Shown: positions 1 through 64,000 of the stretch, in pieces
Numbering within the stretch: position 1 is the first letter of the stretch
Layout: each line of letters starts with the position of its first letter
Assembly (NCBI GenBank): GCA_038245725.1
Contig: JBBRSD010000006.1
Coordinates: forward strand, 41,036-105,035
Source of the DNA: Coriobacteriia bacterium
GTDB lineage: Bacteria > Actinomycetota > Coriobacteriia > Anaerosomatales > JAAXUF01
Direction: 5' to 3'
Length of the DNA stretch: 64,000 bases
Position numbers and translations under genes: made by a program
The notes under the pieces: generated by a model
The model's input: the letters and a program-made list of their open reading frames with translations, nothing else
What the model was told of the DNA's origin: nothing
Databases searched by the model: none

Positions 1-1382
1 GCGCGTGCCACAGCCACATCTCGCTCGAGCTCGACAGCCAGTTCGCCATCGTTACCGCAACCGCGCTCAAGGGACTTCGAGGCCGCGGCCGACACGAGCG
101 AATGCACGAGGTTTTGCCATTTCTTTCCATTGGCGCCGGTCACGCCCTCGTGCGCGAGGTCGCGCACCGTCTCGGCAGCCTGTCCGAGATGCGTCCCGAT
201 TCGCGCTGCCATATCAGCCAGCAGCCGACTCGGGTCCGTGACGCGGAGCCGCCTCCACTCCCTATCGATTGCTGCGGCCGTTTCGGCTGACACGTCGCTG
301 TGCGGACCGAGCAGCACCCCCAGTGCCGTCGCCCGATCTCCCGATCCGAGGGCCAACGTCACTAGAGCACCGATCGAGCGGCCCAGCGGCGTCACGGCCA
401 CTGGTCGGGCAAGGTCGATCTCGCACGGAACGCCTTCAGCGGTCAACGCAGTCTCCAGCCGGTGAGCCGCAACTCCAAGATCGGGGAATGCCACGACGAT
501 GCGTTCTGGAGCGATGCCCGATTCCACGGATTCAGCCACACGCCTCGCGACCAGCGCCGCCTCGGCCTCCGAACCGGCGGCCAGTCCCACGCGAACGGCC
601 CCGTCACTGCGCACGCCCACCACGCCTGCGTAAAGCCGGTCGATGAGATCGACCAATTCGCCTTCTGCCTCCGCCTCGGGAACCTGTGTGACGCTCCTGG
701 CCCGCGCCTGAAGCCGCTCGGCAGTCGCATCCAGCGCGCGCGTGGGAGCGAAGCCGTCTTCCCACGTTAAGGCGATGACGACGTCGTTTCTCTGCGAGAG
801 TCCCTCGAGCAGCGCGAGTTCCGGCTCATCAAGATCCGCGAATCGATTGGCCGCAACAAGTCCTTCGAGGCTGACCGGTTCCGCACCTAGCGCACGCCAT
901 GCCTCGGAGCGCTCCACGAGCCCGGCTCCACGAAGAAGTCCTCTGTACCGACGACAGATTGCGTCGATTCCGCTCATTGTCTCGGATTCGAGGGCGCGCG
1001 GATCGGGGGCGTTCTCGGCCATTATCTGCACGATCCGCACTATGATCGCCGAGAAACCGGCCGTGCCCGATACTGAGGCGAGTGCCGCGGAGGGGACCTC
1101 GACAATCGCCCTCCGGACGAACGCCTCTCGCGACGCGCCGGCGACGATGCGCCGGCCGTCTCCGTGCAGCCGCCACAGGCTGTCAGCCCACTGCGTCAGC
1201 GTCGAAACGACCAACCCGACCGGTGCCTTCTCGGCGTACTCATGCTCGGCGCGACGAACATCGGCAACGCTCGGTAGCAGCAGCATGGGCGTGTGCCCGC
1301 AGGCAAGCGACTCAAGCAGCCGCTCGTTGATAACGCCCGTCTTGCCCGAGTTGGCTCGCCCGGTTATCAGATGCAGCGACAT
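1..1382 (-). CDS. AddB/RexB-like ATP-dependent helicase-nuclease subunit (5' part; runs off the left edge)
   Basis: Absent from the ORF track, consistent with no stop inside the window. Manual translation from ATG 1382 (RBS GAGGGGAG): MSLHLITGRANSGKTGVINERLL...PMLLLPSVADVRRAE, the N-terminal P-loop-like motif typical of AddB. Confidence 0.7.
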   Translation of the reverse strand, partial: MSLHLITGRANSGKTGVINERLLESLACGHTPMLLLPSVADVRRAEHEYAEKAPVGLVVSTLTQWADSLWRLHGDGRRIVAGASREAFVRRAIVEVPSAALASVSGTAGFSAIIVRIVQIMAENAPDPRALESETMSGIDAICRRYRGLLRGAGLVERSEAWRALGAEPVSLEGLVAANRFADLDEPELALLEGLSQRNDVVIALTWEDGFAPTRALDATAERLQARARSVTQVPEAEAEGELVDLIDRLYAGVVGVRSDGAVRVGLAAGSEAEAALVARRVAESVESGIAPERIVVAFPDLGVAAHRLETALTAEGVPCEIDLARPVAVTPLGRSIGALVTLALGSGDRATALGVLLGPHSDVSAETAAAIDREWRRLRVTDPSRLLADMAARIGTHLGQAAETVRDLAHEGVTGANGKKWQNLVHSLVSAAASKSLERGCGNDGELAVELERDVAVAR

Positions 1383-1430
1383 GTCACTCCCCTCTCATCG
1401 GCAGGAGCACCATGCCAGAGGGGTCTGACA

Positions 1431-1724
1431 CTATCCTTGCGCTTGCGTGTAGCGCTGCACGCCTTCCTGGATCTCGCGAACTTTGCGCCACGCCGCTTCC
1501 TCGTCCCGCCCGAGATAGTGATCGACGCGTCCACCTATCAACTCTGCGGCGTGTTCCGCTCTTTCGGCTAGTCCCCGTGCAACATCGGCGGCCCTCAAAG
1601 CCTCGTTGGCGAGCCGCTGCCGCGTCTTGGAACCGCTGCTTGGCGCAAACAACATGCCCGCCACGAACCCCGCAAGCGCCCCGACGACGAGTCCAATGGG
1701 CAAATATTCCAGATTTCGTCTCAC
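1431..1724 (-). CDS. YtxH domain-containing membrane protein
   Basis: GLVVGALAGFVAGMLFAPSSGSKTRQRL matches the YtxH signature; overlaps the parB stop. Confidence 0.8.
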   Translation of the reverse strand: MRRNLEYLPIGLVVGALAGFVAGMLFAPSSGSKTRQRLANEALRAADVARGLAERAEHAAELIGGRVDHYLGRDEEAAWRKVREIQEGVQRYTQAQG

Positions 1725-2599
1725 TCTTCGCCTCCCATCACAGGCACCGCTTCAGTCAGCAGCGTGAAGATTCGTTCGAGCTCGTCTTCCCCGTGAAATT
1801 CGATCTCGATCTTGCCTTTGTCTTTTACGAGCCTGACCTTCACGTTGGTCGTAAGCAGCCGGCGAAGCCGCCGAGCCACAAGCTTGAACGCCTTGGGAGT
1901 GGCTGGCCGAGGAGCCCGGTCTACCTGGCCTGCGGCGTAGAGTCGCGCCAGGTTCTCCGCTTCCCGCACCGACAGTCCCTCGTCGACTATCTTCTGGGCG
2001 AGTTTGAGCCGAATCGCCTCGTCGGGAACCGACAGTACGGCGCGAGCGTGCCCCGCAGTCATCTTGCCCGTGTAAACGAGCTCTTGCACCTCGTCGGGCA
2101 AGTCCAACAAGCGGAGGGCGTTGGTGATAGTGGATCGCGACTTCGAGACTTTGTCTGCGAGCTCGGCTTGGGTCATGCGATATTCGGTCAACAGCCGACG
2201 ATATCCCCGGGACTCTTCGATTGCGTTCAGGTCCTGGCGCTGCAAGTTCTCGATAAGCGCTAGTTCCAAGGACTCCGTCGCGGTCGTAGACATCACGCGT
2301 ACCGGGACGCGCTGCAATCCAGCCAGTCGAGAGGCTCGCCAACGGCGTTCTCCTGCAATAATCTGGTAACCCTCCCCTTGCGCACGCACGATGATGGGCT
2401 GGAGAACGCCAACCTTCTTGATCGAATCCGAGAGCTCGGCGATGCCTTCTTCTCCGATATCAGTGCGAGGTTGTTCAGGGTTTGGTGAAATCATCTCAAT
2501 CGCGAGTTCCGTGATCACATCTGATGCCTGCGAAGCCTGCGACGCGCTCGGGATGAGGGCGGAAAGTCCGCGGCCGAGCCCTCTCTTAGACACGGTCAA
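1721..2599 (-). CDS. parB: ParB/Spo0J chromosome partitioning protein
   Basis: KRGLGRGLSALI N-terminus, PNPEQPR, IIAGERRWRA CTP-binding motif, HTH TQAELADKVSKSRSTITNALRLL. Start may be GTG 2593. Confidence 0.97.
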   Translation of the reverse strand: MTVSKRGLGRGLSALIPSASQASQASDVITELAIEMISPNPEQPRTDIGEEGIAELSDSIKKVGVLQPIIVRAQGEGYQIIAGERRWRASRLAGLQRVPVRVMSTTATESLELALIENLQRQDLNAIEESRGYRRLLTEYRMTQAELADKVSKSRSTITNALRLLDLPDEVQELVYTGKMTAGHARAVLSVPDEAIRLKLAQKIVDEGLSVREAENLARLYAAGQVDRAPRPATPKAFKLVARRLRRLLTTNVKVRLVKDKGKIEIEFHGEDELERIFTLLTEAVPVMGGEE

Positions 2600-3383
2600 T
2601 CACTTCCTTCGAAAGGTTCCTGTAGGCGTCGGCGCCTTTGCCCGACGGATCATAGAGCATTACGGGCTGCCCGAAGCTCGGGGCTTCAGAGAGCCGTACC
2701 GTCCGAGGGATCAGAGTCCTGAAGACCTTGTCTTCGAAGAAGTCCTTGACCTCCTCGACCACCTGCTGAGCTAATCGTGTTCTGGAATCGTACATGGTCA
2801 TGACCACGCCGAAGACCTCGAGTTCTGGGTTCAAATGGGTCTTCACGAGTCGCACGCTATCCAAAAGCTTCGAGAGCCCTTCGAGTGCGTAGTACTCGCA
2901 CTGAATCGGGATGAGAAGCCCCTCGGCCGCAGTTAGCGCGTTGATCGTCAGCAGACCGAGAGACGGCGGGCAATCGATGATGATGAACTCGAAGTCGCGC
3001 TTCACTGGCTCAATGATCGCCTTGAGCCGGCCTTCGCGGCTCATGGCAGACACGAGCTCTATCTCTGCGCCCGCAAGTTGGATTGTGGCAGGCGCTACGA
3101 AGACGTGCTCGATCTCGACAGGCTCGATAATCGCGGCAAGCGGCGTATCGCCGAGAAGCGCATTGTAGATGCACAGCTCACGCTGATTCTTGTTGAGCCC
3201 GAAACCAGAGGTAGCGTTCCCTTGGGGATCAAGGTCCAACAGGAGAACCTTCTTGCCCTCCTGGCCGAGCGCGGCCGACAGGTTGACGGCGGTAGTGCTC
3301 TTCCCGACGCCGCCCTTCTGATTCACCACAGCAAGGATCTTGGCGTCCCAGGGACCGCCCGCACCGTCTGCGTTCGCCTCCAT
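2586..3383 (-). CDS. parA: ParA/Soj ATPase
   Basis: NQKGGVGKSTT deviant Walker A, DLDPQGNAT, DCPPSLG, IPIQCEYYALEG. Start placed at ATG 3383 behind a G-rich RBS (ORF track extends to 3449). Confidence 0.96.
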   Translation of the reverse strand: MEANADGAGGPWDAKILAVVNQKGGVGKSTTAVNLSAALGQEGKKVLLLDLDPQGNATSGFGLNKNQRELCIYNALLGDTPLAAIIEPVEIEHVFVAPATIQLAGAEIELVSAMSREGRLKAIIEPVKRDFEFIIIDCPPSLGLLTINALTAAEGLLIPIQCEYYALEGLSKLLDSVRLVKTHLNPELEVFGVVMTMYDSRTRLAQQVVEEVKDFFEDKVFRTLIPRTVRLSEAPSFGQPVMLYDPSGKGADAYRNLSKEVIDRV

Positions 3384-3432
3384 ACACCCCCCAATCCCAT
3401 CCGTGTGTATCCGCACAGGAGTATAGAGGACT

Positions 3433-4170
3433 TTAGGACCTTCGCACACCCTCGATCAGGGGCGACTTCTGCGCCAGCCCCACGCGCCTAGGAAGCTTGA
3501 CCTTCGCGGCGCCGGACTTCACGTACGCGATTATCGTTCGTCTCTCGGTCCCGCCCGGCACGATGCATTCGCGGAGGCTCACCTGCTCCATTCCCACAAG
3601 CGCGGCCACTCTTCCCGCGTGATTAAGCTCTTCGGTATCAGGAGCACCTTTCAGCGCGACGAAGCGCCCACCGATCGGAAGAAGAGGGGAGGCCAGTTCA
3701 AGTAGCGAGGGCAGGCCCGACACCGCACGCGCCGTGATCACAGAGAACGTCTGGTCCTTCGACTGTGCCAACGTCTCCGCCCGAGCGGTAACCACCTCGA
3801 CTTCACCTGACAGCCCCACTTCTTGCAAAACGGCGTTGACAGCGGCTGACTTCTTGCCGACGGAGTCAAGCAGAACGCCCCGTCTCCTCGAAGCGATGCA
3901 GAGGGGGACTCCCGGGAACCCGCCTCCCGAGCCCAAGTCGAGCAGAACTCCCTCTGAGGCGGCATTGACTTCGGGCAGCGCCAGCAGCGAATCAATGAGA
4001 TGCAGCCTCACGCCGTTTCCCGCATCTGAGATTCGCGTGAGGTTTACAGATTGATTCTTCTCGATGATGCCATCGAGATATTCACCCATAACTCTGAGCG
4101 CCGATTGACTGACCGTGATCGCCGCCTCGGCGGCGAATCTCTCTAAGTCCATCATGTCTGCATCAGTCAT
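3433..4170 (-). CDS. rsmG: 16S rRNA m7G527 methyltransferase RsmG (GidB)
   Basis: NLTRI, HLIDSL, DLGSGGGFPGVP, TARAV, LPRRVG motifs. Start placed at ATG 4170 because the upstream frame runs through parS sites. Confidence 0.95.
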   Translation of the reverse strand: MTDADMMDLERFAAEAAITVSQSALRVMGEYLDGIIEKNQSVNLTRISDAGNGVRLHLIDSLLALPEVNAASEGVLLDLGSGGGFPGVPLCIASRRRGVLLDSVGKKSAAVNAVLQEVGLSGEVEVVTARAETLAQSKDQTFSVITARAVSGLPSLLELASPLLPIGGRFVALKGAPDTEELNHAGRVAALVGMEQVSLRECIVPGGTERRTIIAYVKSGAAKVKLPRRVGLAQKSPLIEGVRRS

Positions 4171-4171
4171 A

Positions 4172-4187
4172 TGTTTCACGTGAAACC
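4172..4187. promoter_or_regulatory. parS centromere-like site 1
   Basis: TGTTTCACGTGAAACC, one mismatch to consensus TGTTTCACGTGAAACA; upstream of rsmG-parA-parB. Confidence 0.92.
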
Positions 4188-4231
4188 TTTCGCCGTCTCG
4201 ACGTCGTGAGTCTATCACTCGGCGTGGATGA

Positions 4232-4247
4232 TGTTTCACGTGAAACC
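4232..4247. promoter_or_regulatory. parS centromere-like site 2
   Basis: Identical TGTTTCACGTGAAACC exactly 60 bp from site 1. Confidence 0.92.
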
Positions 4248-4640
4248 AGTAGTTACACGCGTTGTTCCTTCATGAGGATTGCGAATGCGGTTTCCACGAC
4301 TCAGATTCTCGACTCAGAGCTTTGAGTCATCGGCGCGCGTCAGGCCAACGCACATACTCAATCGGAACGGGGCTTGTCGGGGGCGCTTCGATCACGGCGA
4401 GCGCGAGGATAACCGATTCAGGCCGACGAGCTTCTTCGTCGACGAGGTTCCTACGTCCTGTTCGGGGCTCGTATCGACGCGACCGACTGTACACGCGAGC
4501 AGACACTGTTTCTCTGCGGATAGAAGGCACCGCGCAGGCGAATCATCACGCCGCAATGACTGGAACGAGGCACGGTGCCTGCGAACGGGTTTCGTTAGGC
4601 CAGTCTCCCTCCGAGGCGAGTTCTCACGCCGCGCCTGGAC

Positions 4641-4669
4641 AAAAGGAAGGGGGCGCTTGTGGCGCCCCC
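4641..4669 (-). terminator. Probable intrinsic terminator after jag
   Basis: GGGGGCGC/GCGCCCCC stem followed by TTCCTTTT on the minus strand, just past the jag stop. Confidence 0.65.
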
Positions 4670-4693
4670 GAAACATATCGCGCGTTAGCAGAA

Positions 4694-5482
4694 CTACTTC
4701 GGGGAGATTACCACCATGCGGAACGGGTCCTCGCCTTCGCTCGCCGTGACGATTCGTGCGTCCTCGCGAAGCACAACATGCACCACGCGCCGCTCGTAGG
4801 CGCTCATCGGACGCAGGCGGACCGCAGTGTGCTGCCGCGCCGCGCGGTCTGCCGACCGGCGAGCGATGTCCTCAAGCTTCTGTCGACGTCGGTGGCGATA
4901 ACCTTCGACATCGACGATGATCGGATACCTGAAATCCAGCCGACGACTCGTGATTGCCGAAACTAACGCCTGCAATGCGTCCAGCGTCCGGCCGTGCCTT
5001 CCGATCAGAACAGCGAGGTCGCCTCCGACAACGTCGAGGATGATCTCACCCTCGTCGCCTTCGTATTCTTCGATGCTGCTCCCGTCAATCCCAAATGTCG
5101 TGAGGATGGTCTGGAGCGTCTCCACCGCGGCGTCTGCGACCTTGTCCAGCTCCTCGTCGGTCAGCTCCTTTGCGGGCTGAACCTGCAGGTCTCTCGGAAC
5201 TTGGTCGTCAACGAGCACAGGACTCCCAGCGGGCGCTTCGGCGTCGAGAACCTCTCGAGCTACGCGCTTCGCATCTTCCAGCTCTGCGAGATACTCGGTC
5301 TTGAGCCAGACTCGGACCTTGGCCCCTCGGTCCCCGCCGATGCCGAACATCTTCCGGCCCGGCTCCTCGAGAACCTCATAACCGACGGCGTCTTGCTGCA
5401 CTCCCAGCTCCTCGAGCGCGGCGTCGACGGCCTCGGCCACTGTCGGCGCCTCCATGATGCACTCTCGCTCCATTTCGGACAC
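4694..5482 (-). CDS. jag: Jag/KhpB (EloR) RNA-binding protein (Jag_N, KH, R3H)
   Basis: TVAEAVDAALEELG Jag_N, LIGRHGRTLDALQ KH, MSAYERRVVH R3H. Confidence 0.95.
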   Translation of the reverse strand: MSEMERECIMEAPTVAEAVDAALEELGVQQDAVGYEVLEEPGRKMFGIGGDRGAKVRVWLKTEYLAELEDAKRVAREVLDAEAPAGSPVLVDDQVPRDLQVQPAKELTDEELDKVADAAVETLQTILTTFGIDGSSIEEYEGDEGEIILDVVGGDLAVLIGRHGRTLDALQALVSAITSRRLDFRYPIIVDVEGYRHRRRQKLEDIARRSADRAARQHTAVRLRPMSAYERRVVHVVLREDARIVTASEGEDPFRMVVISPK

Positions 5483-5515
5483 TCTCCTTCTTACACAGCG
5501 CCTTGGGGGCGCAGG

Positions 5516-6361
5516 CTACTTGCTCTTCTTGGAGCCCTTGTTCGAGGGCTTCTTCGAGGCGACCTGATCGGACGTCTCGGATATGCGCTTCTTGGGCTTC
5601 GCCACAGCCGCCACTTCTTCAGACGCAGCGAGCTCGCGCTTCGTGATTGACATAGTGATCTGCTGCTGCGCGATGCCCCAGAGCGAGGAGACGTCCCAGT
5701 ACAGCAGCACTCCGGCCGGAGCGCTCCAGCCGAAGAACAGCATGGCGATCGCCATGTACCCACCGATCATCTTCTGCTGCTTGTCGCCGGGCATAAGCGC
5801 CTGAGGCAGCCAGACGCTGACTGCGAAGACCAGCACAAGCAACACGTAGGGGATCACCGCGGCATAATGGTGAGGTGTCGATTGGACCGCCGTGCGCCAT
5901 AAATCACTCGCAGCATGGGAGATATCTGGAATTATATGGTAGAAAGTCCCGGGCCCATGGTTCTCCGGCCTGGCAAGGTAGGCCAACATCAGGCCTAGTT
6001 TGGGCGCCTTGCCACCAAGAACGCTGTACAGAGCGATAAGCACCGGGAACTGCAGCAGTAACGGGAGACAACCGCCCAGCGGGTTGACCTTGTTCTCCTG
6101 GTAGAACTTGAGCGTCTCCTCTTGGAGCTTCTCTTTGTCGTCCTTGTACTTCACGTTGAGTGCCTTGATGTGCGGCTGGATGCGCTGCATCTCAACCATG
6201 GATTTCGTCTGCTTCCACGTGAGCGGGAGAAGAATGATCCGAATCGCCACTGTGAGGAGAATGATCGCCATGCCCCAGTCGTGGGTGATGCCCTCAAGAT
6301 AGAGGAGGGCAGAGAATATGAGATGCTGGAACTGGAGCCATAGGGCATTCCACGCGGCCAT
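5516..6361 (-). CDS. yidC: Membrane protein insertase YidC
   Basis: WGMAIILLTVAIRIILLPL, NPLGGCLPLLLQFPVL, PAGVLLYW. Start at ATG 6361 with GGAGG RBS. Confidence 0.95.
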   Translation of the reverse strand: MAAWNALWLQFQHLIFSALLYLEGITHDWGMAIILLTVAIRIILLPLTWKQTKSMVEMQRIQPHIKALNVKYKDDKEKLQEETLKFYQENKVNPLGGCLPLLLQFPVLIALYSVLGGKAPKLGLMLAYLARPENHGPGTFYHIIPDISHAASDLWRTAVQSTPHHYAAVIPYVLLVLVFAVSVWLPQALMPGDKQQKMIGGYMAIAMLFFGWSAPAGVLLYWDVSSLWGIAQQQITMSITKRELAASEEVAAVAKPKKRISETSDQVASKKPSNKGSKKSK

Positions 6362-6393
6362 GAAGCCTCCCGGATTCATTGTCAGAGCTGTCC

Positions 6394-6639
6394 CTACGGG
6401 ACGGGATCGTATCCACCTGGATTCCACGGATGGCACCTGCCGATACGTTTCACGGCAAGCCAGCCACCCAGGATTAGTCCGTAGCGTTCGACTGATGTTA
6501 GCGCATACGCAGAACAGGTCGGCGTAAACCTACATGCGCTAGGGAGCGCGGGGGAGATGAAGCGCTGGTAACCTCGGATAACGAGCGCGGCGGCGCGACG
6601 CGGCAGAAACACCAGGAACTCGGTGAAAGCCCTCATCAC
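6394..6639 (-). CDS. yidD: Membrane protein insertion efficiency factor YidD
   Basis: YQRFISP...[11 protein letters not shown]...[17 protein letters not shown]. Confidence 0.96.
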
Positions 6640-6968
6640 GTGCCGATTCCTGCGCGACTCACAATATTAGCCAGCGCAGCATCGAGAGCCCTCGGACTTG
6701 CGGTCGAAGTGCCACTTCTCGCCATGAGAGCGACATCGTAACCCGGCCAGGGCCCGCGCGCCCGGCGTACGGCTTCGCGCATGACCCGTTTCGATCGATT
6801 CCGCCAGACCGCGCCACCAAGTTTCTTGCCCGCGACAAAAGCGACGCGGCCTTCTCGGCCGCGTCCTTCTGGTGTGCTCATCACGAGCGCTATAAGCAAT
6901 GGGTGTGCGATCCGGTTCGCAGTTCGAAAGATCGTGTCGATCTCTCTTGTCGACTTGATCGTACTCAT
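6636..6968 (-). CDS. rnpA: Ribonuclease P protein component
   Basis: [27 protein letters not shown] motif; lies between rpmH and yidD. Start 6968 or 6995. Confidence 0.93.
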
Positions 6969-7010
6969 GCGACCACGTCCCGTCAGGAACGCCACTCCTC
7001 GCGGAGAGGG

Positions 7011-7145
7011 TTAGGCGCTCAGAACCTTACGGCCCTTGCGACGGCGAGCGGCGAGCACCGCACGGCCACCGCGCGTTGCCATGCGAGCACGGAAGCCATG
7101 CGTCTTCGCGCGCTTCCGGGTATTCGGCTGGTAAGTTCTTTTCAC
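7011..7145 (-). CDS. rpmH: 50S ribosomal protein L34
   Basis: Below the ORF-track size cut-off. GTG start with [53 protein letters not shown] (44 aa). Confidence 0.98.
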
Positions 7146-7367
7146 GTTTCCTCCTAGACACGCCCCGGCGGTTCTGGGGCAAAGCCCGACGATTATATGC
7201 GTGCTGCTCAGGCAGTGTCAACGAGCACTCCCGGATCAAGAGGACCCGGCGTCCAGCCTGCGACACGCACGGCAGTCCACATCACTACCTGGGGGAACGT
7301 CTGTTCGAATCATGGTTTCCGCTGGTGAGAGGGTCGCCGAGTCTTGAGCCAAAACTGGCCGGTAATC

Positions 7368-7827
7368 TGTGGATAGTGTGGAAAACGCAGGACTCACGCT
7401 TGTGGAACCTGTGGATAACTCCGTCCGGCTCATTGTTGGCATAAGGCCGCTTTGCTATCATCGCCCCGTCAAGTCAGGCCTGTGCATAACCGGTAGTAAC
7501 GCCTTGAAATAGCCCGTCTAGAGGCCCATATCTACCGTTTGTCACTTTGTCGCACACGTTCTCTCGTCGCTCACATTTCGGCCACTCGACAACGAGATCG
7601 TCAACACAGTTGTGGCGAGGCACTTTCCACAGACTGCCCCGGACGGTTGGACCACTTTCCACACCGATCGAGAGACAGTTCCCCGGCGAACGCCTGCTCG
7701 GAGCTGGGGAATCCCCGATGCGGCTGATCATTCTGACATGAGACTTTCCACACGTGTGGAAAGAGCTGTGGACAAGAATGAAAAGGCCACGTCAGGAGCG
7801 CGTGACCGGCCATCCTTCAGTGGAAAA
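7368..7827. promoter_or_regulatory. DnaA-box cluster (upstream half of a bipartite oriC / dnaA-operon regulatory region)
   Basis: TGTGGATAG 7368, TGTGGAAAA 7377, TGTGGAACC 7401, perfect TGTGGATAA 7410, TGTGCATAA 7481, CTTTCCACA 7623/7655/7744, TGTGGAAAG 7755, TGTGGACAA 7767, AGTGGAAAA 7819. Confidence 0.85.
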
Positions 7828-7930
7828 GTCGGCGGTAGATACGGCCACACGCTGGCAATTCTTGTTTTCTCAGGTGCCGTCCCGCTCGGGACACGCCTGC
7901 CGTATAGGCCATGGAAAGTAGCGGGGGACC

Positions 7931-8818
7931 ATGAAGTCGTTCTACTCATCTCAAGCGGGGTCCGTTCCCGGCGCTGCCCTTATCTGCCCGCCCCATGGGA
8001 TCTCTTCTGGAGAATGCACCCATGTATATACGCGCGCGAGGGTCGCTGTGTACGAGGCACCGGGGGCTGCGCCCCGCGTCGAGGACCTCGGAGGGGCGGC
8101 GATACCTGAGTACATCGAATCGCTCACGGCGCGTGTGTATGAACTCGCGCGCGAGCTGGGCGGTTCCATGCCTTATACGGCGATACGCGAGGTGAGTGAG
8201 AACTTCATCCACTCGGACTTCGCCGAACCGGTCGTTTCCATTCTTGACGGCGGAATGACGATTCGCTTCGCCGATCAGGGGCCTGGGATCGCCGACAAGG
8301 ACCGCGCGGTACTGCCTGGATTCACCACCGCCAATGGCGCTATGAAGAATTACATCCGGGGAGTCGGTTCGGGCCTCCCCATCGTCAGGGACTACCTGTC
8401 TTACTCTGGTGGGTCTCTCCTAATCGAGGACAACCTAGGTGGGGGATCTGTCGTCACGCTCTTCGCCAACGCGCCCGGCCAGGTCGTCTCTCTCGACGAT
8501 TCTCTGTACTCTGACGGGCCGGCCTCCGCCACATTACCGTTACCCGACCGAGGTGACGCTGTCGGCCACACTCCCAAGCCCGACGCCGGCACCGGCCGCC
8601 AGCGCCTGTCTACGCGGCAGAAGCAGGTTCTTGCACTCGTCATGGAGTCCGGTTCTGCGGGCCCGAGCCTGGTTGCTAAGGAGCTCGGAGTCGGCGTGTC
8701 GACGGCCTACCGGGATCTAGCCTCACTTGAGGATCAAGGACTCATTACTTCCGACGGCGGGAAGAGGACGCTCACGGAACAGGGCCTTTGCTGCATGGAC
8801 AGCCTGATCGCCCGATAG
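7931..8818 (+). CDS. GHKL (HATPase_c-like) ATP-binding protein with C-terminal winged HTH
   Basis: IREVSENFIH (N-box), RFADQGPGI (G1), GFTTA, RGVGSGLPIV (G2), EDNLGGGSVVTL; C-terminal LSTRQKQVL...GPSLVAKELGVGVSTAYRDLASLEDQGLI. Confidence 0.85.
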   Translation: MKSFYSSQAGSVPGAALICPPHGISSGECTHVYTRARVAVYEAPGAAPRVEDLGGAAIPEYIESLTARVYELARELGGSMPYTAIREVSENFIHSDFAEPVVSILDGGMTIRFADQGPGIADKDRAVLPGFTTANGAMKNYIRGVGSGLPIVRDYLSYSGGSLLIEDNLGGGSVVTLFANAPGQVVSLDDSLYSDGPASATLPLPDRGDAVGHTPKPDAGTGRQRLSTRQKQVLALVMESGSAGPSLVAKELGVGVSTAYRDLASLEDQGLITSDGGKRTLTEQGLCCMDSLIAR

Positions 8819-8867
8819 CCCGACTGCTTGAAAGACAATCATCCCCAGCTCTCGCGAGGACTTATAT

Positions 8868-10238
8868 ATGCCGATCGACATCGAAGCTATCTGGACGGAC
8901 GTTCTTGAGATCGTCCGGGAAGAACTCAACGAACCGAGCTTCAAGACATGGTTCGAGCACACCAAGGCGGTCAAGCTGACGGACACCGGGGTCTTTGTCG
9001 TCGGGGTGCAGAACGATTTTGCGAGGGCGTGGCTGGAGGACCGCTACACACAGCGGCTCAGCGCCGCCCTGACTCAGGTGGTGGGCGAGGATCTGACCGT
9101 CCAGATCGTCGTGGATGGGGAGCTCGTGCAAACGGAAACCCTGGAAATCGCGCCTGAAGCTCCTGAGAAGGTCGCGGCTCCACAAGAGCGCGCCACCACG
9201 GCGGACGAGCGGGGCGAGTTCGACCCTAAGTACACCTTCGATTCATTCGTGGTAGGCGATTCCAACGCCTTTGCCCGAACGGCCGCCTTGTCTGTCGCTG
9301 AGCAACCAGGTCTGAAATACAACCCTCTGTTCATCTGGGGCGGCCCGGGTCTTGGAAAGACGCACCTTCTGCAGGCTATCGGCCTCTACGTGACGCACAA
9401 CTTCCCTCATAAGAGGGTGATCTATGTCACTTCTGAACAGTTCACGAACGACTATATCGACTCTCTCGGTCCTAAGACTACCGATCGCTTTCGCCAAAAG
9501 TATCGCTCGGTCGACGTTCTTCTCATCGACGACATCCAGTTCCTAGAGAAGAAGGAGGGCATCCAGGAGCAGTTCTTCCACACATTCAACGAACTGCAGA
9601 GGCACGGCAAGGCGGTTGTTCTCGCCTCGGATCGCCCTCCTAAAGACATCAACATGGAAGAGCGCTACCGTTCTCGTTTCGCTGCCGGCTTGCAGGCAGA
9701 CATCCAGCCGCCTAACTACGAAACCCGACTCGCGATCCTGCGTCAGTTTGTGGAAAGTGAGCATCTCCCCATCGAACCCGACGTACTCTCCTATGTGGCA
9801 GACATTACCACTCCTAACATCCGAGAAATGGAAGGTGCGATGACCAGGATCGGGGCATGGCTACACCTCTCTAAACGCTCAGTCGTCGATCTCGAGATGG
9901 CGAAGGAAGTTCTACTCACCGTCTTTCCTGAGCATTCCACACGTCCTATATCAATCTCTTCGATCCAGCGAGAGGCGTGTCGCTTCTTCGGCATCAGCCA
10001 TGCCGAGCTGGTTGGCAGCAAGCGGTCGCAGTCAATCGTTTATCCTCGGCAGATAGCGATGTATCTATCCCGTGAGTTGACCGACCTGTCGCTTCCTAAG
10101 ATCGGGGACGAGTTTGGAGGACGCGACCACACCACTGTCATGCACGCGACGGCTAAGATACAGAAGCTCATGAGCGAGCAAAGAGACGTCTACAACCAGG
10201 TGCAGCAGCTGACGAACGCGGTCAAGCAAAAGAACTGA
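8868..10238 (+). CDS. dnaA: Chromosomal replication initiator DnaA
   Basis: [48 protein letters not shown]. Confidence 0.99.
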
Positions 10239-10480
10239 TCATGACTCTGCTATGAAGCTTGTTGATAACAATGAGGACAACCTCTGGATAAGATGGGCAC
10301 AACTCGGTTCCGCGTCGCGCGAAGCGGAACGACTGGGGAAGGTGTGGACGGCTAACACAGTTCGTCCACAGAGCAAAAAGAAGAGAGACGCCGAGCTCTA
10401 CCTGCGAGAATGTTGACTGTCCACATACGCACAGCCCTTATTACTCTTAGTGCTAATTCTGAAAGAGAAAGGATCAATAC
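10239..10480. promoter_or_regulatory. oriC core: DnaA boxes plus basal unwinding element (box-box-GC spacer-DnaA-trios)
   Basis: dnaA-dnaN spacer with TGTTGATAA, TCTGGATAA, GTCCACA boxes and CTGTCCACA-TACGCACAG-CCC-TTATTACTCTTAGTGCTA (10417-10455). Confidence 0.85.
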
Positions 10481-11581
10481 ATGAAGGTCAGTATCGCCAG
10501 AAGCGAACTCCTTGATGCACTCTCTGTCGTAGGCAAGGGGATGTCAGCGCGATCGACGCTTCCGATCCTTTCAGGAATCTTGTTCAAAGCGTCCAATGGA
10601 GAGATCCAACTACAGTCAACAGACTTGGAGATCTCCGTTCGCAGCACAGTTCCGGCTCTTATCGAGAACGAAGGAGACATCGTTCTTCCGGGCAAGTTGC
10701 TCTCTGACATCGTCAGAAACCTGCCGGAAGCCGCGGTCACCATTGAGACAGAAGGCGAGACCGCGCACATTCGTTGTCAGCAGTCTTCTTTCACAATCCG
10801 CACACTGAACCCTGCGGACTTTCCGAAATTCCCTCAGGTGGTGGTGGGTAAGGCGATTACCTTGCCAGCATCAACGATGGTCTCGATGGTTCGAAATGTC
10901 TCTCGGGCCGTAAGCCGTGACGAGACTCGCGCGATCCTGACCGGAATCCTGCTCGTTATCGAGGGACCCACGGTGCGTATGGTGGCGACAGACTCGTATC
11001 GGCTTGCTGTGAGGGAAATCGTCTTGGAGAAGGTTGCCGGGGAGAACGTGGAAGTCGTGATTCCGGGCAAGGCGCTCGAAGAAGTAACACGCCTGGCTGG
11101 CGACTCAGAGGAGATTAACATCGGCGTCAGTGAGAATCAGGTCGTATTTGAGTTTGGGAGGACGGTCTTTGTCACACGCCGTATCGAAGGCAACTTCCCG
11201 AATTACAAACAACTGATCCCGAAAGAGTGTGAGACCGAAGCCACCCTGTCAGGGGAGGAGCTCTCCTCGGCGGTTAAGAGGGTTTCACTGATGGCCCTTC
11301 ATAACTCGCCGCTTAAGATCAGCGTCAACATTGCGGATCAGACACTCTCTCTTGCGGCGACCACGCAGGATGTGGGCGACGCTTCGGAGGACCTGATGGT
11401 CAAAGCGGAAGGCAAAGACGTCGAGATCGCCTTCAACCACGGATTTCTCATGGATGGGCTGTCGTCGGCGGGCTCGGAGAACATACGCCTCGAGATTCAG
11501 AATCCGCTCAAGCCGGGTCTGTTGAAGACCGTCGGGGATGAGGGTTTCCTCTACCTGCTGATGCCAGTTCGTCTCGGATAG
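10481..11581 (+). CDS. dnaN: DNA polymerase III beta sliding clamp
   Basis: STLPILSGIL, STDLEI, VATDSYRLA, IEGNFPNY, YLLMPVR. Confidence 0.98.
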   Translation: MKVSIARSELLDALSVVGKGMSARSTLPILSGILFKASNGEIQLQSTDLEISVRSTVPALIENEGDIVLPGKLLSDIVRNLPEAAVTIETEGETAHIRCQQSSFTIRTLNPADFPKFPQVVVGKAITLPASTMVSMVRNVSRAVSRDETRAILTGILLVIEGPTVRMVATDSYRLAVREIVLEKVAGENVEVVIPGKALEEVTRLAGDSEEINIGVSENQVVFEFGRTVFVTRRIEGNFPNYKQLIPKECETEATLSGEELSSAVKRVSLMALHNSPLKISVNIADQTLSLAATTQDVGDASEDLMVKAEGKDVEIAFNHGFLMDGLSSAGSENIRLEIQNPLKPGLLKTVGDEGFLYLLMPVRLG

Positions 11582-11586
11582 AGGCA

Positions 11587-12678
11587 GTGGGACTTAGAGT
11601 CACACGATTGGCCCTGCAGGGTTTTCGGAGCTACGAGTCGCTTGTGTTAGAGCCAGACGAGCATCTCACGATCCTTGTCGGTCCGAACGCGGCCGGCAAG
11701 ACGAACATCATCGAAGCGATTCAGCTGGTCACGGCTGGGGACTCGTTCCGTCGGCCACAATGGTCAGACCTCGTGAGGTGGGGAGCCGAGGAAGGTGCCG
11801 TTCTTCTGCGCGCCGAAGGAGACGGCAGAGTACTCGAGACCGCAATGACGGTAAGCTCTGCCGGCCGGCGAGTGTATCGAGTCAACGGGAAGGTCCGTCG
11901 GCGAATGGCTGAGATCGCCGGAATCATCCCGTGCGTCGTATTCACGCCAGATGATCTGAGGCTTGTGAAGGATTCCGCTGATCGGAGGCGGGCGGCGATC
12001 GATGGCGTCGGAGATCAGCTTTCGCCGGCTTATATGGGCGTACGGCTCGACTACGAGCGCATCGTGAGGCAGCGGAACGCTCTACTCAAGGAGACGCACG
12101 CCGATGAGGACGTCCTGGCGGCGCTGACAGGTCGCCTCGTCTCGGAGGGGGTGGCGTTCATGGGTCATCGCCGACGGCTCTTCGACCGCATCGCCGAGAA
12201 GATGTCAGAGATCTATGAGACTCTCTCGGAGGGCGAAAAGCTCTCGGCGATGTACGTCCCGTCGTGGGCGCGCTCCTCGCAGAAGCCGGAAGAAGGTTCG
12301 GCGCGCGAGTTGATGGAGGAGCAGTTGGCAGCAAGGGCATCGGAAGAGCAGGCGCGAGGCCTCACACTCGTCGGGCCCCACCGCGACGAGGTCGTCTTCA
12401 CGGTGGACGGACATGATGCGCGCACCTACGCATCGCAGGGCCAGACACGGACGATCGCCCTGGCGTGGAAACTGGCGGAAGTGGCTGTCATCACAGAGAT
12501 ATCGGGACAGGCGCCAGTGCTCCTGCTCGATGACGTGATGTCGGAGCTCGATCAAGCTCGCAGGCACGCTCTGGCCGCTTTCGTTGGCGAGGCGGCTCAG
12601 ACGTTCGTGACGACCACCAACCTCGGCTACTTCGAGGAGGATCTCGTGGCCCGCGCCAAGGTGGTCAGAGTGCTGTGA
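11587..12678 (+). CDS. recF: DNA replication/repair protein RecF
   Basis: FRSY, GPNAAGKTN, GPHRDE, ASQGQTR, LLLDDVMSELD. Confidence 0.97.
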   Translation: MGLRVTRLALQGFRSYESLVLEPDEHLTILVGPNAAGKTNIIEAIQLVTAGDSFRRPQWSDLVRWGAEEGAVLLRAEGDGRVLETAMTVSSAGRRVYRVNGKVRRRMAEIAGIIPCVVFTPDDLRLVKDSADRRRAAIDGVGDQLSPAYMGVRLDYERIVRQRNALLKETHADEDVLAALTGRLVSEGVAFMGHRRRLFDRIAEKMSEIYETLSEGEKLSAMYVPSWARSSQKPEEGSARELMEEQLAARASEEQARGLTLVGPHRDEVVFTVDGHDARTYASQGQTRTIALAWKLAEVAVITEISGQAPVLLLDDVMSELDQARRHALAAFVGEAAQTFVTTTNLGYFEEDLVARAKVVRVL

Positions 12679-13226
12679 CGCAGCGACGTGGAAGATCGAT
12701 GGGTCTCGATTCAGCACTCCAGGGGCTGCTCGGTAGGCTTGATCGGAAGAGTTCGGGCGCATGGACGGCAGCCAGGGTGACCGTGTTGTGGGCTGACGTT
12801 GCGGGCCCGATAGTCAATGCGCACACAACGGGGGTACATCTCCGCGACGGGACGCTTGTCATCCATGTCGATTCACATGCACGAGCGAACGACCTCGCCG
12901 CGCTCTCGGAGCGGTATCGAGTGGCGATGAATTCAGGTCTCGGCAAGGAATTGGTCAGTAGCGTGTCGTTCACTGTGTCGCGGAAGGTGAGCGATGAACG
13001 AAAGCTTGCCGTGGCAGAACTCGAGACGGAGGAGTTCTATCGGGAGGATGACGTGGAGTCCGTCGCGCTGACTGACACCGAGAGAGCTCAGGTGGAGTCC
13101 TCGGCGTCGACCATCCGAGATGAGCGACTGCGGGCCGCGGTCATACGAGCAACGGTCAAGGACCTTGAATGGAAAAAGGGTATCGAACGGCGTAACGCCG
13201 GCGAGCGGCCGCGAGAGGGCTTCTAA
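12675..13226 (+). CDS. DUF721/DciA-family helicase loader
   Basis: WADVAGPIVNAHT...LRDGTLVIHVDSHARA DUF721 core; canonical position between recF and gyrB. Confidence 0.82.
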   Translation: MTQRRGRSMGLDSALQGLLGRLDRKSSGAWTAARVTVLWADVAGPIVNAHTTGVHLRDGTLVIHVDSHARANDLAALSERYRVAMNSGLGKELVSSVSFTVSRKVSDERKLAVAELETEEFYREDDVESVALTDTERAQVESSASTIRDERLRAAVIRATVKDLEWKKGIERRNAGERPREGF

Positions 13227-13307
13227 GGACCCATTTGGGGGCCTCTACCCTAGTTGTTGTGGTACCATACGGACGGTAACCACAAGATGTCGTGGCTGCC
13301 GTCGTGA

Positions 13308-15260
<1,953 letters not shown>

Positions 15261-15294
15261 CCGAGGCGGGGAGGGACGTGCAGGGGCGCACATC

Positions 15295-15846
15295 GTGAAT
15301 GACGCGGATATCCATTTCCCGCCTGGGCAACGGCGCGACAAGCCAAGTTTCGAGCCACCACCTTGGGAGCGCGATCAGTTCGATGAGCTCTCGAAGCGAA
15401 AGGCGGAAGAACAGGCCGAGTTCGAAGTGGAACAACCGGTCGAGCCAGTGGCCGGCGAACAAGAATCCACGGCCGCGGAAACAGCCGGGGAGCATCAGGG
15501 ATCGGAGCGAACTGAGACGGACGCCGAAACGGACGCTGAGGCGGCGGGGGAAAGCGAGAGGCCCGTGGTGGACGCGAAGCAGGTAGAGGTGCTGTTGATG
15601 GGACTTCGGGCCGAAGAGCCGCGGCCGGAGGTGACGTTCCAGAAGATCACAGTGATTGTAGGTGTCGTGGCGGCTCTGGTCGGTCTGGCAATCGCGACAT
15701 GGGGGGTCATCGTCCTGGTGACGCCTGCGGGCTCGGCGCCCGGCGCGGTGTTCTTGGCTTCCAGCCTCCTTCTTTTTGGTCTGGGATTCATGGGAATCGG
15801 CGCGTGGGTCGTTTATAAGTCATTGCGACAGCAAGGAGTGCTCTAA
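15295..15846 (+). CDS. Hypothetical membrane protein (acidic N-terminal region, two C-terminal TM helices)
   Basis: Fills the gyrB-gyrA gap; probable GTG start 15295; FEPPPWERDQF motif, Glu-rich linker, two hydrophobic helices; stop abuts the gyrA start. Confidence 0.75.
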   Translation: MNDADIHFPPGQRRDKPSFEPPPWERDQFDELSKRKAEEQAEFEVEQPVEPVAGEQESTAAETAGEHQGSERTETDAETDAEAAGESERPVVDAKQVEVLLMGLRAEEPRPEVTFQKITVIVGVVAALVGLAIATWGVIVLVTPAGSAPGAVFLASSLLLFGLGFMGIGAWVVYKSLRQQGVL

Positions 15847-18465
15847 GTGGCAGACGAGAACGGGATGATCGACACAAGCGGGACGATCACGATCCCGATC
15901 GAGATCCAGACCGAGATGAGGAAGTCGTTCCTCGAGTACTCGATGAGCGTCATCGTCTCGCGGGCGCTTCCAGACGTCCGCGACGGCCTGAAGCCAGTAC
16001 ACCGACGCATCCTCTACGCGATGCACGAGTCGGGGCTGACCCCCACCCGCGCCTACAAGAAGTCCGCGTGGACCGTCGGCGAAGTCATCGGCAAGTACCA
16101 CCCACACGGTGACGTGGCGGTGTACGACACGATGGTGCGGATGGCGCAACCGTTCGCGATGCGCGCACCGCTAGTCGACGGGCATGGAAACTTCGGCTCG
16201 GTCGACGGCGACCGCGCGGCCGCCATGCGATACACCGAGTCGCGTTTGCATCGGCTCGCCATGGAGCTGCTGCGCGATCTGGACAAGGAGACCGTCGACT
16301 TCGGCCCGAACTATGACGAGTCGCTGACCGAGCCACTCGTCCTCCCAAGCCGCTATCCCAACCTTCTCGTGAACGGCTCGGCGGGTATTGCTGTCGGTAT
16401 GGCCACCAACATCCCCCCGCACAACCTCGGCGAGGTCATCGACGCCACAACGATGCTGATCGACAACCCCGACGCGACCACCGAAGAGCTCATGACCAAG
16501 GTGCCGGGGCCGGACTTCCCCACAGGCGGCACGATCATGGGCCGAGAGGGGATTCTCTCGGCGTATGAGACGGGCCGCGGCTCGATCACCATCCGCGGCA
16601 AGGCGCATATCGAGCAAACCTCGACCGGGCGCACGCGAATCATCATCTCTGAGATTCCATATCAGGTGAACAAGTCCAAGCTCGTGACCAAGATCGCTGA
16701 CCTCGTTCGCGAGAAGAAGCTCACGGAGATCTCGGATCTGCGCGACGAGTCCGACCGCAAGGGAATGCGGGTCGTCGTCGAGCTCAAGACGAACTGCATT
16801 CCGCAGGTCGTACTCAACAAGCTGTTCAAGCACACGCAGCTCCAGCAGGGCTTCGGCGTGATCATGCTGTCCCTCGTCGACGGCGTGCCTCGCACGTTGA
16901 ACCTCAAGGAGATGCTGGGCTACTACATCGAGCACCAGAAGGACGTCATCACCCGCAGGACCCAGTACGAGCTGCGCAAGGCCCAGGAGCGCGCTCACAT
17001 CCTCGAAGGCCTCATCATCGCGCTCGACAATATCGACGAGGTCATCCGCATCATCCGCGCGAGTAACGACGACGCCGAGGCCAAGGCGCGCCTCATCGAG
17101 CGCTTCGGGCTCTCGGAGATCCAGACGGACGCAATCCTCGAGATGCGCCTGCGCCGCCTCACCGGCCTCGAGCGTCACAAGATCGAGGACGAGCTCGAGG
17201 AGCTGCGCAAGAAGATCGCGTGGTACACGCAGGTTCTCGGCGACATGAACCTCGTGCTGCAGATCATCAAGGACGAGCTCGGTGAGGTGCGACAGAAGTT
17301 CGCCGACAAGCGCCGGACCGACATCTCGGCCGCCGCAAAGGACCTCGACGTCGAAGACCTCATCGCCGAGGAGGACATGGTCGTCACCATCACGAAGGCC
17401 GGCTACGTCAAGCGCCTGCCTGTGGCGACGTACCGCCAGCAGAAGCGCGGCGGCAAGGGGCTGCAGGGCGTGAACCTGCGCGACAACGACTTCGTCGAGC
17501 ACCTCTTCATCGCGAGTACGCACGACTACGTGCTGATCTTCTCGACGAAGGGCAAGGTCTACCGCTTGAAGGTCCACGAGCTGCCGGTGGGCTCGCGCCA
17601 CGCCCGCGGTGCTGCCGTCGTCAACATCCTGCCGTTCGAGACTACCGAGAAGATCGCCGCCGTCATCAACACGAAAGTCTTCTCGCCTGACGAGTTCCTC
17701 ATGTTTGCCACGAAGCACGGCATGGTGAAGAAGACGGCGATCCAGGCGTACGACCGCAGCCGACGAGACGGGATCATCGCGATCAACCTGCGCGACGACG
17801 ACGAGCTCATCAGCGTCCGCAGGGTGATGACCGGCCAGAAGGTCATGATGGTGTCGACCTCGGGCAAGGCGATCAAGTGGGATGAGGCCGAGGCGCGTCC
17901 GATGGGCCGTGACACGATGGGAGTCAAGGGCATGGCCGTGAAGAAGGGTGACGCCATCCTCGGCATGGAGATAGCGCCCGACAACGCCGAGCTGTTCGTG
18001 GTGACCGAGCGCGGTTACGGGAAGCGCACGACAGTCGGGGAGTATCCGGAACACCATCGCGGCGGGCAGGGCGTCAAGACGATCCAAGTCACGCCGAAGA
18101 AAGGTCCGCTCACGGGCATGAAGATCGTCCTGCCGCAGCACGAACTGATGCTCATCTCCGAAGAAGGCGTGGTCATCCGCGTCAAGGCCGACGACATCAG
18201 CAAGCTCGGGCGTTCAACGCAGGGCGTCAAGGTCATGAACGTCGCTGAGACAGACCGGGTGTGCGCCATCGCTCGCGTCAGTGGCGGCAAGAAGAAGATC
18301 AAGCCGCGCGGCATCGCTGAGGGCCAGGGTTCGCTGCTCGAGCAAGGCGCGGAGCCGGCGGTAGAGGCAGACGTCGTCGACGCCATCGAGGACGAGACCG
18401 AAGACCTCATGGCCGAGGAGTTCGAGGACGCCGAGGACGCAGAAGCGGCCGAGGACACCGAATAG
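15847..18465 (+). CDS. gyrA: DNA gyrase subunit A
   Basis: [30 protein letters not shown] catalytic Tyr, GyrA box QKRGGKG, acidic tail. Confidence 0.99.
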
Positions 18466-18477
18466 GATGAAGTCCGA

Positions 18478-19173
18478 ATGACGCCAGGGGCCGGGTCTTC
18501 CGCCGAGAAGCAACGGTTGAGCGCCGTCGAGGTCGTATTGTTCGACCTCGACGGCACGCTTATCGATACTATCGACCTCATTCTGGCGTCGATGCGTCAC
18601 GCGACAGAGTCGGTCCTGGGCGAGGCGCTCGCCGACCACATCCTCATGCACAACGTGGGCGTGCCGCTGCGCGTGCAGATGAGCGAATTCGATCCGGAGC
18701 ATACCGAAGAGCTGCTGACGGCTTACCGCGCCCACAACGAGATCGTCCACGATGACCTGGTCGCGGAGTATCCCGGCATCGAGGACGGCCTCAAGGAGTT
18801 GCAGCAGAAGGGCTACTCGCTTGGGATCGTCACGTCGAAGAGCCTGCCCGTCGCCCTACGGGGACTCGCGCGCTTCAATCTGGAGCGGTACTTCGACACC
18901 ATCGTCGCTTACGAGGACACCCAGATCCATAAGCCACAACCGGAGCCGCTACTGCTGGCGGCCGAACGGCTCGGCGTTGCCGCCGAAAAGTGCGCGTACG
19001 TCGGAGACAGCCCGCACGACATGAATGCTGCGATTGCAGCCGGAGCCGTTCCGGTCGCGGCGCTGTGGGGGCCGTTCCCATCGCGTGTCCTGGAGCCGGG
19101 ACCGGCGGCCGCGATCGGGTCGCTCGGGGAGCTCGCGGAGTTGTTGCCGGGCAGGGGCGAGAGCCGGGTGTGA
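18478..19173 (+). CDS. HAD-IA hydrolase (PpaX-like phosphatase)
   Basis: FDLDGTLIDT motif I, GIVTSK, HKPQPEP, YVGDSPHD. Start may be TTG 18517. Confidence 0.9.
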   Translation: MTPGAGSSAEKQRLSAVEVVLFDLDGTLIDTIDLILASMRHATESVLGEALADHILMHNVGVPLRVQMSEFDPEHTEELLTAYRAHNEIVHDDLVAEYPGIEDGLKELQQKGYSLGIVTSKSLPVALRGLARFNLERYFDTIVAYEDTQIHKPQPEPLLLAAERLGVAAEKCAYVGDSPHDMNAAIAAGAVPVAALWGPFPSRVLEPGPAAAIGSLGELAELLPGRGESRV

Positions 19174-19269
19174 GGTTTCAGGTTGGCAGGACTGCGTTGT
19201 GAAACAATGCAGAAAGTGCCCTCATGCACGCACGGCATGGGGGCGTCGGGTCGGCCTTGAGGAGGACGC

Positions 19270-20739
19270 GTGTCAAAGAGGACCAAGATCATCATCGCCG
19301 TCGTTGCGCTGGTCGTTGTGGGGGGAATCGTTGCGAGCTTCGCGCTCAAATCACGCGGCTCTGGTGTGCCGATAACCACCGCGACGGTCACTCAGAGCAA
19401 CCTCGGCGTCACGGTTTCTGCCTCAGGCCAGATCAAAGCAGGCTCACGCGCAGACGTCTATCCTCCCGCGGCGGGCACGCTCGCCAAGGTGTACGTGGCC
19501 GACGGAGCATCGGTGACTGCGGGCCAGAAGCTCGCGAAGATGGACACGGGCCCTCTGGAGCTCGCGGTCAAGCAGGCCAAGGCGGGCGTCGCGCAGGCCC
19601 GCGCGACGCTGGACAACATCGGCGCACAGACGGTCTCGTCGGCAGACGTGGTCGCGGCTCGTGCGAACGTGAAGGCGACCAAGAAGTCGCTGCATGCCGC
19701 CAAGGAGAACGCGGAGGCCGTGCCGGGTCAGGCGCCCACCTCCGGCCAGCTCGACGCTGCGAAGGCCGCGCGCGACGCGGCACACTCGGCGTACGTGAAC
19801 GCGTCGGGCGCATACACCGCCGCGCTGGGGATCTACGGATCGACCTCTCCGACGACTACGGCGGCCGCAACCGCCAAGCAGCAGGCGTTCGCGAGCTACC
19901 TGAGCGCGAAGGCTACCTACGACAAGCTGGTAGCGACAGACCTGAGCCCGGCACAGGCGCAGGCCAGTGCTGGGATCGCGCAGGCCAACGCTGCCTACAA
20001 GGCGGCGCTCGCATCGCTCCATAAGGCGGTGGCGGCCGATCCGGCGAGCCAGAGGTCCGCAGCCCGCGCGGCGGTCATCCAGGCCGAACAGGCGCTCGAA
20101 CTAGCCGAGGACAGCCTCGATAATGCGACGTTTGTTGCGCCCATCGACGGCACGGTCTTCTTCAACACCGCGGGCGTCGCCGGCGCTGACGGAAGAACGC
20201 CACTACCGGCCGCTGGCAGCGCCGTGGCACCGCAGGCCGCTCCCTTTTCGGTGGTCGATCTGGGCGGCTCGACGTTCGCCGGCGAGGTCGACGAGGCCGA
20301 CATCGACCGCGTGCGTGTGGGCATGAGTGCCGACGTGACGTTGGATTCGTTCGCCGGTCAGACGTTCAAAACGAAGGTCACGCACATAGGCTCCGCAGCG
20401 CAGCCAACCGCCACAGGCGGGACGATCTTCCTGGTCGAGATGGCGATGAGGGACACGGGCAAGAACGTCCTCATCGGCATGAAGGGCGACACGACCGTCA
20501 AGGTGTCATCGATTCCGAACGCGCTCACGATTCCTCTCGAGGCGCTCTTCAGCGAGAACGGCACGAACTTCGTGTACAAGGTCGTTGGTGGAAGTAAGCT
20601 CGCGAAGACCATCATCACGATCGGCGCCACGACTGACACAGCCGTCGAGGTCGTTCAGGGTCTGTCCAAGGGTGATGTGGTGGCGCTCGCAAGCCCGACC
20701 ACCTACACGGACGGCATGGCTGTTCGCGTGAAGAATTAG
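19270..20739 (+). CDS. MacA-like efflux adaptor (membrane fusion) protein
   Basis: N-terminal TM, lipoyl-like half motifs (GTLAKVYVADGASVTAGQKLA; APIDGTV), long Ala-rich coiled coil, VDEADIDRVRVGM. Confidence 0.88.
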   Translation: MSKRTKIIIAVVALVVVGGIVASFALKSRGSGVPITTATVTQSNLGVTVSASGQIKAGSRADVYPPAAGTLAKVYVADGASVTAGQKLAKMDTGPLELAVKQAKAGVAQARATLDNIGAQTVSSADVVAARANVKATKKSLHAAKENAEAVPGQAPTSGQLDAAKAARDAAHSAYVNASGAYTAALGIYGSTSPTTTAAATAKQQAFASYLSAKATYDKLVATDLSPAQAQASAGIAQANAAYKAALASLHKAVAADPASQRSAARAAVIQAEQALELAEDSLDNATFVAPIDGTVFFNTAGVAGADGRTPLPAAGSAVAPQAAPFSVVDLGGSTFAGEVDEADIDRVRVGMSADVTLDSFAGQTFKTKVTHIGSAAQPTATGGTIFLVEMAMRDTGKNVLIGMKGDTTVKVSSIPNALTIPLEALFSENGTNFVYKVVGGSKLAKTIITIGATTDTAVEVVQGLSKGDVVALASPTTYTDGMAVRVKN

Positions 20740-20746
20740 CGCCCGG

Positions 20747-21598
20747 ATGACCGGGCACCACGCCGCACAGACGCCGGTCACGGACGGCGTGGATCAGGCG
20801 GTCTCGTACGAATCCGAGGCGGTGCTTCGCGCTGTTGACGTCGTGAAGAGCTATGTCCTCGATGAGGTCGTGGTCAACGCGTTGCGTGGCGTGAACCTCG
20901 AGGTTCGCCGAGGGGAGATGCTCGCGATCATGGGCCCATCAGGTTCTGGAAAGTCGACGCTCATGCACATCGTGGGCCTGCTCGATCATCCTACGACGGG
21001 CACCGTCTCCATCGATGACGAAGACGTATCGGGCATGGAACCCAACCAGCTCGCGGCCGTGCGAAACAAGCGCATCGGCTTCGTCTTCCAGTCATTCAAC
21101 CTGCTGGCTCGAACCACCGCCCAGGCGAACGTGGAGCTACCGCTCGTGTATGCCGGCGTCAGTGGCAGCGAGCGGTCGCGCCGCGCAAGGGAGGCGCTCG
21201 AGCGCGTGGGGCTGGGCGACCGCCTCGGCCATATGCCCAACCAGCTTTCCGGCGGTCAGCAGCAGCGCGTCGCGATTGCGCGCGCGCTCGTGACCGAGCC
21301 GAGCATCGTGCTCGCCGACGAGCCCACGGGCAACCTTGATTCGCGAAGCGGCGTCGAGGTGATGCAGATACTTCAGGACCTCAACGAGCAGGGAATTACC
21401 GTCGTGCTCGTCACCCATGACGCGCGAGTTGCTCGGCATGCGCAGCGCGTCGTGCACCTTCGAGACGGGCAGATCGTCTTGAACGAACTAGTGGAGGACA
21501 GCATCAAAGCGGCGTGGGAGGTCCAACAGCTCGACTCCGTTGACGCAATCGGCCACGACCTGGACAGCCTGTCGGTCAACGCGAGGCCGCGGCCGTGA
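20747..21598 (+). CDS. ABC transporter ATP-binding protein (LolD/MacB type)
   Basis: GPSGSGKST, LSGGQQQRVAIARAL, LADEPTGNLD, VTHD. Confidence 0.95.
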   Translation: MTGHHAAQTPVTDGVDQAVSYESEAVLRAVDVVKSYVLDEVVVNALRGVNLEVRRGEMLAIMGPSGSGKSTLMHIVGLLDHPTTGTVSIDDEDVSGMEPNQLAAVRNKRIGFVFQSFNLLARTTAQANVELPLVYAGVSGSERSRRAREALERVGLGDRLGHMPNQLSGGQQQRVAIARALVTEPSIVLADEPTGNLDSRSGVEVMQILQDLNEQGITVVLVTHDARVARHAQRVVHLRDGQIVLNELVEDSIKAAWEVQQLDSVDAIGHDLDSLSVNARPRP

Positions 21599-22782
21599 AC
21601 ATAGTAGAGAGCTTCCGCATCGCGCTTCGAGCGCTCAACGCGAATAAAGTCCGGAGCGCTCTGACGATGCTGGGCGTGATCATCGGAGTCGCGGCCGTCA
21701 TCCTGCTCGTCTCGATCGGCACCGGCGTCCAAAGTCAGATCACCGGCCAGATCGCCGGTCTCGGCTCGAACCTGCTCTACGTGTTCCCGGGCAAGCTCGA
21801 AGGCCGAGGAGGGCCGGGCGGTGGCGGCGTCGGCAAGAAGCTGACGCTCGACGACGTGAAGTACCTGCAGGCCCGTCTCGGCTCGTCGAATCTCGTCATC
21901 CCCGAGCTCGCGGGCGCGGGGGACTTCCGGTACCACAACCAGACGATGAACGGGCAAGTCACTGCCTCCGACGAGAATGTGAATCAGGCGGCGATCGGCA
22001 CAGTGCAGATCGGGCGCTGGTACGGCAGAGGCGAGGCCGTCGGGGCATCGCACGTGGCGGTCCTCGGAAGCGGCGTACGCGACACGTTGTTCCCTGGACA
22101 GAACCCGGTGGGCGCTTCCATCGATGTGAACGGCCAGCCGTTCCGCATCATCGGAGTGCTCGAGAAGAAGGGCGGCGGGTTTGGCGGGAATCAGGACAAC
22201 ATCGTCAGTATCCCGCTCTCGACGGCGCAGCAGCTGTTCGGGACATCCGATGTCTCGGTGATACTCGTGCGGGTCGCCGACGCGAAACAGGTCGATGCGG
22301 TCAAAGCGCAAGCGCAGATCGCGCTCCGGCCGCGCTTCTCGGACCAGTTCACCGTGTTCACCCAGGCGCAGACGCTGAGCTTCCTGTCGACGATCCTCGG
22401 AACGCTCACGGCGATGCTCGCTGGGTTGGCGAGCATATCGCTGCTGGTCGGGGGAATCGGAATCATGAACATCATGCTTGTCAGCGTGTCCGAGCGGACG
22501 CGCGAGATCGGCATTCGCAAGGCAGTCGGCGCTCGGACGTACGACATCTTGAGCCAGTTCGTCATCGAGGCGATGGTGCTGTCGGTCCTCGGAGGCGTCT
22601 TAGGGATACTGGTCGGCGCCGGTGGGGCGCTTGCGCTTCGTAGCGTCGTGTCGACGCAGGTGACGTGGTGGGCGGTCACACTGGCGTTCTTCTTCTCGGC
22701 GGGAGTGGGAGTGTTCTTCGGGGTGTACCCGGCATATCGCGCGTCGCGGCTCGACCCGATCGAGGCACTCAGGTACGAGTAA
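21595..22782 (+). CDS. ABC transporter permease (MacB/FtsX family)
   Basis: RSALTMLGVIIGVAAV, GGIGIMNIMLVSVSERTREIGIRKAVGA, LDPIEALRYE. Confidence 0.95.
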   Translation: MNIVESFRIALRALNANKVRSALTMLGVIIGVAAVILLVSIGTGVQSQITGQIAGLGSNLLYVFPGKLEGRGGPGGGGVGKKLTLDDVKYLQARLGSSNLVIPELAGAGDFRYHNQTMNGQVTASDENVNQAAIGTVQIGRWYGRGEAVGASHVAVLGSGVRDTLFPGQNPVGASIDVNGQPFRIIGVLEKKGGGFGGNQDNIVSIPLSTAQQLFGTSDVSVILVRVADAKQVDAVKAQAQIALRPRFSDQFTVFTQAQTLSFLSTILGTLTAMLAGLASISLLVGGIGIMNIMLVSVSERTREIGIRKAVGARTYDILSQFVIEAMVLSVLGGVLGILVGAGGALALRSVVSTQVTWWAVTLAFFFSAGVGVFFGVYPAYRASRLDPIEALRYE

Positions 22783-22797
22783 TGCGCCCCTTGACGC

Positions 22798-23304
22798 TTA
22801 CGACTGGAAGTCCTCCGGAGTGACTGAGTCGAGGAACTCCCGGAACGCTGCGAGCTCGGTCTCCTCGTCTTGCAGAACGCCGGTCTCCTCGTCGATGGCG
22901 GAAGAGTCGAGGACCTCCTCGGCGACGAAGATGGGGGCACCCATGCGGATCGCGAGCGCGATGGAGTCCGAAGGCCGAGCGTCGACGACGAAGGAGCGGT
23001 CCTCGGCGCGCAGCACGATAGCGGCGAAGAACGTGCTGTCCTCGACTCGAGTGATCTCGACGCGTTCGACGAAGGAGTTGAGGGTCTCGAGGACGCTTCG
23101 CATGAGGTCGTGCGTGAGCGGCCTGGGTGGCTCGGCGCCTTCGAGTGCGAGGAGGATCGCTGTGGCTTCCGGGTGCCCGATCCAGATGGGCAGCACGCGG
23201 CCGTGGCCCGGCTCCTCGAGGAGTGGTTTGAGCACGATGACGGGCTGGCTCGACCGAGGATCGAGTGCGAGACTCGCGATGCGGACCTCGACCACGGTTT
23301 CCAC
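22798..23304 (-). CDS. Bifunctional nuclease family protein (DUF151)
   Basis: LPIWIG..EA, PPRPLTHDL, DARPSDSIALA. Confidence 0.92.
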   Translation of the reverse strand: METVVEVRIASLALDPRSSQPVIVLKPLLEEPGHGRVLPIWIGHPEATAILLALEGAEPPRPLTHDLMRSVLETLNSFVERVEITRVEDSTFFAAIVLRAEDRSFVVDARPSDSIALAIRMGAPIFVAEEVLDSSAIDEETGVLQDEETELAAFREFLDSVTPEDFQS

Positions 23305-23387
23305 CTCCGGCGTTCTTCGCGAGACGGGTACGAGCTACATGAGAGTCACATGATACCCCTGAGCGCCGAGTGTTACGGAGGAGCGCC

Positions 23388-23786
23388 ATGGATTTCGGCG
23401 TTACGACAGCCAGGCGCGAGCAGTTCGTCGACATCACTGGCTCCGTCGAACAGGCGCTCGCCGAGACAGGCCTGCGCGACGGCGCCGTCGTGGTGTACTG
23501 CCCCCACACGACTGCGGCGATCACCATCAACGAGAATGCCGATCCGGACGTCGTGCGCGATCTGATCGCCGGCCTTGAGCGGCTGGCGCCCCGAGATGCA
23601 GGCTGGCGCCATCGGGAAGGCAACAGCGACGGTCACCTGAAGGCGTCGCTGCTGGGATCGAGCGCGACCGTGCCCGTGACGGGCGGCCGTCTTGCGCTGG
23701 GGACGTGGCAGGGCATCTACCTCGCCGAGTTCGACGGGCCGCGCCAACGACGCGTGATCGTGACAGCGCTTCCCGGCGCCTCGTGA
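23388..23786 (+). CDS. YjbQ (UPF0047) family protein
   Basis: HTTAAITINENADPDV, HREGNSDGHLKASL, LGTWQGIYLAEFDGPR; ATG 23388 with GGAGG RBS. Confidence 0.93.
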   Translation: MDFGVTTARREQFVDITGSVEQALAETGLRDGAVVVYCPHTTAAITINENADPDVVRDLIAGLERLAPRDAGWRHREGNSDGHLKASLLGSSATVPVTGGRLALGTWQGIYLAEFDGPRQRRVIVTALPGAS

Positions 23787-23865
23787 ATGCGAGGAGCCGG
23801 CTGCGGTGCTTCCTTGCGTGGCGTGCGTTTCTTCGGTAAGGTATCGAAGCGTTTCGCTCGGCGAC

Positions 23866-23942
23866 GGGCCCGTAGCTCAGTTGGTTAGAGCGCACGGCTG
23901 ATAACCGTGAGGTCGTTGGTTCGAATCCAACCGGGCCCACCA
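23866..23942 (+). tRNA. tRNA-Ile (GAT)
   Basis: GGGCCCG acceptor stem, TAGCTCAGTTGGTTAGAGC D arm, CTGATAA anticodon loop, GTTCGAATC T loop, encoded CCA. Confidence 0.98.
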
Positions 23943-23953
23943 CACGCAAGTAC

Positions 23954-23990
23954 GAGAGACCTGCTGACAGCGTCGGCGGGTCTCTCTTGC
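23954..23990 (+). terminator. Hairpin after tRNA-Ile (probable terminator)
   Basis: GAGAGACCTGCTGAC/GTCGGCGGGTCTCTC stem; short T tail. Confidence 0.55.
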
Positions 23991-24121
23991 GCTGCGGGAA
24001 GCCTTCGGCTTGTGGCGCTACCCGCACCGACGCGAACTGGCCACTTGTCTGGCTCGGACGGGGCAAAGCGAGCGGACGTGCGCCGTTCGCACTGAAGCAT
24101 CGACCGTTCGACACGGCCTAT

Positions 24122-24149
24122 TCATGACGTGGGTCAAGAGTGCCGAAAT
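24122..24149 (+). promoter_or_regulatory. Putative sigma-28 (FliA/WhiG)-type promoter
   Basis: TCAT-N16-GCCGAAAT; same architecture as the 49699-49726 minus-strand site. Confidence 0.4.
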
Positions 24150-24426
24150 AGTTAGTACGCGAGGACCGGCCCCCTAATTCGGTTCGCGCGGGCCTGTGGA
24201 TGGACCCGACCCCAGGGCGCTCCTTGTCTGAAGCGTCCGGACGCGTGTTTAAGACACCTCACACCCGACCTGGATATCGAGCCTGAAGCCATGAACGATC
24301 TTGTTGGTCACGCGTGCACAATTCAATCAGGGCGGGGTCGAAACTGCGGAGGCATCCGATAGGCGGGCAGTGGGTTCGTCTGCTTTGGCATCAGAACGAG
24401 CCAGAGTCAACGGAAGCTGGGTGCAA

Positions 24427-27400
24427 GTGAAGGCGTCGAGCGTGGCATACGGTCGTCTCCGGCGACCGACGCGCGACATGCTGATGGTCGCGATTCTCGC
24501 GACCGCGGCGTCGCTCGCTGTCGCCCTGGGGGTCGCACATGCCATCACCGTCACCGCCCCGTCTGCCGCCGCGTCGAGCTATCTCGTGAATGCTGCGGCC
24601 AACTACACCTTCTCCGGGATGAAGACCACGAACAATCCCAAGGAGACGATCAGTAACCAAACAACTTCGACCGTTATCACGTTCCCTTCCAACTTCGTGC
24701 TCACGGGCATCACCGGGGTGTCGATCCCCGGCCTTAGCGCGACGGGGCAGTTCAGCGTCTCGGGTCAGACGATCTCGATCAAGTGGGCAAGCAACGTCAA
24801 CCGCAACAGGACCTTCACGGTCGTCATCAGCGGTCTGCAAAATACGTCGCAGCCGGGGTCGGCCGCGACGTATTCCATCGACGGAACCATCACTTCCAAC
24901 ACGAGCGCTACGAAAGTCTTGTGGCGACCGGCCGCAGCATTCATCGGCAACGCAACGGCGGTGACGGCAGTCACTTCAGTGCTCGACACGTCGGCCATTT
25001 CGGCGCCTTCGACCTACACAGTCGGCTTCACGCTGGGAGCGCAGGGACGGATCGCTGGAACGACAACGGCAGGCGGGAACACGATCACCATCACGTTTCC
25101 CGCCGGAACCACTGTCCCGGCCGGCCCCATGCCGAGCAATGTCACCATCAACGGGGTGGCGCCGTCAGCCGTCAGCGTGAGTGGGCAGGCGGTCACGCTG
25201 ACGATGCCCGCCGGCACGACCATTGTCGGTGGCCAAGCGGTCACCGTGGTCCTCAAGAGGGCATTCGGGCTGGTCAATCCCGCCACGATTGGAAATGCGT
25301 ATCAAGTGGGCATCTCTACGAGTGCGGAGACGGGCGTTGGGATGAGTGCGCCCTACACCATCGCGCTGGCCGTTCCGACGAACGTCAACCTTGCGTCCTC
25401 GAACCAGCCGGCAGCCGGGTTCGCTCTTCCCGGACAGACCGTCGTGGTCGACGGGTTCTCCCTGCAGCGCACCCTCGGGTCGACCCCGGCTACCGTATCG
25501 GCGGTTTCAGTCACGGATGCTGGTACGGCGCCCGCGACGACGGTGTCAGGTGTGCGCGCCTACCAGGACAACGGCGACGGGGTGTTTGGCGCCGGCGACG
25601 TGCTTCTGAACTCAACTCCAGCGACGTTCGTGGGAACGGCAGCGGCCGTGTCTTTCGATGCCGGGAAGTTGCAAACCATCTCCGACAGCCTGCCGCATCA
25701 GTACTGGGTGGTCTACAGCTTCGGTGCGGGGAGTGTGAACGGGGACACTGCGTCGTCCCAGGTTACGACGTTCACCGCGACAGCCTCGCTCTCGTCGATA
25801 CCAGCGGGAAAGAGTGCGACGTTCACCATCGACGCCATCGGGCCGACGACAGCATGGGCAGACCCGTCGGTCGATGCGACCACCATCACAGACGTCCCAA
25901 GCACGGTGATCGGCGGCACGTCTGCTGACACCGGTTCCGGCGTCGGCTCGGTCGTCGTGAAGATCCAGCGAGGCAGCGACGGACTGTGGTGGAACGGTGC
26001 TGCGTGGGCTGCAAGCCCCACATCCATGACCGCCGCGGCGACTTTGAACTGGACCTTCGGCTGGGATCTGCTCCCAACGAACCAGGACGGCACCGACACG
26101 TACACGCTATACGCCACCGGCATCGACACTCTCGGGAACGTGGGCCCAACGGCGGTGCGCTCCGGCATCATGGTCGACAACCGGATCCCGACGCTTGTCT
26201 CGGCGGTTGCGCTCGACGCAACGCATGTCGACGCCACCTTCTCGGAGCCCCTGGCGCCGACGAGCTCGGCCGTATTGCTCGCCGCCATGAGCTTCGACAA
26301 CGGCTTGTCGGCGACCGCGGCCACGCTCGATGCCAACGGGATCACCGTGCACCTGACCACCGGCGCTCAGGTGATCGGCGTCAACTACACGCTGACAGTC
26401 GCTATTGAATCGCTGAGCAACGCCCTCGGCATCCTGAACGAGGCGCCGAACACGGCGCTTTTCCTTAGCGGAGCAGTGCCGACCGTGGTCGTGACGCAGG
26501 GGACGGACCCGGGGCGTCCTTTGGCCGAGGTGTTCATGTCGCATGACGCGACAGCGGTCGTCGACGAGATCGTGCTCTCTGCATCAGGTGGACCCGCTAC
26601 CGCGGCGACGGTGACCGTTCGAGGCCTCGACACCTTTGCTACGCTGCGAGCCGATGTCGCGAAGATCTCTCTTTTCCGCGACAACGGCGATAAGGTCTTC
26701 GGACCCGGAGATACGCGTGTGAGCACGGCGAGCACGTTTTCGGCAGATGCGTCGGGAACGGCATTGACCTTCGCTTCGATCGGTTCGGTCGTCGTGCCGG
26801 GTTCGCCCGCGTCGTTCTGGATCGTGTACAAGAGCGGCTCCACGCCGGGGAACGGACACGAGGTGGGGAGCCGTCTCAAGAACGGAGACGTTGCGGTCAC
26901 CACCGCCACGGTTCCTGCGTTCGCGACGATCACGTCGGCCAACTCGGGCAAGACGGTCCAGATCGACATCGTGCCGCCGAGTGTGCCGGCGACAGTGGCC
27001 GCCAATGCCGTTGCGACGGGAAGCGTTGAGGTGACGTGGACTCCGTCGGCCGACGCCATCTCCGGTGTGGCCTTCTACGACATCTACCGCGACGGCTCGT
27101 TCATAGCCACGAGCACCTCGACGACATACACCGCGACCGGTCTCACGGCCGGGCAGAACTACTCGTTCTCAGTGAGTGCCGTTGATGCGGCGGGCAATGA
27201 ATCGGCGCAGAGCGCGGCGGTTGCGGTCACACCGCCGGCCGGCGCGATCTGGATGACGATCACCACGCCCGGCGCGGACCTGGGAGTCGATCTTGGGAAC
27301 CTCAGCCCCGGCACGGCCTCGGCGACGACCAGTGGCACCACGGTCGCGGTGGGTGGAGTAGGGGCCTATCAGTACGACTTGAGCGTTGACGCGCAAGACT

Positions 27401-27645
27401 TCGACAACCAGGCGCCGTCTGTGCCTCCCACCATGCCCGCATCGGTGATGTCGTATGCAACGCGCGGATGGGTGGTTGGCGGCCCAGCGGCACTCTCTAT
27501 CGCCCCGCAGTTGATCGCCAGCTCAACGGGAACCAAGTACACGTGGCTGCAGAGCTACATCTTCGACTACGACATCAACGTCGGCTACCAGTACTCCCCG
27601 GGCGTCTACACGTCGCACCTCACCTTCACGGTCGTGCAGAACTAG
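24427..27645 (+). CDS. Large secreted Ser/Thr-rich multi-beta-sandwich surface protein with an Fn3 domain and a WxL-like C-terminus
   Basis: Signal peptide ending VAHA; two repeats with a DNGDxxFGxGD motif; Ig-like GIDTLGN domain; Fn3 (VTWTPS..YDIYRDG..GLTAGQNYSFSVSAVDAAGNES); ends PGVYTSHLTFTV. Start uncertain (24301-24478). Confidence 0.8.
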   Translation: MKASSVAYGRLRRPTRDMLMVAILATAASLAVALGVAHAITVTAPSAAASSYLVNAAANYTFSGMKTTNNPKETISNQTTSTVITFPSNFVLTGITGVSIPGLSATGQFSVSGQTISIKWASNVNRNRTFTVVISGLQNTSQPGSAATYSIDGTITSNTSATKVLWRPAAAFIGNATAVTAVTSVLDTSAISAPSTYTVGFTLGAQGRIAGTTTAGGNTITITFPAGTTVPAGPMPSNVTINGVAPSAVSVSGQAVTLTMPAGTTIVGGQAVTVVLKRAFGLVNPATIGNAYQVGISTSAETGVGMSAPYTIALAVPTNVNLASSNQPAAGFALPGQTVVVDGFSLQRTLGSTPATVSAVSVTDAGTAPATTVSGVRAYQDNGDGVFGAGDVLLNSTPATFVGTAAAVSFDAGKLQTISDSLPHQYWVVYSFGAGSVNGDTASSQVTTFTATASLSSIPAGKSATFTIDAIGPTTAWADPSVDATTITDVPSTVIGGTSADTGSGVGSVVVKIQRGSDGLWWNGAAWAASPTSMTAAATLNWTFGWDLLPTNQDGTDTYTLYATGIDTLGNVGPTAVRSGIMVDNRIPTLVSAVALDATHVDATFSEPLAPTSSAVLLAAMSFDNGLSATAATLDANGITVHLTTGAQVIGVNYTLTVAIESLSNALGILNEAPNTALFLSGAVPTVVVTQGTDPGRPLAEVFMSHDATAVVDEIVLSASGGPATAATVTVRGLDTFATLRADVAKISLFRDNGDKVFGPGDTRVSTASTFSADASGTALTFASIGSVVVPGSPASFWIVYKSGSTPGNGHEVGSRLKNGDVAVTTATVPAFATITSANSGKTVQIDIVPPSVPATVAANAVATGSVEVTWTPSADAISGVAFYDIYRDGSFIATSTSTTYTATGLTAGQNYSFSVSAVDAAGNESAQSAAVAVTPPAGAIWMTITTPGADLGVDLGNLSPGTASATTSGTTVAVGGVGAYQYDLSVDAQDFDNQAPSVPPTMPASVMSYATRGWVVGGPAALSIAPQLIASSTGTKYTWLQSYIFDYDINVGYQYSPGVYTSHLTFTVVQN

Positions 27646-27680
27646 CCCGATCGAGCCGGCGGCGCCGCAGTAGCGGACGA

Positions 27681-29621
27681 CTAGCGGAGCAGGGGAGTCA
27701 GCTCCGGCGCGGCCGCCGTCAGTGTGGCACGCACCTTCTGGGCATCAGCTGTTCTTCCCGCGGCCACGGCGCTGTAGTACTCGTAGAGCAGCATGCGGGG
27801 CCGCTGCACGTTGGAGTCCGCGAGTTCTGCCAGCAGCTCCTCGGCGGTCTGCGGGTCGGCGGTCACGGCTGCGAGATGGGCGCGCTCGAGCAGGGCATCG
27901 GGGTTCTGGGGCGCGAGCACGAGCGCACGATCGACGCGATCGCGCGCCCAGGCGAGGACCGCGGGATCCGGCTTGAGGCCGTAAAGGTCCAGCGCCGGCT
28001 GCGCGAGCAGAGCGAGATAGACGCCGTTGCCCTCGAGGGAGCGCGCGGCATCGACGTCACGCCGGTACGCTTCGAACGACACAGCGCCGGCTGCGAGCCC
28101 CTGGCCTTCCTTGTAGAGAACGGCGTAGCGCACGTACGCTCGCGTTGGCTGGATGGCCTGGGCCGCGCGCAGCATAGGGAGCCCGGAGGCGGGAGTGCGC
28201 GCAGCGGCCCCCAGCGTTGCGAGCATATCGCCAGCGACTGCCGTGACGATGAGGAGCGCGGCCACCCCTGCGAGCAGCCTCGCCGCGAGGCGCAGGCGCT
28301 GCCGGGAGGGGGCCGCAGCCTGCTGGGCGGAGTCGGTCTTCTCGGCAGTGGCGGGCCGGGCGAGCGGCGCGAGGGCGAGGCCGGCGACGAGCGCGGGCAG
28401 CGCCGAGAAGCGATCGTTCCACGGCATCACGAACATGCAGGCGCCGAAGGCGACCGCCGAGATCACGTACGCGGTCCTCGCCGAGGAGACTCCGCCGGCC
28501 AGAGCCGCGCGCCCCCATGCGACCGCGAACGCGATGACCGCGAGTGCGCCGATGGCGCCCACACTCACGAGCACCATCAGCGGCAGCGAATGCGGGTCGC
28601 GCAGCAAGCCGGAGATGCCCGTGTAAGGCGCCGACTCGAGGCGCACGAGGGTAAGCGTAGCGGCGTGTTGCGACGCGAACTGCATCCCGTCCGGCCCGAA
28701 TCCCAGCACCGGGCGCGTGAGCCACGCGTCGTAGGCGGTGCGCCACATCTCGAGCCGCGTCTGGACGGTCGGGCCTGTGAACGTATCGCGAACGAGTGCG
28801 GAGATCCCGAGATACGGTGCGGTGAACGTGGTGACCGTCAGCGCGACGCCCAAGCCGAGGCTGATGCCGAGGCCCACGAAGCCGGCGCGACGAGCGAGCG
28901 CGGCTTGGCCGAACAGTTGTGGGGCGAAGAGCGCCAGCGCGATCCACTCGGCGACGAGCGCGACGATCACGGCGCTCGACGTTCCGGCGACCGCAGCGAG
29001 CGACATGAGAACGGCGGCCGCTAAGAAGAGCGACCGCCGGGCGCCGACTGCCAGTCGCGACGACACGAGCGCCAGCGGGACGAGCAGCAGCATGATCATG
29101 CCGAGATAGTCGCCGTTGCCGAACCCGCCGGTCGCCTGGTGCCCGCCGACGGCTTCGACGAGCCCCACGACCGCACTCGCCGATCCCAGCCCGACGGCAA
29201 CGGAGACGGTACGGTGCAGCACCGGAGCAAACCGCTGCCGAGACGCGATCACGATCACCAGCAGGGCGGCGAGCCACGTGGGCGCGCCCATCGCTTCGCC
29301 CTCGGCACCGAACGTGAACGTCTGAGCAGGCGTGGGCGATAGCGCCGACGCGACGAGCACGACCGCCGCGAGAGCGGCCGCCGAGGTCGCGAGCGCCCGC
29401 CACGCGGGGCCAGCGTCAGCCGACCACAACTCGTCGGGCGTGGCGAACGCGAGCAGCAGCGCGCACGCTGACGCGAGGATGCCCGCGAAGCCGAGCGTGG
29501 GCTGGAGCAGGCCGAAGCCGGGGAGGAGCAGTGCGGCCGCAGCCGGAACGAACGCGGATGCGGCGGCGATGACGAGCGCCACCTGGTGTCTGCGAGACAG
29601 AGCGTTCGACGGTGCACTCAT
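27681..29621 (-). CDS. O-antigen ligase (Wzy_C/PglL-like) polytopic membrane protein with C-terminal TPR-like helices
   Basis: GGFGNGDYLG, RLEMWRTAYDAWLTRPVLGFGP, DPHSLPLMVLVSVGAIG; many TM segments; RALVLAPQNPDAL TPR-like tail. Confidence 0.82.
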   Translation of the reverse strand: MSAPSNALSRRHQVALVIAAASAFVPAAAALLLPGFGLLQPTLGFAGILASACALLLAFATPDELWSADAGPAWRALATSAAALAAVVLVASALSPTPAQTFTFGAEGEAMGAPTWLAALLVIVIASRQRFAPVLHRTVSVAVGLGSASAVVGLVEAVGGHQATGGFGNGDYLGMIMLLLVPLALVSSRLAVGARRSLFLAAAVLMSLAAVAGTSSAVIVALVAEWIALALFAPQLFGQAALARRAGFVGLGISLGLGVALTVTTFTAPYLGISALVRDTFTGPTVQTRLEMWRTAYDAWLTRPVLGFGPDGMQFASQHAATLTLVRLESAPYTGISGLLRDPHSLPLMVLVSVGAIGALAVIAFAVAWGRAALAGGVSSARTAYVISAVAFGACMFVMPWNDRFSALPALVAGLALAPLARPATAEKTDSAQQAAAPSRQRLRLAARLLAGVAALLIVTAVAGDMLATLGAAARTPASGLPMLRAAQAIQPTRAYVRYAVLYKEGQGLAAGAVSFEAYRRDVDAARSLEGNGVYLALLAQPALDLYGLKPDPAVLAWARDRVDRALVLAPQNPDALLERAHLAAVTADPQTAEELLAELADSNVQRPRMLLYEYYSAVAAGRTADAQKVRATLTAAAPELTPLLR

Positions 29622-29727
29622 AGGCTCGGCGCGGCCTCCTCCCCGGTGCGCGACTGACTTCGTTGGAAGTCTACCATCACGCCGGGGAGTGCTGAGGCCG
29701 TCCGGTTACGTGTTGTGCTGTCGGCCG

Positions 29728-31206
29728 CTACGAGAGCGGCGTGCCGTGCCCGATGTTGGGAGCGGCTGCTGCGACGCGGGGCTTGGGAGCCGCGCTTGTG
29801 TGCGCAGTCCCGCTCTCGCGCGGGGCGTCCGTCGTGCGACGGAACGTCTTGCCGCCGGTACCGGAGCTCTGCTTGGCCGCTCCGCCGGTCTTCTGTCCCT
29901 GGCTCGCGCCGCTGCCGCCCTGGCGCGACTGGTTCCCGCCACTGGCACCTGCGCTCGCGCCTTGCTGCTGTCGGCCGCGGCGTGCGTTGCTGCCCGGGCG
30001 ACCCTTGCGGCCGCTACCGGGGGTGACGCGCTGCTGATTGCGCTGAGGCTGTGCGGTGCGCTCGGGGTCGGGCGTGATGCGCCCGTCCTTGTAGACGAAG
30101 CCGTCGTGGTCGGCGCAGTTGAGCACGATGTCAATCGTCTTCTCGATGTCGCGAAGCTGATCGTGCTCTTCGGGAGCGAGGAGAGAATACGCGCTCCCGC
30201 TCTTGCCGGCGCGAGCCGTGCGGCCGATGCGGTGGACGTAGTCCTCAGGCACGTTCGGCAGGTCGAAGTTGATGACGTGGCTGATCTCATCAACGTCGAT
30301 GCCGCGCGCGACGATGTCGGTCGCCACGAGCACACGGTGCCGCCCGCGCTTGAAGCCTTCGAGCGCTTCTTGACGCTGCGACTGCGAGCGGTTGCCGTGA
30401 ATCGCGGCGCCGCGGATGCCGCTTTGCGCGAGCACCTTTGCGACCTTGTCGGCGCGGTGCTTGGTGCGGGTGAAGACGAGCACGCGCTCGAGCTGGTGAT
30501 CGCTGATGAGGCGGAGCAGCAGGTCCATCTTCTGCTGCTGGCCAACCGGGTAGACGGTCTGTGCGATGCGCTCGATGGGCGTGCTGGGAGGGGAGACTTC
30601 GATCCGGATGGGGTCGTGCAAGGTGTCGCCGGCGACGCGCATGACCTCAGGTGTGATCGTCGCCGAGAAGAGCAGGTTCTGGCGCGACTTCGGCAGCAAC
30701 GCCAGGATGCGCTTCACGTCGGGCAGGAAGCCCATGTCAAGCATGCGGTCGGCCTCGTCGAGAACGAGAACCTCGACGTGGGAGAGATCGCAGTCGCGGT
30801 TGTTGCACAGGTCGAGAAGTCGGCCGGGCGTTGCTACAACGATATCGGTGCCGCGGCGCATCGCCTTGGCCTGCGGCTGGTAGCCGACGCCGCCGTAGAG
30901 AGCGACGACGCGGTGGTGGGTGAACTTGGAGGCCTGACGGGCGACGCCATCGATCTGCAGCGCCAACTCGCGCGTCGGGGTGATGACGAGTGCTCTCGGT
31001 GACTTCGAGCCGGAAGGGATGCGCTGAAGCAGCGGCAGCGTGAATGCCGCCGTCTTGCCGGTGCCGGTCTGTGCGCAGCCGACGACGTCTTTACCTGCGA
31101 TGATGGCCGGGATGGCCTGTTCCTGAATGGGGGTGGGGGCGTCGTAGCCCATGGCGCCCACGGCCTGAAGAAGGCGTGGGTCGAGACCCAGGTTGTCAAA
31201 ACTCAA
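29728..31206 (-). CDS. DEAD-box RNA helicase (RhlE-like)
   Basis: Q motif PTPIQ, AQTGTGKT, PTRELA, DEAD, SAT, HRIGRTAR, basic Gly-rich tail. TTG start 31206 with AGGAG RBS. Confidence 0.96.
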   Translation of the reverse strand: MSFDNLGLDPRLLQAVGAMGYDAPTPIQEQAIPAIIAGKDVVGCAQTGTGKTAAFTLPLLQRIPSGSKSPRALVITPTRELALQIDGVARQASKFTHHRVVALYGGVGYQPQAKAMRRGTDIVVATPGRLLDLCNNRDCDLSHVEVLVLDEADRMLDMGFLPDVKRILALLPKSRQNLLFSATITPEVMRVAGDTLHDPIRIEVSPPSTPIERIAQTVYPVGQQQKMDLLLRLISDHQLERVLVFTRTKHRADKVAKVLAQSGIRGAAIHGNRSQSQRQEALEGFKRGRHRVLVATDIVARGIDVDEISHVINFDLPNVPEDYVHRIGRTARAGKSGSAYSLLAPEEHDQLRDIEKTIDIVLNCADHDGFVYKDGRITPDPERTAQPQRNQQRVTPGSGRKGRPGSNARRGRQQQGASAGASGGNQSRQGGSGASQGQKTGGAAKQSSGTGGKTFRRTTDAPRESGTAHTSAAPKPRVAAAAPNIGHGTPLS

Positions 31207-31422
31207 GAAGTTAGCTCCTGTTCTGTGCGCCGATGCGGCAGCACTGCGTGTAGACGCAGCTGATCCGACGGCAACAGAAGAAGCGTGGGACAACCGAGTC
31301 CGGGATGGCGCGCTACAGTAGTGCAGCGCGTGGCTTGCCGACGAAGTGTACGCGCCCTGAGCGTAAAAGGGAAATCGGGGGCGCCGCAGCGGACGGTGCG
31401 CGCCGCTTCCGCGCAGGCCCGA

Positions 31423-34400
31423 TCAGCCGCCGAGCATCGTGATGCGCACCGTGTGTTGCCGGCCGTCGTCGTCGAGCGCCACGCCGATTCCTTCGACGAG
31501 CAAGCCGTCGAGTTCGATGCGCGCCACGCCGCGGTTCACGCCTCGTGGGTTCTCCACCCGGATGCTATAGGTCGTCTCATCCCCGTGCCGGTACACCGCG
31601 TCGAAGCCGGCCCAGCGCTTGGGGATGCACGGATCGATCACCAGCAGCGTGCGCTCCTTCTCGGCGAGGAGGCGAATGCCGAGAAGAGAGCCCAGCGCCA
31701 CGCGGTAGAACCAGCTCGCAGCGCCGGTGTACCACGTCCACCCACCGCGTCCGGTGTGGGGTGGCGCGGCGTAGACGTCGGCGGCGACGACATAGGGTTC
31801 GACGACGTAGCGATCGGCGGCCTCGCGCGTCATCGAGTGGCTGATAGGGTTGATGAGATCGAGGAGCGAGTGCGCCTCGTCGCCGTCGCCACGCGTGAGG
31901 TAGGCGAGGATGACCCAGAGCGCTCCGTGCGTGTACTGGCCGCCGTTCTCGCGGACGCCGGGAACGTAGCCCTTGATGTAGCCGGGGTCGCGCGTGGTCT
32001 TGTCGAACGGCGGCGTGAGCAGCGCGATCAGGCCGTCTTCTCGGCGGACGAGCTTCTCGTCGACGCTGTCCAGAGCGATGGCGGCGCGGTCCGGGTCGCC
32101 GAGGCCGCTGATCGTCGCCCATGCCTGTGCGATCGCGTCGATACGGCACTCATCGGCGTCATGGGTGCCAAGTGGCGTGCCGTCGTCGAAGTATGCGCGG
32201 CGGTACCAGGAGCCGTCCCACGACTCCTCGGCAGCGGCGGCGAGGCGCTTGGCCCACACGCGGTAGTCCGAGGCGAGACCCGTGTCGCCGCGGCCTTCGA
32301 CGATGGGCGTGAACCGATCGAGCACGTAGCCGAGGAACCATGCGAGCCACACGCTCTCGCCGCGACCTTCGTGACCGACACGGTTCATGCCGTCGTTCCA
32401 GTCACCGCCACCGATAAGCGGCAGCCCGTGTGCGCCCGTCGGCCGGCCGGTCTCGATGGCAGCGAGGCAGTGCTCGTAGATGGTCGCGGCGCGCTCCGAG
32501 ACGGCTGGCTGCACGTAGGCGTCTTCGGCCTCGAGGGGTAGCGGCGGGCCTTCGATGTAGGCGACGTGCTCGTCAAGCACGCTCGCATCGCCGGTCGCGG
32601 CGAGGTACTCGGCGACGACGAGCGGCAGCCAGTGGCGATCGTCGGTGATGTGCGTGCGCACGCCTCGGCCGGAGTACGGCTGCCACCAGTGCAGCACGTC
32701 GCCCTCGGCGAACTGGTGATGGCTCGCCTCGACGATCTGCGCGCGCACGAGGTCTGGCCGCGCGATGAGCAGCGCCATGACGTCTTGCAGCTGGTCGCGG
32801 AAGCCGAACGCGCCGCTGCTCTGATACGTCGCGGAGCGCCCCCACAACCGGCACGCGGTGGCCTGGTAGAGCAGCTGGCCGTTGACCATGAGGTCGAGCT
32901 TCGGGTCGGGCGTGGTCACCTGAACCTTGCCGAGAAGATCGCGCCAGAATCCGGTGACGCTCGCGAGCGCGGCTTCGGCTGCTTCCGGTTCGCGGTAGCG
33001 AGCCACGAGCTCGCGCGCCTGCTCGAGCGTGGCCGTCTGGCCGAGGAAGAAGCTGATCTCCTCGGTGGCCCCGGGCGCGATCTCGAGCACGCACTGCATC
33101 GCGCCGCACGTGTCGTGGTAGCGACCGGACACTTCGCCGAGGTTCTTTCGGCGCATTGCGGCCGGGTCGCACGGCCGCCCGTTGCGGCCGACGAACTCGC
33201 TGCGGCTCGCGGTCCAGCTCGCGAGCGGGCGGTCGGTCGCGAGGAAACCGCAGCGTCCGGGGAAGTCGAGGTTGAAGTGGTTGTGGGCGGTGAGGATGTC
33301 GCTCTCGGCGTCGAACCAGGTCACCGCAAGCTGCTGAGCTCGAGAGCGAGAGTCGCCGAGCACCCACTCGACGAACTGCGTGACCGAAAGCGTGCGCGGC
33401 TCGTCACCGAGGTTGGTGAGCACGAGGCGGCAGACGCGAACGGGCTCGTCCTCGGCGACGAACCAGTCGAGCGTATGGCCGATCCCGTGCGTGTCGTGCT
33501 CGAAGCGCACGCGGCCCCGGCCGTGGCGAATAACGTACGGTTCCGCGGTTCGGACGGGAAGTGGAGTCGGGCTCCAGAACTCGCCGGTCGCCTCGTCTCG
33601 GATGAAGAAGGCCTCGCCGCTGCCGTCGCTGACGGGGTCGTTGTTCCAGGTGGTGATGCGGTTCTCGTGGCTGTTGAGCGCCCACGTGCAGCCCACGCCA
33701 GCTTCGCTCACCATGCAGCCGAACGTCGACGAGGCCAGCACGTCGATCCACGGCGCGGGCGTGGTCATCTCGTGATCGAGCACGATGACGTAGTCGCCGG
33801 TATCGAGGTCGAAGCCGCCGTAGCCGTTATCGAACGCGAGCGCGGGACGCGTGAACGGCCGCGTCGCAGGAGCTTGCGAAGAAGGCAAGGCGCTCGGGAC
33901 GAAGGCCTCAGGCAGCGAGAACGATCTCCCTCGGCGGTTGAGCTGCAACTCGATCGAGCCGAAGTCGCCATCGAGCGTGGCCCGTGCCACCGAGCTCAGC
34001 AGGTTGAGCACGTCGGGATGCATCTGGTCGATGCGCCGCAGGAAGACGCCGCCAGGTTTGTCGAGGAGCTGGAGCGCGTGCCCCGTACGCACGAGCAGCC
34101 GCAGACGGTCGTCGAGCTCGTCGGAGTAGCCGGTGGGCCGCGCATTCAGGATGACGAGGTCGGCGATGAGCCCCTTGTGACGCCAGTACTGGTGTGCGAG
34201 CAGAGCTTGCCGGACGAGCGGTGCGTGCTCGAGCTCCTCGACGCGAACGAGCAGGATCGGGAGATCGCCAGAGATGCCGATCGACCACAGCCCCGACATC
34301 TGCAGGCCGTTTTCAACGGTCGTCTTGGTCTTGAGCGGCGAGTGCGGGTCGGTCAGCAGCAGCCGCGACGCGAGCCGCTCGAGGATGACCGCTTCCTGCG

Positions 34401-37400
34401 GACTGATGCCGAGGTCGCGGAGTTCGAGCTGGGAAGCGGTCCAGGCGAGGTCGATCGCGCGTTGCGCGCTACGGGTGTCGTGGTACTTCTCGGAGAGGCG
34501 CACGGCGGTGTCGCGCTCGGCGGTGACGCCTGTGGCCAGCACGAGCCGCACGCTTTCGCCCGCAGGCAGCTCGATGATGCGGCGCAGCGAGCAGCACGGG
34601 TCGAGCACCGGTCCGCGCGTGCACGACAGCTCGCCGCCGTGCTCGACGGCGGCTGGATCGTCGACACCGCGCAGTCGGCCGAGGAACGCGGCGCGGTCGG
34701 TCTCGTAGCTGACGCCGCAGACCGGCTCCTGCTCGCACGAGAGCAGGTGGAGTCCCCAGTAGCGCGGCTCGTCGGAACTGCGGGGGCGACGCGTGAACAG
34801 CACGGTGTTGGTCTCGGCCAGCCACTCGGTCTCGACGAAGAGATTTGAGAACGACTTGTGCGCCTGATCGGAGGATTGTTTCGTCAACGCGATCTCGAAG
34901 TACGACGTGACCTCGAGCCGACGTGGCTTGAGGCCGTGGTTCGAGAACGTGACGCGCCTGATCTCGACGTCGTCTTCGGGCGAAACCGAGACCTCGACGT
35001 GGGTCTCGAGGCCTCCGTCGCGGCGGTGGAACTCGGCCTTGTCGGGCGCGAAGATGACGCTGTAGCGGTCGGGCCGCTTTGGGTACGGGTTGAACGGCGC
35101 CGAGAAGACCTCGTCGGTTTCGGTGTCGCGCACGTAGATGAACGTGCCCCAGCAGTCGCGCGTGACGTCCTCGCGGTAGCGGTTGACCGCGAGCCCGTTC
35201 CAGCGCGAGTACCCGCCACCACCGTTGGTGATCATCACCGAGTAGCGGCCGTTGGACAGGAAGTGGGTGGCGGGCACCGGCGTGTCGGCGGTGTTGTACG
35301 AGCGCGTGACCGGAGGCGGAAGCTCGCTCACCGAGCGCAAGTGCTTGACCTCCTCGGCATGTGGGGTGACGAGCTGTATGTGGCGCGGGACGCGCTCCTG
35401 CAGCAACAGCTCGGCCGAGCACACGATCGGGTCCTCGTGGAAGCGGTCGCGCATGCGGCCGTCGGTGAGCGCGTTGCCCAGCGCGACGAACGACATCCCC
35501 TGGTGATGCGCGAAGTAGCTCGCGACGACAGCGCGCCTCTGCCCTGCCGGCACGCGCCCGGCCGTGTAGTCGAGCGCCTCGTAGTAGCCGAAGCGGCCCT
35601 CCGCGCCTTCCGCCGAGAAGACCGTGAGGTCCGCGATGACTGCGTGCGCATCGACCGGCAGCGCGATGATCGCCGCGTACGGGGCGACCACGACGTCGTC
35701 GGACAGCCCGCGCTTGAGGCCGAGTCCGGGCACGCCGAACGCCTGGTACTGGTACGTGAGGTCCGCGTCTTTCGCGTTGAACGCCGATTCGCTCACGCCC
35801 CACGGCACGCCGCGCGCCGCACCGTAACTGATCTGCGCGCGCACCACGGTGCGGTACGTCTCCGAGAGGATCGTCTCGGGCCAGTCGTTCATCACGAGTA
35901 GCGGCATCAGGTACTCGAACATCGACGCGCTCCAGCTGACGAGCGCACGGCCGTCGTGCATGCGCGTCAGTGCCCGGCCCAGCCGGAACCAATGCTCCTG
36001 CCCGATGTCTCCCTTGGCGATCGCAAGGAAGCTCGCGAGGCGGCACTCGCTGGCGAGCAGGTCGTAGTAGCTGGGGTCGAGGCGACCCTCGTTGAGGTTG
36101 TAGCCGATGGAGAAGAGCTGACGGTGCGGGTCGAACAGCATCGAGAAGTCGGTGTGCTCCCACATCTCGCGAGCAATCAATGCGTCGAGTCGCAGCCGAG
36201 CGAGTTGCTCGATAGCGGCAGGTCGCACGCTGCGGATGCCCGCGGCGAGCTCAGCCGCCCATGTGCCGACCGTCGATGGTTCTGTCGCCAGCTTGTCGAG
36301 CATGGCGAGCGCCTCGCCCAGACCCCCGGCGATTCCGACGAGACTCGGCACTCGGTCGAGCAGCGGCAACAGCGCGTCTTGCGAGCGCACCTCGGCGGGG
36401 GCGTCGGCGATGAGATGTGCCCACGGCGTTAAATCGGCAAGCAGTATCTCGGACTCACGAATCGCAGAGAGCGAGTCGGCGACTGAGCACGCGAGGCGCT
36501 CCGTTGCGCTCGCGGGTATGCACGGCACGCCTTCAGCCGCAGGTATCGGGCAGGTGACGGCCGGTGTGTCGGCGAGCGCGGTCTCGACCTGGTCGGCGAG
36601 CGCGGAAAGCCTGCCCAGCAAGACGACCCAGGCGCCGAGATCGCAGGGCTGCTCGGCGACGTCGAGTGCGCGAAGAAGCGAGTCGAGCGCCTCGCGCAGG
36701 TCGCGTGTTTCGTGCGCGGCGGGCAGCGCGCTCTGCTCGGCGACGAGGTCTTCGAGCGCGAGGCGAACGGCGTCGCGCGCGCCGAGGATAAGCTGCGGAC
36801 CCACGAGTGAGGACTCGGACGCCTCGAGCAGCGCGATCCGCACGACGAGCAGGTGGCCGGCGAGGTTGCCTGAGTCGACGGTCGAGACGTAAGCGGGCCG
36901 CAGAGGCGCGAGGGTCTCGATGTTGTACCAGTTGTAGAAGTGACCGCGGAAGCGCTCGAGTCCCGCCATCGCGTTCAGCGTCGCCGAGACGCGCGTGGTC
37001 AGTCCGCGGACATTGATGTAGCCGAGATCGAACGCGTTGACGTAGGAGAGGAGCTGGAGGCCGATGTTCGTTGGCGATGTGCGCCACGCGACGACTCCGC
37101 CGGGATCCTCCTGGTAGTTGTCGGGCGCAAGGTGGTGGCCGTAGGCGGTCACGAAGGTCTCGAAGAACCGCCACGTCTTGCGCGCAACGCGGCGCAGGGA
37201 GTCTCTGTCGGCGGCGTCGAGGGGCTCTTGCGCGAGCACGGTCGCCGGTTGCGAGAGCCACCACGCGAACACCGGCCCGGCGAGCCATGATGCCGCCAGC
37301 GGAACCGCGACCGCGAGACGGACGAGCATGAGCAGCCAGGCCTTCTCGGTGGTCAGGCCGTCGAGGAAGGTGCCGAAGGTGCTCGCGACGAGCACCGCCA

Positions 37401-40266
37401 CCGCGACTGAGGCGTGAAGGCCCATCGCTCGCCAGAACGCCATCGGCGTGCGGCCCGCGCGCGCCTCGGCATCGGCGGCCGTCTCCCACTCGAGCAGATG
37501 CCTGTGCGAGACGGTCATGCGATACAGGGCTCGGGCGATCGCGTCGATCATGAGCCACGCCTGGTACGGCAGTGTCGATAGCGAAAGCGCACCGCGCACC
37601 GTGTCGGTCGCGAAGTCGCGGAGCACCGAGGGCGCGGTCGCCGCGAAGCTCACCGAGCGCGGGCGGAACAGCATCGAGTCGGCGAGCGAGAAGTACGCCG
37701 GGAAGAGCACCACCGCGATCATGAGGAGCGGCCACGAAACGGTCGCCTCGGGCACGAGCCACCAGCCGAGAAGGAACAGCACGAGCGTGGTCGGGGCTAC
37801 GAGCGAACGGCGCAGGTTGTCGACGATCTTCCAGCGATGTAGGCGCGAGAGCGGGTTTGGTGCCGGCACCCCATGCGCGTTGCTGACGCGCAAGCCGAGC
37901 CACGGCAACGTCTGCCAGTCACCGCGCACCCAGCGGTGAAGCCGAGATGACGCCGCGAGGTAGTTTGCGGGATAGTCGTCGAGCACCTCGACGTCGCTTG
38001 CCAGCGCAGTCCGCAGAAACGATCCCTCGATGAGGTCGTGGCTGAGCATCGAGTCCTCTTTGAAGCGCCCCTCGAGTACGCCTTCGAACACGTCGAGCTC
38101 GAAGATGCCCTTGCCGGTGAACGAGCCTTCGCCGAAGACGTCCTGATACGTGTCGGACACCGCGCCGGCATACGGATCGATGCCGGTCGATCCCGAGTAC
38201 AGTCTCGCGAAGCGGCTGCGCCCGGCCCCGGCGAGCGTCATCCCCACACGTGGCTGCACGAGACCGTAACCCTCGACGACGCGTGGCGTCCCCGGCTGCC
38301 AGCGCGCTCGGTTGAGCGGATGAGCGATCGTCGAGACGAGCTTGCGGCCACCGTCTCGGGGGAGGACCGTGTCGGCGTCGAGCGTAAGAACGAACGTGCA
38401 TGAGCGACGAAAAGCGGAGTCGCCCAGCTTGGTGGAGAACGTCGTGTCGGGGCGGCCTCGCATCTCGCGCGCGAGTTCGAGCAGCGCGCCGCGCTTGCGC
38501 TCCCAGCCCATCCAGAGGCCCTCGGACTCGTTAAGCCGTCGCGAACGCACGAGAAGGTGGAACGGTCGCACGCCATGCTCGGCCTCGTAGCGCTCGTTGA
38601 GCTCGGAGATGCCGCGCACCGCCGCCTCGAGCATCACGCCGTCATCAGAGCGCGTGGGATCGGGCGACGACTTCAAGTCGCCCAGTAGTGCGAAGGCCAG
38701 GTTCGGGTCGCGGTTCCCCAGGTAGGTGATCTCGAGGTGCTCGATGATCTCGCGTGTTGAAGCCACCGACGAGAAGAGGGCAGGGACAACGGCGAGCGTG
38801 CGATTCGACTCGTCGATGGGGAGGCGGAAGTCGAGCTTGGGAAGTCGCCTGGGCGGGAAGGCGACCGAGCCCAACCGGTTGACGACCACCAGCGCGAGCT
38901 CGCTGAGCGGCACCACTGCGGCCAAGGCAAGTACAGCTATCCGGTACGGACCCGCACCTTCGTTGTGGGCGTACAGAGACAGTCCCGCCAGGAGCAGCGC
39001 TGTCATTCCAGTGAGGGTGCCCCAATAGAACACGCCGTGGTGGCGGACGATCCGGTTGCGGTAGAAGCGCTCGCGTGGCCGCGGGCGATAACCGATGATC
39101 TTCTCCAGCTGGTAACGGCCTGGCTCGACGAGCCACCAGCCCACGTGTCCGCGCAGGTCATCGGTCGCATCGGCGGCGAGGGCCTCGCCCGCAAGCGCAA
39201 CGACCTTCTGCGCGACCTGGGCTTCCGAGTGGTGCGAGCGCCGGGCGATCTCCTCGAGCGCGTGGCGGTACCGGTCGCGGCTGTCGAAGTCCATGGCGCC
39301 GTACGTGCGGGCGGGATCTTCGCGCAATGCGGCCTCGACGTAGGAGACGGACTCGAAGAACTCGTGCCAGTCGAGTGCGTCGAGTAGCCGGATACTAGTG
39401 ATCGAGTTCGCGATGGAAACTTGGTTGGCGGCCTGCTCCTGCTGGGCCGCTGCGGCCGCCGTCTCCAGGACGATGCCGTCGGCGGACAGCCGGTGCTCGA
39501 GCCAAGCGTTGATCGTTTCGCCGCCCTGTTCGAGCTGGCCGAGCCGCTGCGAAAGCCTCACGAAGAACGTCGGTGAGACACCACGCGAGCCTGCGTCCAG
39601 CTCGCTCAGAAGGGCGGGCAGTTCGCCGGGCTCGCCTTGTGACGCGAGCACGAGCCGCTGAGCCCACGAATCAGCCGAGAACTCCGCGCGTTGCGAAACG
39701 ACCACCGCGCGCGACAGGCGCCGCAGGTTCTCCACGAGCCCGATACGCAGCATGATCGGGACGGCCCAGACCTCGCCGATCGTGAGCGGCTCGACGCGCT
39801 GGTAACCCTCGATGAAGGAGGCGAGGTACTCCTCGTCCAACCGTGAGTCCGTGTGCGCGATCAGAGCGAGGAGCGCCTCGTACACTCGCGGGAAGTCTCG
39901 GAAGGCGCCGTCGGTCAGGCGCGGAAGCTCGAGGCCGTAGTGCGAAGGGAGATCGGTGCGCACGAGCTGCACCTGCTCCTCGATCAGGTAGTAGTTGTCG
40001 AGGAGCCACTCGCCGGCAGGCGCCGCTGCGCCCCGCTCGCGCGTGCCGGCCGAAAGCTCGCTGCTATCGGCGGCGAGCGACGTGGCGGCCTTGTCGGCGA
40101 GCGCGGTGAGTGGGGAGACGCGTAGGTGGCCGCCGGTTGTGGACTTCTGCGCCGCGGACAGCGTCCGAGCCTCTACGGCCAGCCGCTCCGCCGAGAGGAT
40201 CTCAGCGCGCAGGGGCACGTCGCCCGGAGGGACTCTCGGCAGGGTTGAGCGGGTCGGGTCGGGCAT
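31423..40266 (-). CDS. Cyclic beta-1,2-glucan synthase (Cgs/NdvB/ChvB-like; GT84 + glucoamylase-like cyclase + GH94 phosphorylase)
   Basis: 2947 aa; WLLDNY, WMGWERKRG, TLDADT, SHDLIEG, RLHRWVRGDWQ, YDLLASE, WGVSES, QSSGAFGFRDQLQD, GDWNDGMN, ENGGQYTH, GGWTWYTGAA. Confidence 0.93.
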   Translation of the reverse strand: MPDPTRSTLPRVPPGDVPLRAEILSAERLAVEARTLSAAQKSTTGGHLRVSPLTALADKAATSLAADSSELSAGTRERGAAAPAGEWLLDNYYLIEEQVQLVRTDLPSHYGLELPRLTDGAFRDFPRVYEALLALIAHTDSRLDEEYLASFIEGYQRVEPLTIGEVWAVPIMLRIGLVENLRRLSRAVVVSQRAEFSADSWAQRLVLASQGEPGELPALLSELDAGSRGVSPTFFVRLSQRLGQLEQGGETINAWLEHRLSADGIVLETAAAAAQQEQAANQVSIANSITSIRLLDALDWHEFFESVSYVEAALREDPARTYGAMDFDSRDRYRHALEEIARRSHHSEAQVAQKVVALAGEALAADATDDLRGHVGWWLVEPGRYQLEKIIGYRPRPRERFYRNRIVRHHGVFYWGTLTGMTALLLAGLSLYAHNEGAGPYRIAVLALAAVVPLSELALVVVNRLGSVAFPPRRLPKLDFRLPIDESNRTLAVVPALFSSVASTREIIEHLEITYLGNRDPNLAFALLGDLKSSPDPTRSDDGVMLEAAVRGISELNERYEAEHGVRPFHLLVRSRRLNESEGLWMGWERKRGALLELAREMRGRPDTTFSTKLGDSAFRRSCTFVLTLDADTVLPRDGGRKLVSTIAHPLNRARWQPGTPRVVEGYGLVQPRVGMTLAGAGRSRFARLYSGSTGIDPYAGAVSDTYQDVFGEGSFTGKGIFELDVFEGVLEGRFKEDSMLSHDLIEGSFLRTALASDVEVLDDYPANYLAASSRLHRWVRGDWQTLPWLGLRVSNAHGVPAPNPLSRLHRWKIVDNLRRSLVAPTTLVLFLLGWWLVPEATVSWPLLMIAVVLFPAYFSLADSMLFRPRSVSFAATAPSVLRDFATDTVRGALSLSTLPYQAWLMIDAIARALYRMTVSHRHLLEWETAADAEARAGRTPMAFWRAMGLHASVAVAVLVASTFGTFLDGLTTEKAWLLMLVRLAVAVPLAASWLAGPVFAWWLSQPATVLAQEPLDAADRDSLRRVARKTWRFFETFVTAYGHHLAPDNYQEDPGGVVAWRTSPTNIGLQLLSYVNAFDLGYINVRGLTTRVSATLNAMAGLERFRGHFYNWYNIETLAPLRPAYVSTVDSGNLAGHLLVVRIALLEASESSLVGPQLILGARDAVRLALEDLVAEQSALPAAHETRDLREALDSLLRALDVAEQPCDLGAWVVLLGRLSALADQVETALADTPAVTCPIPAAEGVPCIPASATERLACSVADSLSAIRESEILLADLTPWAHLIADAPAEVRSQDALLPLLDRVPSLVGIAGGLGEALAMLDKLATEPSTVGTWAAELAAGIRSVRPAAIEQLARLRLDALIAREMWEHTDFSMLFDPHRQLFSIGYNLNEGRLDPSYYDLLASECRLASFLAIAKGDIGQEHWFRLGRALTRMHDGRALVSWSASMFEYLMPLLVMNDWPETILSETYRTVVRAQISYGAARGVPWGVSESAFNAKDADLTYQYQAFGVPGLGLKRGLSDDVVVAPYAAIIALPVDAHAVIADLTVFSAEGAEGRFGYYEALDYTAGRVPAGQRRAVVASYFAHHQGMSFVALGNALTDGRMRDRFHEDPIVCSAELLLQERVPRHIQLVTPHAEEVKHLRSVSELPPPVTRSYNTADTPVPATHFLSNGRYSVMITNGGGGYSRWNGLAVNRYREDVTRDCWGTFIYVRDTETDEVFSAPFNPYPKRPDRYSVIFAPDKAEFHRRDGGLETHVEVSVSPEDDVEIRRVTFSNHGLKPRRLEVTSYFEIALTKQSSDQAHKSFSNLFVETEWLAETNTVLFTRRPRSSDEPRYWGLHLLSCEQEPVCGVSYETDRAAFLGRLRGVDDPAAVEHGGELSCTRGPVLDPCCSLRRIIELPAGESVRLVLATGVTAERDTAVRLSEKYHDTRSAQRAIDLAWTASQLELRDLGISPQEAVILERLASRLLLTDPHSPLKTKTTVENGLQMSGLWSIGISGDLPILLVRVEELEHAPLVRQALLAHQYWRHKGLIADLVILNARPTGYSDELDDRLRLLVRTGHALQLLDKPGGVFLRRIDQMHPDVLNLLSSVARATLDGDFGSIELQLNRRGRSFSLPEAFVPSALPSSQAPATRPFTRPALAFDNGYGGFDLDTGDYVIVLDHEMTTPAPWIDVLASSTFGCMVSEAGVGCTWALNSHENRITTWNNDPVSDGSGEAFFIRDEATGEFWSPTPLPVRTAEPYVIRHGRGRVRFEHDTHGIGHTLDWFVAEDEPVRVCRLVLTNLGDEPRTLSVTQFVEWVLGDSRSRAQQLAVTWFDAESDILTAHNHFNLDFPGRCGFLATDRPLASWTASRSEFVGRNGRPCDPAAMRRKNLGEVSGRYHDTCGAMQCVLEIAPGATEEISFFLGQTATLEQARELVARYREPEAAEAALASVTGFWRDLLGKVQVTTPDPKLDLMVNGQLLYQATACRLWGRSATYQSSGAFGFRDQLQDVMALLIARPDLVRAQIVEASHHQFAEGDVLHWWQPYSGRGVRTHITDDRHWLPLVVAEYLAATGDASVLDEHVAYIEGPPLPLEAEDAYVQPAVSERAATIYEHCLAAIETGRPTGAHGLPLIGGGDWNDGMNRVGHEGRGESVWLAWFLGYVLDRFTPIVEGRGDTGLASDYRVWAKRLAAAAEESWDGSWYRRAYFDDGTPLGTHDADECRIDAIAQAWATISGLGDPDRAAIALDSVDEKLVRREDGLIALLTPPFDKTTRDPGYIKGYVPGVRENGGQYTHGALWVILAYLTRGDGDEAHSLLDLINPISHSMTREAADRYVVEPYVVAADVYAAPPHTGRGGWTWYTGAASWFYRVALGSLLGIRLLAEKERTLLVIDPCIPKRWAGFDAVYRHGDETTYSIRVENPRGVNRGVARIELDGLLVEGIGVALDDDGRQHTVRITMLGG

Positions 40267-40382
40267 GGACGATCCCCCAAGGGGCGAAGGCGCGGTTCGG
40301 CCGGTGGTTTGCTGTGCAAGAGGTGGTGCAGATGTAGATTATCCCCGAGTGCGACGTTACCAGCCGGCCAGTTGCGGTGGTC

Positions 40383-40398
40383 ATACCCCGAGGGGTAT
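40383..40398. promoter_or_regulatory. CsoR/CstR-family operator-like palindrome
   Basis: ATACCCC-GA-GGGGTAT perfect inverted repeat about 35 bp upstream of the rhodanese-thioredoxin start. Confidence 0.65.
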
Positions 40399-40432
40399 AG
40401 TTCGGGGAGCAAAACGTCGTGAGGAGTCGCGC

Positions 40433-41131
40433 GTGAAGAAGGCAACAATCTGGATCGTCGTGGCCGTAGCGGTCGTTACCATGGCGCTTCTGGCGTTCAG
40501 GCCCGCCGCCGGCGGCGTGAAGACCGTCGACGCCGCGGGACTCATCGCGGCCCAATCGAAGGGTGCACAACTCATCGACGTGCGCTCGAAGGGCGAGTAC
40601 GACCTCGGGCATATCGCCGGAGCGGTCAACGTGCCGCTCGATACTCTCCAGGTGGCGGCTGCGAACTGGGATCGCAACGCGACCTATGTCGTCTACTGCG
40701 CCTCAGGCGTCCGCTCATCCCAGGCTGTGCAGATTATGACCTCGATGGGGTTCAAGAACATCGACCACTTCGCGAAGGGCGTAAACGAGGGCTGGACTGC
40801 CCCGCTTGAGTCCTCTGATGGCTCGTCTGGCTCGAGCACCGTCCAGACGTCGGGCAAGCCCGTGCTGATCGAGTTCTACACCGATTCTTGACCCTCGTGC
40901 CAGAAGATGAAGCCTCTGGTCGAGGGGCTCGAGAAGTCGTACGCCGGCAAGGTTGAGTTCAGGCGGTTGAACATTGAGAGCGATCAGGCGGCGGTCAAAC
41001 TCGCCGACACGATGGGAGTGCAATACGTTCCGACGTTCGTGTTCGTGAACTCCAACGGTGTCGTGGCAAAGAACGTGGTTGGCGAGATGACCCAGGATGC
41101 GCTTTCGTCGGGAGTGAGTTCGCTCAAGTAG
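40433..41131 (+). CDS. Membrane-anchored rhodanese-thioredoxin fusion, predicted selenoprotein (Sec at UGA 40889-40891, UxxC)
   Basis: GTG start with GAGGAG RBS; N-terminal TM; rhodanese LIDVRS..EY..GHIAGAVNVP..VVYCASGVRS; Ser/Gly linker; Trx fold GKPVLIEFYTDS-TGA-PSCQKMKP...GVQYVPTFVF continuing in the same frame to TAG 41131 (232 aa). Confidence 0.85.
40911..40929 (+). promoter_or_regulatory. Putative bacterial SECIS hairpin
   Basis: AGCCTCT-GGTCG-AGGGGCT 7-bp stem with a G-initiated loop, 26 nt after the UGA. Confidence 0.65.
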
Positions 41132-41251
41132 CAATCAGCGCCATTCGCGCTCATCGCCGAATATCGCCCGAACGGCCTCTATGAGAGGCCGTTCGTCGTT
41201 CTCCACGGCAAAACCGGTGGCGCTGCGCGGCCATGAGCGTATATTCGATGT

Positions 41252-41590
41252 AGGGCGCTTTGCTCGGCGTCCACACCCGTCGGTCAGGAGGTCTCAACTG
41301 CAGGTGGAAACAGCAACAGAGCAGGAAGACCGGGCCGAAGTGGCAGATGAAGGTCTCAGGTACCGAGTGCCGAACGACTAGCACGATGCCGGAGAGCCGG
41401 GCATAAGCCCTTGGAACGCCGAGGATGAGACCGCAGGGACACAGCCGGTCGAGATTCCTCGCTACTAGCCCTTTAGAAGGGCCCCTTAGGCGGTGCGAAG
41501 GCCACCTCGGTCACAGGAGGACAACCCGGCGGAATGCGCGCCGGTCAGCAGAGGAGCGGATCCCGAATCGGGACCCGCTCCTTCTTATTG
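41252..41590 (+). ncRNA. Structured ~340-nt noncoding RNA, Ms1-like candidate
   Basis: -10 TATATT at 41240-41245, nested long-range stems, terminal GC hairpin 41552-41582 with T-rich tail, no credible ORF; motifs AAGACC..GCCGAAG and CTAGCACG recalled from Ms1. Confidence 0.6.
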
Positions 41591-41610
41591 GATGCTGTGG
41601 GCAGTGAAGG

Positions 41611-41949
41611 TCAGAGTGCCTCGGGCCCGGTCTCGCCGGTCCGGACGCGGATGACCTGCTCGACGGTGGAGACGAAGATCTTACCGTCACCGATGCGATC
41701 GGTCCGAGCAGCCTTCACGACCGCGTCGACGAGGTCGGCCACTTCGTGGTCGTTCACAACGGCGACGATTGAGACCTTGGGAAGCAGATCGATGACGTAC
41801 TCGGCGCCACGCCAGTGCTGTGAGATGCCGCCCTGGGTGCCGTGACCCTTGACCTCGGTGATCGTCAGGCCCTTGTGTCCGAGACCGACGACCGCTTCCT
41901 TTACAGAGTCGAGCCGTTCCGGGCGAACGACAGCTTCTACGCGCTTCAT
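41611..41949 (-). CDS. glnK: P-II nitrogen regulator
   Basis: EVKGHGTQGG...RGAEY..DLLPK, ARTDRIGDGKIFV; directly downstream of amtB. Confidence 0.95.
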   Translation of the reverse strand: MKRVEAVVRPERLDSVKEAVVGLGHKGLTITEVKGHGTQGGISQHWRGAEYVIDLLPKVSIVAVVNDHEVADLVDAVVKAARTDRIGDGKIFVSTVEQVIRVRTGETGPEAL

Positions 41950-43572
41950 CTATGCCTCACCTCCGGCGGTTGAATAGTCGGCTCCGTCAGTTGCGGGGCT
42001 CGTGTTCACGAAGTCGGGGTAGGCGAGCACACCCATCTCGGTGGCGTCCAAGCCTGCGATCTCGTCGTTGGCCGAGGAACGCAGGCCCATGATCTTCTTC
42101 TGCGCCGTGAAGAACAGGTAGAACATGCCGAATGCCCATGAGGCGACGACGACGCAGGCGATCAGCTGCGCGACAAGCTGGCCGGGGTCGCCATAGAACA
42201 GGCCCTTGACCGGATTGGCGATGCCATTGAATCCGGCGCCGTAGGTGCCATCCGCGAACAGACCGAGAGAGATCATGCCCCAGAGACCGCACACGCCGTG
42301 GACCGAGGAGGCGCCCACCGGGTCATCGACCTTGAGCTTGCGCTCGATAAAGATGACCGAAAGGACGACCAGGATACCGGCGACCGCGCCGATGAGAACC
42401 GCTGCCCAGGGGCTGACAAACGCGCAGGGAGCGGTGATGGCCACGAGGCCGGCGAGCGAGCCGTTGACCGCCATCGACGGATCGGGCTTGCCCCAGAGCT
42501 TCCACACGAAGAACATCGCCGAAACCATACCTGCGGAGCCAGCGAGGAGCGTGTTGGCGATGATGACGGAGAAGCGCAAGTCCCCGGCGGCCAGGGTCGA
42601 CATGCCGTTGAAGCCGAACCAGCCGAAGAACAGGATGATGGTGCCGGCGATGGCCATCGGGATGTGGTGGCCAGGGATGGCGATCGGGGTGCCGTCTTTC
42701 TTGAACTTACCGATGCGCGGGCCGATCACGACTGCGCCCGCAAGCGCCGAGAATCCACCGACCGCATGCACGACCGATGAGCCGGCGAAGTCGAGCACGC
42801 CGTGGCCGAGGTGCAGCGTGGTGCCCAGCTGCGAGAGCCAGCCGCCACCCCAGACCCACATGCCGTAGACCGGGTAGACGATGATGCCCATGAAGATGCC
42901 CATCGGGACGAACGCCGAGAACTTCCAACGCTCAGCCATGGCGCCGGTCACGATCGTGGCGGCGGTGTCCATGAATACGAGCTGGAAAAGGAAGAACGCG
43001 AAGATGCCGACGTCATATGTGCCGTCGTGCAGCGAGCCAAGCAGGAAGCCCTTGTAGCTGAAAAGGCCCCAACCGGGAGCTGCGGCGAACAGGTGGTTCA
43101 GCGGCTCGACTCCACCGAGCAGACTGATGCTTCCGAAGCCGCCAAACTGGATCGCGAACCCTGCGGCCCAGTAGGAGAGAGCGCCGATCCCAAAGACGAT
43201 GAAGTTTGTCATGGCGACGTGTGCCGCGTTCTTCGAGCGACAGAAGCCGGTCTCGACGAGCATGAAGCCCGCCTGCATGAAGAAGATGAGCGCCACACCG
43301 ACGATCACGAAGAACATGTTGACGCCGATGGTCAGATGTCCCAGCTGAGCGCCGATCTCAGCGACAGTGGGCTGGCCCGCGGTCGCGGCGGTAACCGCAT
43401 TGATGTCACCCGTGGCGGCGCCGTTGGGGTCACCTGCAAGGGCGAGGCCGGTCAGAAGCACGAAGGCAACTATGGTGAACAATGACGTACGAACTGCAGC
43501 ACGCTTCAGAATGTCCGGCATTCGGTCGCGTACGGCTGAAGGGTCGAAGAACCGCATAAGAAGCGACTTCAA
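41950..43572 (-). CDS. amtB: Ammonium transporter
   Basis: FFMQAGF..VETG..RSKN, GAMAER, DFAGSSVVH, FFGWFGFN, DDPVGASSVHG. TTG start 43572 with AAGGAGG RBS. Confidence 0.96.
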   Translation of the reverse strand: MKSLLMRFFDPSAVRDRMPDILKRAAVRTSLFTIVAFVLLTGLALAGDPNGAATGDINAVTAATAGQPTVAEIGAQLGHLTIGVNMFFVIVGVALIFFMQAGFMLVETGFCRSKNAAHVAMTNFIVFGIGALSYWAAGFAIQFGGFGSISLLGGVEPLNHLFAAAPGWGLFSYKGFLLGSLHDGTYDVGIFAFFLFQLVFMDTAATIVTGAMAERWKFSAFVPMGIFMGIIVYPVYGMWVWGGGWLSQLGTTLHLGHGVLDFAGSSVVHAVGGFSALAGAVVIGPRIGKFKKDGTPIAIPGHHIPMAIAGTIILFFGWFGFNGMSTLAAGDLRFSVIIANTLLAGSAGMVSAMFFVWKLWGKPDPSMAVNGSLAGLVAITAPCAFVSPWAAVLIGAVAGILVVLSVIFIERKLKVDDPVGASSVHGVCGLWGMISLGLFADGTYGAGFNGIANPVKGLFYGDPGQLVAQLIACVVVASWAFGMFYLFFTAQKKIMGLRSSANDEIAGLDATEMGVLAYPDFVNTSPATDGADYSTAGGEA

Positions 43573-43721
43573 CGCCCACACCTCCTTTTGGCAGTGGCGA
43601 CCCGCCCTATGCAGGTCGCGGCTGGGGGCACAAGCGCCGTACTCCGTTGGACGGCGGTACTCGGAGATGCGCAGCTCCGAGGCGACCGATGGCGGCCGTA
43701 CAGCAACCGTAGGGGTGCGAC

Positions 43722-43770
43722 ATTTCAAAGCTGTTTCTTGGCGAATGCGGCGCGGTGAAACTTGGGTTTC
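43722..43770 (-). promoter_or_regulatory. Putative actinobacterial GlnR-type boxes upstream of amtB-glnK
   Basis: Minus strand GAAAC-n6-TTCAC-n6-GCATT-n6-GAAAC-n6-GAAAT with exact 11-bp periodicity. Confidence 0.5.
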
Positions 43771-43871
43771 GGTGCCTGCCCGAAACGAAAGACGCTGGTG
43801 CGACGACCGCAACAGATGCGAAACACCGCGGGACTAAGCTTCGCGTACGCACTACGTACGGAGGCCTGCGA

Positions 43872-45092
43872 ATGCACACTGAAACCTCGCGAGTACTCAT
43901 AGACCTGCTCATCGTGTTCGCGGTCGGCAAACTCATGGGCGAGTTGTTCGAGCGGATGCGCCAACCAGCTGTCATCGGTGAGCTTCTCGCCGGCATCCTG
44001 ATCGGTCCGGGGCTTCTCGGCTGGGTGAGGCCTGGGGCGGTGCTGTCGACCGTGGCGACGATGGGCGTGATCGTGCTCATGTTCGTCGTCGGGCTCGAGA
44101 CACGTCCGAGCGATCTCTTCAAGGTAGGCGGCCGCGCCTTCGTCGTGGGCAGCGTCGGAATCGTGCTGCCGCTGCTGTGCGGCTTCTGGTTCGGGACGGC
44201 GCTGGGCGACGGCCGGCCGGAGGCGTTGTTCATCGGGACGGCGCTGGTGGCGACGTCGGTGGGAATCACGGCGCGCGTGCTGGCGGACCGCGGGTTTCTC
44301 TCGGCGACGGAGGCTCGCATCATTTTGGCGGCGGCGGCCATCGACGACGTGCTGGGGATGCTCGTGCTGTCGTTGGTGGTGGGTTCGACGCACGGCAGCA
44401 TTGACGTCGCGCACATGGGCGTGTTGCTGGCGCAGGTAATCGCGTTCATCGGGTTCGAGATGTGGCTCGCACCGAAACTGGTGGCCCGACACGCGCACTG
44501 GCTCGACAAGCTTCGCATCCCGAACGCCGGGTTCGTGGTCGCGCTCATCGTGATGCTGGGCATGGCAGCGCTCTCCGAGGCGATTGGGCTCGCGGGAATC
44601 GTGGGCGCCTTCTTCGCGGGCATGATGTTCGCCGAGACCGAGGACCGCTGGGAACTCACCAAGCAGGCGCGGCCGCTCTACGAGTGGCTCGTGCCGTATT
44701 TCTTCGTCGTTACCGGCATGCAGGTGCAGCCGTCGCTCTTCGCTCACAGCAAGGTGCTTGTACCGGGCCTGGTGCTGGTTGCGATCGCCGTGGCGACGAA
44801 GGTCGTTGGGTGCGGGCTCGGGGCCGCGGGCATGGGCTGGCGGCGCATGATCGCCATCGGCGTGGGCATGGTGCCGCGCGGCGAGGTCGGGCTCATCGTG
44901 GCTTCGACCGGGCTCGCGATGGGTGTGATCGGCTCGGCGAGCTACGCGATGATCATCCTCGTGGTGGTCGCGTCGACGGTCGTGGCACCTCCACTGCTGG
45001 CCGTGTTGTTCCCGTGGGCGTTGGCGCAGCCGGTGGATGCTCACGGCGAGGGCCTTGCCGAGACGGGCGTGCTAGCTTTCGGCGACGAGTAG
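43872..45092 (+). CDS. Cation:proton antiporter (CPA2, NapA-like)
   Basis: QPAVIGELLAGILIGP, ATSVGIT, AAAIDDVLG, GMVPRGEV; ATG 43872 with GGAGG RBS. Confidence 0.92.
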   Translation: MHTETSRVLIDLLIVFAVGKLMGELFERMRQPAVIGELLAGILIGPGLLGWVRPGAVLSTVATMGVIVLMFVVGLETRPSDLFKVGGRAFVVGSVGIVLPLLCGFWFGTALGDGRPEALFIGTALVATSVGITARVLADRGFLSATEARIILAAAAIDDVLGMLVLSLVVGSTHGSIDVAHMGVLLAQVIAFIGFEMWLAPKLVARHAHWLDKLRIPNAGFVVALIVMLGMAALSEAIGLAGIVGAFFAGMMFAETEDRWELTKQARPLYEWLVPYFFVVTGMQVQPSLFAHSKVLVPGLVLVAIAVATKVVGCGLGAAGMGWRRMIAIGVGMVPRGEVGLIVASTGLAMGVIGSASYAMIILVVVASTVVAPPLLAVLFPWALAQPVDAHGEGLAETGVLAFGDE

Positions 45093-45195
45093 TCGGCCGA
45101 AACTCGGCCCGAGATAAGTGAAGCGACAAGTGACAAGTCAAGTCCTACGTAGAGAAGTACATCCTGAGCGCGCGATGATATACTCTCCCGCGCAC

Positions 45196-45271
45196 GGGGA
45201 CGTAGCTCAGCTGGGAGAGCATCGGCTTTGCAAGCCGAGGGTCGAGGGTTCGAGCCCCTTCGTCTCCACCA
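45196..45271 (+). tRNA. tRNA-Ala (TGC)
   Basis: GGGGACG...CGTCTCC acceptor stem with G3:U70, TTTGCAA anticodon loop, GTTCGAG T loop, CCA; -10 TATACT at 45179. Confidence 0.98.
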
Positions 45272-45276
45272 AGCGA

Positions 45277-45318
45277 AAACGCAGGTCGGGAGCTTATAGG
45301 CTCTCGACCTGTTTGTTT
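45277..45318. terminator. Bidirectional terminator between tRNA-Ala and the lmo0937-like gene
   Basis: CAGGTCGGGAGC/GCTCTCGACCTG stem flanked by AAAAC and TTTGTTT. Confidence 0.7.
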
Positions 45319-45349
45319 CTTCTACCAAGCGCCGTCGACAGTGGTGCGT

Positions 45350-45493
45350 CTAGGCGCGTCGACCGACGACCAGGTTGTAGATGAGTACGATGATCGCGAT
45401 CACGATCAGCAGGTGGATAAGACTGCCGCCAAGGTGAAAGCTGAAGCCGAGAAGCCAGAGAACAAGAAGAATCACGAATATCGTCCACAACAT
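45350..45493 (-). CDS. Small membrane protein, lmo0937 (DUF5670) family
   Basis: MLWTIFVILLVLWLLGFSFHLGGSLIHLLIVIAIIVLIYNLVVGRRA; GGAGG RBS. Confidence 0.88.
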   Translation of the reverse strand: MLWTIFVILLVLWLLGFSFHLGGSLIHLLIVIAIIVLIYNLVVGRRA

Positions 45494-45543
45494 GGTGACT
45501 ACCTCCGATTGGCCGACGAATGAACCTTCGTACACTGTCATTC

Positions 45544-45568
45544 ATGCCCAAGCGTTTGGCCGCGAAAC
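45544..45568 (-). promoter_or_regulatory. Putative SigB/SigF-type stress promoter
   Basis: GTTT-N15-GGGCAT upstream of the lmo0937-like gene. Confidence 0.5.
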
Positions 45569-45638
45569 GGAAGTCCGGAACGTACGGCCCGACCCGCGAT
45601 TGACCGGTGTAATGCTGCACCCTGCGTGCCTGGAATCG

Positions 45639-45679
45639 AAAAAGGGACCGCGAGCAGGTTTCTCCGCTCGCGGTCCCTT
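45639..45679 (-). terminator. Intrinsic terminator after the lipoprotein gene
   Basis: AAGGGACCGCGAGC/GCTCGCGGTCCCTT stem ending in a T tract on the minus strand. Confidence 0.72.
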
Positions 45680-45712
45680 GTCTGTGCTGCAGCCGCTACG
45701 CGGCCACGGCAG

Positions 45713-46078
45713 TTACTTCTGCGACTTGGCGACCATCTTGCCGTTGAAGAACGAGACGGTCAGACCGCTGCTCCACGCGTAGGTGACGAACGCGAACTTC
45801 TTGCTGCCCTTGCGCACGACAACGGTGCCGGGTCCTCCGGCCATCGCGCTTACCTGCTGGTAGCTCATGCCGGTCCTGACCCGGTTGTACAGCGCAAGCG
45901 GGCCGGCGTCCTTGGGAGCTGCGGTTGCGGTTGGGTTAGCCGACGAAGTCGTAGTACTTGTGGCCACGGGCGCTGCCGCGGGGATGCTTCCGACCGGGCC
46001 GTTGTTGGCGGGCGAACAGCCGACGAGAGAGAGCGCCACCAAGCACACGACGATTGCAGGAACGATCAGTTTCTTCAA
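45713..46078 (-). CDS. Lipoprotein with BLIP/DUF3862-like domain
   Basis: Lipobox LVGC, Thr/Ala linker, YNRVRTGMSYQQV...GGPG...YAW...VSFFNGKMVAKSQ. Confidence 0.75.
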   Translation of the reverse strand: MKKLIVPAIVVCLVALSLVGCSPANNGPVGSIPAAAPVATSTTTSSANPTATAAPKDAGPLALYNRVRTGMSYQQVSAMAGGPGTVVVRKGSKKFAFVTYAWSSGLTVSFFNGKMVAKSQK

Positions 46079-46520
46079 CGATGAACCTCCCCGACTGAGT
46101 GCGGCCCGAGCGCCCCGAGGGCTCGTGGCCGAAGTCTTCTATGAAGCACGGTGTCAGCCGCTTCGCTGAGTATAGGACAAGCCCGCGTGGTTTTGAGCCG
46201 GTCGGAGAGTGGCGCGTTCGTCTCGGACTTAACGAGAGGGGGCGACTCGGCGGGCACCCCCTCGAGGCGGCTCGGTCACCGTCTAACGATGTTTCCGCAG
46301 TTCAGGGGCGCTTGGCTCGCTCAATCAAGGTCCGTTCAGGAACGGACCTTGGGCAGCTCGGATGTCGAGGATCAAGTGATGCGAGCCTCTCGTCTTCACA
46401 AAAAGAACGCAAGCCGTAAGCCTCTCAGGCCGGCCGGAACGGACTCCGAGCAGCCTCAGAGGGATATACACCTCATATGCGGGCGTTTGAGCCTTCGCAC
46501 GACTGAGGAGTTGAGCTGCA

Positions 46521-46844
46521 GTGATGGGATACGGACGCGGATACGGTTATGACGGCTACGGTGGCGGCATGATGAGCAACGGTGGATGGTTCGTCGGGCT
46601 GTTGCTGACGCTCTTCGGCGTGCTCGTGATACTTGTGGTCGTGCTGCTCGTCGTATGGGCGGTGCGGGCGTCGTCTGGACACGGGCACTCAGGCGCGGTG
46701 ATGCATCCCATGACACCCGGGGCGACTCCGCCCACGGGGGCGGTAGGACACGACGAGGCCGTAGCCATCGCGAAGAAGCGCCTGGCAAGTGGCGAGATAA
46801 AGCCCGACGAGTACGCGGAGATCATGCGCCATCTCGGCGGCTAG
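46521..46844 (+). CDS. SHOCT-domain membrane protein with Met/Gly-rich N-terminus
   Basis: MMGYG..GGGMM, one TM helix, EAVAIAKKRLASGEIKPDEYAEI SHOCT motif; GAGGAG RBS. Confidence 0.85.
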   Translation: MMGYGRGYGYDGYGGGMMSNGGWFVGLLLTLFGVLVILVVVLLVVWAVRASSGHGHSGAVMHPMTPGATPPTGAVGHDEAVAIAKKRLASGEIKPDEYAEIMRHLGG

Positions 46845-47020
46845 CGTCGGCGGATTCACAGGCACCAGCAGGGCCGGCACGCGGGCCACTCAGTAGCTGA
46901 CTTTTGCACTAGCTTCTGGGTGAGCCTGGCGTTGACCGGCCCTGTTATCGCGCGTAAGGGCCGCGGCGACGGCCGGGTGAGCCGCGCACACCGCGCCGGA
47001 TCGCGCCGCCTGCGCTGGCG

Positions 47021-49636
47021 TTAGTGCGCCCGGAACGTCCTGAACGCGCTCGCGCTCCACGCGTGGTCCGCGTCCGAGTGCACCGCGCGCACCGCCCATC
47101 TCCCGCGCGCAAGCTTCTTACGCAGCGACCAGCGACCCACCGAGACGCTTACCCGCTTCGCCGGGCCATACGCCGAGAGCTTTCCGGAGCTGCTCACGTG
47201 GTACCAGCTCACCATCACGAATGTGACGTGCGCCGAAGTGCTGCCCATCGCCGAGAAGTATCGCGACGCGTACACGTACGACGGCACCTTCGGGGTTGCC
47301 AGCACTGCTCGGACGCGAACGGTCGCGGCGTTGCTGGTGCCGGGCAACAGCCCGCTGCCTGGCGCGACGATCGCCCGGTACGTGGTGTTCAGAGTCGGCT
47401 TCACGGGGAACGTGAACGCGCCACCGCTCGTTGCTAGGGCGTCGGTGACGCCCGCCCAGACCCACGACGCGCCCGACAGGCGCTGCAGCCGAAGGTGCTG
47501 GCCGGTCACCGGCAGCACGAGCGCGCTGGCCAGGTTGATCGAGCCGGTGACGTGCGCGGTGGACCCGGCGAAGATCACCGGCGTCGCAGCAGCAGCCATC
47601 TTCGTGTTCGCATACACCGTGAAGGTCGCCGCGCGATGCGCACCGGAGTTGCCGACGGCGTCTGTGGCCCAGTACACGAGATGGCGTGGCGAGCCGCTCA
47701 TGGGGACGCCCACGGTCGTCTCGGCAGATGGGACTGTTTGAGTGGCCGCGCCATCGAGCTGGTAGGAGATCGACGCCACACCGGAGCCGGTTGCCGTGTC
47801 GGTCGCCGTCAGCGTGAGGGTGGCGCTCTGCACGTAGGACGGGTGCGCATCGCAGGTGGCGCTCGGCGCGTCGATGTCGTGGACGAGGAAGCTCACCACA
47901 ACGGTCGCCTCGGCGTTGCCTGAGAAGTCGGTGGACCAGTAGGCGAGCGTGTGGTAGCCGTAGGCGGGTTCGACCACAGCGGTGCCATTTCCCGGTGCCC
48001 CGTCGAGGAGCCAGTGCGTGCTCTCGACTCCGATGCCGGTGTCGGTGGCGGTCAGCGAGATCGTCGCCGTGCCTTCGTAGGTGGCAATCCGGTTGCTGGT
48101 GGTAACCGGCGGGGTGAGATCGGCCGTGAGGAGGCCCGTGTTGGTGATCACCGTCGCAGTCATCGTCACCCCGCTCGACCCAATTGAGCGAATAGCGAGA
48201 TTGCTCGGTCCCGTGAAATACGTCGCGCTTGGGTCAGTCGAGTCGTTGAAGCTGGCGTTGTTGCTCGTGCCCGGGAAGGGATCGCCGTCGTCGCCGAGGT
48301 TGGAGTTGCCGAGGTGCAGATTCTGGACGCCGCCGTGCGCCTCTTCGAGTCCCACCATATAGTGGCTTGCGGTGTCGTTGTTGGCCTGACCCTCGTCGAC
48401 GTGGTAAATGAGCAGCCCCGCGCCGGGAAGGTAGGAGTCGGTGCCGGTCAGCTGGCGATTTTCGACAAGGACGTACTCCGGACCGCTTGTCCCGGCGTTC
48501 TTCTCGACGCGCAGGATCGTTCCCTCGCGCGTCGCACTCGCCGAGGCGATCTTCTCGGCGGAGGCTGGCTGAGTGACTGACTTGGCCGAGTCGAACCCGA
48601 GCTTCATTAGCGACCACGCGTCGAAGCGCGCCGGGCTGTCACCGAGACCATGCGGTCCGTTCCAGCTACCGGAAGCCATAATGCTCCAGTTGCCGAGTCC
48701 CTCGGAGTTGTAGGTGGTGTCGTACATGTCGACCGTGCCGAGCATGTGCCCGATCTCGTGGCAGTAGACCCCGGTTGTCATATCGCCGGGCGTCTGCCAG
48801 TACTCGGGCTCCGTCGAGTACGACCCGAGGGTGACACCGTTGTAGGTGGGCGCCGGCGAGTGTGCGTACCACTCGTGTGACCAGATATGCGACGAGCTGC
48901 CAGTGAATTCAGCGCCTTGGCCAGCATGGATGACCACCACACCGTCGAGTACGCCGTCGCCGTCGCTATCATAGTTCGAGAAGTCGACGCCTCTGACGAA
49001 GGCCGCCGCACATGCATCCTCGAGTAGCTTCTGTGAGTTGTTCGGGTAGCCGCCCATGGCAGAGTCGGTGCCTACGTAAGAGCTATACGGCTGCGGCATC
49101 CGCAGCCACCCTATTGCGCTGGGCTCCTCGGTTGCCACCGGCTGTATGTCGATTCCGCCCGCACTGACTTCCTTGTAATAGCCGCGCACGGATGCCGGAC
49201 CTGTGACGTCGTTGTACATAAGTCTGTCGAAACTGGACGCTGCGACCTGATGCTGTGCGTCGTTGAAGTCCACGAGCAGCACGAGCATGTGGAACGGCCG
49301 CTGCGCCGCTGCCGCTGCGCGCAATGCCGGAGCCATCGCCGCCAAGCCCAAGATTGGTAGGCCTGCAGAATTCGGTACGACGCGACCCCTCGGGCCGAAG
49401 GTTCTGATTGGCGGGATGTCGATTCCGTGGGAGTACGCCCTCGCCTGCTGCGCATTCACAGAGCGGCGCAACGCGGCGTTGGTCGCCATGAGGCCGAGAA
49501 GGTGTGGACTGGGCGGAATCGCGGACGCAGCCGCAGGGGCGCCCAACGTCGCGAAGAGCATCAGAAGCAGCACCGCTGCGGCGAAGACTCGCCAATGTGG
49601 AGTGCGGTTGCTTATGGGATGACCGTTGTCCTGCAT
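47021..49636 (-). CDS. Secreted M6-family (immune inhibitor A-like) metalloprotease with C-terminal Ig-like domains
   Basis: Signal peptide, LVLLVDFND, DSDGDGVLDG..IHAGQG, CHEIGHMLG zinc motif, WSIMASGSW, EYVLVENRQ, GLLIYHVD; repeated HxLxYWxTDxxGN domains. ATG 49636 with AGGGAG RBS. Confidence 0.92.
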   Translation of the reverse strand: MQDNGHPISNRTPHWRVFAAAVLLLMLFATLGAPAAASAIPPSPHLLGLMATNAALRRSVNAQQARAYSHGIDIPPIRTFGPRGRVVPNSAGLPILGLAAMAPALRAAAAAQRPFHMLVLLVDFNDAQHQVAASSFDRLMYNDVTGPASVRGYYKEVSAGGIDIQPVATEEPSAIGWLRMPQPYSSYVGTDSAMGGYPNNSQKLLEDACAAAFVRGVDFSNYDSDGDGVLDGVVVIHAGQGAEFTGSSSHIWSHEWYAHSPAPTYNGVTLGSYSTEPEYWQTPGDMTTGVYCHEIGHMLGTVDMYDTTYNSEGLGNWSIMASGSWNGPHGLGDSPARFDAWSLMKLGFDSAKSVTQPASAEKIASASATREGTILRVEKNAGTSGPEYVLVENRQLTGTDSYLPGAGLLIYHVDEGQANNDTASHYMVGLEEAHGGVQNLHLGNSNLGDDGDPFPGTSNNASFNDSTDPSATYFTGPSNLAIRSIGSSGVTMTATVITNTGLLTADLTPPVTTSNRIATYEGTATISLTATDTGIGVESTHWLLDGAPGNGTAVVEPAYGYHTLAYWSTDFSGNAEATVVVSFLVHDIDAPSATCDAHPSYVQSATLTLTATDTATGSGVASISYQLDGAATQTVPSAETTVGVPMSGSPRHLVYWATDAVGNSGAHRAATFTVYANTKMAAAATPVIFAGSTAHVTGSINLASALVLPVTGQHLRLQRLSGASWVWAGVTDALATSGGAFTFPVKPTLNTTYRAIVAPGSGLLPGTSNAATVRVRAVLATPKVPSYVYASRYFSAMGSTSAHVTFVMVSWYHVSSSGKLSAYGPAKRVSVSVGRWSLRKKLARGRWAVRAVHSDADHAWSASAFRTFRAH

Positions 49637-49698
49637 GCGCTCCCTGACTGTTTCATCGCACGCTAACGTAGATCGGGTGAGATTTCTGTATGCCCATC

Positions 49699-49726
49699 GT
49701 ATCGACGGCATTACCGCTCGGTATGA
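49699..49726 (-). promoter_or_regulatory. Putative sigma-28-type promoter of the M6 protease
   Basis: Minus strand TCAT-N16-GTCGATAC. Confidence 0.4.
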
Positions 49727-49758
49727 GCGGCGTGTTTGCGATCACGGGGGACTTCAAG

Positions 49759-49796
49759 GAAAAGAGAGGCCCCGCGCGGGGGGTGCGCGGGGCCTC
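49759..49796 (-). terminator. Intrinsic terminator after the OFA transporter
   Basis: GAGGCCCCGCGC/GCGCGGGGCCTC stem followed by TCTTTT on the minus strand. Confidence 0.72.
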
Positions 49797-49834
49797 CTGG
49801 GTAGTGCTGTGGGTGGAGCAGGTGAACGGGGCGT

Positions 49835-51388
49835 CTAGGCGGCTTCGTGAGCGAGGTGCTCCGCGACCCGGTCCTCCACAGCGTGGTGCGGCTCCTTGAC
49901 GGTGACCGCCATGATCGCCGCGACGACCAGAAGGCCAGCGGCCAGGTAGTACGCGTTGTTGAAGCTCGTCTTGCCAGAGAGGTCGTAGATCCAGCCGATC
50001 GCGTAGTTGCCAAGCGCGCCACCGACGCCCCAGGCTGAGAAGACGAGGCCGTAGTTCACGCCGCCGTTCTTCGTCCCGAAGAAATCGTAGGTCGCTGCCG
50101 GGAACAGCGTCAGGTTCGCGCCGTACATCGCGCCGATACCGACCGCCCAGAGGAGCAGCAGGTTGAGCGAGTGCGCGTTGGGGAGCAGGAAGCCAACGAG
50201 CGCGGCCTGTGCGAGGAACGCGATGATCATCGAGGGAACGCGGCCGATCTTGTCGGAGACGATACCGAAGACCGGACGGCCGAGACCGTTGCCGATGGCC
50301 AACGCGACGACGAGCAGGGAAGCGCCCGCGAGGAAGCCAGTGAGAGCCATCTTCGAGAAGTCCTCGGGTGACAGCTGCAGCGGGGCGACCTTCGCGATAA
50401 CGCCGATCATCATGAGGCCGGCGAAGGCTGCGAAGGCGTACATGGTCCACAGGAAGTAGAACTGCGGAGTCCTGACCATCTCCTGCCACGTGTAGTCCAC
50501 GCGCTTGAGGGCGACGGCGGCGGCAGCAGCTTTCGGCGGCTTGAAGCCGGCCGGCACGGGCGCTTCGTAGCCCGCGGGCGGGTTCTTGAGGAGCTGCGCA
50601 AAGAGAATGATCGAGATGAAGAACGCGATGCCCAGCGTGCGGAACGTGCCGCTCAGGCCGGAACCAGCGATGAGCGCCGTGGTGGTCGGAGCCGTGTAGA
50701 CCGACGCGAGGCCGAAGCCTGCGACCACGATGCCGGCGATGAGGCCGCGCTTGCTCGGGTGGAACCACTTGACCGCGGCTGGCGTGGCGCACGCATAGGC
50801 CAGCCCGATGCCCATGCCGGTGAGAACGCCGAAGCCGAGGGTGAGTGGCAGATGGTTACCCTTGGCGCTGAACTCCGAGAAGCTCGCGATGATCATGCCG
50901 ACGCCCACGAAGACGCCGCCGATCGAGGCGACGAGCCTGGGACCGTACTTGTCCTGGAGGCGGCCCGCAAAGACCATCGTGAAGCCGAAGAACAGGAGCG
51001 CGAGAGCGTAGGGCAGGAGCGCGTCGGTCCCCGCCCAGTTGTACGCACCCTCGGCGAATGCCTTGCCGCCGACTTTGGAGACCTTGTAGACGCCGGTCAG
51101 CTTGTCGAGCTGGCCGACGTAGTCAGCCGCGCCGTACGGCGGCTTGCCAGCGGCGACTGCCGGCACCTTGATGCCGAAAGCCGCGGCATCCGCGGCATGG
51201 ATCGCCGCAGCGCCCGCGAGCTTCTCGCCGGCTTTCTGCACCACGCCACCCGCTCCGAACGTGACAACGGTCGTGAACTTCGCGGTGAAGATGCTCCAGG
51301 TGTAGAGCACTCCAAGTGCGAGGTTGATGCACACACCTGCAAAGGTGACGATCCACCCCTGCGACGGCGATGCCGTCTTTTCTGCCAT
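49835..51388 (-). CDS. OFA-family (oxalate:formate antiporter-like) MFS transporter
   Basis: LGVLYTWSIF, GRLQDKYGPR, VKWFHPSKRGLIAG, GNGLGRPVFGIVSDKIGR, FFGTKNGGVNYG. ATG 51388 with AAGGAG RBS. Confidence 0.92.
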   Translation of the reverse strand: MAEKTASPSQGWIVTFAGVCINLALGVLYTWSIFTAKFTTVVTFGAGGVVQKAGEKLAGAAAIHAADAAAFGIKVPAVAAGKPPYGAADYVGQLDKLTGVYKVSKVGGKAFAEGAYNWAGTDALLPYALALLFFGFTMVFAGRLQDKYGPRLVASIGGVFVGVGMIIASFSEFSAKGNHLPLTLGFGVLTGMGIGLAYACATPAAVKWFHPSKRGLIAGIVVAGFGLASVYTAPTTTALIAGSGLSGTFRTLGIAFFISIILFAQLLKNPPAGYEAPVPAGFKPPKAAAAAVALKRVDYTWQEMVRTPQFYFLWTMYAFAAFAGLMMIGVIAKVAPLQLSPEDFSKMALTGFLAGASLLVVALAIGNGLGRPVFGIVSDKIGRVPSMIIAFLAQAALVGFLLPNAHSLNLLLLWAVGIGAMYGANLTLFPAATYDFFGTKNGGVNYGLVFSAWGVGGALGNYAIGWIYDLSGKTSFNNAYYLAAGLLVVAAIMAVTVKEPHHAVEDRVAEHLAHEAA

Positions 51389-51478
51389 TCCAACCACTCC
51401 TTCCCGGTCCCCCGGTGACCCCGGCCCGAACAATGCCGGACGGCCGGGCGATTCAACTTGGGAAAAGCATGGCGCGAC

Positions 51479-51563
51479 AAAGCCGAATACTCTCCGAACC
51501 CGTCGCAAGTGGGCTGAATCGTCGGTAGGTGGTACCGCACGGCCAGCGAACGGCAGATGCTGC
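51479..51563 (+). promoter_or_regulatory. Candidate compact c-di-AMP (ydaO-type) riboswitch
   Basis: GCCGAAT, GAACCC, TGGG.TGAATC, GGTAGG, CCGCAC, CAGC.AAC in ydaO order upstream of a kimA homolog; stems are short or imperfect. Confidence 0.4.
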
Positions 51564-51736
51564 ATACGGGCGGGATGTCTATGCGCACAGGGTCGGGGTT
51601 CGCGGGCTTCTCGGCCGGGGGGCTTCCCGCGGGTCGGTCATGACACTATCCTGTGCAGATGCAGTTGGTCAGGAGTGAGGGATGCATTCCTGCGCGCGCC
51701 TGAGGGCGCGAGTGTTCGTGAGGGGTCGTGCGCTGA

Positions 51737-53650
51737 ATGCCCAGTCGGGTAAAGAACATCTTCCTCGGTGATCCGCTTCACAACGAAGAGTCCAGGCACC
51801 AGCGACTCAGCAACGTCATCGCACTGGCGGTGTTCTCGAGCGACGCGATCTCGTCCGTCGCCTACGCCACAGGCGAGATCATCCTCGTCCTTTCGTTGGC
51901 GGGCGCAGCGTACCTGCATCTCGCGTGGCCGATCGCGCTCGCCATCGGCGCGCTGCTCGTCATCGTCGCGGCGTCGTACCGCCAGACAATCAGAGCGTAT
52001 CCGAACGGCGGCGGCTCCTACATCGTCGCGCGCGAGAACCTCGGCAACTTCGCCGGACTCGTAGCGGGAGCGTCGCTGCTGGTGGACTATGTGCTGACCG
52101 TGTCGGTATCGATCGCCTCAGGCACGGCAGCAATCACCTCGGCCTTCCCGAACATGCTCCGGTGGACCGTGCCGATGTGCCTTGTGTTCGTTGCGATACT
52201 CGCCCTGGGCAACCTTCGTGGAATCAAGGAGTCGGGCTCCTACTTCTCGATTCCAACGTATGCGTTCATCGTCCTGGCTGTGTCCATGGTTCTCTACGGA
52301 CTGTTCCTCTACATCACGAAAGGCGCCGCGGGCATCGCCGTAGCTTCGTCCACGGCAAAGATCGGCGGGTTGGGAACGCTGTCGGTCGTGCTGCTCATGC
52401 GCGCGTTCGCATCCGGGTGCACGGCAATGACCGGTGTCGAAGCGATCGCCAATGGTGTGCAATCCTTCCGTGAGCCGGCTGCCAAGAACGCCGCCAGGAC
52501 GCTCACCCGGATGGCCGGCATCCTGCTCTTCCTCTTCTTGGGAATCAGCTTCCTTGCCGTTCGTGCCGGCGTGCGCAATGTTGATACGGAGACCGTGATC
52601 AGCCAGATTTCTCGGCACTTCTTCGGCACCGGCTTCCTCTACTTTGCGATCTCGTTCGCGACGATGGCTATCCTCGTCGTTGCGGCCAACACGAGCTATG
52701 CGGGTTTCCCGCAGCTGTCCTCGTTCATGGCGAGCGACGACTTTCTGCCGCACCAGCTGAAGGACAAGGGCTACCGGCTCGTGCACAGCAACGGAATCCT
52801 CATTCTGACAGCGGCGGCATCGGTCCTCATCGTTGCGTTCCGAGGCCAGACGAGCGCGCTCATCCCGCTGTACGCGCTCGGGGTATTCATGTCCTTCACG
52901 TTGTCGCAGGCGGGGATGGTGCGGCACTGGTTCCGTTTCAAAGACGATCCTGGCTGGCGGGTCGCTGCGGCGGTCAACAGCGTAGGGGCCGTCGCGACTG
53001 GGCTCGTGTTCCTCATCATCGCTATCGCGAAGTTCAGCGAGGGTGCGTGGATCGTCCTGGTGCTCGTGCCGATCATGATCACGTACTTCTCTTGGGTGAA
53101 GGGGCGCTACGAGTCCGTGCACAGGGAGTTGGCGCTCCCCGCCGACGAACTCGTCGATCTCAACTGGCAGTCGTACAACCGGCTTCACAACCATGTCATC
53201 GTGCTCGTGAAGAGCATCGATCGCAGGCTCGTCCGAGCGCTTCAGTACGCCAAGACACTGCGGGCCGATTCGGTGGAGGCGATCTTCGTCGACGTGAGCA
53301 GTGAAGAAGGCGCCGCGTTCCGAAAGCAGTGGGAGGACGCAGGCCTCGGTATCAAGCTCACCGTTATCGGCTCGCCCTACCGCGAACTAATCCAGCCGGT
53401 GCTCGAATACGTGCGCGACTTCCCTCGGCCGACGAAGGACGACGTGGTGACGGTCATCGTCCCCGAATACGCGCCGATGAACACGGCGGACGCCATGCTG
53501 CACGACCAGACGTCGTTCTGGATCAAACAGCAGCTCTTCGGCGAGGAGGGCGTGATCATCGCAGACGTGCCGTACCACCCCAGTTTCGACGAAATCCGCG
53601 AGAAACGCGGTCGCGGGGGAGCGGTGCCGCCGGTAGCGCCGGTGGAGTAG
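51737..53650 (+). CDS. KimA-like APC-family potassium importer
   Basis: SSDAISSVAY, AYPNGGGSY, DYVLTV, GCTAMTGVEAI, IPLYALGVF; cytosolic domain SPYREL...VTVIVPE...LHDQT. Confidence 0.88.
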   Translation: MPSRVKNIFLGDPLHNEESRHQRLSNVIALAVFSSDAISSVAYATGEIILVLSLAGAAYLHLAWPIALAIGALLVIVAASYRQTIRAYPNGGGSYIVARENLGNFAGLVAGASLLVDYVLTVSVSIASGTAAITSAFPNMLRWTVPMCLVFVAILALGNLRGIKESGSYFSIPTYAFIVLAVSMVLYGLFLYITKGAAGIAVASSTAKIGGLGTLSVVLLMRAFASGCTAMTGVEAIANGVQSFREPAAKNAARTLTRMAGILLFLFLGISFLAVRAGVRNVDTETVISQISRHFFGTGFLYFAISFATMAILVVAANTSYAGFPQLSSFMASDDFLPHQLKDKGYRLVHSNGILILTAAASVLIVAFRGQTSALIPLYALGVFMSFTLSQAGMVRHWFRFKDDPGWRVAAAVNSVGAVATGLVFLIIAIAKFSEGAWIVLVLVPIMITYFSWVKGRYESVHRELALPADELVDLNWQSYNRLHNHVIVLVKSIDRRLVRALQYAKTLRADSVEAIFVDVSSEEGAAFRKQWEDAGLGIKLTVIGSPYRELIQPVLEYVRDFPRPTKDDVVTVIVPEYAPMNTADAMLHDQTSFWIKQQLFGEEGVIIADVPYHPSFDEIREKRGRGGAVPPVAPVE

Positions 53651-53654
53651 ACAC

Positions 53655-53682
53655 AAACGGGCGCCCCGCGGGGCGCCCGTTT
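53655..53682. terminator. Bidirectional terminator (perfect 28-bp palindrome)
   Basis: AAACGGGCGCCCCG|CGGGGCGCCCGTTT between the convergent kimA-like and trkA genes. Confidence 0.75.
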
Positions 53683-53708
53683 CATCCTCAGTGTCGTGCG
53701 AAAGGCAG

Positions 53709-54419
53709 CTACTCGTAGTGCGGGGCGCCAGCGGACGGCTCCGGCCGCGTCGCCGGGACAGCGATACCGAGGGCCTCGCGGATCTCGTTCTCGTTACCGC
53801 CGTCGGAGAACATGAGCAGCTCGTCACCAGCGGCAAGCACGGTGTCGCCCTTGGCGACCGACAGGCCGCTCTCGGCGCCGATGATCGCCATGACGTGCGA
53901 ATTCCCGGGCAGATGGATCTCTGCGAGCGTCTTGCCCACCGCCTCCGCGTACTCGGGCAGCGTGATCTCCTCGATCGAGACGTTGTCGGCCTGGAGCCTC
54001 AGCAGCGTCACGAGGTCGCCGAAGCCGACCTCCTTCTCGACGAGGGAGAGCATCATCGATGTCGAAGAGACCGGCACGTCCACGCCGAAGTCCTTGGTGA
54101 ACAGCCATTCGTTACCGGGGTGGTTGATGCGCGCGAACACCTTGCAGTTGCCGAAATGCTTCGCGAGCATCGCGACCACGAGGTTGTCCTCGTCGTCGCC
54201 TGTCACCGCGATCGTGAGATCCGCTTCGGCGATGCGCGCGTGCTCGAGCACCTCCGGCTCGCACGCGTCGCCGTGCACCACGGTGATGTCGGGCAGCATC
54301 GATTCAACCATCTCGGCGCGCTCGAACCGCGACTCGATCAGCGTGACGTCGTGCTCCTGACGAAGTTCCTGGGCGAGGAACAGTCCTGATTTGCCCGCTC
54401 CAACGATTACAACACGCAC
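53709..54419 (-). CDS. trkA: TrkA-family RCK potassium-uptake regulator (CeoC-like)
   Basis: VVIVGAGKSG, HGDACEP, VTGDDEDNLV; C-terminal RCK_C domain. Confidence 0.9.
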   Translation of the reverse strand: MRVVIVGAGKSGLFLAQELRQEHDVTLIESRFERAEMVESMLPDITVVHGDACEPEVLEHARIAEADLTIAVTGDDEDNLVVAMLAKHFGNCKVFARINHPGNEWLFTKDFGVDVPVSSTSMMLSLVEKEVGFGDLVTLLRLQADNVSIEEITLPEYAEAVGKTLAEIHLPGNSHVMAIIGAESGLSVAKGDTVLAAGDELLMFSDGGNENEIREALGIAVPATRPEPSAGAPHYE

Positions 54420-54428
54420 GGTGGCCTC

Positions 54429-55076
54429 CTACTTCCCGGCCAGGAGCTTGGGCAGCTCCGGGGCGTAGGCGCGGTCGACAGCAAGGTAGAGCCGATCGCC
54501 GATCCTCACTTCGTCGATGTCGGCGAGCAGCATCGCCTTCTCTCCACGCTCGACGGCGACGATGGAAAGCACTCGCGGCAGCTCGATATCGAGCACGCGC
54601 TTGCCGGCAAGCGCGGGGGTGACTTCGGTGTCGAGGATGACGACCTCGCCCTGGCCGAACGCGAACTCGCTTGGCGCGTCGGGATCGGTGAGCATCGCAA
54701 GCAGCCTTGAGCTGGACCACTGAACCGCCGAGACGGTCGGGATGCCGAACTGCTCATAGATGACCGCGCGCTTCGGGTCGAAGATGCGCGCGACGACGAG
54801 CGGGACGTTGAAGCGCTCGCGGGCCACGCGCGCGGCGATGATGTTGCTGTTGTCGCCGCTCGTGCACGCTGCGAACGCGTCTGCGCGCTCGATGCCGGCC
54901 TTGATGAGGGTGTCGCGATCGAAGACCTCACCGCTCAATCGGCGGCCATTGATGCTCTGGAACTCCTCGAAGACGTCAGGATCGCGGTCGATAACGGCGA
55001 CCGTGTGCCCCTGACGCTCGAGCTCGTGCGCGAGGTAGCGACCTACTCGGCCGTACCCCCCGATGACGACGTGCAT
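54429..55076 (-). CDS. trkA: TrkA-family RCK potassium-uptake regulator (CeoB-like)
   Basis: MHVVIGGYGRVG, TSGDNSNIIAARVARE, VARIFDPKRA; ATG 55076 with AAGGAG RBS. Confidence 0.9.
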   Translation of the reverse strand: MHVVIGGYGRVGRYLAHELERQGHTVAVIDRDPDVFEEFQSINGRRLSGEVFDRDTLIKAGIERADAFAACTSGDNSNIIAARVARERFNVPLVVARIFDPKRAVIYEQFGIPTVSAVQWSSSRLLAMLTDPDAPSEFAFGQGEVVILDTEVTPALAGKRVLDIELPRVLSIVAVERGEKAMLLADIDEVRIGDRLYLAVDRAYAPELPKLLAGK

Positions 55077-55269
55077 GCGTCCGCTCCTTATCCGGCACCC
55101 GGTGTGGCCCTTGGCCAGCCGCGTGACATCGCACAATCCTAGTACCCGATGCGAAAGACGTCACCACTAGAATCGCATCTCATGCGTGTCCGGCATGTTA
55201 CGCCCGCGCGCCCCGTCGTGCTCAGGTACTATCGGAGTGCCATCAGCACACACTCGCAGGAGCCACGTC

Positions 55270-55968
55270 ATGCGCATCCATGTCATTCAGCACGCACCGT
55301 TCGAAGGCCCCGGCCTCATCGCCGAATGGGCCGCCGAGCAAGGCCACGATCTCGACATCACCATGGCGATCACCGAGGAGTTCCCGTCGCCGGACGATCT
55401 AGACCTGCTCGTCGTGATGGGCGGTCCCATGGATGCCGACGGCGAGGACGCCTCGCCGTGGCTCGTGCCCGAGAAACACTTCATCGCGGCAGCCATCGCT
55501 GCGGGACGGCTCGTCCTGGGCGTCTGTCTCGGCTCGCAGATCATCGCCGAGGTGCTCGGCGGGCGCGTCAAGCGCGGCGAGCAGAGCGAGATCGGCTGGT
55601 ACCCGGTCAGGCTCACCGAGGACGGCGCCCGCGAGCCGCTCTTCGACCGCTGGCCTGATGAAGCCGTCGTCGGCCACTGGCACAGCGACACGTTCGATCT
55701 GCCCTTGGGGCTCGAACCGGCACTCTCGAGCGAAGTCACGCCGAACCAGGCGTTCGTCTTCGAGGAGCGCGTCGTGGGGCTCCAATTCCATCTCGAATGG
55801 GACGAGGAGACACTGCAGGCGCTCTTCGAGGCGTGTGCGGACGATCTCGACGAAGGCGGACCCACCACGATGTCGGAGGAGGAGTTCTCTGCCGAGATGG
55901 CCGAGCGTCTCCCCGTCTGCCGCGAGCTGCTGTTCGGCCTGCTCGACGACATGGCCGACCTCGGGTAA
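55270..55968 (+). CDS. Class I glutamine amidotransferase
   Basis: IQHAPFEGPG, MGGPM, LGVCLGSQ, GLQFHLE catalytic triad. Confidence 0.92.
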   Translation: MRIHVIQHAPFEGPGLIAEWAAEQGHDLDITMAITEEFPSPDDLDLLVVMGGPMDADGEDASPWLVPEKHFIAAAIAAGRLVLGVCLGSQIIAEVLGGRVKRGEQSEIGWYPVRLTEDGAREPLFDRWPDEAVVGHWHSDTFDLPLGLEPALSSEVTPNQAFVFEERVVGLQFHLEWDEETLQALFEACADDLDEGGPTTMSEEEFSAEMAERLPVCRELLFGLLDDMADLG

Positions 55969-55981
55969 GGATCGCACCTGC

Positions 55982-56932
55982 ATGGAGTGGAAACGCGAAC
56001 CGAAGACGTGGGCCGCAATCGCCACGACGCTCGTGCTCTGGGCGTCGGCGTTCGCTGGCATACGAGCGGGCATGCGCCTGGCCTCCGGCATCCCTGGTCC
56101 CGACGGCTACGGGCCGGGCGAGCTCGCGCTGCTGCGCTTCGCGACCGCATCGCTCGTGCTCGCGGGCTACGCGCTCGCGACCAGGATGCGCCTCCCCGAG
56201 CGCCGCGACCTGCCGAGAATCGCGGTCGCCGGGCTTCTCGGCATCACGATCTACCATCTCGGCCTCAACTTCGGGGAGGTGCGCGTGAGCGCCGGCGCGG
56301 CCGCGCTGCTCATTGCCGCCGGCCCGGTCTTTACCGCGATGATGTCGGCCGCGTTCCTGCGCGAGCGGCTCACAGCAGTGGGGTGGGGCGGCATCGGCGT
56401 CGCGTTCGCGGGAGTCGCGCTGATCTCATTCGGCGAAAGCGGCGGGCTGCGCTTCGAGCCGGCCTCGCTGCTCGTGCTGCTCGCGGCGGTGTCGACCGCG
56501 GGCTACTTCATCGTCTCGAAGCAGGGGCTGCGAATCTACTCGCCGCTCGAGTTCACGACCTACATCATCTGGGCCGGCACGATCCCGCTGCTCTTCTTCG
56601 CACCGGGCCTCGCACGCCAGCTCCCGCAGGCGGCTCCTTCGGCCACGCTCGCAATCGTCTACCTCGGCGTCTTCCCGGCCGCCATCGCCTACGTGCTGTG
56701 GAGCTACGCGCTCGCGCGCATGCCGGCCTCGATCCTCTCGGCGTTCCTGTACCTCTCGCCGGTGCTCGCGATGTTCATCGCGTGGCTGTGGATCGGCGAA
56801 GTTCCGGCCGTTTTGACACTTGTCGGGGGCCTGATCGCCGTTGGTGGCGTTGTTATTGTCCAGATGAAAGGCCAGCCCCGCTCGAGCGCCGGCGAACTCG
56901 CAGCCAACCCGATTGAGGCATCTGATGGCTAG
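55982..56932 (+). CDS. DMT/EamA-family transporter
   Basis: LWASAF, LLRF, two EamA repeats, FLYLSPVLAMFIAWLWIGE. Confidence 0.92.
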   Translation: MEWKREPKTWAAIATTLVLWASAFAGIRAGMRLASGIPGPDGYGPGELALLRFATASLVLAGYALATRMRLPERRDLPRIAVAGLLGITIYHLGLNFGEVRVSAGAAALLIAAGPVFTAMMSAAFLRERLTAVGWGGIGVAFAGVALISFGESGGLRFEPASLLVLLAAVSTAGYFIVSKQGLRIYSPLEFTTYIIWAGTIPLLFFAPGLARQLPQAAPSATLAIVYLGVFPAAIAYVLWSYALARMPASILSAFLYLSPVLAMFIAWLWIGEVPAVLTLVGGLIAVGGVVIVQMKGQPRSSAGELAANPIEASDG

Positions 56933-57428
56933 CCCGCGCGTCGAACGCATCGCTCGAGAAGACGGACCGGGAATCGCCCAGGTCCGCGATCTCTTCGCCG
57001 AGTACGCCGAGTGGCTCTCGCCTTTCCTCACCTCATCTACGATCGCCGATGAGCTCGAGTCGCTTCCGGCGCCCTTCGAAGCGCCCGGCGGACGCTTGCT
57101 CGTGGCTCGCGATTCCGACGGAATCATCTGTGGATGCGTGGGAGTGAAGCGCTACACCGACGGGAGCTGCGAGATCAAGCGGCTGTTCGTGAGGCCCGAC
57201 TGCCGAGGGACGGGGATCGGCTACGCGCTCTTCTCGGCGGCGCTCGATGCCGCATGCGACCTCGGCTACCGCGACGCGCTCGTGTCGACGATTCCGGCGT
57301 ACATGGACGAGGCGAACCGTATGTACGAGCGGCTGGGCTTCAAACCCACCGAGTGTTTCGAAGAGGTCACGCGAGCTGAAGCGGAGATCCGCTACCTGCG
57401 CTACGGGCTTTCGGAGTGGTGCGGGTAG
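56925..57428 (+). CDS. GNAT-family N-acetyltransferase
   Basis: CEIKRLFVRPDCRGTGIG, ANRMYERLGF. Confidence 0.9.
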   Translation: MASPRVERIAREDGPGIAQVRDLFAEYAEWLSPFLTSSTIADELESLPAPFEAPGGRLLVARDSDGIICGCVGVKRYTDGSCEIKRLFVRPDCRGTGIGYALFSAALDAACDLGYRDALVSTIPAYMDEANRMYERLGFKPTECFEEVTRAEAEIRYLRYGLSEWCG

Positions 57429-57444
57429 CTCAAACCGGCGCGGC

Positions 57445-57717
57445 TCATCCCCGGACCTCGAAACCGGCCAGGCCCTCTGGCTTCTCGGCGGTTTCGGCAA
57501 GTGACGTGACGACCGCGTGCTCCGGGCCGCGCCGCGCCCACGCGACCGCGCGCGCGACGAGTTCCTCCGGCCCCTCGAAGACAGCCTCGACGCCGCCGTG
57601 GGGCAGGTTGCGCACCCAGCCCGTGAGGCCGAGCGCCTCAGCCGTCTGCCGCGTGGAGTCGCGGAACCACACGCCCTGAACCCTGCCCTCGACGACCACT
57701 CGCGACCGGACGTTCAT
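57445..57717 (-). CDS. Acylphosphatase
   Basis: VEGRVQGVWFR, GWVRNLPHGGVEAVFEG. Confidence 0.95.
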   Translation of the reverse strand: MNVRSRVVVEGRVQGVWFRDSTRQTAEALGLTGWVRNLPHGGVEAVFEGPEELVARAVAWARRGPEHAVVTSLAETAEKPEGLAGFEVRG

Positions 57718-57781
57718 CGTACCTCTCCCCAAAACCGACTAGCGGGTATAACATTCGTATCCCCAGATGGAGGAGACGTTC

Positions 57782-58183
57782 GTGCCTATCGTGCGCATCG
57801 ACATCCAGTCCGGCAAGTCCACCGAGTACAAGCGCGCGGTTCTGCACGGCGTCCGCTCGGCGATCACGCTCGCGCTCGGCGCGCCCGACGAGCGCGTCAT
57901 GCTCCGCCTCGCCGAGACACCCGCCGAGGACATCGACGTCACGCCGGACCGCTCCGATTCGCTCGCGATCATCGAGATCTCGATGCTCCCCGGACGCGGG
58001 CCCGACCTCAAGTCGAAGCTGTACGAGGCGATTGTGAACAACCTGGCGGCAGCGCCTGGCATTCACGCGAAGGACATCATGGTGCTCGTCAACGATCCGT
58101 CAGTCGAGTGTTTCGCTCTCGGAGGAGTCATGCAGTGCACGCTCGCCGATCAGCCGGTGGCAGACGATGGCAACGAGGTCTGA
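57782..58183 (+). CDS. Tautomerase-superfamily protein (Pro-1)
   Basis: GTG start after GGAGGAG gives (M)PIVRIDI; two beta-alpha-beta units (GKSTEYK, GRGPDLKSKLY). Confidence 0.85.
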   Translation: MPIVRIDIQSGKSTEYKRAVLHGVRSAITLALGAPDERVMLRLAETPAEDIDVTPDRSDSLAIIEISMLPGRGPDLKSKLYEAIVNNLAAAPGIHAKDIMVLVNDPSVECFALGGVMQCTLADQPVADDGNEV

Positions 58184-58886
58184 GGTGGCGGGGGCCATGG
58201 CCCCGACTCAGCTCGCGCCGGAGCCGATGGGGACCACGAAGGCCCGCCCGTACACGCTCGGCGAGGAGATCGCCAACAGCGTCATCCACGGCCTTGGTGT
58301 GGTGCTCTCCATCTCGGCGCTCACGATGCTGCTCGTCTTCGCGGGCTGGGCTCACAACGGCTGGGCGATCGCGAGCGGCATCGTCTACGGCGTCTCGCTC
58401 GTGCTCGAATACACCGCCTCGACGCTGTACCACAGTTTTCCGCAGGCGAGGCTGAAGCACGTCTTCAAGATCCTCGACCACTGCGGGATCTACGTGCTGA
58501 TCGCCGGGTCGTACACGCCGTTTTGCCTCATAACGCTACGCGATAAGGGCGGGATCTGGCTGTTCGCCGTAGTGTGGTCGATCGCGGTCGCGGGCATCTC
58601 GACTGAGGCGTTCTGGGCGTACCGCCCGCGCTGGGTTTCGGCGACCGTCTACCTCGCAATGGGTTGGCTCGTCGTCTTCGCGATCAAGCCACTCGTCGCA
58701 TCGATCGCACCCGCGGGGCTGTGGCTGCTCGTAGCGGGCGGCTTGTGCTACACGGTGGGCACCGTGTTCTACGTGCTCAAGCGGGTCCGCTACATGCATG
58801 CGATCTGGCACGTCTGGGTTCTCGCGGGCAGCATCCTTCACTTCCTCGCAGTGCTGCTCTACATCATCATCCCGAGCGGCCGGTAG
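58167..58886 (+). CDS. Hemolysin III / PAQR family membrane protein
   Basis: EEIANSVIHG, STLYH, DHCGIYVLIAGSYTP, HAIWHVWV. Confidence 0.93.
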   Translation: MATRSEVAGAMAPTQLAPEPMGTTKARPYTLGEEIANSVIHGLGVVLSISALTMLLVFAGWAHNGWAIASGIVYGVSLVLEYTASTLYHSFPQARLKHVFKILDHCGIYVLIAGSYTPFCLITLRDKGGIWLFAVVWSIAVAGISTEAFWAYRPRWVSATVYLAMGWLVVFAIKPLVASIAPAGLWLLVAGGLCYTVGTVFYVLKRVRYMHAIWHVWVLAGSILHFLAVLLYIIIPSGR

Positions 58887-58892
58887 CGCCCG

Positions 58893-59651
58893 CTACTTCT
58901 TGCCCGGCAGAACGGCCTTGTTGTCGTAGCCGAGCTTCTCCCAGTAGCCGAGATAGGCCGCGTTGCTCGACACCTCGATCTCCTTGACCCATTTCGCCCA
59001 CTTGTATCCGTAGCGGTCCTCTGCGACAACCTGGAAGGGGTAGCCTCGCTCCGGGGGCATCGTCACCCCGTTCATCTTGTAGCCCAGGATGATGTTGCGA
59101 CTCATCACGTAGTCGAGCGGCAGGGACGATGTGTACCCGTCCACGCAATGGAAGATGAGCACCTTCGCCGAGGGGTCGGCTCCGCCGGCTTTGGCAAGCA
59201 GGTCCGTGAGCAGGACACCCTGCCAGAGATACGCGACCGACCAGCCCTCGACGCAGTGCAAGTCGACCTGCTTGGTCGCCGAGTGCATCGAGGTCACGTC
59301 GGCGTAACTCAGGGCTATAGGTGACTTCACGAGACCATCGATCTTGAGCCGGTAGGTTGCGATGTCGACGTGCTGCGGTCCCTTGATCGAGTTGTCCGGC
59401 TCCGATGCGACCGGCGAGAGCTTCTTGCCCTTGTAGTCGCGAATCTCGACCTTGCCGTAGTCGGTGTTCGAGCCGATGGCGAGACGACCACCACCCAGGT
59501 TGATGCCGCCCTTCGGCGAGCGGCCGCATCCCGACATCGCGAACATCGCCAAGACGGCGGCCGCAGTCACGGCAACGGCGAGCGCAAGCAAGGCAACCCG
59601 TCGCGCGTCTCGATTATGGGCCGAGGTCACCCCGGAACGATTCCACAACAT
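58893..59651 (-). CDS. Molybdopterin-dependent oxidoreductase (sulfite oxidase/MsrP-like), probable lipoprotein
   Basis: YRLKIDGLV, DLHCVEGWS (Mo-ligating Cys), DGYTSSLPL, ERGYPFQVV..RYGYKWAKWV; signal with RR and AMSGC lipobox. Confidence 0.88.
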   Translation of the reverse strand: MLWNRSGVTSAHNRDARRVALLALAVAVTAAAVLAMFAMSGCGRSPKGGINLGGGRLAIGSNTDYGKVEIRDYKGKKLSPVASEPDNSIKGPQHVDIATYRLKIDGLVKSPIALSYADVTSMHSATKQVDLHCVEGWSVAYLWQGVLLTDLLAKAGGADPSAKVLIFHCVDGYTSSLPLDYVMSRNIILGYKMNGVTMPPERGYPFQVVAEDRYGYKWAKWVKEIEVSSNAAYLGYWEKLGYDNKAVLPGKK

Positions 59652-59738
59652 CGGTTGCTCCTCTCGTTTGCGCGCGGCGTCTGCCGGCGTAGGGTATCTT
59701 CCCCTCGGCTCGACTCAGCGACATGGAGGACAAGCAAC

Positions 59739-60443
59739 GTGGCATCTCGGCAAGAAGTGGTTCTGCTCGGTAAGGAGAGCTGCGGCAAGGACACGGTGAT
59801 CCTCCGGTTCTCACGGCCGACCCGGTTTGAGTTCGCGTCGGGTCAGTGGTTCCGGCTGGCGCTGGCAACCGACGAAGGCGACCTCGCCGAGACGTTCTCA
59901 GTGTGCTCGGCGCCGAGCGATCCGGAGCTGATGATGGCGACCAGACTGACCGGAGCCCCCTTCAAGCGTGCACTCGCCGCGCTCGTGCCGGGCGACCGCG
60001 CATCGATCATGGGTCCCGGCGGGCATCTCGCGCTGCCGCCGAGCACCGATCGGGTCGCGTTCCTCGCGGGCGGCGTGGGAATCACGCCGGTGCGATCGAT
60101 CCTGCGCGACGCTCGAGCGCACGGCCGCGTGTTCGCAGACGCCCTCCTCCTCTACGGCAACCGCGACGAGACGTGCGTGCCCTTTGCAGACGAGCTCCTC
60201 GGCATGGGCGATGTCGGCTTGCGCACGGTGGTGTGCCTCGAGGAGCCGTCGGACGCCTGGAAGGGCGAGCGCGGACTCATCACCGCCGAGACCATCCGGC
60301 GCCACATGGACCCCGCGGACGGCCGCGTCTTTCTTGTCGCCGGCCCGCCCGCGATGGTCGATGCGATGGAGCGCGTGCTTGATGAATTACTGGTGAAGGA
60401 CGATCGTCGGCTGTTCGAGCGCTTCGGGATGGTCGGGCACTGA
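59739..60443 (+). CDS. FAD/NAD(P)-binding ferredoxin-reductase-like oxidoreductase
   Basis: FEFASGQW, GPGG, FLAGGVGITPVRS, LLYGNRD, VAGPPAMV, FERF; GTG 59739 with GGAGG RBS. Confidence 0.88.
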   Translation: MASRQEVVLLGKESCGKDTVILRFSRPTRFEFASGQWFRLALATDEGDLAETFSVCSAPSDPELMMATRLTGAPFKRALAALVPGDRASIMGPGGHLALPPSTDRVAFLAGGVGITPVRSILRDARAHGRVFADALLLYGNRDETCVPFADELLGMGDVGLRTVVCLEEPSDAWKGERGLITAETIRRHMDPADGRVFLVAGPPAMVDAMERVLDELLVKDDRRLFERFGMVGH

Positions 60444-60626
60444 GCGGCGACGAGCGGACGATTCGTGGTCGCAGAGTTCTTTATGCTGGATAGCCGCCAG
60501 TCGAAGCTCGGCGGTTACCGACGCCGTTCGACTCCGGGAACAGTCCTCTCGTCCGTAGCTCGAGCAATGATTCACTAATCTCGCTACACTTCACTAGGGC
60601 GGACCTCCTACTTCTGTAGGAGGTGC

Positions 60627-61037
60627 TTGCATCAGAACGGCCGCGCTCTGCAACGCGACGAGAACGGGTACGACGTGTATGACCTCGAAGGGATCCTTGG
60701 TCCCACGGTCACACAGTTCGTTCAGCGACACGTCAGATCTCTGCTGGCGTGGGATATCGTCGTGTTCTTCCATCGCAACCCTGAGGCCGTTCTCGACGCT
60801 CCCGGTTTGGCCACACGGCTCGGCCGTCGGCTCGACGAGATCGAACCCGAAATCCAGATGTTATGCGACGGTCGCATCCTTCAGCGCGCGGGCGGTTTGA
60901 TCCGCTACAAGCCGTCCGAGGGACTTCACGAAGAGGTCGGGGCGTTCGTCGATGCCTGTCAGGACCGCAGCCGCCGCTTGGCGCTCATCGCACTCGTACT
61001 GCGAAGTATCGGGAAGAACTCCGCCGGCACTCTGTGA
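60627..61037 (+). CDS. Hypothetical small protein, possible winged-helix fold
   Basis: AGGAGG RBS before TTG; FVQRHVRSLLAWDIVVFF...LATRLGR...IQMLCDGRIL...IRYKP pattern. Confidence 0.7.
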   Translation: MHQNGRALQRDENGYDVYDLEGILGPTVTQFVQRHVRSLLAWDIVVFFHRNPEAVLDAPGLATRLGRRLDEIEPEIQMLCDGRILQRAGGLIRYKPSEGLHEEVGAFVDACQDRSRRLALIALVLRSIGKNSAGTL

Positions 61038-61068
61038 GGCTTGCGCACGTGCGCGTCGAGATTCGGCG

Positions 61069-62388
61069 TCAGAGCAACTCGGAGACGTCCACGTCGAGCG
61101 CCTCGGGTGCGATGATCTCGACGATGCTCACTTCCTCGAGTCCCAGGTCCACGTCTTTGTCTTCGCTTACCTCGAGCCCGTTTGCATCCCACGCACGTCG
61201 GACGATGGGCAGGAGCGGGTCGTCGCCCGAGCGGGACACGACGCCCGCACTTTGATCTGATAGGCGTACCACGCACCCGACGGGAAAGGGCCCAAGCGCG
61301 TTGGCGAAGAGCCGCGCGAGGAACGGGTCGAAGTACCGGTTCGCCTCTCGGAGCACCTGCACGAGGGCCCGGTCTGGCGTGAGCGCGGGCGTGCCCGGCG
61401 CAGGGCTCGTGAGGTTCTCGTACCGATCGACGATCGAGACGATCCGGCTGTAAGGGTGGCCGACGTAGCCCGGCTCGCGCTCCGGGAATCCGGAGCCGTC
61501 CGCGTACATGTGGTGCTCGTAGGCGACCAGCATGGGCGCGGCGTCATCGAGCGCCAGTTGTTGGAGCATCTCGGCGCCGACCTTGGGGTGTTCGACCCGC
61601 ATGCGTTCGGCCTGTTCGGGATCGTCCGCGTTGAACGCAGCTTTGCCGATGTCGTGCAGGACCGCCGCCGATCCAAGCGACGCGAGCCCCTCGGCGGGTA
61701 GGCCCATGCGATGGCCGAGTACGAGCGCGTAGTTCATCACGTTGAGTGAGTGGAACAGCGCGCGCTCCTCCGGACGGCGCGCGGCCGCCATCGAAAGCAC
61801 CGCCGTCACGTCCTCCGAAAGCCTCGGGATGACGTCTTCTGAGAGCGAGCGTGCCGAGGAGACGGCTGTGAGATCGCCGGCCGTGACCTGCTCGAGCATC
61901 TTGCGGATCGCGGTGACCGAGCGACGGAAGAGCGCGCGGTCCTTCTCGCGCGCGGCGTCGCGTCCGTTGCCGTCGCTTTCTTGCCCCGCACGGGCGAGTA
62001 GTGAGGCAACGACTGACGTCACCCCTCGTGCCGACAGCTCTTGAGAGAGGTCGAGCTCGGGCGTGGGGCGCAGCGACAGGATCTCGGTGAGAGCCACCGC
62101 GTCACTTGCCGAGAAGTCCGCGTGGAAGACGAGCGACTCGATCAGGAGCGACTCGAACGCTTCTGCGACCTGCGGGAGGCCCGGCACGTCATCTGGTATG
62201 GGGAGGCTATCGTGGTAGAGGCGGCCTTGGTGGATGTTGAGCACGAACGGTTCGGCTGAGGCCACCTCGCGGACCGCGCGCTCGAGTTCGGCGACGGCTT
62301 CGGCATAGGCGGGGTGGGTCGAAGGGTAGAGCTGGACCGCTTTGCGCGATCCAGCGAGCGCGGTGACCGCTGCTGCACCTGCGTCCAT
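61069..62388 (-). CDS. HD-GYP-like phosphohydrolase
   Basis: HSLNV, LHDIGK, HPKVGAEML, EHHMYADGSGFP, SRIVSIVDRYENL, FDP; N-terminal LYPSTHP domain. Confidence 0.85.
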   Translation of the reverse strand: MDAGAAAVTALAGSRKAVQLYPSTHPAYAEAVAELERAVREVASAEPFVLNIHQGRLYHDSLPIPDDVPGLPQVAEAFESLLIESLVFHADFSASDAVALTEILSLRPTPELDLSQELSARGVTSVVASLLARAGQESDGNGRDAAREKDRALFRRSVTAIRKMLEQVTAGDLTAVSSARSLSEDVIPRLSEDVTAVLSMAAARRPEERALFHSLNVMNYALVLGHRMGLPAEGLASLGSAAVLHDIGKAAFNADDPEQAERMRVEHPKVGAEMLQQLALDDAAPMLVAYEHHMYADGSGFPEREPGYVGHPYSRIVSIVDRYENLTSPAPGTPALTPDRALVQVLREANRYFDPFLARLFANALGPFPVGCVVRLSDQSAGVVSRSGDDPLLPIVRRAWDANGLEVSEDKDVDLGLEEVSIVEIIAPEALDVDVSELL

Positions 62389-64000
62389 CAGGCACCCGCC
62401 TGCGGTCTGATCGCCAGTGCTTGCGCGACGAGCTGCTGGACTTCGTGGAAATGTCCGCGCTTGATGAGGCTCCTGCGCGACGCGAGCCGGCCGAGCGCCT
62501 CATCGGCGGCGGGCTCGGCGGTGCGAGCAAGCGCGCCGATAAGCTCGCGCCCGCGCGTGAAGTCGGAGTTGTCGATGTCGAGCTCCGCAAGGCGGGCGGC
62601 AAGAAGTGTCGCCGCACCCGGGGTGCCGCTCTTGGCGATCGCACGGGCGGCGATCGCGGCGACCTCCTCGGAGGGGTCGCGAAGACCGGAACCGAGCAGC
62701 GACAACCCGGCCGTGGCGCCGCTGGTAGCGATCGCCGTGAGGATGTCTCGGCGGGCCTGCTCCTCGGGGCGCGACAGCAGCGACTCGATCGTCTGCCACG
62801 AGCGACCGTCGCCGATAGCCGCGAGCCGCTCTACGATTGGCGCCAGCTGGAACCATTGAGCGTTCGGCGCAAGCGCGTTGACCAGGTCCCAGAGCCGCCT
62901 GCCGATGAGCTCCTCGGCGGCGTCGAGCCCTTCGCCTTTGAGCACGATTGCCTCGCTTGCGATGGCGCTGTTCACGGCGTCATCCGAGAAGCGAAGGATC
63001 TGCTTGGCGACAGGAGCGAGCGAGTGGTCGGCGACGACGGCGCGAAGCAGTACTCCGGCAGCTTCGGGATTGACGGCGCCTACGAACAGTTGATGCAGGT
63101 ACGCCGGCAGCTCTGTCCACTCAGGATGACGGGCTTCTCGGGCGGCGAGCTCGTCGAGTATCTCGGCGACGAGGTAGAGCTCCTCGCGGCCAAGCAGGCG
63201 CGGGATCATAGCGGTCAGGCCGGCGGCGCCAGCCTGGAAACGGTCGTATTCGGTCTGCGAGTCCAGCAGCGTGAACATCGTGCGGACGCCCACCATATCG
63301 AGCACCAGCGTCGCTGCGGTCGTGGCCTCGCGGGCGCAGCTCACGTCCTCCTCGTTGACCGAACCGGCATGTACGAGCGTGCGGAAGGTGCGGTCGGAGT
63401 CGACGAGTGCGGGTTCCGGCTGGCCGCTCGTGCGAACGTCGATCATGTGGCCGAGGAACGCGACCTCGGCGGGGCCGTGTCCGGACATCGGGAGCATCGA
63501 GAGCACTTCCTCGCGGAGCGGCTGGGCGACACCGTCAAGGGGCAGATTCGCCAGCGCGCTCGAAAGCGAGAGCATGTTTCGGCCGAACACGCCGCCGAGG
63601 ATCGAGCCGGCGATGTCGATCGCCGACATCAGTGCGAACATCCGAGAAGCGAGTTCGCGTGCGGGGCCCGGTTCGAGCGCGAGGGAGAGCAGCGCGTCGC
63701 GGTTTTCGGCCGGCTGCTCGGTCAGCGTTTCGGAAAGCGTGGTGGCCAGGTTCCCCGTGCCTTCGTCGCCGGTGATCCGCACGAACTCGCCGAGGCTCGA
63801 GCGCAAGGAGTCCTTGTCGCCCGAGGAGACCGACGTGAACCAGTCGCCCAGCTTGTCTGAGCTGTTCGCGATCTCCAGCAGGCGCGTCTCAGAGTCGACC
63901 GCGTCCGCTACGGACTGGTCGAGGGTCACGAGCTGGATGTCGGTGAGCTGCACGGTGCTCACGTTGAGTGCGGCCACGACCGCGCCGATCCCGCCCTCTG
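62388..64000 (-). CDS. HEAT-repeat alpha-solenoid protein (3' part; 5' end beyond the right edge)
   Basis: Frame is open to the window end; C-terminal HEAT-like repeats (LRDPSEEVAAIAARAIAK); stop overlaps the HD-domain start (TGATG). Confidence 0.78.
   Translation of the reverse strand, partial: EGGIGAVVAALNVSTVQLTDIQLVTLDQSVADAVDSETRLLEIANSSDKLGDWFTSVSSGDKDSLRSSLGEFVRITGDEGTGNLATTLSETLTEQPAENRDALLSLALEPGPARELASRMFALMSAIDIAGSILGGVFGRNMLSLSSALANLPLDGVAQPLREEVLSMLPMSGHGPAEVAFLGHMIDVRTSGQPEPALVDSDRTFRTLVHAGSVNEEDVSCAREATTAATLVLDMVGVRTMFTLLDSQTEYDRFQAGAAGLTAMIPRLLGREELYLVAEILDELAAREARHPEWTELPAYLHQLFVGAVNPEAAGVLLRAVVADHSLAPVAKQILRFSDDAVNSAIASEAIVLKGEGLDAAEELIGRRLWDLVNALAPNAQWFQLAPIVERLAAIGDGRSWQTIESLLSRPEEQARRDILTAIATSGATAGLSLLGSGLRDPSEEVAAIAARAIAKSGTPGAATLLAARLAELDIDNSDFTRGRELIGALARTAEPAADEALGRLASRRSLIKRGHFHEVQQLVAQALAIRPQAGA

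Follow-up and report, generated by a model that had tools for sequence, protein, structure and literature searches.

A gene at positions 40433–41131 of a 64,000-nucleotide stretch of DNA from a Coriobacteriia bacterium (hereafter the window) very likely encodes a single selenoprotein, in which a rhodanese domain, predicted to face outward, precedes a thioredoxin domain with a UxxC active site. Given its domains, its conservation and its predicted regulation, we lean, with some reserve, toward an exported persulfide/polysulfide reductase that would be fed by thioredoxin (Trx) through CcdA and induced by reactive sulfur; that sulfane sulfur is the main substrate and signal seems moderately probable. 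The features of the locus are as follows.

31423–40266, minus strand: divergent neighbor, a 2947-amino-acid GH94/glucoamylase-domain protein (Pfam PF17167, PF06165, PF10091)
40372–40377, plus strand: predicted −35 hexamer TTGCGG, from the sequence, with TTG at the same spacing in 55 of the 61 ortholog promoters that have an operator site
40383–40398, no strand assigned: palindrome ATACCCCGAGGGGTAT, predicted operator of a CsoR-family (CstR-type) repressor, from conservation of ATACCC-N4-GGGTAT
40396–40401, plus strand: predicted −10 hexamer TATAGT, overlapping the right arm of the operator; consensus TATAAT over 61 ortholog promoters
40421–40426, plus strand: ribosome-binding site GAGGAG, 6 nt 5′ of the GTG start, from the sequence; database protein P0002 begins at the same GTG
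40433–41131, plus strand: whole gene, 232 amino acids, comprising signal/anchor helix, rhodanese, linker and UxxC thioredoxin (frame, Pfam, alignment, AlphaFold2)
40439–40498, plus strand: N-terminal hydrophobic helix, residues 3–22, signal anchor or signal peptide (helix 3–21 in the model; ortholog N termini)
40550–40789, plus strand: rhodanese domain, residues 40–119, with the catalytic Cys89 codon at 40697–40699 (PF00581, 62.4 bits against a cut-off of 22.2)
40835–41116, plus strand: thioredoxin domain, residues 135–228, with U153-P-S-C156 and the cis-Pro position P200 (PF00085, 59.3 bits against a cut-off of 23.5)
40889–40891, plus strand: in-frame TGA, read here as selenocysteine (Sec) U153 (TGA at 66 of 66 ortholog loci; Cys in P0003 and P0132)
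40911–40929, plus strand: predicted SECIS hairpin AGCCUCU[GGUCG]AGGGGCU, 7-bp stem, loop GGUCG at 40918–40922 (covariation, RNAalifold)
41170–41194, plus strand: 11-bp inverted repeat 3′ of the stop, a possible terminator seen in the sequence; the terminator scan, for which a T run is required, did not report it

Translation of 40433–41131 on the plus strand yields 232 residues followed by TAG, with one in-frame TGA at 40889–40891. The ORF caller reports two ORFs instead (39995–40891 and 40907–41131), which confirms the proposal of the initial annotation that a single TGA splits one frame. That TGA lies in the sequence IEFYTDS-U-PSCQKMKP, where U is the first Cys of the thioredoxin motif (U153-P-S-C); the assignment to this position, made from the sequence of this gene only, is borne out by the natural orthologs P0003 and P0132, whose Cys aligns there, as does that of the Bacteroidota fusions discussed below. 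The same annotation anticipated that the gene would be truncated in databases. Among the database relatives listed, 119 of 120 indeed have the rhodanese Pfam domain only, and the four short relatives that we inspected have the residue preceding the UGA as their last.

The machinery for Sec insertion is present: selA, selB, selD and tRNA-Sec all score above their cut-offs in this genome (98.5% complete), clustered on contig C1, and selD itself has a TGA. Across the order, selA was matched in 127 of 146 genomes. We compared 66 distinct ortholog loci (30 plus 36 more, after dropping four duplicates). All 66 have TGA at the U153 codon and none has TAA or TAG; homologs thus keep the fusion and have TGA, rarely Cys, at this codon. 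Since 66 of 66 loci share the TGA, it is not a sequencing error for a Cys codon, an explanation that had been raised at the outset, and contigs of run X1, which may be the source sample, show no alternative letter there. In the domain tree, the Cys proteins P0003 and P0132 sit on long branches in two places within the Sec clade, which suggests two separate Sec-to-Cys changes, provided that the root lies outside that clade.

The 7-bp hairpin with a G-initiated loop that had been noticed 26 nt downstream of the UGA was recovered at 40911–40929, and it covaries. Over the 66 orthologs, 97.1% of cells are paired, with 49 two-sided changes at two pairs, counts that come from related rather than independent sequences and that partly reflect L/V and E/D substitutions. 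None of 500 shuffles scored as high, and slid controls pair at 23–50%. RNAalifold returned the identical stem unprompted, with a consensus energy of −11.24 kcal/mol. Bacterial SECIS limits, as given in the legend of Fig. 2 of PMC13188914, are a loop of 3–9 nt, a stem of 4–16 bp, a G in the first two loop positions, a distance of 16–37 nt from the UGA and a minimum free energy of at most −7.5; with its 5-nt loop opening GG, 7-bp stem and 26-nt spacing, the hairpin falls within them. The GGUCG loop also resembles the GGUCU loop that follows the fdh UGA of the same genome. A longer hairpin immediately after the UGA (−29.1 kcal/mol) is preferred when the 72 nt of this genome are folded alone, but we rejected it as the SECIS because its pairing is not maintained among the orthologs (each pair forms in 15 to 66 of 66).

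Some genomes lack matches to the Sec machinery. G064 (99% complete) is without selA, selB, selD, the fusion, ccdA and the second selenoprotein family, and contains no TGA-bearing member of the three families searched; it is a single genome and the only near-complete one of its kind. We had considered G010 and G145 as further instances in which the fusion was lost together with the machinery, but since both retain other TGA genes, only G064 counts as such a case, and incomplete assembly is the sole explanation that we can offer for G010 and G145. In G012 and G040 the TGA fusion is present although neither selA nor selB was matched; both keep a TGA-containing selD, and their contigs stop 2–4 kb past selD, the place of selA in our genome. 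The UGA of the fusion is almost certainly read through as Sec. A crude genome-wide screen for TGA plus a hairpin yielded 22 of 116 candidates, most of them noise, and failed to find either selD or a thioredoxin-only paralog described below; a motif screen was noisy too.

Both active sites are intact. The rhodanese with a CASGVR loop behind a hydrophobic helix that the initial annotation described is upheld by the PF00581 match, by the loop C89-A-S-G-V-R-S and by the helix itself. All 66 orthologs have a C-x-[TSVI]-G-x-R loop, with the catalytic Cys opening a six-residue loop, and Y88, C89, G92, R94 and S95 are invariant among them. In the thioredoxin half, C156 and P200 are invariant across the 66 orthologs, and a Trp immediately before the Sec occurs in just 29. 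An AlphaFold2 model built from the 66 orthologs (mean pLDDT 93.1, pTM 0.61) contains the N-terminal helix, the two domains and a less certain linker; with this pTM, the model leaves the mutual orientation of the rhodanese and thioredoxin domains free. Foldseek searches with the model found thioredoxins as best matches, covering about one third of the query, and none of the matches listed spans both domains. Among 25 of the 27 NCBIfam matches listed, no model reached its cut-off for the fusion; canonical thioredoxin TrxA (TIGR01068) scored 56.7 against 96.8 bits, ResA (NF002854) 33.6 against 170, TsoB (NF045694) 48.3 against 805 and NF041203 29.2 against 115. The rhodanese-selenoprotein motifs already catalogued (UxxS, UxxG, CxU and UxxxxU) are absent from the fusion, whose Sec sits in the thioredoxin domain.

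The N terminus is hydrophobic in 65 of 66 orthologs, a second transmembrane segment occurs in none, and in 54 positive charge is greater before than after the hydrophobic stretch. In six of 66 (by a strict regular expression) a lipobox-type signal replaces the helix, seven have a Cys within the first 45 residues, and the Cys ortholog P0132 has a lipoprotein-type signal too. Under the lipobox and positive-inside rules, export of the fusion is highly probable, in line with the extracytoplasmic location first proposed for it. Since the N termini are hydrophobic, with a single transmembrane segment, or have a lipobox-type signal, the rhodanese and thioredoxin domains would most likely both face outward.

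Judging from the NCBI names of close relatives, the host probably belongs to the order Anaerosomatales (OPB41, Coriobacteriia). We searched 301 genomes of the class, each at least 90% complete, with a profile: the full-length fusion is present in 78 of the 99 genomes of the order (79 rows), always with the internal TGA, and the other 21 gave no full-length match. None of the 202 genomes of the class outside the order contained the fusion at E ≤ 1e-30, and in a 401-genome sample of the phylum all five fusion matches were within the order. A search for related loci returned one full-length relative.

How might such a gene be regulated? The palindrome sits between the predicted −35 and −10 hexamers of the fusion, overlapping the promoter; a generic sigma-70 scan made no call on the −35, and promoter and terminator scans were empty. 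At the 66 fusion loci, ATACCC-N4-GGGTAT is exact in 53 and has one mismatch in six (59 of 66 within one mismatch), is weaker in two and is absent from five. Genome-wide there are seven exact sites and 11 within one mismatch (reversed control, 0 and 1), a spacer of 4 is strongly preferred among the palindromes of the genome, and 21 of 21 relatives have 2–9 exact sites (control, 0). The genome contains one CsoR/RcnR-family gene (PF02583, at C7:152753–153052), a family present in 95 of the 99 order genomes. This repressor keeps both Cys and has a third near its C terminus; in 29 of 29 orthologs that could be aligned, from 30 loci, the position of the Cu-binding His is taken by Ser or Ala and that of the Tyr by Asp or Glu. 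In a PDB search with the repressor, several CsoR-family proteins rank about equally. According to the available part of one study, x-C-x-C marks three persulfide-sensor clusters of the CsoR family, and the half-sites of the S. mitis cst operator are those found here, its spacer being 5 bases instead of 4 (10.1101/2021.07.25.453692). Our repressor has the x-C-x-C characters, namely two Cys, no His at Y and no second-shell Tyr. The fusion is thus probably controlled by this repressor, which we infer to bind the palindrome.

Copper CsoRs bind similar operators, so the operator alone does not identify the signal. We rejected a copper regulon because the repressor lacks the His (Ser/Ala) and because none of 30 Cu-ATPase loci, searched over about 1.5 kb around the ATPase core only, has a site within one mismatch. 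One palindrome, at C9:27810, lies in a copper operon, has two mismatches and overlaps a ribosome-binding site and start codon; we regard it as incidental.

The predicted regulon comprises electron carriers, selenoproteins and a mixed set of other genes. The neighbor of the repressor is a cytosolic WCGPC thioredoxin gene with an operator 5′ of it in 23 of the 24 loci that reach the gene (six of 30 did not, and the one miss is without upstream DNA); sulfur-type targets lie elsewhere in the genome, mixed with others. An operator precedes ccdA at 22 of the 30 best-matching loci. At 30 of 30 loci it lies in front of an operon that encodes a small ferredoxin together with a hidden selenoprotein of the DUF1462 type (C-x-S-G-G-U). 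The gene of this selenoprotein was found in 96 of 99 genomes, in each case with TGA, and the weak ArsD match of the protein (E 0.013) is below the cut-off. A third family (C-S-U), absent from this genome, has TGA at eight of eight close loci and the operator at four of the eight. NCBIfam gave no match for either of these two selenoprotein families. Other operator targets, from 68 site loci, are a methyltransferase, nadE, an FAD/CCG (FAD/Fe-S) oxidoreductase, an SBF/ACR3-like transporter, DUF302, OsmC, YgaP-like and NifX-like genes. In this genome, genes for an SQR-like flavoprotein, for DUF302 together with OsmC and for a membrane protein resembling YgaP likewise follow an operator. The SQR-like gene was found in one of 99 genomes, this one; it says little about the order, and we do not count it as an order-wide member. 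Nor do we count an MCP-like gene next to the operator at 13 loci, where the divergent ferredoxin-selenoprotein operon is the likelier target of the site.

The wiring around ccdA varies. The only ccdA of this genome has no operator and lies in a copper-type cluster, beside a paralog that consists of the UxxC thioredoxin alone and may be the real CcdA partner here; the usual place of ccdA, after copZ, is empty of it. In G098, ccdA is immediately 3′ of the fusion, and G120 and G083 have the fusion with no ccdA match. The genome contains trxB. The TsoB model NF045694 is matched, below its cut-off, by both the fusion and CcdA.

If the fusion is a persulfide reductase, how might it work? Cys89 would take sulfur from thiosulfate, polysulfide or a protein persulfide, and the selenolate of Sec153 would then attack the Cys89 persulfide across a flexible linker of about 20 residues. 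Cys156 would resolve the intermediate, with release of HS−, and the Se-S bond would be re-reduced by a chain running from NADPH through TrxB and cytosolic Trx to CcdA. Reactive sulfur would cross-link the two Cys of the repressor, derepressing the whole chain. Since this route gives no energy, it would serve protection or scavenging rather than respiration. There are precedents for parts of the scheme in the available parts of earlier reports: a dithiol acceptor frees sulfide from a rhodanese persulfide (PMC2593051, PMC4618214), and a route from Trx through CcdA and a periplasmic Trx to polysulfide has been proposed for Pelobacter (PMC3543383). The sulfane-sulfur function that the initial annotation proposed, with selenium as an alternative cargo, also gains independent support from the CstR-type operator and the regulon, neither of which it had described. 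More tentatively, one CstR-type repressor could run an order-wide, selenium-armed sulfur-stress regulon that combines a trans-membrane electron line (Trx, CcdA, exported Sec-thioredoxin, rhodanese) with at least two selenoprotein families without an NCBIfam match. The fusion would then be a self-contained, Sec-dependent surface persulfide reductase, and the repressor may sense selenopersulfides, which would couple the transcription of selenoprotein genes to S/Se chemistry.

Several observations count against a sulfur reading. The targets nadE, the FAD/Fe-S oxidoreductase, the SBF/ACR3-like transporter and the selenoprotein with the weak ArsD match are not obviously related to sulfur. The gene directly 5′ of ccdA in relatives is one that we take to be copZ-like, and the gene divergent from the repressor is presumably cation-efflux-like. 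In addition, 78 of 99 genomes keep the fusion, whereas of the two cultured Anaerosomatales strains just one reduces sulfur, according to the available part of PMC9686372.

The main rival, which we consider unlikely, is that the fusion is a general extracytoplasmic reductant standing in for ResA, such that CcdA would reduce the Sec-thioredoxin and this in turn apocytochrome CXXCH motifs and exported thiols, with the rhodanese merely cleaning persulfides off thiols. The resB/ccsA locus has no adjacent resA or ccdA, and a six-frame search of the genome with a thioredoxin-fold HMM, which, being derived from Trx domains, might overlook a divergent TlpA, found two exported redox-motif thioredoxins, both with Sec. 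As these are the only exported redox-motif Trx-fold proteins found, and the genome has 42 CXXCH ORFs, 18 of them multihaem ORFs with three or more motifs, this point also weighs against a sulfur reading. The operator shared with ccdA (22 of 30 loci) fits a ResA-like role, and order-wide retention would suit housekeeping. However, the ResA model scores 33.6 against its cut-off of 170, in 40 extended loci no ccs genes lie close to the fusion, the resB/ccsA region has no operator, a full-length match is missing in 21 of 99 genomes, and the Cys of the fused rhodanese is invariant.

Two weaker rivals change the signal as well. It is improbable, but conceivable, that the regulon responds to thiol-reactive metalloids (arsenite, selenite, tellurite) or to the supply of selenium, with the rhodanese Cys carrying Se or As and the Sec-thioredoxin reducing them outside the cell. 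Such a role would accommodate the operator at the DUF1462-type selenoprotein with its weak ArsD match (30 of 30 loci), at the CxU selenoprotein (four of eight), at the methyltransferase and at the SBF/ACR3-like transporter, as well as the third Cys kept near the C terminus of the repressor, and a known Sec enzyme reduces both polysulfide and selenite, according to the available part of PMC13510729. Against such a role, the transporter scores 96 against the ACR3 cut-off of 283, the methyltransferase has no NCBIfam match at 1e-12 and the ArsD match is below cut-off. Moreover, no ars genes occur in the 40 extended fusion loci, and the x-C-x-C repressors for which the available parts of the literature give data are persulfide sensors.

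We are similarly doubtful that the system repairs oxygen or disulfide stress in an anaerobe, with the dithiol repressor sensing oxidation generally, the exported protein rescuing surface cysteines and the rhodanese Cys being sacrificial. Among the genes that share the operator, the most conserved (trx, ccdA, ferredoxin with the Trx-fold selenoprotein, OsmC and nadE) are general redox genes. Published work, as far as the available text goes, describes CstR dithiols that react with GSSG and H2O2 too, and a Thermus CsoR-family regulator that leaves DNA upon disulfide formation and not with NaHS (PMC10318464). Against oxidative repair, the peroxiredoxin selenoprotein gene at C3:103374 has no site within two mismatches nearby, the sulfurtransferase loop is conserved, and a site precedes the genome-specific SQR-like gene.

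That the TGA is instead a true stop, leaving a rhodanese-only protein and a separate or dead thioredoxin fragment, is scarcely credible: the short form is in databases, an ATG at 40907 could open a 74-amino-acid ORF, and G012, G040, G010 and G145 have TGA genes without selA or selB matches, but that ORF would start past Cys156, without the active site, the TGA is constant at all 66 loci with a covarying SECIS, Cys orthologs exist, and the G012 and G040 contigs end where selA would be expected from its place here. The persulfide reductase that we prefer and the ResA-like, metalloid and oxidative-repair roles all keep the wiring from Trx through CcdA to the Sec-thioredoxin; they differ in substrate and signal.

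A fusion of rhodanese to a UxxC thioredoxin is absent from the 119-family selenoprotein table of 2026, in which a Sec-containing thioredoxin and five rhodanese selenoprotein forms are catalogued (Table 1, PMC13188914). With the Sec-thioredoxin (PF00085, UxxC), our protein shares the Trx fold, the active-site UxxC, the cis-Pro position and an in-frame UGA with a bacterial SECIS, but it adds an export signal and a rhodanese with an intact site in front. With the rhodanese selenoproteins (forms 1–5, TsoB NF045694), it shares a rhodanese domain within a selenoprotein; here, however, the rhodanese keeps its Cys and the Sec is in the thioredoxin domain, whereas TsoB has 572 amino acids and a UxxxxU motif. 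TsoB joins its rhodanese to a DsbD/CcdA-type domain, two functions that the regulon described here would link in trans. BSepDB scanned Anaerosomatales genomes with known families, according to the available part of PMC13326102, and may therefore list the fusion as a thioredoxin. We found no paper on the fusion or its regulon in the literature searched; Haft and Tolstoy 2025 could describe related neighborhoods.

The closest architecture is a Bacteroidota family of signal-rhodanese-thioredoxin proteins (941 clusters at E ≤ 1e-30, from Bacteroidota where named, including Olivibacter, Pedobacter, Emticicia and Dyadobacter, as “thioredoxin domain-containing protein”). Domain order, length (230–256 amino acids) and export signal are alike, but the Bacteroidota family is Cys-only, with WCxxC. 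Trees of both domains, based on 23 of the 66 orthologs and few columns, separate this family from the clade of the order without rejecting a common origin (p-AU 0.09). Additional Cys forms of the architecture were found, and we found no study of the Bacteroidota family in the literature. The rhodanese-thioredoxin architecture is therefore not unique; what is added is the Sec version with a predicted regulon.

As far as the available accounts of them extend, the CstR regulons of S. aureus, E. faecalis and streptococci, and that of Thermus TTHA1953, likewise have a CsoR-family x-C-x-C repressor and rhodanese, SQR-like, thioredoxin and methyltransferase targets. Unlike in those regulons, the predicted targets here are scattered over the genome, are partly selenoproteins and include an exported enzyme together with ccdA and trx, the Y position of the repressor has Ser rather than Asn, and ccdA, which was not regulated in Thermus, is a predicted target. 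E. coli PspE is also an exported rhodanese, of a single domain, and the fusion scores below the PspE cut-offs. The Pelobacter proposal (PMC3543383, available part) shares the electron route from Trx through CcdA to an exported Trx. What distinguishes our protein from both PspE and the Pelobacter system is that rhodanese and reductant are in one chain, with Sec, in a monoderm lineage.

These findings add an order-wide selenoprotein that annotation truncates nearly everywhere (119 of the 120 relatives listed). They also provide one small protein in which the hand-off of a persulfide from rhodanese to thioredoxin, and the benefit of Sec over Cys, could be tested, with natural Cys orthologs and the large Bacteroidota Cys family as controls. 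Since the repressor, the site and the electron supply can be named, the shared operator makes several orphan selenoproteins one testable regulon, in a subsurface lineage, likely Anaerosomatales, of which strains are in culture.

Finally, an Rfam search over 38000–46000 of the window found one tRNA and no other RNA. The divergent 2947-amino-acid neighbor, which we take to resemble a cyclic beta-1,2-glucan synthase, adjoins the fusion in 37 of 40 extended loci and is probably a conserved companion rather than a functional part of the system.

The predicted operator of the fusion (ATACCC-N4-GGGTAT) also heads the genes of a hidden DUF1462-type selenoprotein (C-x-S-G-G-U) at 30 of 30 loci, and the hairpin at these genes is near-invariant across loci. 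The gene is present in 96 of the 99 order genomes, with TGA in every one, and a small ferredoxin gene adjoins it. The operator is also found at four of eight close loci of a third hidden selenoprotein family (C-S-U), which carries a GGUCU-loop hairpin 25 nt downstream, had no match in Pfam or NCBIfam and is absent from the source genome (G000). Below, C-numbers are contigs of G000 and L-numbers extracted loci.

C1:313288-313629 (-), hidden DUF1462-type selenoprotein; also L129:1789-2130
L159:1089-1466 (-), C-S-U family; further members L315-L321 and L340
C7:152753-153052 (-), CsoR-family repressor gene (L055); orthologs L096-L125
C3:1318-2574 (+), SQR-like flavoprotein gene (L130)

The repressor gene is divergent from what we take to be a cation-efflux-like gene, and a third Cys near the repressor's C terminus is kept in nearly all orthologs. 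A one-mismatch operator lies 75 nt upstream of the SQR-like flavoprotein gene, which occurs in 1 of the 99 order genomes and is possibly a recent recruit. Inside a copper operon, a perfect palindrome with two mismatches to the operator (C9:27810-27825) covers a ribosome-binding site and start codon.

The fusion has a Trx-only UxxC paralog, which bears an N-terminal helix of its own, shares the fusion's SECIS and falls within the fusion clade in the tree.

C6:152584-153003 (+), Trx-only UxxC paralog; also L020 and L135

It follows the only ccdA of G000 and precedes cupredoxin and Cu-ATPase genes. In six relatives, ccdA, with the operator, occupies a slot between a presumably copZ-like gene and a sensor kinase; in G000, ccdA is gone from this slot (C7:159988-160436). 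Variant rhodanese-thioredoxin forms include a lipoprotein of genome G089 (L284:2521-3366), in which the rhodanese lacks the Cys while the thioredoxin has CxxC, and longer Cys-only database proteins with a TCPAC motif (P0153, P0166 and P0198).

Further in-frame TGA candidates with hairpins are present in G000.

C3:103374 (+), peroxiredoxin (TPGU)
C15:15080 (-), C8:116258 (-), C16:3398 (-) and C1:371465 (-), comprising one thioredoxin-like protein with a UxxC motif, fdh and two more candidates

Four other genomes with TGA selenoprotein genes (G010, G145, G012 and G040; 95-98% complete) gave no selA or selB match, in G012 and G040 because contigs end.

Across 40 extended loci, the fusion's divergent neighbor is a giant GH94 gene (window 31423-40266, -) in 37, and glnB/amt-like genes (window 41611-43812, -) lie downstream in 19; no functional link to either was found in these loci. 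The window also contains a tRNA gene.

Window 45196-45268 (+), tRNA gene

Follow-up and report, generated by a model that had tools for sequence, protein, structure and literature searches.

The window analysed here, the whole 64,000-nucleotide stretch taken from one contig of a Coriobacteriia bacterium, contains an intergenic gap (41132-41610) with no ORF of at least 80 aa fully inside it, in keeping with the preliminary description, which had seen no credible ORF there. The gap lies between a plus-strand rhodanese-thioredoxin gene (40433-41131) and, on the other side, a convergent glnK-amtB operon. The rhodanese-thioredoxin fusion has an in-frame TGA at 40889 within a UxxC motif, likely a selenocysteine codon, and the window's genome encodes a tRNA-Sec. 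Farther upstream, a minus-strand ORF of 2947 aa (31423-40266) is, judging from its motifs, presumably a cyclic beta-1,2-glucan synthase of GH94 type; an NCBIfam search with its first 1089 aa returned no match.

The sequence words earlier reported for the gap are all present (TATATT at 41240, AGACC at 41327, GGTCT at 41352, GACTAGCACG at 41376 and the nested partners), as are the hairpin and T-rich tail that had been placed at its 3' end. Table 1 lists the features of the locus, in which the conserved core of the RNA spans 41334-41511. The first hairpin, of a kind seen again at loci of the same family, would set the upstream mRNA apart from the RNA gene. Transcription is predicted to start near 41252, and homologs show a promoter motif followed by a hairpin whose sequence varies. 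The last hairpin is the probable 3' end of the RNA and possibly also ends the convergent glnK-amtB operon. When the locus was scanned for consensus promoters and terminators, nothing was found. Within the core, a possible pairing partner for the GC of the junction strand at 41399..41406 is the invariant GC at 41495-41496, a putative contact that never varies.

Table 1. Features of the RNA gene and the adjoining gap (positions within the window)
Feature	Position	Strand	Remarks
Terminator-like hairpin of the upstream rhodanese/Sec-thioredoxin gene	41170..41202	+	GAACGGCC/GGCCGTTC at 41170/41187
-10-like element GCGTATATT	41236..41245	+	Loose (G/C)GTA-type motif in order-type loci
5' hairpin GGGCGC/GCGTCC	41253..41272	+	
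Shine-Dalgarno-like leader motifs	41283..41307	+	AGGAGG 41286, AGGTGG 41302; start codon and frame not conserved
P1, 5' strand	41334..41344	+	Partner is 41501-41511
Junction strand AGAUGAA (family consensus AGANNAA)	41345..41351	+	Conserved
P2 arm	41352..41398	+	Base stem covaries; body variable, 19 to over 120 nt; contains CTAGCACG
Junction strand GGGCAUAA (family GGCANAAG)	41399..41406	+	Conserved
P3 arm	41407..41491	+	41407-41414 with 41484-41491; closes second junction with P4 and P5
P4	41421-41460	+	Internal loop UGM/RAGA; inside P3 arm
Hairpin P5	41468-41482	+	Inside P3 arm
Junction strand GGUGCGAAG (family CGRWGCRAAG)	41492..41500	+	Best-conserved word of the family
P1, 3' strand	41501..41511	+	Partner of 41334-41344
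Intrinsic-terminator-like hairpin and T-rich tail	41552..41590	+	Hairpin 41552-41582

Taken alone, the locus folds only slightly better than shuffled sequences (z -1.45; core z -1.7), which is within chance, and generic scans came back empty; the evidence comes from comparing relatives. The single long irregular hairpin that had been proposed does not hold: its 12 testable pairs are 69.7% paired as against 70.4% after shuffling, with 488 of 500 shuffles scoring as high, and CCGGCG at 41526 pairs locally with CGCCGG at 41539 in the predicted fold. Collecting homologs and testing them for covariation did reveal conserved relatives with covarying stems. From 83 cores we obtained 59 distinct sequences, 58 of which were aligned (alignment A2 omits locus L060, which scores 119 bits). 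The top mutual-information pairs in these 58 homologs are mostly Watson-Crick and trace P1, P2 and a P3 that encloses P4 and P5. The fold derived from this covariation has 95.0% of cells paired compared with 85.8% when shuffled, a score biased towards the fold, which was read off the same alignment, and related sequences inflate shuffle tests. Compensatory change is found in 27 of 45 pairs, none of 500 shuffles matches any of the measures, and pairing drops to 34-53% when the registers of the fold are slid. By stem, P1 has 12 pairs (97.1% paired, seven with compensatory change) and the base of P2 has eight (93.6% paired, six compensatory); P3, P4a, P4b and P5 all show compensatory changes.

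Sequences from other classes, which were not used in deriving the fold, keep P1 and P3 in different letters. A cross-class alignment of 31 sequences is 92.5% paired, with a covariation score of 0.609 compared with 0.287 for shuffled alignments, and the nine P1 pairs of this set are 97.5% paired. The word CGRWGCRAAG is exact in 84 of 94 order-type members and 9 of 18 members from other classes, the remainder being one- or two-base variants, although both this consensus and GGCANAAG are partly imposed by the search patterns. Core length ranges from 159 to 297 nt, mostly through variation in P2, and no pseudoknot was found in the fold. The conservation far exceeds chance, and the locus almost certainly holds a real, conserved structured RNA element.

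By BLAST, 33 genomes out of 61 carry the element, counting that of the window. A strict pattern scan in which each GTDB species was represented by a single genome returned 54 loci, mostly labelled Coriobacteriia or Actinobacteria, with one Anaerosomatales, one Slackia and one Aeromicrobium label; seven Eubacteriales-labelled loci have cores identical to those in the window's own order. Covariance models, which were run within Actinomycetota, extended this range. A model of the 3' half matched 124 of 146 genomes of the order (Anaerosomatales-like), including 87 of the 98 that are at least 90% complete, nearly always in single copy, and none of 83 genomes from other families of Coriobacteriia. 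Across 41 genomes of another order the full-core model gave one chance-level match (17.5 bits, 53 nt). Applied to 151 genomes sampled from the phylum, the 3'-half model picked up five more carriers, all in other classes, in each of which P1 and P3 are perfect or nearly so and the three junction strands recur. Iterated models matched 14 of the 151 (window's genome counted), every one of the five genomes of a small class and, at chance level in one case, 19 of the 48 genomes of another; some of the matched genomes were also training sequences, and one unpublished genome (G148) counts only as a non-carrier in the phylum-sample tallies. Two genomes of one genus in another class have two copies each. 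These other carrier classes would appear to be deep-branching, anaerobic candidate classes. Every carrier genome is smaller than 3 Mb, and weak matches of model R2 in larger genomes (E 0.003-0.05) were discarded, having disappeared with the full-core model. A pattern scan of metagenomes returned at least 119 loci, and of 80 that were scored, 15 are true members (68-125 bits) while the non-members reach at most 23.5 bits. A mobile element was considered and rejected, as none of 10 viral pattern matches has the fold; the RNA was not found in phage and plasmid collections and is chromosomal.

The signals around the core suggest a gene of its own. Within the order, a -10-like motif, albeit of a loose pattern, lies a median of 95 nt 5' of the core in 78 of 81 loci compared with 25 of 81 on the reverse strand, and a terminator-like hairpin occurs within 140 nt of the core in 69 of 81. 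In other classes, a TATAAT-like box precedes the RNA in 20 of 23 loci and a U-tract directly follows P1 in 22 of 23, so that P1 itself may end the transcript there. These signals would give a discrete transcript of about 340 nt at our locus and of about 190-260 nt in the other classes. A small ORF behind the Shine-Dalgarno (SD)-like motif was rejected, start codons, frames and ORF lengths not being conserved.

Neighbouring genes differ between lineages. At 61 loci, we found a Sec-thioredoxin gene upstream in 35 (by a strict motif), glnK downstream in 31 and a tRNA-Ala in seven, while the neighbours in other classes are different (trp T-box/VanZ, tsaE/UDG, pyrR, an amidase, an rRNA operon), and further translation-related genes (tsaE/tsaB, a CCA-adding-type enzyme) adjoin the RNA elsewhere. 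Since its neighbours change in this way, the RNA is not tied to one gene and behaves as an independent gene. Some of these neighbourhoods deserve mention in their own right. T-box leaders stand before trp genes divergent from the RNA (L155, L157 and L158, at about 980-1308 on the minus strand). In one family (L301/L368, L379, L380, L382), a strongly divergent 16S rRNA follows the RNA at a distance of 240-550 nt; because the 5' end of this rRNA departs at several positions from the usual 27F primer site, the organisms may escape amplicon surveys. That the RNA belongs to an rRNA leader was considered and dismissed, given that the neighbouring operons carry promoter-like and boxA-like signals of their own (four loci examined); a boxA-like word is present in 8 of 83 order-type leaders and 6 of 17 from other classes.

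Comparison with known RNAs places this one apart. Rfam 15 gives no family match at gathering level, Ms1 included, and at E ≤ 10 there are chance matches to the terminal hairpin only. The window's genome has separate RNase P, SRP and tmRNA genes over cut-off elsewhere. A divergent tmRNA at the locus was therefore rejected: the Rfam model finds the tmRNA, which ARAGORN had missed, elsewhere beside smpB. That tmRNA (L095, G000:C5:185707-186035; 87.9 bits) is itself somewhat atypical. The only match to the 6S model in this genome is on another contig (L036, G000:C2:264487-264660), at 42.7 bits (E 2.5e-7) and just below the 46.4 cut-off, and all five of the other carriers searched have a 6S match, four of them over cut-off. 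The minimal form of our RNA resembles 6S (RF00013) in size and in having its own promoter- and terminator-like signals, but it does not have the rod-with-bubble fold, and a separate 6S-like gene exists. Actinobacteria have been described as having no identified 6S RNA (PMC9130861, PMC11077062); 6S matches occur in Anaerosomatales-type and other deep-branching actinobacterial genomes with up to 98 bits (L358-L362).

Close in kind is raiA, an orphan RNA of about 200 nt in anaerobes including Coriobacteriia, which is multi-stemmed, independently transcribed and rich in invariant linker bases, with optional arms (PMC10861870). Our RNA likewise sets invariant, unpaired, purine-rich strands beside arms of 19 to over 120 nt, but consensus and topology differ. 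The raiA gene of the window's genome lies elsewhere (L357, G000:C5:148672-148914; 162.9 bits), RF03072 has no match at the locus, and the full-core model R3 does not match the raiA gene; this genome thus has two orphan structured RNAs, raiA and the RNA described here. CoRP, a 516-nt RNA reported only in Corynebacterium, is intergenic, lies beside tRNA genes and was missed by Ms1 and 6S searches (PMC11077062), and by that description it shares with our RNA a lineage-restricted range, an intergenic position, tRNA neighbours and invisibility to such searches. OLE, ROOL, GOLLD and the smtA/'Soda Lake' motif have a conserved complex fold as well; our RNA is smaller than these and has no linked partner gene or Rfam match. 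What lies downstream (a convergent glnK, a tRNA that carries its own promoter-like box, or else unrelated genes) does not fit a cis-acting riboswitch or leader, whereas the covarying multi-stem fold, invariant linkers, own signals and absence of an ORF are those of an orphan structured ncRNA of the raiA/OLE kind.

The preliminary description had offered either an Ms1 homolog or a new large ncRNA. The second half of this proposal is borne out by the conservation, the covariation and the lack of an Rfam match, and the first half is not. RF02566, the Ms1 model, recovers real Ms1 at 235 and 147 bits and finds no match at the locus even at E ≤ 10. A profile HMM of eight Ms1 sequences reached a best E of 2.7 against 112 family members, with nothing in the reverse search; models R1, R2 and R3 do not match real Ms1, and R3 scores at most 9.3 bits across 10 real Ms1 loci. 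The Ms1 sequences in these comparisons are of the Mycobacterium type. The Ms1 words cited in that description do exist, real Ms1 genes containing GCCGGAAGAGAAGG and CAGCACGG, yet here they fall at positions that are unconserved or differently paired: a single one of the 94 order-type members and none of the 18 from other classes contain CTAGCACG, and none of the 112 has GCCGGAAGAGAAGG. Ms1 loci are defined by HAD-IB hydrolase or oxidoreductase neighbours (PMC9130861, whose Table 4 has no Coriobacteriia among its entries); HAD-IB hydrolase synteny is absent at our locus, and no HAD family was found among 58 neighbouring ORFs in other classes. Both RNAs are actinobacterial and intergenic, of 230-340 nt, with a 5' hairpin and a 3' terminator, and in both the GGCANAAG word comes just before a long arm, a likeness of seven bases that was noticed post hoc and to which we give little weight. 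Ms1 folds into a long hairpin, whose central bubble is required to bind RNA polymerase (RNAP), and two short end hairpins (PMC4191392), while our RNA has the end hairpins but two nested multi-helix junctions at its centre. The ranges differ too, the carriers being of other classes and keeping a 6S-like RNA. As far as sequence and predicted fold can tell, homology to Ms1 is not supported.

We favour the interpretation, with a probability of roughly one half, that this is a free-standing, trans-acting RNA whose junction core would serve as the recognition site for a conserved protein with its gene at another locus. Invariant unpaired strands next to arms that resize freely suggest that a tertiary core matters and the periphery does not, as for raiA (PMC10861870), and with no conserved target gene, reading frame or expression platform, a trans-acting scaffold or sponge for protein is the best reading. 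The RNA would be transcribed independently as a stable molecule and act in trans; a compact tertiary core, predicted to form from its three invariant junction strands, would be bound by a conserved protein in a scaffold or sponge role, and P2 and the distal part of P4 would be dispensable peripheral arms. In the order, the SD-like leader would give the RNA a further contact, either with the 30S subunit or with another protein that binds purines. Two candidate partners were rejected. A CsrA sponge was dropped, csrA not being found in the window's genome, and Hfq, prompted by two loci beside an Hfq-domain gene, was not found in any of the five other carriers searched. The gene at those two loci encodes a protein of about 200 aa with a C-terminal Hfq domain (PF17209, over cut-off) and is divergent from a copy of the RNA (L317:1802-2407, L318:684-1295). 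Hfq is unusual in Actinomycetota.

An abundant stationary-phase RNA that binds the RNAP core, like Ms1 or CoRP, whether as a distant Ms1 relative or an independent invention, is the main alternative, though an unlikely one. The RNA is free-standing, of similar size and bounded by a 5' hairpin and 3' terminator, real Ms1 has GGCA(G/A/C)AAG just before its long arm as here, and the two ranges are non-overlapping in the genomes searched, where Ms1 matches occur only in Mycobacterium-type genomes of another class; moreover, several unrelated RNAP-binding RNAs are found in Actinobacteria (PMC11077062). Against these, every comparison with Ms1 by model, profile or synteny failed, the centre is a branched junction of invariant sequence in place of the bubbled long hairpin (PMC4191392), and carriers retain a separate 6S-like RNA.

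We consider it improbable that the RNA associates with ribosomes or other translation machinery, say by docking on the 30S subunit through its SD-like leader in dormancy. Such an association would account for a strong anti-SD complement that has no reading frame behind it in 80 of 83 order-type loci (controls 5 and 24; mean leader duplex with the anti-SD -13.0 vs -7.2 kcal/mol) and for the several translation-related neighbours (tRNA-Ala at 7/61, tsaE/tsaB, the CCA-adding-type enzyme, rRNA operons). However, the SD-like motif is present in only 4 of 17 other-class loci, the adjacent rRNA operons appear to have promoters of their own, and a visual likeness of the three junction strands to helices 5-7 of 23S rRNA failed when tested, at 15.9 bits, a score exceeded at 1198 or more genome positions.

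Aptamers and small ribozymes typically surround a helical junction with invariant, purine-rich strands, and a junction that forms a ligand-binding pocket or catalytic centre, acting in trans with no need of a main protein partner, would yield the identical conservation pattern. The RNA has no conserved co-oriented downstream gene or expression platform, nor any match to a riboswitch or ribozyme in Rfam, and we hold this possibility more doubtful still. Finally, a small-peptide gene, or an element acting in cis on a flanking mRNA (a selenoprotein 3' element or a glnK antisense), is scarcely credible: Sec-thioredoxin and glnK do flank many loci (35/61 and 31/61), but a terminator-like hairpin and a promoter-like motif intervene, neighbours are unrelated in other classes, and for a peptide neither start, frame nor ORF length is conserved.

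Whatever its partner, the RNA would constitute a new class of structured RNA outside Rfam, which does not imply that its mechanism is new. Full-text searches of the literature gave no description of it; the main text of PMC11109978 does not mention Coriobacteria, and that of a bioRxiv survey (10.64898/2026.10.21.760802) does not mention the carrier taxa, although the cluster database or supplements of the latter may hold the motif unnamed. The order Anaerosomatales has cultured members (PMC9686372), and the minimal core of about 160-220 nt is suitable for cryo-EM or probing.

A trans-acting RNA with a protein-bound junction core thus remains our preferred reading. Few bacterial RNAs are both widespread and highly structured, and the ones solved so far (RNase P, tmRNA, SRP, 6S) run basic processes of the cell. 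Being near-universal in one order and recurring in other classes with an invariant core, this RNA is old and under selection. If it were to bind RNAP, it would bear on the origin of Ms1 and on the proposal of one abundant RNAP-binding RNA per species. Tentatively, and as an idea we think possible though doubtful, it may be a housekeeping RNA of the Actinomycetota ancestor, retained only in deep-branching anaerobic classes and controlling RNA polymerase or the ribosome in a manner unlike 6S, Ms1 or raiA; it would have been lost in the gut Coriobacteriales and in the aerobic actinobacteria, where Ms1 may have replaced it or descended from it.
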